Source: Methylomonas rosea (GTDB lineage Bacteria; Pseudomonadota; Gammaproteobacteria; Methylococcales; Methylomonadaceae). From it: a stretch of 24,000 nucleotides of DNA. Shown here one piece after another: positions 1 through 24,000 of the stretch. Position numbers and translations under genes: made by a program. The notes beneath the pieces are model-generated. The model saw only the letters and a program-made list of their open reading frames with translations, made no database searches and had not been told where the DNA came from. The DNA is taken from assembly GCF_024505055.1 (NCBI RefSeq), contig NZ_JANIBL010000051.1:10738-34737 (forward strand), given 5' to 3'. Position 1 is the stretch's first letter. Every line of letters begins with the position of its first letter.

Positions 1-489
1 CGCTTGAGCAAGACTCAGAATGGTCTGGCGTATTATGCCGCCTATCGGCAAATCGACGCCGGCGCCCGCCGCGATATTCAGCGCGTGTTTCAGCAGTTTC
101 GGGTGGAACTACAGCCCGTCGTGGAATGGCTGGACATGATGATGGCCTGTTTGCATCGCGATGCAGCCTTGTCGCCTGGCGATACGCTGAGTTTCGGGGC
201 GCTATTGCAGGTCATCGAGAGCAATCAGGCTTTGGCGGATCGTCTGCAAACCTTTGGCCGCTTCAAAGACTTTGTCTGCACCGACGATGCCATGAAAAGC
301 CGTCTGGAAAAACTGCTGAAAACATTGGATCAATGGGGCTATTTGCATCTGTCCAACCGCGACACCCTGATTTACCAAGTGACCGGCAAGCTGGATTATT
401 TCTATCAGGCGCTGCAATTCATCAAAGAGCATGAACAATTGCCGATCACGCAGGACGAAGATGACGTAGCCCAGGAGAGTCTGTTTTGA
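1..489 (+). CDS. Hypothetical protein, 5'-truncated by the window edge. Helical, with a winged-helix-like C-terminal segment and an acidic tail. First visible gene of a coupled operon.
   Basis: The reading frame is open through nt 1-3. Stop TGA 487-489 overlaps the TTG start of the next gene (TTGA at 486-489). There is no Walker A motif: the only GK, in VTGKL, lacks the G-x4-GK[ST] context. The C-terminal KSRLEKLLKTLDQWGYLHLSNRDTLIYQVTGKLDYF resembles a wHTH. Confidence 0.6.
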   Translation, partial: RLSKTQNGLAYYAAYRQIDAGARRDIQRVFQQFRVELQPVVEWLDMMMACLHRDAALSPGDTLSFGALLQVIESNQALADRLQTFGRFKDFVCTDDAMKSRLEKLLKTLDQWGYLHLSNRDTLIYQVTGKLDYFYQALQFIKEHEQLPITQDEDDVAQESLF

Positions 490-1709
490 GTCAGGCTGAA
501 CAAAGCATGGAACGGCTGTTCAAGGCGCTGGCCAACCATAGCGAACTGATCGCCAAGGCCTATTTCAATGGCACCATCTATTCGGATAGCCAGAATCAAC
601 GCACCCTCAATCAGCTAAAGCAATTGAAAGTGCTGGTCAATCACGGCGACGATGGTTTCCGCATCGCCGGCCGGTTGAGCCAGTTTCTCGATAGCGCCTT
701 GAGTAGCGACCGGATCCGCCGTTTGGATACCGATCTGTCGAGCTGGATCGATACCCTGGAGCAGCAGATTGGTTTGTACCAGGATGCCTGGCGGGAGAAC
801 CGGCTGGACGATGTCGATCATTACCTGCTGGAAATCCAAAGGCTGGTATTCGATTTGGCCGACAATCTGGAGGAAAACACCAGTTATCTGTTGATGTTGG
901 TCAACAGCCGATTTGCCAATGTCCGGACTCTGGCGGAAAAACAAAAACAGAACACCTTTTATATTGCCCGTCTGGAAAAACTGGTGAATGCCATCAGCGC
1001 TTTGCAACCGGAATTTTTACTGGAATACGTCGAGGAACAACCGGAGTTGCATCAATTGCTGGAGCGACAATTGCTCCGGCTATTGCCAAAGTATCAACAA
1101 CGGCTGCAGGACATCCTCGATAAGCTAAAAATTTTCCTGTTCGAACTGCGGCAAATCGAAATGCTTGCGCAACTGGTTCAGGGTTTTGCGTTTTATCTGC
1201 GGCAAAATCCCGATTACCAGCCGTTGGATTGGAGCGAGCACGATCAGATTCCTGAACATTGGAATCGCATTCAACCCTTAGCGTTGTCGGCGCATGCCGA
1301 TCCCATGGACCACGCTGTGGAGCAGGAACTGGTCGAGATCGTACAGAAGATTCGTATCGATAGCGATGCCTTGTTAGCCAAGCAGAAACAGCGGCGTTTG
1401 AACGCGGTGACATTAAACCCTGCGGAAAAACAGACTCTACAAGTTCCTAAATACCGACGGCAACTGGCGGCTTATATGGCCAAAGTCCGTCAACAATCTG
1501 GCCGGCCATTATCGGCGCTGGCTTTTCAACAGGTGTTTGCCAACGATGTTGAACCCGCCATCTGGTTGGCGTGCGTGATGAACGAATGCATGAAACAGCA
1601 ACATAAGTCCTTGCAAGTCGAATGGCGGGAGATAGGCCAAGGAGCGGGCTTTACCGGCAACAAAAAGATTTGCGATATCGTGTTGTGCTGTCGGGATGGC
1701 GAAAGATGA
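486..1709 (+). CDS. Hypothetical 407-aa protein, predominantly alpha-helical and coiled-coil-looking. No nucleotide-binding motif. Middle gene of the coupled operon; a structural or kleisin-like role is speculative.
   Basis: Long ORF with 4-nt overlaps at both ends (TTGA at 486-489, ATGA at 1706-1709). Leu/Gln/Glu-rich heptad-like stretches such as LLEIQRLVFDLADNLEENTSYLLMLV and QQRLQDILDKLKIFLFELRQIEMLAQLV. No GxxxxGK[ST]. An alternative ATG start lies at about nt 507. Confidence 0.65.
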   Translation: MSQAEQSMERLFKALANHSELIAKAYFNGTIYSDSQNQRTLNQLKQLKVLVNHGDDGFRIAGRLSQFLDSALSSDRIRRLDTDLSSWIDTLEQQIGLYQDAWRENRLDDVDHYLLEIQRLVFDLADNLEENTSYLLMLVNSRFANVRTLAEKQKQNTFYIARLEKLVNAISALQPEFLLEYVEEQPELHQLLERQLLRLLPKYQQRLQDILDKLKIFLFELRQIEMLAQLVQGFAFYLRQNPDYQPLDWSEHDQIPEHWNRIQPLALSAHADPMDHAVEQELVEIVQKIRIDSDALLAKQKQRRLNAVTLNPAEKQTLQVPKYRRQLAAYMAKVRQQSGRPLSALAFQQVFANDVEPAIWLACVMNECMKQQHKSLQVEWREIGQGAGFTGNKKICDIVLCCRDGER

Positions 1710-2572
1710 ACAAAACATGGTTGGCGGTGATAGCTCGCGCGATCGATAGTGAACAGGAGCTATTTCCGCTCAATCAAACCTGGCAGGCCATTCACCAGGA
1801 ATACAACATCGGCCTGACTCAAGCCAAAAAACTGCTGCTCAGCTACCAAGACAAACTGGAACTGAGGGAACTCGTCCAAAAAATTTCTCATATCGATTTG
1901 CAGAAAGTCAGTCCGGGTGAGTTTGCCGGTATGCAACGGGAACAGGTTCTAACCCTGGCCATAAATGAAAAGCTGGCCGGTCAATCGGTGAAGAAAAACC
2001 GTCTGGCCATTAAATCCTTACCGGGCAGGGCGCTCAAGTTAAACGGTGAACACTATCGATTGCCGGAGAACAGCCATTGCGATATGGCCTTAGAAAGTAT
2101 CAGTAGCGTCGAACATCAGAGCATGTGGATTATTGAAAATTACCGCTGCTTCGATCAGTTGGGCGCCATCAAGTTGGAGGAATCGGCGGCGTCCACCGAA
2201 CCCTTGGTGGTGTTTCGTGGCGATCATATTTATCAGGCTGGCACGGTGTTGAGTCTGATCGAAAAGCTTCAGTTGCCGGTCTGGGTAATGGGTGACCTGG
2301 ACCCGAAAGGCCTGAGCATCGCGCAGTCTTATCCCAACTTTGCCGGCTTGATTGCGCCGAACATGGCAGTGTTGGAGAACTATTTTAGCGACCCCAGCAA
2401 AGCCAATCGTAAACTCTACGAAAAACAACTTGCCGGCTGCCGAAAGGCATTATCGGATACCCGCTACCCCATCATCGAGAATTGTTGGAAGAAGATAAAG
2501 CGGCATCAGGCAGGCATTGTTCAGGAGCATTGGCTGGTCGTTAACACGACGCTGAAAATGCACCCAGCCTAA
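1706..2572 (+). CDS. Toprim-domain protein of the Topo VI-A/Spo11/JetD (DUF2220-like) type, 288 aa. Putative metal-dependent DNA nuclease subunit.
   Basis: ATG 1706 overlaps the upstream stop (ATGA), so I prefer it to the track's start at 1622. Motifs: MWIIENYRCFDQL (Glu144, nt 2135-2137), LVVFRGD, and LPVWVMGDLDPKGLSIA (Asp197 and Asp199, nt 2294-2302). This reproduces the E...DxDPxG Toprim pattern of Topo VI-A/Spo11 and JetD/MksG. Confidence 0.65.
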   Translation: MNKTWLAVIARAIDSEQELFPLNQTWQAIHQEYNIGLTQAKKLLLSYQDKLELRELVQKISHIDLQKVSPGEFAGMQREQVLTLAINEKLAGQSVKKNRLAIKSLPGRALKLNGEHYRLPENSHCDMALESISSVEHQSMWIIENYRCFDQLGAIKLEESAASTEPLVVFRGDHIYQAGTVLSLIEKLQLPVWVMGDLDPKGLSIAQSYPNFAGLIAPNMAVLENYFSDPSKANRKLYEKQLAGCRKALSDTRYPIIENCWKKIKRHQAGIVQEHWLVVNTTLKMHPA

Positions 2573-2592
2573 CCCAGATCAGTGAAGACCTG

Positions 2593-2940
2593 ATGATTCC
2601 AGAGCCAATACCCAACCTTTATCAAGATCGCTTTCCACGTTTAACCGAAAACGGCGAGTTGATGACTGATGCGATCATCAAATTGACGCACCGGTACCTG
2701 GATGGAAAACCAGCCAAAGTCGGAAAGCGAAGCTTGAGCGCAGCTGATCGAGATCTCGATTTTTGGAATGCCATTTTTTGGGAAGACGTCTCCAACGAGA
2801 TTTTCGAGACCGAAGCCTTCGCATTGGCTTTGGCTCGTTATCTTCAGCAAAACAAGGTGACCCGGCCGGGTTGGCTCCAAAACCTGGTTGTCAGGGCGCC
2901 AGTAGCACTCCGGCGTGCCATTCGATATTCCCAGGTGTGA
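2593..2940 (+). CDS. Hypothetical 115-aa protein. Uncertain; it may be an accessory gene of the upstream operon or a spurious ORF.
   Basis: ATG lies 20 nt after the previous stop, with only a weak purine-rich RBS (gtgaaga). The last 50 nt overlap the 3' end of convergent leuA. A GC-rich palindrome that could be the leuA terminator (2860-2871) lies inside it. Confidence 0.3.
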   Translation: MIPEPIPNLYQDRFPRLTENGELMTDAIIKLTHRYLDGKPAKVGKRSLSAADRDLDFWNAIFWEDVSNEIFETEAFALALARYLQQNKVTRPGWLQNLVVRAPVALRRAIRYSQV

Positions 2941-4552
2941 TCGATGCGCTGACAATGTTGCCGTCCATGCCGACGCCATAGGCGGTTTGGCCCTTTGCAG
3001 CCGCCAGTTCGACAAAGGCGCAAGCCTGGGCATCGCCGCCGCTGCCGGTCGAGCGTTCCTCGTAGCTGCACACCGACACTGCGCCGCCGAGTGTGCCTAA
3101 AGCTTGGACGGCCGCGGCTATCGGCCCGTTACCCACGCCGGTTAAGGTACGCGGTTCGCCGTCCCACTCGATTTGCAGTCGTATGCCTTGGTCTTGCGCA
3201 TGCTCGTACAATTGATGGCCGAGATAAGCCATAGGCTTAGCCACATCGAGATACGTCTGTGCGAATAATCGCCATAACTGTTCCGCGCCGATTTCGCCTC
3301 CGTGGCGGTCGGTATGCAGTTGGACGACTTGCGAAAACTCGATTTGCAAACGGCGCGGCAGTACCACACCATAATGACTTTCCAGTAAGTGGGCGATGCC
3401 GCCCTTGCCCGACTGGCTGTTGATGCGGATCACCGCGTCGTATCCGCGCCCGACATCGGCCGGATCGAACGGCAGATAGGGCACATTCCAGACGCTATCA
3501 GGCTGCCGTGCGGCAAAGCCTTTCTTGATGGCGTCTTGGTGCGATCCGGAAAACGCGGTGAACACCAACTCGCCGGCATAGGGTTGGCGCGGCGGCACGC
3601 TCAGGCCGGTGCAAGCCTCGAAATCGCGCACTACGGCATTGATGTAGGAAAAATCCAAGCCCGGAGCGATGCCTTGGGTATAAAGATTCAACGCCAGGGT
3701 CACTAAATCCACGTTACTGGTACGTTCGCCGTTGCCGAACAAGCAACCCTCGACGCGCTCGGCGCCGGCCATCAACGCCAGTTCGGCGGCGGCTACCGCC
3801 GTGCCGCGGTCGTTGTGCGGATGTACACTGAGAATGACGCTGTCGCGGCGGGCGATATGGCGATGCATCCATTCGATCTGGTCGGCGTAGACGTTCGGCG
3901 TCGCCGTTTCCACCGACGACGGCAAATTCAAGATGATCTTATTATCCGGCGTCGCTCCCCAGGCGGCGCTGACCGCATCGCACACCTCCACGGCAAAATC
4001 CGGCTCGGTGGCGGTGAAGGTTTCCAGGCTGTATTGCAAGCGCCATTGGGTTTGCGGCTGGTCGGCGGTCAATTGTTTGACCAGCCGCACCGCATCGACG
4101 GCCATCGCCAATACCCCGGCACGGCTCATGCCCAACACCAGTTCGCGAAACGGTTGGGAGGTCGCGTTGACGATATGGACGATGGCCGAACGTGCGCCGT
4201 GCAAGGCTTCTACAGTGCGTCGCAACAGCGGTTCGCGGGCGTGGCTGAGCACTTCGATGGTAACGTCGTCGGGTATCAACGCCTCGTCTATCAAGCGGCG
4301 CACGAAATCGAATTCGGTTTGCGAGGCCGACGGAAACGCTACTTCGATTTCCTTGAAACCGATGGCGCATAAGGTGCGGAACAGGCGCAATTTGCGTTCG
4401 GCGTTCATCGGTTCGAACAAAGCCTGGTTGCCGTCGCGCAAATCGGTGCTCATCCAGATCGGCGCTTGGCTAATCGTGCGGTTGGGCCATTGGCGGTCGG
4501 CAAGTTTCACCGGTGGGAATGGACGGTATTTGCGGGAAGGGTCGGTCAACAT
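2891..4552 (-). CDS. leuA: 2-isopropylmalate synthase, long form (553 aa).
   Basis: N-terminus KYRPFPPVKLADRQWPNRTISQAPIWMSTDLRDGNQAL. HPHNDRGTAVAAAELALMAGAERVEGCLFGNGER catalytic TIM-barrel motifs. A C-terminal regulatory domain is present, but the last about 16 aa are atypical (see findings). Confidence 0.95.
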   Translation of the reverse strand: MLTDPSRKYRPFPPVKLADRQWPNRTISQAPIWMSTDLRDGNQALFEPMNAERKLRLFRTLCAIGFKEIEVAFPSASQTEFDFVRRLIDEALIPDDVTIEVLSHAREPLLRRTVEALHGARSAIVHIVNATSQPFRELVLGMSRAGVLAMAVDAVRLVKQLTADQPQTQWRLQYSLETFTATEPDFAVEVCDAVSAAWGATPDNKIILNLPSSVETATPNVYADQIEWMHRHIARRDSVILSVHPHNDRGTAVAAAELALMAGAERVEGCLFGNGERTSNVDLVTLALNLYTQGIAPGLDFSYINAVVRDFEACTGLSVPPRQPYAGELVFTAFSGSHQDAIKKGFAARQPDSVWNVPYLPFDPADVGRGYDAVIRINSQSGKGGIAHLLESHYGVVLPRRLQIEFSQVVQLHTDRHGGEIGAEQLWRLFAQTYLDVAKPMAYLGHQLYEHAQDQGIRLQIEWDGEPRTLTGVGNGPIAAAVQALGTLGGAVSVCSYEERSTGSGGDAQACAFVELAAAKGQTAYGVGMDGNIVSASITPGNIEWHAGVLLAP

Positions 4553-4714
4553 GGCTCGGTGCTCTCGGTAAATGGGGTGTCGATAAGATAAGCCAAACCG
4601 TCCGCTAGGCGATTGCGTTTATGCCATTTAAAATGCCAAACCTTGATAGAATATTGCCAATATTTATATAAATACGCTGGTAAGTTGTTTTGCTATGACA
4701 ATAGAGGATATTTT
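4553..4714. promoter_or_regulatory. AT-rich divergent leuA / lrp-family control region with short repeats. Possible Lrp-type binding sites.
   Basis: ATGCCA is repeated at 4621-4626 and 4633-4638. AATATT-GCC-AATATT lies at 4650-4664. The region sits between divergent start codons. No Leu-rich leader peptide was seen. Confidence 0.3.
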
Positions 4715-5188
4715 ATGGAACTGGATCGATACGACATTCAAATCTTGAACATCCTGCAAGCCGACGGCCGCATCAGCAATCAGGAACTGGCCGACCGTAT
4801 CGGTTTGTCGCCGTCGCCTTGCCTGCGGCGGGTGCGAGCGTTGGAGGAGGGCGGCCTGATCGTCGGCTACCGGGCGCTGCTGGATGCCAAAGCCTTGGGT
4901 CTGACGCTGATGGCCTTGATCCACATTTCGATGGACCAACACACGCCGGAACGTTTCAGCACCTTCGAAGCGGCGATTGCCGGCATTCCGGAAGTCATGG
5001 AATGCCTGTTGATCACCGGCCAGACCGCCGATTATCAGCTCAAAGTTATGGTCAAGGACTTGGACGCCTATCAGGAATTGCTGTTGAAACGCATCACCGG
5101 CATTGCGGGTGTCAGCGGGGTGCATACCAGCTTCGTATTGCGGCGGGTGGTGGATAAGACCGCGTTTCCGGTCGGGGTAGGGGCATGA
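4715..5188 (+). CDS. Lrp/AsnC family transcriptional regulator.
   Basis: MELDRYDIQILNILQADGRISNQELADRIGLSPSPCLRRVRALEEGGLI is a typical AsnC HTH, followed by a RAM-like C-terminal domain. RBS agagga at 4703-4708 precedes ATG 4715, so the track start at 4613 is rejected. Confidence 0.9.
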   Translation: MELDRYDIQILNILQADGRISNQELADRIGLSPSPCLRRVRALEEGGLIVGYRALLDAKALGLTLMALIHISMDQHTPERFSTFEAAIAGIPEVMECLLITGQTADYQLKVMVKDLDAYQELLLKRITGIAGVSGVHTSFVLRRVVDKTAFPVGVGA

Positions 5189-5386
5189 TCGTTCCGAACT
5201 CATTACTAGCAGAGTCAGCCTTCGTGTAGACCTAGGGCCGCACTGTTAAAACGTTTGACTACAATTGGCTCGCCTAATACCATCCAGCTACCAAAAACAG
5301 CGCTGGTAAAAACCTCAAGGCCCCATCCACAGGGGCTTGAAATCTTGCCGGCCAACAACTCGATGATTACCCCCTTCAAGGATCAG

Positions 5387-7162
5387 ATGAAAACCTATTT
5401 GACATATTTAAGCGCGATATTGCTTTTGCTAAGCGGTTGCGCGGGTTCGCCGCCGCTAAAGCCGGATACTGTACAACACGGCGATTATAGTTATCTCAAG
5501 GCTCATCTGACCTGGCTGATCGAACAGGAAATGTCCGAACAGGACGTGGAAGGCTTGAGCATCGCAGTGGTGGATGATCAGCAGATCGTCTGGTCGCAAG
5601 GTTTCGGCTATGCCGATCAAGTCAGGCAGATTGCCGCGACACCGGAAACGGTTTATCGAACCGGCTCCATCTCCAAGCTTTTCACCGATACGCTGGTCAT
5701 GCAACTGGCTGAGCAAGGCAAGCTGGATATTGATCGGCCTTTGCAAACCTATCTGCCAAATTTTGCGATCAAAAGCCGCTTTCCGGATGCCGGGCCGATT
5801 ACACCGCGCAATATCATGACGCATCATTCCGGCTTGCCGGGCGATAGGGGCAATGGCATGTGGACTAAGAATCCAGCGCCGTTCAGTCAACTGGTCTACC
5901 CCCTGAAAGACGAATACGTCGCCTATCCGCCCAATCGCATCTGGGCCTATTCGAATCTGGGCATTACCTTATTAGGGACGATGCTGGAACGGCTTACCGG
6001 CCAGGATTTCAGCAGTTATGCCGACCGGCAGCTGTTAAAACCGCTCGGTATGACGAATGCGGCATTTTCGCTCGGCATCGAGGGAAAACTGGCTTCGAAA
6101 GCCTATAAGAATGATCAGGAAAAGACGGAAGTGGCACTGCGCGATATGCCGGCCGGGGGCTTGAACGCGAATGTCTTGGATTTGAGCCGTTTTATCGCTA
6201 TGGTCTTGGCGGACGGAAAAGCCAATGGCCGGCCCATATTGGAGCCGGAAACCCTGCATGAAATGCTACGCCAGCAAAACCAGGACGTGGCGCTGGATGT
6301 AGGCACCAAAACCGGTTTGGGTTGGTTCTTGACCAGCAAGCCCGGTATCGGCGAAGTGGCCGCACACGGCGGCGCCACACTTTTTCACCGTAGCCTGCTG
6401 ACGGTGGCGCCGGAACACAAGCTGGGCGTGGTCGTGCTGGCTAACTCCCCGCCCACCGGCAACTTGATCGACAAAGTCACCGATAAGGCGCTAAAACTGG
6501 CGATTGCGATAAAAACCGGCCAGCCGCTGTCGGACGATGCCGAAACACCTGAAATGGAAACCCGCGGCTTAACCCCGCAACAACAGCAACTGGCAGCCGG
6601 GCAATATGCAACCGCGCTGGGCTACATTAAATTAACCGCGGATGGCGATACCCTAGCCACCGAACTGAACGGCAGCAGCCTGGATTTGGTCGGCAGGGGC
6701 GACGGCCAATTTGGTATTCGCTACAAGTTTCTGGGTTTGATTCCGCTACAACCTGAGCAACTGGCCGAAGTCGGCGTATCGGTGCGCCATGTCGACGGCC
6801 ATGATCTGGCGCTGGCCAATTGGCATGGGCAAACCTTCGTGTTGGGCGAGAAAATCCAACCTGTAGCGATTCCTGACTCCATGCGCAGTCGTCTGGGCGA
6901 ATACGAGATTGTGAATCTTGCCGAAGGCGAGGCGATGGTTCCTGAAAACTGCGCGCTACGCGAGCGGGACGGTTTTTTGATGCTGGAGTATTCCATTCCC
7001 ACATTCGACATGAATAATCTGACTTTTCCCATTGCACCGGTATCGGAAAATGCAGCCGTCATTCTTGGACTGGGACGAGGCATGCAGGAAACCGTGCGTC
7101 TGGAGACCATCGATGGCCAAGATTTTGTGGCCTATTCCGGGTATTTATTGCGGAAGAAATGA
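5387..7162 (+). CDS. Serine hydrolase of the beta-lactamase/PBP (class C-like) family. Predicted lipoprotein with an extra C-terminal domain of about 190 aa.
   Basis: Lipobox in MKTYLTYLSAILLLLSGC. SxxK motif in GSISKLF. YxN motif in AYSNLG. RBS aagga lies just upstream of ATG 5387, so the track start at 5255 is rejected. A possible sigma70 promoter is TTGACT 5255-5260 / TACCAT 5278-5283. Confidence 0.85.
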   Translation: MKTYLTYLSAILLLLSGCAGSPPLKPDTVQHGDYSYLKAHLTWLIEQEMSEQDVEGLSIAVVDDQQIVWSQGFGYADQVRQIAATPETVYRTGSISKLFTDTLVMQLAEQGKLDIDRPLQTYLPNFAIKSRFPDAGPITPRNIMTHHSGLPGDRGNGMWTKNPAPFSQLVYPLKDEYVAYPPNRIWAYSNLGITLLGTMLERLTGQDFSSYADRQLLKPLGMTNAAFSLGIEGKLASKAYKNDQEKTEVALRDMPAGGLNANVLDLSRFIAMVLADGKANGRPILEPETLHEMLRQQNQDVALDVGTKTGLGWFLTSKPGIGEVAAHGGATLFHRSLLTVAPEHKLGVVVLANSPPTGNLIDKVTDKALKLAIAIKTGQPLSDDAETPEMETRGLTPQQQQLAAGQYATALGYIKLTADGDTLATELNGSSLDLVGRGDGQFGIRYKFLGLIPLQPEQLAEVGVSVRHVDGHDLALANWHGQTFVLGEKIQPVAIPDSMRSRLGEYEIVNLAEGEAMVPENCALRERDGFLMLEYSIPTFDMNNLTFPIAPVSENAAVILGLGRGMQETVRLETIDGQDFVAYSGYLLRKK

Positions 7163-7322
7163 GCAAAACCTTTAGGTCTCCCAAGCATTTGGCATTCTTC
7201 AACACTTTCACTCGCTTGAACGTTTTATCAATGCCTAAGCTTTGCCATTTCCGGCGGCCGCCAGTCAAAATGGAATTTATGAGTGTTGCCAATCTTGCAA
7301 CCATCGATCAAGAGGTCTTCCG

Positions 7323-7694
7323 TTGAGCGAGTTTATAGCCTATCTGCCGGAAGTGTTCGAACTGTTCGGCGCCATTCAGATCCGCAAGATGTTCGGCGGC
7401 TATGGTGTCTACCACGATGGCTTGATGTTTGCCCTGGTGGCCGACGAGACCCTTTATCTCAAGGCGGATGCTGAAAATGCCAAGTTTTTCGAGGAACAGG
7501 GGCTTGCGCCATTCGCCTATCAGCGGGAAGGCAAGATGGCGAAAATGTCGTATTACCAAGCACCGGCCGAGTTTATGGAAGACCGCGAGCAGGCTTCTGT
7601 ATGGGCGCGGCGCTCATACGATGCCGCGCGGCGGGCCCAACGTAAAAAACGCAAAAGCAAAACGGACACAGCAGTGATACGTCATTTAGACTGA
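7323..7694 (+). CDS. TfoX/Sxy N-terminal-domain protein with a basic C-terminal tail.
   Basis: RKMFGGYGVYHDGLMFALVADETLYLKAD is the TfoX_N signature. TTG start at 7323 lies 7 nt after RBS agagg (7311-7315). The N-terminal extension in the track looks non-coding. Confidence 0.7.
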   Translation: MSEFIAYLPEVFELFGAIQIRKMFGGYGVYHDGLMFALVADETLYLKADAENAKFFEEQGLAPFAYQREGKMAKMSYYQAPAEFMEDREQASVWARRSYDAARRAQRKKRKSKTDTAVIRHLD

Positions 7695-7704
7695 TTCAGA
7701 ACAC

Positions 7705-8190
7705 CTAATATCGAATAATGTTGAAACCCTCTTCCTGCTGAGGGGCTACGAAGTAACTCGTGATTAGGTCAAATTCGGTATCAGCCACTACAAAAGCGTG
7801 AGCGCCAGACGCGTTTCTCGCACGTAAACGTGTCAAGCATTTGTCGTCCGATACATCAAGAAAATGCAACACATGCTTTGATTCGGCTCTGTCGATAAGA
7901 GACCTCATCCATTTTCGGTTTGCGACGGTGTTGGCTGGAAAATCTAATACCACGGACACACCTATACGAAGTAAATCGGTCACGTGTGGCCCGATCGCGC
8001 CACGTAAATTCGAAGCACACCGAACATAGTCCGTCACAGTCTTGATGTCGTCTGGATAAAGATGTGCAAGCCAAGTGTCCTCGCTGAGGATCACCGTGTC
8101 CGGAGTCTTGGCCAGTTCCTTTGCTAATGTCGATTTGCCAGAGGCAATTTTTCCGCAGAGCAAATGCAGTGTCGGCAGTAATTTTGACAT
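7705..8190 (-). CDS. P-loop ATPase / small-molecule-kinase-like protein (AAA_33-like).
   Basis: Walker A in LLCGKIASGKSTLAKEL. ATG 8190 lies 1 nt after the upstream stop (taaaATG), so I prefer it to the track start at 8274. Confidence 0.75.
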   Translation of the reverse strand: MSKLLPTLHLLCGKIASGKSTLAKELAKTPDTVILSEDTWLAHLYPDDIKTVTDYVRCASNLRGAIGPHVTDLLRIGVSVVLDFPANTVANRKWMRSLIDRAESKHVLHFLDVSDDKCLTRLRARNASGAHAFVVADTEFDLITSYFVAPQQEEGFNIIRY

Positions 8191-8191
8191 T

Positions 8192-8590
8192 TTACATGGC
8201 TCCCAGTAAGTCAGTGCCATACGAATTATCAATAACACAAAGCCACTTGCCGGCAGGGTCCTCCCGGAATACATAGGTGGCGCGTCGTGAGATGCAACTC
8301 GTCACACCGGTGTTATCGGTCGTTTCCAGAACGGTTTCCATAATCACTAGAGCCGTATTCCCGCCCTGAATGACATGCATTGCGCCTTGTTTGACCACAA
8401 GGCTATGATTGAAATATTCGGCAATTGCGAGGAACGCCTTATGGATTTGTTCCTTGCCTGTTGCAATCAAGCCTGGCTTGATGACAAGCGTTGCATCGTC
8501 TGCGTAGAAAGCCATCAATGAATCGAAGTCCTCTTCAGTGATTGCTTTGTCAGCAGCTTCGATCATTTGTTTGAGCGGATGGTATGCCAT
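8192..8590 (-). CDS. SnoaL-like / NTF2-fold (ketosteroid-isomerase-like) protein.
   Basis: About 130 aa with an NTF2-like pattern: DFDSLMAFYADDATLV ... GKWLCVIDNSY. RBS aaggag precedes ATG 8590. Confidence 0.65.
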   Translation of the reverse strand: MAYHPLKQMIEAADKAITEEDFDSLMAFYADDATLVIKPGLIATGKEQIHKAFLAIAEYFNHSLVVKQGAMHVIQGGNTALVIMETVLETTDNTGVTSCISRRATYVFREDPAGKWLCVIDNSYGTDLLGAM

Positions 8591-8630
8591 ATCGATCTCC
8601 TTGGTAGGGTAAGTTCCCAAGAGACAGGCA

Positions 8631-8657
8631 ATAAAAAACCCGCCTCAGGGCGGGTTG
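8631..8657 (-). terminator. Rho-independent terminator (minus strand).
   Basis: Minus strand reads AACCCGCC-CTGA-GGCGGGTT followed by TTTTTTAT: a perfect 8-bp GC-rich stem, a 4-nt loop and a T6 tail. Confidence 0.8.
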
Positions 8658-8738
8658 CAGTAGAAAGTAAACGTGCTAACCCACCATTGGGGAAATGGTG
8701 GTAATAATAGCCAGCAGGGTTGGGAACACGTTAATCAT
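8631..8738 (-). other. Candidate small transcript of about 108 nt. Either a leaderless 20-codon hydrophobic ORF (MINVFPTLLAIITTISPMVG, 8676-8738) or an sRNA.
   Basis: Minus strand carries TTGATC (8768-8773), a 17-nt spacer, then TGtTAACAT (extended -10; hexamer at 8745-8750). ATG is 7 nt downstream of the hexamer. An internal 8-bp hairpin lies at 8681-8701, followed by the intrinsic terminator at 8631-8657. Confidence 0.25.
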
Positions 8739-8918
8739 GATGGGATGTTAACAGAGGTCATATTGCCGATCAAAGGATAAACTAGCAGTGCTCGATTTTT
8801 TAGAAATACAACACCGGCTTCCTAAAGCTGCCGATCAATAAAATCCGCGCGAGTAGATTCGCCGCGGCGAATCCCGCCATTTGTATGCCAGCTTGGTTCG
8901 GCTGTTGATAGCGGCGTT

Positions 8919-9380
8919 TCAATTCCTCGCCAAATGTGCCATCCACGCCGCCCGCGCTATCAGCACGATAGCACCGAGAAAACTGATCGTGGTCAACGAA
9001 AAGCTCAGTGCTGCCTGTAGCGGGAAATGCGGTTCGACAGGGATTGTTGCAGCTGCCTTGGGAGTCAGGCCTCTTAGCAAAAACGCCAGCGGATTGAAAA
9101 ATGCGCCAAAGCAACAGGCCGCGATCAACCAATACGGAGGATCGATGGCATATTGGCGGAAGCCCAGGAAAAAGATCAACAGAAACTGCGCCATCATCAG
9201 ATAATCGACATGGGCGCGGATGACGTCGTCGCGTTCCACCAATTGGCCGGCCAACGCACCGTCCGGGAAAAACAGGGTGACGCCCAGCACCCAGGCGATG
9301 GCCAATGCTGTAAGCAGACATAGTCCGCCAAAGCTTAGCAAAATCAGATTGGCGATGGAGACAGGGTTTTGTGCGGTCAT
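8919..9380 (-). CDS. Small integral membrane protein (about 4 TM segments), function unknown.
   Basis: Hydrophobic segments ILLSFGGLCLLTALAIAWVLGV, MMAQFLLIFFLGF, YWLIAACCFGAFFNPLAFLL and LSFSLTTISFLGAIVLIA. The overlapping Arg-rich ORF 8800-9321 is a frame shadow. Confidence 0.7.
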   Translation of the reverse strand: MTAQNPVSIANLILLSFGGLCLLTALAIAWVLGVTLFFPDGALAGQLVERDDVIRAHVDYLMMAQFLLIFFLGFRQYAIDPPYWLIAACCFGAFFNPLAFLLRGLTPKAAATIPVEPHFPLQAALSFSLTTISFLGAIVLIARAAWMAHLARN

Positions 9381-9500
9381 GGTTTTCCTCGTCGAATTGT
9401 TAAGGGATAAGGGCAGGCGGAGCGAAGATTGTTTGGGCTACCGGCTTTGGATTAGACTTCGCCTAAATTTTGTGGCTGGCAGCGACCAGGAGTGTAAACA

Positions 9501-10307
9501 ATGAAGGAAACACCGCGCTTGTACAAACGTGCTGCACTCGGCGATAACCCGTTCGACGCACTATGGGATATTCGCGACGGCCGTACGTATTTCACCGGTC
9601 CTTTGTATTACAACGCCAGCCACCAGCACGGCGCGCCGGTATTTCTGGCTAGCCTCTACGGCAAGTTTCGCTTGCGTCTCCACGGCGGCGATTGGCTGTG
9701 GTGCCGCACTGCCGTTATTCCGGCCGGAGTGTTGCATGAACTGGATGTCGGCGGCGAGCCGATTACCGTACTGTATATCGAGCCTACCGTCGCCGGCGCC
9801 GATGCATTCAAGCCGCTGATCAACAATAGCCGGGCGCTCGACGGCGCCTTGGTCGGCAACGGCGGCGAAATTCGTTTAATGCGCGACTTGTACGAAGACC
9901 GCTACAAGCCGGACTGGACGACGGAACCGCTGCTGGATTTATTAGGATACGCCAAGCGGCGCGCCCACTCCGCCGTCATCGATCCGCGCCTGACGCGTGT
10001 CGTTGATTATTTATCCGAACACGCCGACGACCTGACACCGGTGGTGACCTGGGCCATGCAAGTCGGTTTGTCGCCGTCGCGTTTTCAGCACTTGTTTACT
10101 GAACAAATCGGCGTGCCGTTCCGACGTTATCGCGCCTGGAACCGGATGCGGCAGGCGATTCGTAAAATAATACGCGGCCAAAACTTTACCACGGCGGCAC
10201 ACGCCTCCGGCTTTACCGACTCCGCGCATTTCAGCCACGAATTCCGCAAAACCTTCGGCGCGCCGGCTACGATAGGCCTGCACCGATTGGCGAGGTTGCA
10301 GCTTTAA
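9501..10307 (+). CDS. AraC family transcriptional regulator.
   Basis: C-terminal double HTH: LSPSRFQHLFTEQIGVPFRRYRAWNRM ... GFTDSAHFSHEFRKTFGAP. Divergent from the membrane-protein gene. A tandem TAAGGGA/TAAGGGC repeat lies at 9401-9414 in the shared intergenic region. Confidence 0.9.
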   Translation: MKETPRLYKRAALGDNPFDALWDIRDGRTYFTGPLYYNASHQHGAPVFLASLYGKFRLRLHGGDWLWCRTAVIPAGVLHELDVGGEPITVLYIEPTVAGADAFKPLINNSRALDGALVGNGGEIRLMRDLYEDRYKPDWTTEPLLDLLGYAKRRAHSAVIDPRLTRVVDYLSEHADDLTPVVTWAMQVGLSPSRFQHLFTEQIGVPFRRYRAWNRMRQAIRKIIRGQNFTTAAHASGFTDSAHFSHEFRKTFGAPATIGLHRLARLQL

Positions 10308-10453
10308 GTCTTGCAAAGCCTGTTGCGGCAAAGAGAAGTAGCACATAAGCAGAAACTCGTATTGCGTAAAGGGACGCGGGAACGTTCGAAATGCATGGCG
10401 GCTTACAAACCTTCGTTCCGGTTAGCAAGTCAATCCGTCAATGGCAATTTAAC

Positions 10454-10482
10454 TTGACGCTCAGACCTGTTTTTCATTAAAT
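10454..10482 (+). promoter_or_regulatory. Putative sigma70 promoter driving the FMN riboswitch-ribB transcript.
   Basis: TTGACG (10454-10459), a 17-nt spacer, then TTAAAT (10477-10482). The predicted TSS falls a few nt before the riboswitch P1 stem. Confidence 0.45.
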
Positions 10483-10491
10483 GGCCGCGCT

Positions 10492-10644
10492 TGTGCTCAG
10501 GGCGGGGCGGAATTCCCCACCGGCGGTATCTCGGGTTTGACTCGGGGAGCCCGCGAGCGCCGCAATCTCTGTTGTTGAGAATGAGGGTCAGCAGATCTGG
10601 TGAGACGCCAGAGCCGACGGTCATAGTCCGGATGAAAGAGAACA
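10492..10644 (+). promoter_or_regulatory. FMN riboswitch (RFN element) aptamer.
   Basis: Conserved RFN blocks: cagggcggggcggaattccccaccggcggt, agcccgcgagcg, ggtcagcagatctggtgagacgccagagccgacggt, and agtccggatgaaagagaa. Located directly upstream of ribB. Both track ORFs across it (10430-10756 minus, 10491-10703 plus) are spurious. Confidence 0.92.
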
Positions 10645-10754
10645 GCGCCAAGTATTCCGCACGTTTTATCGTGCCTGGAAGGCTTGTTTCTGCTCGTAAA
10701 TAGTATCTTTCAGCCCTGATTCTGGTACTTCCATAACTTATTAGGAGTTTTACC

Positions 10755-11440
10755 ATGAATCAGACTTTATTGCCCCCTTCGGCGATGCGAACGAACGCGT
10801 GGAATGCGCGTTAGCCGCTTTGCGCCAAGGGCAGGGGGTGTTAGTCACCGATGACGAGGCGCGCGAGAACGAGGGCGACCTCATATTTGCCGCCGAAACC
10901 CTCAGTGTGCCGCAAATGGCCATGCTGATCCGACATTGCAGCGGCATCGTTTGCCTTTGCTTGCCGGAAGAAAAAACCCAATCTTTAGGTTTACCGATGA
11001 TGGCGGAGCACAATTCCAGCCGCTACAGTACGGCTTTTACAGTCTCAATCGAAGCGGCACACGGTGTCACCACTGGGGTCTCAGCGGCCGACCGGGTACG
11101 GACTGTGCACGCGGCGATTGCGGCCGATGCCAAAGCGGAGGATTTACGCCGGCCCGGCCATGTATTTCCGTTAAAGGCCCGTCCGGGCGGCGTATTGGAG
11201 CGTGCTGGTCACACCGAAGTGACGGTGGATTTAATGCGGTTGGCTGGGCTTAAGCCTTACGGTGTGTTGTGCGAACTGACCAACCCCGACGGCTCGATGG
11301 CGCGCCTGGCGGAAATCGTCGAATTTGGCCGTTGCCATCATATGCCGGTATTGACCGTCGCTGATGTGATTGCCTACCGTTTGACACGCGAATCGCCGGC
11401 GTTATCTTTGGTATCGGAACGTTTGACAGCTATCGCTTGA
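10755..11440 (+). CDS. ribB: 3,4-dihydroxy-2-butanone-4-phosphate synthase (RibB), with an apparent 1-nt deletion in a C5 tract near the 5' end.
   Basis: [42 protein letters not shown] and GHTE are RibB hallmarks. RBS aggag (10743-10747) plus ATG 10755 encode MNQTLLPP. The frame is then lost at CCCCC 10773-10777. The intact ORF in the track restarts at GTG 10799. Confidence 0.9.
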
Positions 11441-11442
11441 CA

Positions 11443-11682
11443 CTATTCAGCAACTCTAGCCGTCGCGCTGGGGTTGCTGTTTTTAATCGGATAGTCGTGG
11501 TTATCTAATTTAACCGCAAGAATCTGAGATTTGAGTATCCAAATTAAGCGTCTATTGTTTGCCGATTTGATCTGGTGAACGCGCGACGTCATTGCGGCCT
11601 TACGCGTGGTTTCGCTGAAAAGTGCGGTGGTCCGCAATCCATTTTGTAGCAAAGCTTCGATAACTTTTAAACAATTTTCCAC
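11443..11682 (-). pseudogene. Possible degenerate HigB/RelE-superfamily toxin remnant. Very tentative.
   Basis: SANNRRLIWILKSQILAVKLDNHDY loosely resembles the C-terminal ...RANWRITF...ILNYEDYH of Proteus-type HigB, as recalled from memory. It has a GTG start, no RBS and no antitoxin gene. Its 3' end is the ribB terminator sequence. Confidence 0.15.
11448..11484 (+). terminator. Rho-independent terminator of ribB.
   Basis: CAGCAAC (11448-11454) pairs with GTTGCTG (11473-11479). The stem extends inward through CTAGC/GCTGG with G-U pairs. A TTTTT tail follows at 11480-11484, 8 nt after the ribB stop. Confidence 0.6.
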
Positions 11683-11697
11683 CTATTAGGATGTCAC

Positions 11698-11808
11698 TTG
11701 GCGCTAACCTTAATCATCGGCAACAAAAATTATTCGCCCTGGCCCTTACGTCCTTGGCTGGCAGAGGCGCAAGTAGAAACTGAAATTAGTCAGGCGTTCG
11801 AAGAATGA
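11698..11808 (+). pseudogene. 36-codon remnant of a glutathione S-transferase-family gene (N-terminus only), stop-start coupled to the eamA-family gene.
   Basis: TTG-initiated MALTLIIGNKNYSPWPLRPWLAEAQVETEISQAFEE. The IGNKNYS(S/P)W(S/P)LRPW block is the characteristic N-terminus of a roughly 215-aa GST family. Stop TGA 11806-11808 overlaps ATG 11805 (ATGA). Confidence 0.45.
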
Positions 11809-12725
11809 ATGCGAAGATTTGGGCGGCGTTGTTGGCCGTTTATCTGGTGTGGGGATCGACTTATTTGATGATCCGTTTTGTGGTCGAGACGCTGCCGCCA
11901 TTTTTCTCGGCCGGATTGCGTTTTGTGGTGTCCGGCGTCATTTTGCTGGCTTGGCGGCGTCTGGCCGGTGATGCCGCACCAACCTTGCGGCAGTGGCGTT
12001 CAGCCGCCATTGTCGGCACTTTGTTATTGCTCGGTGGCAACGGTTTGGTCTGTTGGGCCGAACAAACCGTCCCGTCCGGCGTCGCCGCGCTGATCATCGG
12101 TGCCGTGCCTATGTTTCTGGTAATTGCCGACGCACTCAGACCTAACGGCGTCAGACCGGCGCTACGCGTATTGATCGGCTTGGTCATCGGTTTTATCGGA
12201 ATTTACCTGCTGGTCGGTCCGTCGGTGTTTTCGGACGGTATGCCCTTAAACATGTCCGGTGTGGCGGCGCTATTGCTCGCCAGTTTGCTTTGGGCCGTTG
12301 GTTCTATCTATAGCAAGACCGCGGATTTGCCGAAGACGGCGCTTATGACAACCGGCGCGGAAATGCTGGCCGGGGGATTTGCGTTGTTGGTTGTCAGCGT
12401 CCTCAGCGAAAAATGGAGTGTCTTCAGCCTTGCCCAGGCATCGGCCGACTCATGGCTGGCCTTGGTGTATCTGATCGTGTTTGGCTCGATGATCGGTTTC
12501 GCATCTTATGCTTGGTTGCTGCAGAATGCGCCGATTTCGCTGGTTGCGACCTATGCCTATGTTAATCCGCTGGTGGCGGTGTTTTTAGGTAACTGGTTCG
12601 CGCAAGAACCGCTGACGCCGCGCATCCTGAGTGCGTCGGCGATTATCATCGGCTCGATCATCTTTATGAACAGCGCGCACGGTTCGCGGGTCAAGCCGGC
12701 AGCGGCGCGAGGCGTGAGCAAATAA
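11805..12725 (+). CDS. EamA/DMT-superfamily transporter (YedA-like), 10 TM.
   Basis: Two EamA repeats. N-terminus WAALLAVYLVWGSTYLMIRF is typical of the family. Hydrophobic throughout. Confidence 0.88.
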   Translation: MNAKIWAALLAVYLVWGSTYLMIRFVVETLPPFFSAGLRFVVSGVILLAWRRLAGDAAPTLRQWRSAAIVGTLLLLGGNGLVCWAEQTVPSGVAALIIGAVPMFLVIADALRPNGVRPALRVLIGLVIGFIGIYLLVGPSVFSDGMPLNMSGVAALLLASLLWAVGSIYSKTADLPKTALMTTGAEMLAGGFALLVVSVLSEKWSVFSLAQASADSWLALVYLIVFGSMIGFASYAWLLQNAPISLVATYAYVNPLVAVFLGNWFAQEPLTPRILSASAIIIGSIIFMNSAHGSRVKPAAARGVSK

Positions 12726-12944
12726 TGCACCTCGACACAAGTGAACCCACTTGAGTCTCGGCGCTGAATGCAAAAGACGAATTAACAAGCTGTTCCGGCT
12801 GTTGCCGGTCTTGTTGATGACTGGTATCTGCGATCAGTCCAAAATTTCCGAGCGATGGGCGTTGTAAAAATGCCCTACAAAATTTTGATCTGGCAAAAGG
12901 AGTAGAAAGCCACATCCAAATTTTCGTTTTTGTTGCAAACACGA

Positions 12945-13361
12945 TCAGGTTTGCCGGACCCGTGCCGCTTCCTGCAAATCTGCTATTAGCTGCTGCGGCT
13001 CTTCTTGATAGCGGCGCATGAGTTCGGGTGGTGCTGCCGTATGTTTGTCGTAAATCACGCTCCAGCGGCTAATTTCGAGTAGCACAGGGACCAGATCAAG
13101 TGCTTTGTCCGTTAGTTCATAAAACACTTGGCGTTTGTCTTCGGGCTTATGTTTGCGGATAACGAGTCCGTCCGCTTCCATTTTCTTCAATCGCGAAGCC
13201 AGAATGTTAGTTGCGATGCCTTCTTTCGACGTCATCAGCTCTCGGTAGTGCCGTTTGCCACTTAGCATCAGATCGCGGAGTACGATCAGCGTCCATCGGT
13301 CTCCGAACACTTCAAGGGCATAATCGATTGGGCATCTATTTTTGGGCTTCGATTCGGGCAT
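12945..13361 (-). CDS. HxlR family transcriptional regulator.
   Basis: CPIDYALEVFGDRWTLIVLRDLMLSGKRHYRELMTSKEGIATNILASRLKKMEADGLV is the canonical HxlR wHTH. Confidence 0.9.
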   Translation of the reverse strand: MPESKPKNRCPIDYALEVFGDRWTLIVLRDLMLSGKRHYRELMTSKEGIATNILASRLKKMEADGLVIRKHKPEDKRQVFYELTDKALDLVPVLLEISRWSVIYDKHTAAPPELMRRYQEEPQQLIADLQEAARVRQT

Positions 13362-13374
13362 CTGGTTTATTTAC

Positions 13375-13418
13375 TTGCATTTTGCAATTGAAATGGGATA
13401 ATTGGTTGCATATTGCAA
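13375..13418. promoter_or_regulatory. Two tandem dyads TTGCA-N3-TGCAA. Candidate HxlR operators in the hxlR/MAPEG divergent promoter.
   Basis: TTGCATTTTGCAA at 13375-13387 and TTGCATATTGCAA at 13406-13418. Centres are 31 bp apart (about 3 helical turns). The first dyad lies 14 bp from the hxlR start codon. Confidence 0.5.
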
Positions 13419-13469
13419 GTATATCAACCGGGGCTTATTCCGCAAACCACGTTCATAAGGAAATCGTAT

Positions 13470-14018
13470 ATGTCGCCAATGAATTCTACTGCCACCAATA
13501 TCTCGTTGCTGCGGATTTACACAGCTCCTTGCATCATTGTCGGCTCGGTCGTAGCTTGGTTATTCTGGCTATTAGTCGGTGAACATCACTCTGTGCGACC
13601 GGAGTTGCTTGTTTCTCCCATGGCTGCGCTCTTTACGCTGACGGCTTTGGTATGGCTGATTATGGTCGTCGCACGCAATGTTGCCGTTATTCGAGGACAT
13701 GCATCGATCGGGTATTTCGCGGATTACAAGTCGGATATCCCGGCTGATGATCGATTAGAACGTCCGGCTCGAACTTTCAATAATCTGATGCAGGTACCAC
13801 CGCTTTTTTATGTGATTTGTCTATTGATGTTGGTAGTGAAAGAAGCTGACAACGTTCAAATCGCCCTTGCCTGGGCTTTTGTTGTACTCAGGTATGCCCA
13901 TGCATTTATTTATATGGCTTTAAACTGGGTGCCGTATCGCTTCGCGACTTGGGCGTCAAGTTGCATCATTCTAGGTACTCTTTGGTTTCGCTTTGTGACG
14001 GTGGTTGGAATTGGCTAA
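13470..14018 (+). CDS. MAPEG-family membrane protein.
   Basis: RPARTFNNLMQVPPLFYVICLL ... LRYAHAFIYM matches the MAPEG pattern. It has 4 TM segments. RBS aagga precedes ATG 13470. It is divergent from an HxlR regulator, a common pairing. Confidence 0.7.
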   Translation: MSPMNSTATNISLLRIYTAPCIIVGSVVAWLFWLLVGEHHSVRPELLVSPMAALFTLTALVWLIMVVARNVAVIRGHASIGYFADYKSDIPADDRLERPARTFNNLMQVPPLFYVICLLMLVVKEADNVQIALAWAFVVLRYAHAFIYMALNWVPYRFATWASSCIILGTLWFRFVTVVGIG

Positions 14019-14225
14019 GCGTGTATGGAATTCGGGCGGATTGATGACCGTTAGAAATTAATCCAGTGCTCCTGTATTGCTTGCGAAAATCAGTGTCATT
14101 TTCCAGCTGGACCGCGCCGTCTATTAGATCAGGGGTTCCCGATCGCTGAAAGACGCTTTACAGATCCGAAGTTCGTTTCCGCAATGATCACAAGGATTCG
14201 GTAATCAGATTCAACAGCGTGGTTT

Positions 14226-14936
14226 TTATAAAAAACCGAGCATCGCCGCTTTGACGGCTGCCGAGGTTTTGTTGGCTGCATTTAATTTCGTTGCGGCATT
14301 GCTGATATGAAAATTGACGGTACGCTCGGTGATTTTCATGATGCTGGCGATTTCGCCGGAAGTCTTGCCATCGGCGGTCCAGCGTAATACCGCAATCTCG
14401 CGGTTCGATAATTTCGTATCCGCTTCCGGCAATAATTTGGGTAACAATCTGCGCGACAAGGCAATATGCGCATTTTGGGCCAACCACGCCATTTTGAAAG
14501 CCTTGGCCGCAAGCTCTGTTTCGCTAAGTGTCTCATCGGAGCGCGCTAAAGTGAGCATGCCGGTTGCGCCGGGGGAATCCCGCATGGATTGCGCCCAACC
14601 ATAACGTAACCCGAACGAACGCGCTTCCTCCCAAAAGTCCGCAGTTGAGGCGAACAAACCGTCCGTCCACAGGATAGGCAAGGACGAGCGTAGGGCATGT
14701 TTAACGGTAGGATCGATCGCACAATAGTTTCTTGTCTGATATTGCGCTTGCCAAGCCGTAGGATAATTACTCTTTTTCACGATCTTCGGATTGCTCAGCG
14801 GTAGCGCCAACCTAAGTCCGTAGGTGCAGTAATCAAAACCCAATTCCGCTCCCATTGAAACAATAGTTTGAAAAATCTGATGTTCGCTATCGCAAGTCTG
14901 CAGTGCTTGAAGTTGAGTTTCTTGCCAGGCTTTCAT
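14226..14936 (-). CDS. LuxR-family acyl-homoserine-lactone receptor/transcription factor (236 aa). No luxI is present in the window.
   Basis: Autoinducer-binding residues W62, Y66, D75, P76 and W90 have exactly the TraR W57/Y61/D70/P71/W85 spacing. C-terminal HTH LSNREIAVLRWTADGKTSGEIASIMKITERTVNFHISNAATKL. The start is placed at MKAWQE by alignment of the Trp to LasR W60. Confidence 0.9.
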   Translation of the reverse strand: MKAWQETQLQALQTCDSEHQIFQTIVSMGAELGFDYCTYGLRLALPLSNPKIVKKSNYPTAWQAQYQTRNYCAIDPTVKHALRSSLPILWTDGLFASTADFWEEARSFGLRYGWAQSMRDSPGATGMLTLARSDETLSETELAAKAFKMAWLAQNAHIALSRRLLPKLLPEADTKLSNREIAVLRWTADGKTSGEIASIMKITERTVNFHISNAATKLNAANKTSAAVKAAMLGFL

Positions 14937-15028
14937 CGATTTACTGTCGTTAAAACTGTTCGAAAGGGTGAATGCGCCGAAACACAATGTGCGGAATAGA
15001 TTTCGGCAATGCAAAATGACGATACGAG

Positions 15029-15050
15029 CTGTCAATATTAACAGTTGTTA
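15029..15050. promoter_or_regulatory. lux-box-like dyad, copy A: CTGTCAATATTAACAG plus TTGTTA.
   Basis: CTGT-N8-ACAG with 7/8 palindromic pairs. It is 19/22 identical to 20119-20140. It sits in the luxR (14936) / GNAT (15128) intergenic region. A -10-like TTTAAT lies at 15068-15073. Confidence 0.55.
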
Positions 15051-15127
15051 GGCGATTGCAAATAGCGTTTAATCCAACAAAGTTGGTTTATGCCGACAGC
15101 CAGCCCTTTGATTTTTAAACCGTAACC

Positions 15128-15558
15128 ATGACTTTCGATATTTTCATTGCCGATACCGATGCCGACATTCAAGCCTGTTTCCCGGTGTTCAGCGAGTTGC
15201 GTCCGCATCTCAAGCAGGAGCAGTTTCTGCCCCAGGTTCGCCGCCAGCAAGTTCAGTCCTACCAAATTCTGGCTGTTAGACAACAAGGCGCCATTAAAAG
15301 CGTGGCGGGTTTCCGTTTCGCCGAGTTTTTGGCCTGGGGCAAGATACTGTATGTCGACGATTTGGTCACGTTAAGCGGCGAGACTTCGCAAGGTTTTGCC
15401 GGTGCCTTGCTCGATTGGCTGATTGCGCATGCGCAAGTGCACGGTTGCCGTGGCGTACTCTGGATTCCGGTTATCCGCGCCATCATGCGCATCGATTGTA
15501 TCTTAACAAGGGTTTTCAATTGAGCAGTCACCACTTTTCCCTGACATTCAACCCGTAG
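15128..15558 (+). pseudogene. GNAT family N-acetyltransferase with an apparent 1-nt deletion near 15458-15461.
   Basis: The frame from 15128 gives ...HAQVHGCRGVLWIPVIRAIMRIDCILTRVFN*. The adjacent frame reads LDSGYPRHHAHRLYLNKGFQLSSHHFSLTFNP*, a canonical GNAT C-terminus, ending at 15558. The total length of 431 nt is 1 short of a multiple of 3. Confidence 0.8.
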
Positions 15559-15565
15559 CGTTGCA

Positions 15566-16675
15566 ATGAAAATACTGGCTTTATCCGGCAGCTTGCGGGC
15601 AGCGTCCATCAATTCCGCCGTGCTGCGGGTCGTAAGAGAATTAGCGCCGGCCTCGATCGAAGTCCGTCTGTTTACCACGCTTGGCGATTTGCCCTTATAC
15701 AATCCGGATTTGGAAAGCGCGCCTCCGCCCGTCGCACAGCTATTACGCGACGAAGTCGCCTCGGCGGATGCCTTGCTGATCGCCAGCCCGGAATATGCAC
15801 ACGGCGTTACCGGTACCATTAAAAATGCATTGGATTGGCTGGTAGCATTCGAGGGTTTTGTGAATAAACCGGTGGCGGTATTGAACGCCACGCCTCGCGC
15901 CCATCACGCCGATGCCGCACTCCGGGAAACCTTGATCACCATGTCGGCCAAGCTTATCGAAGCGGCATCCATCGCCTTACCTTTGCCAAGCGCTAATATC
16001 AGCGAAGCAGAACTGCTGGCTGCGCCGGAATTGGTTTCATTGCTGGGCGGTGTGTTGACACAAATCGAATGTGCGGTGAATCAATCGCCGGCGATGAAAC
16101 CATACCTCGACAGCAGCCTTTATATAGATACTCAACACCCGGCGATTGTCGCGCAAGCCGCAAAGTTAGCTGTCGGTTGCGCCGATGAGGAAGAAATTGC
16201 CAAACGCTGTTTCGAATTCGTCCGCGACGAAATCAAGCATAGTTGGGATTACCGGATGAACCCAGTCACTTGCACAGCTTCCGAGGTGTTAATCCACGGC
16301 ACCGGCTACTGTTACGCCAAAAGCCATTTGCTGGCGGCGCTATTGCGCGCCAACGGCATTCCGGCCGGGCTGTGTTACCAGCGGTTGACGATAGACGGCG
16401 ACCAGCCTCCTCATTGCCTGCACGGTTTGAATGCGGTTTACCTGCAACAATACGGCTGGTACCGCATCGATGCACGCGGCAATAAGCCCGGGGTGAATGC
16501 GGACTTTTGCCCGCCGCTGGAAAGATTGGCGTTTCCGATTACGAATCCTTTAGAGCAAGATTTACCCGGCATCCGGGCGGAACCCTTGCCGGCTGTTATC
16601 AGAGCCTTAACCGAGAACCAAACCGTCGAGCAGGTTTATCAGAACTTGCCGGACATTGCCGTTAGCGATCAATGA
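15566..16675 (+). CDS. In-frame fusion of an NAD(P)H-dependent FMN reductase domain (aa 1 to about 170) and a transglutaminase-like cysteine-protease-fold domain (aa about 177-369).
   Basis: N-terminal half: MKILALSGSLR ... LLIASPEYAHGVTGTIKNALDW. C-terminal half: GTGYCYAKSHLLAALLRANGIPAG (Cys249), HGLNAVYL (His286), WYRIDARG (Asp302). An internal ATG at 16094 (MKPYLDSS) looks like a stand-alone start. Confidence 0.8.
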   Translation: MKILALSGSLRAASINSAVLRVVRELAPASIEVRLFTTLGDLPLYNPDLESAPPPVAQLLRDEVASADALLIASPEYAHGVTGTIKNALDWLVAFEGFVNKPVAVLNATPRAHHADAALRETLITMSAKLIEAASIALPLPSANISEAELLAAPELVSLLGGVLTQIECAVNQSPAMKPYLDSSLYIDTQHPAIVAQAAKLAVGCADEEEIAKRCFEFVRDEIKHSWDYRMNPVTCTASEVLIHGTGYCYAKSHLLAALLRANGIPAGLCYQRLTIDGDQPPHCLHGLNAVYLQQYGWYRIDARGNKPGVNADFCPPLERLAFPITNPLEQDLPGIRAEPLPAVIRALTENQTVEQVYQNLPDIAVSDQ

Positions 16676-16685
16676 CCGTACACTG

Positions 16686-17189
16686 ATGAACTTGCCGCTG
16701 ATTATCCGTGCCGCCGAGGCTAGCGATGCAGAACGCATCAGCCAACTGATTGGCAGCGTTGCTAATTGTTGTACGATTTTCCCAACTGGCGACGGTGCCG
16801 AGTTATTTTTTTCAAGCATTTCCGCTCAAGCTATTGGCAGTTATATCACCCACAATAATTTCCTTTATCTATTGGGTTTATATGGCGACACTCTGGCCGG
16901 CGTCGTTGCCGTCCGCGACGCGAGGCATGTTTTTCATCTGTTTGTAGCGCCTGCGTTCCAATACCAAGGTATTGGCACTGCATTGGTGTTGCGAGCTATC
17001 GAATTATCGCTGGCCGCTAGCCCGTCGGAAACCTTCACAGTCAATTCCTCGCTGCCCGCCGTGCCGTTTTATGAGCGGCTAGGTTTTCAGCCGCAAGGGC
17101 CTGGCATCGAAGCAAATGGCGTGGCGTTTGTACCGATGCAATTGGCGACTGCAGACCTAGACCATGCTCTACAGCAACCGTGGCTATGA
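16686..17189 (+). CDS. GNAT family N-acetyltransferase.
   Basis: HLFVAPAFQYQGIGTALVLRAIE is the acetyl-CoA-binding Q/RxxGxG/A motif. FYERLGFQ lies near the C-terminus. ATG 16686 is 10 nt after the previous stop. Confidence 0.85.
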   Translation: MNLPLIIRAAEASDAERISQLIGSVANCCTIFPTGDGAELFFSSISAQAIGSYITHNNFLYLLGLYGDTLAGVVAVRDARHVFHLFVAPAFQYQGIGTALVLRAIELSLAASPSETFTVNSSLPAVPFYERLGFQPQGPGIEANGVAFVPMQLATADLDHALQQPWL

Positions 17190-17288
17190 ACTGGTATTTC
17201 CCCAAACATGTGTTAGACATGCGAAGTACACCACTATCATGCAAACTGTCGGCACCTAAAAACGATATTCGTCCTTTGTTGAGAAATA

Positions 17289-17630
17289 ATGATTGAAAAC
17301 ATATTTAAGCTGTCAGAGAGCATTCGCTACGTCGCTATCTATCGGGATGGTCAGCTAGAGTCGAAAGCAAAATCGAATATGTTGGACGCCAGCAGTTCGG
17401 AGAGCGATAGATATGAAGAGCTGTTGGTCAATCCAACTTTGCTTAAATTGGCCTCGCAACGAGGCAACATCGACTGCGGCGGTTTGGAATACCTGCTTGT
17501 GCGCTATGGAAACTTTTTCCAGTTTGTATGCCCTATCAGCTCAGGTCATCTATCGGTGTGCATAGAACCAGATGCGGATCCCATTGAAATAGGTACGAAA
17601 ATCAAGTTACTGGTACACAGCGACTCATGA
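17289..17630 (+). CDS. Hypothetical 113-aa protein. A Roadblock/LC7-like fold is possible but speculative.
   Basis: Clean ORF with an ATG start. The alternating beta/alpha-like pattern (IRYVAIYRDGQLES ... LEYLLVRYGNFFQFVCPI) suggests the fold. No motif was recognised. Confidence 0.5.
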   Translation: MIENIFKLSESIRYVAIYRDGQLESKAKSNMLDASSSESDRYEELLVNPTLLKLASQRGNIDCGGLEYLLVRYGNFFQFVCPISSGHLSVCIEPDADPIEIGTKIKLLVHSDS

Positions 17631-17728
17631 CATGCTGAATTTTGAGGCCAAAACCTGTTTTTGTACGCAGCCGCTTTATCTAGCATTGTACTTTAACAGC
17701 GCTTGCCAACATTGGCAGCCCACTTAAT

Positions 17729-18187
17729 TTGAACATCGATCGGAGAGAATCAACCATAGACGTCTCGCAATTACCCTTCAATCGGCTTATCGGACTTGAG
17801 CTCGCCAATCCGGATAGCGGCTTTTTAGTTTGCTTGCCCGATAAACTGCAATACACCAATCATCTTGGCACCGTCCATGGCAGTGCTTTATTGGCAGTGG
17901 CCGAGGCGGGTTCCGGTACATTCCTTTCGCAACACTTTGCTAACGAAACCGGAGTGGTTCCGGTCGTGAGAAAGCTCGAAGCCAAGTTTCGTAAACCAGC
18001 GTCTGGTCAGGTATCCGCCCGATGCGAAGTAGCCTCTGACGAACTTGTCCGCTGGTCGACCGAGTTCGCGTCTCGCGGGCGGGTATCGGCGCCTATTCCG
18101 GTAGAGGTTGTCGATGGAGCCGGCGTTGTAGTCCTATCGGCAGTAGTCGAGTGGTTTATTGTCCGCGATACCCCCAATTTACCTTAG
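17729..18187 (+). CDS. PaaI/hotdog-fold thioesterase family protein.
   Basis: HLGTVHGSALLAVAEAGSGTF is the PaaI-type active-site region. Size is about 150 aa. TTG start, so the start is uncertain. Confidence 0.7.
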   Translation: MNIDRRESTIDVSQLPFNRLIGLELANPDSGFLVCLPDKLQYTNHLGTVHGSALLAVAEAGSGTFLSQHFANETGVVPVVRKLEAKFRKPASGQVSARCEVASDELVRWSTEFASRGRVSAPIPVEVVDGAGVVVLSAVVEWFIVRDTPNLP

Positions 18188-18193
18188 GCCATT

Positions 18194-18535
18194 ATGCAAA
18201 CAATCGACCGTTCATCCGCCGAACACTACCATTGGGGCGATGCCTGCGACGGTTGGCATCTCGTAAAACGAGCCGACATGTCGGTTATCTCCGAACGCGT
18301 GCCGCCGGGCGCATGCGAAGTACGTCACTATCATGAAAGCGCTCGCCAGTTTTTCTACATTTTGCGAGGGGATGCCATCATGGAAATTAACGGCAAACGC
18401 ATCCAGCTAACCGAAGGGCAAGGCATTGAGGTGGCTCCCGGTACGCCACACCAATTCAGGAATGAATCGAGTGCTGACGTCCAGTTTCTGGTGATCTCCC
18501 ATCCAGCCACACTGAGTGATCGCGTAGAGGTTTAA
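18194..18535 (+). CDS. Cupin-domain protein.
   Basis: The two cupin motifs are ERVPPGACEVRHYHESARQFFYILRG and GQGIEVAPGTPHQFRNES. Confidence 0.8.
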   Translation: MQTIDRSSAEHYHWGDACDGWHLVKRADMSVISERVPPGACEVRHYHESARQFFYILRGDAIMEINGKRIQLTEGQGIEVAPGTPHQFRNESSADVQFLVISHPATLSDRVEV

Positions 18536-18590
18536 CATGACGCTCAAATATAACGCCAGCGCCTTAGTTCCAGGTTATATTGCAAGTTAA

Positions 18591-19154
18591 ATGATGGAAA
18601 TTACATTAATCAGGCACGGTAAACCGACGTTCGAATTAAAAGGTAAAGCCAAAGCGCGGGACGTTGGCGAGATTATCAGCCGTTATGATTTATCCGGTAT
18701 AGAAGACGAACCGCCGGAAAACGCAAAGCAGCTTGCATCGGCATGCCATGTTGCCGTTTGTAGTGATTTTATCCGTTCTTTGGAATCGGCCAAGGCACTG
18801 GGATTTGGCGATATTTTGCTGAGCGATCCCATGTTTCGGGAAATTGCTATTCCTCATTTCAAAAAGGGTTCGTTGACGATGTCGGTTGGTGCCTGGGGTG
18901 TGCTACTGCGATGTCTGTCTGCCGTTGGTTTCTCGCGAAACGGTGAGTCGTTGTTAATGGCAAAAAAGAGGGCGCAAGTTGCGGCGTCGACATTAATAGA
19001 CGTGGCGCATGAGCATAAAAATGTCTTGCTGGTGGGTCATGGTTTCGTTAATTACTTCATAGCCCAGGAGTTGTTAGCCAGAAACTGGGTTGGTCCCTCA
19101 AAGCCGGGCGGCCGCTATTGGGAATATGGGGTATATCACTATCGTGCAACATGA
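18591..19154 (+). CDS. Histidine phosphatase (phosphoglycerate-mutase-like) family protein.
   Basis: N-terminal ITLIRHGKP (RHG catalytic motif). LLVGHGFVN supplies the second His. Confidence 0.75.
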   Translation: MMEITLIRHGKPTFELKGKAKARDVGEIISRYDLSGIEDEPPENAKQLASACHVAVCSDFIRSLESAKALGFGDILLSDPMFREIAIPHFKKGSLTMSVGAWGVLLRCLSAVGFSRNGESLLMAKKRAQVAASTLIDVAHEHKNVLLVGHGFVNYFIAQELLARNWVGPSKPGGRYWEYGVYHYRAT

Positions 19155-19181
19155 CATTCAAAGGGACAACGCCTCACTTTT

Positions 19182-20003
19182 ATGCAGAATCCAAAAAACA
19201 TGCTTGCATCCATTACCGGCAACACCAAAATACTCGGCGTAATAGCCGACCCCGTCAGCCAGGCTAGAACGCCGGTCATGGCAAACACATTACTGGATGA
19301 ACGGGGACTCTTGGGGGCCTTTGCAATGCTTCCCATGCAAGTCTCGGCCGAAGGCTTTCCCGCATTTATTGCGGGCCTGCGCGCTATGAAAAACTTCGGG
19401 GGCGCAGTCGTCTCCATGCCTCATAAAATCGTTGCCGCCAGTTTAATCGATGAACTTACCCCAGAGGCACGCCTGGTCGGCGCCGTGAATGTGGTTCGCC
19501 GAAACCGAGACGGCCGCCTCATCGGCACCATGCTGGACGGCGAGGGTTTTATTGCCGGACTAGCCGGCGCCGGATACAGTGTGAAAGGTGCAAGCGTCCT
19601 TCTTGTTGGGGCCGGAGGTGCGGCATCGGCTATTGCTTTTGCCCTTGCAAAGCACGGCTGCGCTACGCTCTGCATACAGAATCGAACACCGCAAAGAGCC
19701 AGCGCTCTGGTGGAGCGAGTCACTGATGTTTATCCTCAAGTTGAGGTCACAACAGCAATCCATGCAACATCGCACTACGACATCGCTATTAACGGTACTT
19801 CTCTCGGCATGAAGCCAAGTGATGAGCTACCGATCGCCAAGGGATTGATACGGCATTGCGGCTTGGTAGCCGAATGCGTAATCGCACCGGAAATGACGCC
19901 GCTACTCCAGGAAGCGTCCGATCAGGGGAAGGTCGTCCACACCGGCGTTCCCATGTTGGCCGCACAAATGAATTTTATGTTGGCATTTATGGGCGCCGAA
20001 TGA
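19182..20003 (+). CDS. Shikimate/quinate dehydrogenase family (AroE/YdiB-like) oxidoreductase.
   Basis: GAVVSMPHK matches the family N-x-T/S-x-P-x-K motif. LLVGAGGAASAIAFAL is the dinucleotide fold. INGTSLGM is also present. It sits among unrelated small genes, so it may be a paralogue rather than the housekeeping aroE. Confidence 0.8.
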   Translation: MQNPKNMLASITGNTKILGVIADPVSQARTPVMANTLLDERGLLGAFAMLPMQVSAEGFPAFIAGLRAMKNFGGAVVSMPHKIVAASLIDELTPEARLVGAVNVVRRNRDGRLIGTMLDGEGFIAGLAGAGYSVKGASVLLVGAGGAASAIAFALAKHGCATLCIQNRTPQRASALVERVTDVYPQVEVTTAIHATSHYDIAINGTSLGMKPSDELPIAKGLIRHCGLVAECVIAPEMTPLLQEASDQGKVVHTGVPMLAAQMNFMLAFMGAE

Positions 20004-20118
20004 GAGGCAAAATGCCAAGAGCGCTTGTCGATACAGAGCAACTCCTAAACTGCAGTTGCAGTGATAGCCGGATAATAAGCGAGCTGCGCGCCGGAAATTA
20101 CAAGTTTCGCACCATACC

Positions 20119-20140
20119 CTGTCAATACTGACAGTTGTTG
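20119..20140. promoter_or_regulatory. lux-box-like dyad, copy B: CTGTCAATACTGACAG plus TTGTTG.
   Basis: CTGTCA-N4-TGACAG, 19/22 identical to 15029-15050. A -10-like TGTAAT lies at 20159-20164. The copy is 70 nt upstream of ATG 20210. Confidence 0.55.
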
Positions 20141-20209
20141 CAAGACATCAATCCGGGTTGTAATTAACCCAAAACAATCAGTTTCTATGCAGGAATTGCT
20201 GGAGTCAAA

Positions 20210-20611
20210 ATGCTAGGTGAAACAACGGGGGCCGTTCGTGTTTTATTGCGGCTGGAGGGATTTTGCATGCTGGTTGCCGCCTGTGTCGCCTACTCAAAAT
20301 TCGATCTGGACTGGAGCACGTTCGCAATCTACTTCCTGGTCCCCGATATTTCTTTGCTCGGTTACCTCGCCGGCACCAAAGTTGGCGCCATTAGCTATAA
20401 TACTGCGCACTCATATCTTGGAGCCATTGCCAGTCTGGTGATCGGTTTTACGGTTTCGGCCCCGGCACTTCTATGTGCCGGTTTAATCTGGTGTGCCCAC
20501 ATTGGCTTTGATCGGGCGCTGGGTTATGGACTCAAGTACTCTGAGGGATTTGGCTTTACCCATCTTGGCCGCATCGGTCGATTTGTTGCCAAACATTCAG
20601 AAGCGCAATAA
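20210..20611 (+). CDS. DUF4260-like small membrane protein.
   Basis: LLRLEG ... FLVPDISLLGY ... YNTAHSY ... HIGFDRALGYGLKY pattern. RBS ggag at 20201-20204. Confidence 0.7.
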   Translation: MLGETTGAVRVLLRLEGFCMLVAACVAYSKFDLDWSTFAIYFLVPDISLLGYLAGTKVGAISYNTAHSYLGAIASLVIGFTVSAPALLCAGLIWCAHIGFDRALGYGLKYSEGFGFTHLGRIGRFVAKHSEAQ

Positions 20612-20647
20612 CCGGGTTAGAAACCCGAAACATTTAGGGAACATTGG

Positions 20648-21331
20648 ATGGCTTTTACACTGGACAAGGTCGTACCTTGGGGACGTTCATACACCGAATA
20701 TGTCGACATGTTTGGTCTGACCGAGGCCGATCTTGGCAGACATATTCTGGGCTGTGGTGACGGGCCTGCAGGGTTTAACGCTGAACTGACCAAACGCGGC
20801 GGTGTAGTGGTTTCTGTTGATCCTGTCTATATCTTTGATGTCGAGCAGATTAAAAGCCGTATAGCGGAGACCTATGAAACTGTCATGGCTCAGATGCGTA
20901 ACAATCAAAACGACTACATCTGGAAAGTCATTCCATCGATAGAGGCGCTCGGAGAAATCCGCATGTCGGCTATGACTTCTTTCCTCGCTGATTTCGAATC
21001 GGGCAAGCAAGAAGGCCGATACATAGCCGGAGAGTTACCAGCACTGCCTTTTGCAAACGGACAATTCGATATTGCCTTGTCGTCGCATTTTCTGTTTTTG
21101 TATAGCACACACTTGTCGGCAGAGTTTCATCTTCAGGCACTACAGGAAATGTTGCGCGTAGCTCGGGAGGTGCGGATATTTCCGCTGCTTGCGCTTGATG
21201 GATCAATTTCGCCTTATCTTTCCCTCGTTAACGAAGAATTTGCCAGCCGAGGATTTGACGTACAAATCGTTAGGGTTGATTATGAATTTCAACGCGGCGG
21301 TAATCGAATGCTGGTCATCAAACCTAAATAA
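20648..21331 (+). CDS. Class I SAM-dependent methyltransferase.
   Basis: Motif I ILGCGDGPAGF. Post-I acidic VVSVDP. FDIALSSHFLF. Confidence 0.8.
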   Translation: MAFTLDKVVPWGRSYTEYVDMFGLTEADLGRHILGCGDGPAGFNAELTKRGGVVVSVDPVYIFDVEQIKSRIAETYETVMAQMRNNQNDYIWKVIPSIEALGEIRMSAMTSFLADFESGKQEGRYIAGELPALPFANGQFDIALSSHFLFLYSTHLSAEFHLQALQEMLRVAREVRIFPLLALDGSISPYLSLVNEEFASRGFDVQIVRVDYEFQRGGNRMLVIKPK

Positions 21332-21371
21332 CGAACTCGAATTAAAGCAACTATCGCACGTGAGTACGCGA

Positions 21372-21854
21372 ATGAAATTGGAGTTTATACAAGCCACGCC
21401 AGACCACGGAGAAATTATAGGCTCGCTAGTCGTGCAACTGACGCAGGAAATCTGCGAGCGCACTCACGCCCAGCATTTTGATATCGATTTGGAAGGTACG
21501 GTCCAGCGCTGTGAAGAATTGTTATCCGCAGGCCACTACGCCGCCATCATTGGCCGGTCGGATAAACGCCCAGTGGCTGTTGCGACCATCGCCGAAACCT
21601 ATGCGTTATATGCCGGCGGTAAAATAGGCGTCATTCAAGAGTTTTACGTGATTCCTGAGTTTCGCTGTTCGGGTGTCGGCGCTCTGTTGATTGAGCAGGT
21701 TAGACATTATGGGCAACAGCGCGGTTGGTCGTGCATGGAGTTATGCACGCCGCCGCTGCCGGAATTCGAGCGGACATTAAGTTTTTATCAGCAGAATGGT
21801 CTTATTCCGGTTGGTGGTCGGAAGATGAGACAAAATTTAACGACAAATAGCTAA
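21372..21854 (+). CDS. GNAT family N-acetyltransferase.
   Basis: EFYVIPEFRCSGVGALLIEQVRHYGQQRG is the acetyl-CoA-binding motif. FYQQNGL lies near the C-terminus. The track start at 21189 overlaps the upstream gene and is rejected. GTG 21360 is an alternative start. Confidence 0.8.
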   Translation: MKLEFIQATPDHGEIIGSLVVQLTQEICERTHAQHFDIDLEGTVQRCEELLSAGHYAAIIGRSDKRPVAVATIAETYALYAGGKIGVIQEFYVIPEFRCSGVGALLIEQVRHYGQQRGWSCMELCTPPLPEFERTLSFYQQNGLIPVGGRKMRQNLTTNS

Positions 21855-21895
21855 GCAATCGTGTATTTTTCGTTAGATTTCATGGAGGAAGATTG

Positions 21896-22464
21896 ATGAA
21901 ATACAGTGGATGGTTTGTCGTGATTTCCCTGCTGCTGCCGATTTCGGCGTTTGTATTTTTCAAACCGGTTCGGGTGTTGATTCCTGAAGCATTCGGAGTC
22001 AATTGCAACGAGCAAAACCTATGCATGGACGATTTTTCTCAGCTTGCGGCGGCGGAATCGCTACTCTATGACTCGAAAAGTTATCTTGAAACCCAATGGG
22101 GCTTGGCTATCGGCGAGACTAAGATCATCTTCTGTAGCACGGAGCAATGCCGGTCCGCTTTCGGCCTATCGAACAAGGCTGGATTCAACTTGGGCAGTTT
22201 TTCGCTATCGCCATCGCGCCGCGCGGTTGGCAGCAATACTACGTGGCGCATGAGCTCATTCATCATTGGCAGGCCAACAGTTTCGGCAGTCTTGTGCTGC
22301 TAACCGGTGAGCAGTGGCTGATCGAAGGCATGGCCTATGCCCTGAGTAACGATCCGCGTATAGCACTGCATCAGCCGTTTGAATCCTATCGCCAGCGGTT
22401 CAATGATTGGTACAGACTCAATGCCAATATCCCGCTCAAGGAATCGTTGGGTGGGGTACTTTAA
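21896..22464 (+). pseudogene. Secreted or membrane-anchored HExxH protein (putative metallopeptidase-like), split by an apparent 1-nt deletion in a T5 run.
   Basis: RBS ggagga (21884-21889) plus ATG 21896. N-terminal hydrophobic segment WFVVISLLLPISAFVFF. The frame breaks at TTTTT 22198-22202. T6 would give ...AGFNLGSFFAIAIAPRGWQQYYVAHELIHHWQ... continuous to 22464. The track shows two overlapping ORFs (21893-22303 and 22147-22464). Confidence 0.7.
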
Positions 22465-22572
22465 AATGGCGTCGAGGCTTATGACATCCTCGGTTTCAAT
22501 CCGCCCAAGCCCGCCAACATCGGTCGTATCGTCGGTCTTGGTCCGCTTGAGACGCGTAACCCGCTTCTCACT

Positions 22573-23232
22573 ATGAACACGATTTGTGTCATCTTCGACT
22601 TGGACGGCACGCTGGTTGACAGCGAGGGATTGTGCAATCAAGCCTTTCTCGATCTGCTTCCGCAATTGCACGATTCACTGCAGACCTTGACCGAGCGCTA
22701 TCGCGGCCAAAAACTAAGCTCGATTCTGATTGACCTTGAAAACCGTCTTGGCCTGAATCTGCCTAATTCGTTTGAACAGCGCTATCGCCAGCGTGTTGCG
22801 GAACTCTTCGCGCGTGATTTGAAGCCCATGCCAGGCGTTTTGGAAATGCTCGAATCCATAAATTCTCCGAAATGTATTGCCTCCAGCGGACCGCTTCCGA
22901 AAATCCGTCAGGCTTTGGAAGTCAGCGGCCTTGCTGCTTATTTTGGCGACAATTTATTCAGTTCGTATGAGATCGGTTCATGGAAACCCGAGCCGGGTTT
23001 ATTCCACTATGCAGCACATGCGATGGGCTTTGTGCCTAGTCGGTGCGCGGTGATTGAAGATAGTGAAGTGGGAATTGAGGCTGCCATAGCAGCAGGCATG
23101 ACGCCGCTTTACTATGTACAAACCGGCGTGACCACTTCGTATCAGACTGCCGGCCATGTTGTATTCGATGATATGTCGCAGCTGCCGCAACTGCTTGAGC
23201 AATTTGCTAATATGACCCAATCCAACCGTTAG
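22573..23232 (+). CDS. HAD-IA family hydrolase (phosphatase / beta-phosphoglucomutase-like).
   Basis: Motif I VIFDLDGTLVDSE. Motif II IASSG. Motifs III and IV KPEPGLF and VIEDSEVGIEAA. Confidence 0.88.
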   Translation: MNTICVIFDLDGTLVDSEGLCNQAFLDLLPQLHDSLQTLTERYRGQKLSSILIDLENRLGLNLPNSFEQRYRQRVAELFARDLKPMPGVLEMLESINSPKCIASSGPLPKIRQALEVSGLAAYFGDNLFSSYEIGSWKPEPGLFHYAAHAMGFVPSRCAVIEDSEVGIEAAIAAGMTPLYYVQTGVTTSYQTAGHVVFDDMSQLPQLLEQFANMTQSNR

Positions 23233-23255
23233 CCATTCAAACCACCGAGACAGAC

Positions 23256-23807
23256 ATGGGCAAGCGCTTCAACGAACTATCCGCCAAACATATCCAATTT
23301 ATCAGCGAGCAGAAACTGTTTTTCGTCGGGACGGCTACCACCGACAGTCGCGTGAATATTTCACCAAAAGGCATGGACTCCTTCAGGGTTATCGACCCAA
23401 AACGGGTCGTTTGGCTAAACGTAACGGGTAGCGGTAACGAAACCTCTGCGCACGTACAGCAAGCCCCGCGAATAACCATCCTATTTTGCGCCTTTGACGG
23501 TACTCCGTTAATTCTACGACTTTACGGTACAGCGAAGGTTGTTCATCAGTACGACCCGGAATGGGATAATCTTTTTGCCAGGTTTAATCCACTACCCGGT
23601 GCCCGGCAGATCTTCGACGTCAATGTCGATTTGGTGCAAACCTCTTGCGGTATGGCTGTTCCGTACTTTTCATATGCCGGTGAGCGGGAATTACTCTCGG
23701 ACTGGGCTGAAAAACAAGGCGAACAGGGGTTACGGGACTATTGGACGAAAAATAATCAGACCAGTATCGATGGCATAGCCACCCATATCCTAGAAAAAGG
23801 CGGCTGA
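23256..23807 (+). CDS. Pyridoxamine 5'-phosphate oxidase-family (FMN-binding split-barrel) protein.
   Basis: FFVGTATTDSRVNISPKG ... VVWLNVTGSGNETSAHV ... RITILFCAF is a typical PNPOx-like pattern. Confidence 0.75.
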   Translation: MGKRFNELSAKHIQFISEQKLFFVGTATTDSRVNISPKGMDSFRVIDPKRVVWLNVTGSGNETSAHVQQAPRITILFCAFDGTPLILRLYGTAKVVHQYDPEWDNLFARFNPLPGARQIFDVNVDLVQTSCGMAVPYFSYAGERELLSDWAEKQGEQGLRDYWTKNNQTSIDGIATHILEKGG

Positions 23808-23811
23808 CGCA

Positions 23812-24000
23812 ATGTTTGGCGACACAATTATTTGCCGTGAAATCATCAAAGCCGATTTGCCAGCAGTACTCCGCTTGTACGGGCAACCCGAGTTTGACGA
23901 TGGTGATGTGCTTACTTTGAACGTGGCCGAGCAAATCTATGCGCGCATGATTAGTTACCCCGATTACAAAATATACGTCGCCACCCATGCCGATAGCATT
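23812..24000 (+). CDS. GNAT-family acetyltransferase, N-terminal fragment. The 3' end lies beyond the window.
   Basis: ATG 23812 is 4 nt after the previous stop. MFGDTIICREIIKADLPAVLRLYGQPEFDDGDVLTLNVAEQIYARMISYPDYKIYVA is a typical GNAT N-terminus. The frame is open to nt 24000. It is absent from the ORF track because no stop is reached. Confidence 0.6.
   Translation, partial: MFGDTIICREIIKADLPAVLRLYGQPEFDDGDVLTLNVAEQIYARMISYPDYKIYVATHADSI

What the first reader, a model, noticed from the sequence alone, without database searches (positions are those of the whole stretch)
1..2572. Edge-truncated, translationally coupled operon ending in a compact Topo VI-A/JetD-type Toprim protein with non-canonical partners
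Three + strand genes are joined by 4-nt stop/start overlaps (TTGA at 486-489, ATGA at 1706-1709). This is one coupled operon, and its 5' part lies outside the window.

The last product (288 aa) has the Toprim signature in the arrangement known from Topo VI-A/Spo11 and the Wadjet/Mks nuclease JetD (MksG):
- a strand plus Glu in MWIIENYRCFDQL (E144, nt 2135-2137);
- LVVFRGD;
- LPVWVMGDLDPKGLSIA (D197-x-D199-P-x-G, nt 2294-2302).

The context is not classical Wadjet. In jetABCD the gene directly upstream of jetD is the SMC-like ATPase JetC (over 1000 aa). Here the two upstream genes encode a 407-aa all-helical protein and a protein of at least 162 aa with a winged-helix-like C-terminus. Neither has a Walker A motif. 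The Toprim protein is also shorter than the JetD proteins I recall (roughly 350-400 aa), and its N-terminal 140 aa look unrelated.

Two readings are possible. It may be a rearranged or minimal Wadjet/Mks-like variant with the ATPase further upstream. Or it may be a distinct Toprim-nuclease system, possibly for DNA or plasmid restriction. This is the best candidate in the window for an undescribed system, but only its tail is visible.
Basis: partly seen in the sequence, partly recalled or inferred. Interest (0 to 1): 0.8.

Follow-up and report, generated by a model that had tools for sequence, protein, structure and literature searches.

The report
Rearranged Wadjet-type SMC plasmid-defence operon tail
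The three genes are the end of a four-gene condensin-like (SMC) operon with a DNA-cutting subunit, a rare gene-order variant of the Wadjet/MksBEFG systems that destroy plasmids; the variant is already listed in a published catalogue but has never been tested.

Summary
Three + strand genes are joined by TTGA (486-489) and ATGA (1706-1709), and the operon runs off the 5' edge. The window is Methylomonas rosea DNA. An identical contig shows the missing part: a 1218-aa SMC-like ATPase (Pfam DUF3584) and the first 45 codons of a 207-aa MksE (KITE) protein.

The operon is therefore mksB-mksE-mksF-mksG.
- The 288-aa product is Pfam DUF7281. Its model matches Topo VI-A and the MksG nuclease. E144 and D197/D199 align with the Topo VI-A metal ligands and are conserved across the family.
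- The 407-aa product is probably the kleisin, but the evidence for that is weak.

The four-gene cassette recurs at 20-30% identity in Pseudomonas megaplasmids, Thauera, marine bacteria and many Methylococcales. It sits in unrelated neighbourhoods, often on conjugative elements or large plasmids.

The variant is not undescribed: Bürmann et al. 2025 (Data S1) list 11 'BEFG' operon clusters as Wadjet-group members, including Methylomonas sp. 11b. It remains uncharacterised, and PADLOC v2 profiles give only weak or no matches to its subunits.

Verdict: new member of a known kind, moderate-to-low interest.

The parts
1..489 (+). 3' part of mksE (KITE subunit), residues 46-207 of a 207-aa protein. 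Its stop (487-489) overlaps the next start.
   Evidence: Identical contig L001 8161-8784. The full-length protein matches Pfam PF21980 MksE at E 4.2e-10, 40.7 bits against a cutoff of 27, and weakly matches DUF4194/JetB at 0.0027.
486..1709 (+). mksF-like gene, 407 aa, the probable kleisin. It has helical N-terminal and middle parts, a low-confidence linker (about 261-318) and a C-terminal winged-helix-like domain (about 322-402). The start is TTG, overlapping the mksE stop by 4 nt.
   Evidence: AF2 model: pLDDT 65, C-terminal domain about 82. The best PDB fold matches, all weak (E 0.03-0.25), are MukF (7nz2_C, 9gm7_C, 7nyw_C, 3euh_A, 1t98_A) and JetA (8dk2_A). There is no Pfam family, and hhalign against E. 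coli MukF is not significant. The Methylomonas sp. 11b orthologue is assigned MksF in PMC7617805 Data S1. The -4 overlapping start is conserved in 35/35 loci.
1706..2572 (+). mksG/jetD-like Toprim nuclease gene, 288 aa (Pfam DUF7281). The catalytic codons are E144 (2135-2137) and D197-x-D199 (2294-2302).
   Evidence: PF23947, E 1.8e-24; DUF2399, 0.0023; TOP6A Toprim, 0.024. PADLOC JetD2, 3.9e-7. AF2 pLDDT 82. Foldseek hits: Topo VI-A 1d3y/2zbk/9o8p (probability 1.0) and MksG 8b7f (probability 0.98). The profile alignment puts E144 and D197/D199 on the Topo VI-A E...DxD motif. Conservation.
2593..2940 (+). Remnant (first 115 codons) of a 785-aa NERD-domain gene. It marks the right-hand edge of the imported segment that carries the operon and is not part of the system itself.
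   Evidence: 78% identity over all 115 aa to the N-terminus of L009 10888-13245. DNA homology to Methylomonas sp. 11b ends at L001 11233 = window 2938. GC rises from about 0.50 to about 0.58 there.

Best explanation
Window 1-2572 is the distal end of a four-gene, translationally coupled operon, mksB-mksE-mksF-mksG, in Methylomonas rosea. It belongs to a rare 'BEFG'-order lineage of the Wadjet/MksBEFG group of SMC complexes.

Shown here:
- MksB is a 1218-aa DUF3584 protein encoded just upstream of the window. It has Walker A GVNGAGKTT and Walker B IIWPMDE.
- MksE is a KITE protein.
- The 288-aa product has the Topo VI-A/MksG fold with a conserved E...DxD metal site and no conserved tyrosine.
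- The four genes co-occur and co-diverge across Proteobacteria.
- They sit in variable, often mobile, contexts.

Inferred by analogy with JetABCD/MksBEFG:
- An MksB dimer closed by the 407-aa kleisin, with MksE bound, loads on DNA and extrudes loops using ATP.
- On a small circular DNA the motor runs out of substrate and stalls.
- A dimer of the Toprim subunit then cuts the DNA hydrolytically, so small plasmids are destroyed while the chromosome and very large replicons are spared.
For: Composition:
- Upstream genes on the identical contig.
- DUF3584, E 2.2e-208, and MksE, E 4.2e-10.
- ATPase motifs read directly from the sequence.

Nuclease: DUF7281 with weak DUF2399, TOP6A and JetD2 hits; fold matches to Topo VI-A and MksG; catalytic residues aligned with Topo VI-A and conserved.

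Cassette conservation:
- B-E-F-G appears in the same order in Pseudomonas serbica and Pseudomonas sp. PLMAX megaplasmids, P. nitroreducens, Thauera, a Tara marine contig, a Rhodoferax plasmid and many Methylococcales.
- All four proteins diverge in parallel, at 21-32% identity.
- 36 loci carry all four genes.

Defence-like ecology:
- Flanking genes are unrelated between most loci.
- Neighbours include type I HsdR and Fic, F-type T4SS genes, an integrase and ParDE.
- Other neighbours are a GmrSD/HNH gene and RelB, filamentous prophages, and a CBASS operon inside Tn7-like cargo.
- All 15 PLSDB plasmids with a homologue are 107 kb to 1.17 Mb. [quoted passage not shown]

Literature: PMC7617805 Data S1 lists the Methylomonas sp. 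11b orthologous operon as a Wadjet-group 'BEFG' operon.
Against: - No activity has been measured for any member of this lineage.
- The kleisin assignment rests on gene position, weak fold hits and a published iterative-profile assignment. Pfam and hhalign find nothing.
- PADLOC Wadjet profiles match only weakly or not at all: JetA none, JetB 0.0065, JetC about 0.002, JetD 3.9e-7.
- The nuclease has an N-terminal region less than half the length of JetD's, so coupling to the motor could differ.
- Three-gene relatives without the nuclease exist in Shewanella, and a nuclease-less DUF3584 trio in Shewanella gave a cisplatin-sensitivity and motility phenotype. The motor can therefore serve chromosomal functions.
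- Some Methylococcales loci lie directly between housekeeping genes.
Confidence: 0.7

Rival explanations
1. It is a chromosome-maintenance or DNA-repair condensin, like MukBEF or P. aeruginosa MksBEF. On this view the complex organises or repairs the host chromosome, and the Toprim subunit resolves entanglements or processes damage rather than attacking foreign DNA.
For: Homologous B-E-F operons without the nuclease sit in a conserved neighbourhood in three Shewanella genomes. In Shewanella, DUF3584 and two cofit neighbours were important for cisplatin resistance and motility (10.1101/072470). The cassette is widespread in Methylococcales, and some copies lie between housekeeping genes such as dsbB and priA/argS.
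Against: The copies that keep the nuclease show unrelated flanks even within one order and are often on ICE-like regions, large plasmids or transposon cargo next to other defence genes. Chromosomal SMC relatives (MukBEF, P. aeruginosa MksBEF) characteristically lack MksG (PMC7617805 and PMC10586767). The phenotype data concern nuclease-less operons only.
Confidence: 0.12
2. It is a weapon or maintenance device of the mobile element that carries it. An ICE or megaplasmid would use the complex to eliminate competing small plasmids, or to organise its own large DNA. Any benefit to the host would be secondary.
For: In M. koyamae and Methylomonas sp. 11b the operon lies beside traN/traU/trbC/traC/traV, and in sp. 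11b also near an integrase and ParDE. Pseudomonas copies are on plasmids of roughly 0.9-1.2 Mb. All 15 plasmid carriers are at least 107 kb. In M. rosea the segment has lower GC than the flank and ends in a truncated gene.
Against: The biochemical mechanism would be the same as in the best explanation, so this is a difference of beneficiary, not of mechanism. The tra association is seen only in the closely related Methylomonas group. Large plasmids carry more genes of every kind, so the size bias is only suggestive. In M. rosea the transfer genes are absent.
Confidence: 0.15
3. It is a distinct Toprim-nuclease system unrelated to SMC complexes. Two non-ATPase partners would form a new restriction module.
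For: Within the window alone there is no ATPase. The 407-aa protein matches no family.
Against: An SMC-like ATPase gene overlaps the first gene by 8 nt just outside the window. It accompanies the three genes in 36 loci. The first gene is MksE.
Confidence: 0.02

Closest known systems
Wadjet / JetABCD = MksBEFG = EptABCD (types I-III), the SMC-based anti-plasmid system
   Same: It has the same four roles: a MukB-like SMC ATPase, a KITE subunit (MksE/JetB), a kleisin-position protein, and a Topo VI-A-like Toprim nuclease with the E...DxD metal site and no catalytic tyrosine. All are encoded in one co-directional, overlapping operon. Distribution is sporadic, in variable and mobile contexts.
   Different: Gene order is B-E-F-G instead of F-E-B-G (jetABCD). 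The nuclease is 288 aa, against PADLOC JetD profile lengths of 345-430 positions, and its N-terminal region is much shorter. It has its own Pfam family (DUF7281) rather than DUF3322/DUF2220/DUF2399. The kleisin candidate (407 aa) matches no JetA/MukF family. PADLOC v2 Wadjet profiles give only weak or no hits. No member of this lineage has been tested.
'BEFG' operons in the Wadjet-group catalogue of Bürmann et al. 2025 (Cell; PMC7617805, Data S1)
   Same: This is the same lineage. Cluster 10 is Methylomonas sp. 11b, with genes of 1218, 207, 407 and 288 codons, identical in length to the M. rosea genes. Its MksG is 77% identical. Other listed members are Psychrobacter, Acinetobacter (one on a 275-kb plasmid), Vibrio breoganii, Ferribacterium, Ferrimonas, Paraferrimonas and Psychromonas.
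   Different: The catalogue only lists coordinates and subunit assignments: 11 BEFG and 1 BEF clusters, against 609 FEBG and 93 FEB. The passages of the paper that I read do not discuss this lineage. M. rosea itself is not listed on the part of the table I read.
Topoisomerase VI subunit A / Spo11
   Same: The Toprim fold with the same metal-binding glutamate and DxD. These are the best structural matches and the best sequence-profile matches in the PDB.
   Different: No tyrosine is invariant or nearly invariant (at least 90%) across the 54-sequence family alignment. There is no Top6B-type GHKL ATPase partner; the partner is an SMC complex. A hydrolytic nuclease is expected, not a religating topoisomerase.
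MukBEF and nuclease-less MksBEF (E. coli; P. aeruginosa; the Shewanella DUF3584 trio)
   Same: An SMC-kleisin-KITE core. The Shewanella trio is a true homologue in the same B-E-F order.
   Different: Those complexes lack the nuclease and act on the chromosome. The locus here keeps an intact nuclease and lies in an imported segment.

Membership tests
Wadjet / MksBEFG group | MukB-like SMC ATPase with Walker A/B and a long coiled coil | tested here: met
   A 1218-aa gene lies immediately upstream on the identical contig. It matches PF12128 DUF3584 at E 2.2e-208 over residues 10-1188. The sequence contains GVNGAGKTT and IIWPMDE. PADLOC describes its JetC profiles as 'DUF3584 domain; MukB-like', but they match only at E about 0.002-0.03.
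Wadjet / MksBEFG group | KITE subunit (MksE/JetB/MukE) | tested here: met
   PF21980 MksE, E 4.2e-10, 40.7 bits against a cutoff of 27. DUF4194 at 0.0027.
Wadjet / MksBEFG group | Kleisin (MksF/JetA/MukF) bridging the SMC heads | tested here: inconclusive
   The top PDB fold hits are MukF and JetA, but at E 0.03-0.25 on a model of pLDDT 65. There is no Pfam hit in 14 diverse members. hhalign against E. coli MukF gives probability 0.18. Bürmann et al. assign the protein MksF by iterative profiles. Its position, size and C-terminal winged-helix-like domain fit.
Wadjet / MksBEFG group | Toprim nuclease subunit (MksG/JetD) with metal-binding E and DxD | tested here: met
   E144 and D197/D199 align to the Topo VI-A motif that also aligns with MksG E236/D279 (PMC10123090).
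Wadjet / MksBEFG group | Canonical operon order kleisin-KITE-SMC-nuclease (jetABCD / mksFEBG) | tested here: not met
   The order is SMC-KITE-kleisin-nuclease in every locus examined. Order is a habit of types I-III rather than a functional requirement. Bürmann et al. accept BEFG operons as group members.
Wadjet / MksBEFG group | Restriction of small circular DNA by ATP-dependent extrusion and cleavage | not testable with these tools
   This needs transformation assays and biochemistry. The only indirect hint is that all 15 carrier plasmids are at least 107 kb.
Wadjet / MksBEFG group | Detection by current defence-system profiles (PADLOC v2 Wadjet models) | tested here: not met
   JetA none, JetB 0.0065, JetC 0.0019-0.03, JetD2 3.9e-7. 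I ran single-protein profile scans only, not the PADLOC system caller.
Topoisomerase VI-A / Spo11 | Catalytic tyrosine in a 5Y-CAP domain | tested here: not met
   No tyrosine is invariant or nearly invariant in the 54-sequence family alignment. Y33 and Y238 are conserved only among the close relatives.
Topoisomerase VI-A / Spo11 | Toprim domain with E...DxD | tested here: met
Topoisomerase VI-A / Spo11 | GHKL ATPase partner (Top6B) | tested here: not met
   No such gene is present in any neighbourhood examined. The partner is an SMC-type ATPase.

The most novel reading that the evidence does not exclude
The BEFG lineage could be a mechanistically separate fourth type of Wadjet. On this reading it has a minimal nuclease that docks through the conserved but predicted-disordered segment (R78, E88-K89, residues about 68-96) and a kleisin unrelated in sequence to JetA/MukF. 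It would be carried mainly by ICEs and plasmids larger than 100 kb as a weapon against smaller competing replicons, with size-based sparing of its own carrier. Repeated loss of the nuclease (Shewanella, some Methylococcales) would turn the same motor into a repair or segregation factor.
Probability: 0.2. Interest if true: 0.55.

Novelty: new member of a known kind. Interest (0 to 1): 0.3.

Why it matters
For annotation: in this and dozens of other genomes the three 'hypothetical' or DUF genes can be labelled mksE, mksF-like and mksG, parts of a Wadjet-group operon. The PADLOC v2 Wadjet profiles gave only weak or no matches to them, and Pfam leaves them as DUF3584, no family and DUF7281.

For the field:
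- The lineage offers a compact nuclease subunit and a reversed operon.
- It includes natural pairs with and without the nuclease.
- Together these could help to test how the nuclease is coupled to the SMC motor, and how a defence motor becomes a chromosomal one.
- Its presence on ICE-like regions and only on large plasmids bears on how Wadjet-type systems avoid attacking their own carrier.

None of this overturns current understanding.

Tried and rejected
- PDB sequence searches with the single proteins found nothing meaningful.
- The search for related loci with alignments of the Toprim protein failed three times for lack of a conserved 7-10-residue stretch. I used an alignment of three SMC proteins instead, which biased the 57 loci toward Methylococcales.
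- The second profile search of the protein database was dominated by Methylococcales because of the word-index candidate cap.
- Pfam scans of 14 diverse kleisin candidates gave only coiled-coil noise. hhalign against E. coli MukF was not significant.
- I looked for a conserved fifth gene. HU sits upstream in Methylomonas, but small ORFs flanking the cassette in five other loci share no family. Rejected.
- Petrushenko 2011 and Rybenkov 2014 were not held in the library.
- No paper mentions DUF7281, and none names a 'Wadjet IV'.
- No tRNA gene marks the island edge in the window.
Full report
**1. The observation**

- TTGA lies at 486-489 and ATGA at 1706-1709.
- They join three + strand ORFs: 4..489, 486..1709 and 1706..2572.
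- The first ORF has no start inside the window.

**2. What lies upstream**

The 288-aa product is 100% identical to a Methylomonas rosea protein.

A 37.8-kb Logan contig (L001) is identical to the window over the 600 bases of overlap that were aligned; window position 1 equals L001 8296. In order, L001 carries:
- a Fic gene, a 23S-IVP gene, a type I hsdR gene and an HU gene;
- a 1218-aa gene, a 207-aa gene, the 407-aa gene and the 288-aa gene.

The 1218-aa gene overlaps the 207-aa gene by 8 nt.

The upstream proteins identify the operon.
- The 1218-aa protein matches Pfam DUF3584 end to end (E 2.2e-208).
- The 207-aa protein matches Pfam MksE (E 4.2e-10, above the curated cutoff).
- The large protein contains a Walker A motif (GVNGAGKTT) and a Walker B motif (IIWPMDE), separated by about 900 mostly Q/E/L/A/K/R-rich residues.

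The window therefore holds the last 162 codons of mksE plus two further genes of a four-gene SMC operon.

**3. The 288-aa protein**

*Sequence families.*
- Pfam places residues 100-284 in DUF7281 (E 1.8e-24).
- Sub-threshold hits go to DUF2399 (named in PADLOC's JetD2 profile descriptions) and to the Topo VI-A Toprim domain.
- The best PADLOC hit is JetD2, E 3.9e-7, over residues 129-275.

*Structure.*
- An AlphaFold2 model built from 31 homologues has mean pLDDT 82; only residues 68-96 are below 50.
- Foldseek against the PDB returns Topo VI-A (1d3y, 2zbk, 9o8p, 9o0g; probability 1.0) and the C. glutamicum MksG nuclease (8b7f; probability 0.98). Nothing else is credible.
- A family profile searched against PDB sequences aligns 'ilvVENleaF' with the Topo VI-A glutamate strand and 'DlDPaG' with its DxDPxG.

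*Catalytic residues.*
- E144 and D197/D199 are thus the counterparts of the Topo VI-A metal ligands.
- In MksG the equivalent E236 and D279 are required for nuclease activity (PMC10123090).
- These residues, with R171-G172-D173 and Q273-E274, are invariant in 31 Methylococcales sequences.
- D197, D199, R171 and G172 stay invariant, and E144, Q273 and E274 nearly so, in 54 sequences at 20-40% identity.
- No tyrosine is conserved across the family. As reported for MksG and JetD, the protein should be a hydrolytic nuclease, not a topoisomerase.

*Family size.* An exhaustive profile search finds 680 cluster representatives at E up to 0.001 and 393 at E up to 1e-10. Most of the 150 listed are 270-300 aa long.

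**4. The 407-aa protein**

This is the weakest link.
- Close homologues are abundant and well conserved, but no Pfam, NCBIfam or PADLOC family matches.
- The model is mediocre: pLDDT 65, with a better C-terminal helix-helix-helix-strand-strand domain at about 82.
- Its best PDB matches are MukF and JetA chains, which is the right answer for a kleisin, but at E 0.03-0.25.
- hhalign against E. coli MukF is not significant.

I call it the probable kleisin for four reasons: its position, its size, its C-terminal winged-helix-like domain and those weak hits. In addition, Bürmann et al. assigned the orthologue as MksF by iterated profiles.

**5. Conservation of the cassette**

The same four genes in the same order occur in:
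- a 1.06-Mb Pseudomonas serbica plasmid and the 949-kb plasmid pPLMAXa;
- P. nitroreducens and Thauera;
- a Tara Oceans contig and a plasmid-like metagenome contig;
- a 107-kb Rhodoferax plasmid;
- many Methylococcales.

Between Methylomonas, Pseudomonas and the marine organism all four proteins are 21-32% identical, so they have diverged together.

Of the loci fetched, 36 carry all four genes. The 4-nt overlap at the mksE/mksF junction is present in all 35 tallied, and it uses ATG in the distant clades.

The nuclease is missing, with ample flanking sequence, in four Shewanella loci and in at least two Methylococcales MAGs. One locus has a lone DUF7281 gene next to an integrase.

**6. Genomic context**

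Flanking genes are unrelated between most loci, even within Methylococcales.
- In M. koyamae and Methylomonas sp. 11b the operon abuts F-type transfer genes (traN, traU, trbC, traC, traV). In sp. 11b an integrase and ParDE are also nearby.
- In an Enterobacter IncC plasmid it lies in Tn7-like cargo next to a CBASS operon, and its mksB is split by ISSod4.
- Fifteen of 72,556 PLSDB plasmids carry a homologue; all are 107 kb to 1.17 Mb.
- Other copies lie between ordinary genes or next to sbcCD and a resolvase.

In M. rosea the imported segment ends just past the operon.
- The 115-codon ORF at 2593-2940 is the N-terminus of a 785-aa NERD protein of sp. 11b (78% identity).
- DNA homology stops at window 2938.
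- GC rises from about 0.50 to about 0.58 at that point.

By contrast, the nuclease-less Shewanella loci share 9-12 flanking ORFs. In three Shewanella species a DUF3584 gene and two cofit neighbours were important for cisplatin resistance and motility (10.1101/072470).

**7. Mechanism**

*Shown:* the parts list, the conserved catalytic residues, the coupling, the co-divergence and the mobile, defence-rich contexts.

*Inferred* from JetABCD/MksBEFG work (PMC10586767, PMC10123090, 10.1101/2022.10.04.510915):
- an MksB dimer closed by the kleisin, with MksE bound, extrudes DNA;
- complete extrusion of a small circle stalls the motor;
- the Toprim dimer then cleaves.

The absence of carrier plasmids under 100 kb fits the reported size limit of about 100 kb. 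Large plasmids carry more of everything, however, so this is only suggestive.

One point is unexplained. The most conserved N-terminal residues (R78, E88-K89) lie in the segment the model leaves disordered. I suggest it is a docking peptide for the motor.

**8. Comparison with what is known**

- It works like, and by composition belongs to, the Wadjet/Mks group.
- It departs from types I-III in four ways: gene order, a nuclease with a much shorter N-terminal region and its own Pfam family, a kleisin with no recognisable family, and only weak or absent matches to PADLOC Wadjet profiles.
- It is not a Topo VI-A: there is no conserved tyrosine and no Top6B.

**9. Novelty**

Bürmann et al. 2025 surveyed the Wadjet group by iterative profiles. 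Their Data S1 lists 11 'BEFG' and 1 'BEF' operon clusters, against 609 'FEBG' and 93 'FEB'.

Cluster 10 is Methylomonas sp. 11b. Its gene lengths are identical to those here, and it lies on the same 5,412,720-bp scaffold that carries P0017.

The lineage is therefore catalogued as Wadjet-group, though the passages I read do not discuss it and it is untested. No paper mentions DUF7281.

**10. Verdict**

The M. rosea operon is a new member of a known kind.

Noticed in passing
window 2593-2940 (+), junction at about 2938; leuA 2891-4552 (-): The 115-codon ORF after the operon is the intact N-terminus of a 785-aa NERD-domain protein found in Methylomonas sp. 11b (78% identity). DNA homology ends at 2938 and GC rises from about 0.50 to about 0.58. 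The last roughly 16 codons of the convergent leuA ORF lie inside the imported sequence, so the leuA 3' end may have been remodelled by the insertion or deletion.
   Followed up: partly
window 10489-10647 (+): An FMN riboswitch (Rfam RF00050, 104.5 bits) lies upstream of the DHBP synthase (ribB) gene.
   Followed up: no
window 8635-8711 (-): A match to Rfam 'Pseudomonas sRNA P9' (RF00624, 63.8 bits against a gathering score of 43) in a Methylomonas genome.
   Followed up: no
L055, L056, L057, L061 (Shewanella): Homologous mksB-mksE-mksF operons in the same order with no trace of the Toprim gene, in a neighbourhood shared by three of the genomes. A DUF3584 trio in Shewanella gave cisplatin and motility phenotypes in Price et al. 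(bioRxiv 10.1101/072470). I did not check whether those are the same genes.
   Followed up: partly
L023, L030, L060 (Methylococcales MAGs); L026 15766-16572: Nuclease loss also occurs inside the Methylococcales clade. L023 and L030 have B-E-F but no mksG within 8 kb downstream. L060 has none in the 1.1 kb left on its contig. L026 has only a shortened (234-aa) ORF after a gap.
   Followed up: partly
L005 10001-10906: A lone DUF7281 gene (301 aa) with no SMC, MksE or kleisin gene nearby, lying downstream of a phage-type integrase gene and a Na/H exchanger gene.
   Followed up: no
L069 (Enterobacter hormaechei IncC plasmid pVIM-Exn692, 137928-145678): The BEFG cassette sits inside Tn7-like transposon cargo beside a CBASS operon (nucleotidyltransferase, ThiF-like, JAB, SAVED). 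Its mksB is interrupted by an IS256-family element (ISSod4).
   Followed up: no
PLSDB hits H1-H15: Every plasmid that encodes a DUF7281 homologue is large (107 kb to 1.17 Mb); none is below 100 kb. The collection's mean record length is about 100 kb. The comparison is not normalised for gene number.
   Followed up: partly
window about 1907-1993 (MksG residues 68-96): The only low-confidence segment of the MksG model contains some of the most conserved residues of the family (R78 invariant; E88 and K89 nearly invariant in 54 sequences). This suggests a partner-binding peptide that folds on binding.
   Followed up: no
L001 4118-4390; L008 4131-4403; L009 4109-4381: An HU-family gene sits about 120-140 nt upstream of mksB in the Methylomonas copies (also in L011-L013). 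Small ORFs flanking the cassette in five other loci share no family with HU or with each other.
   Followed up: yes
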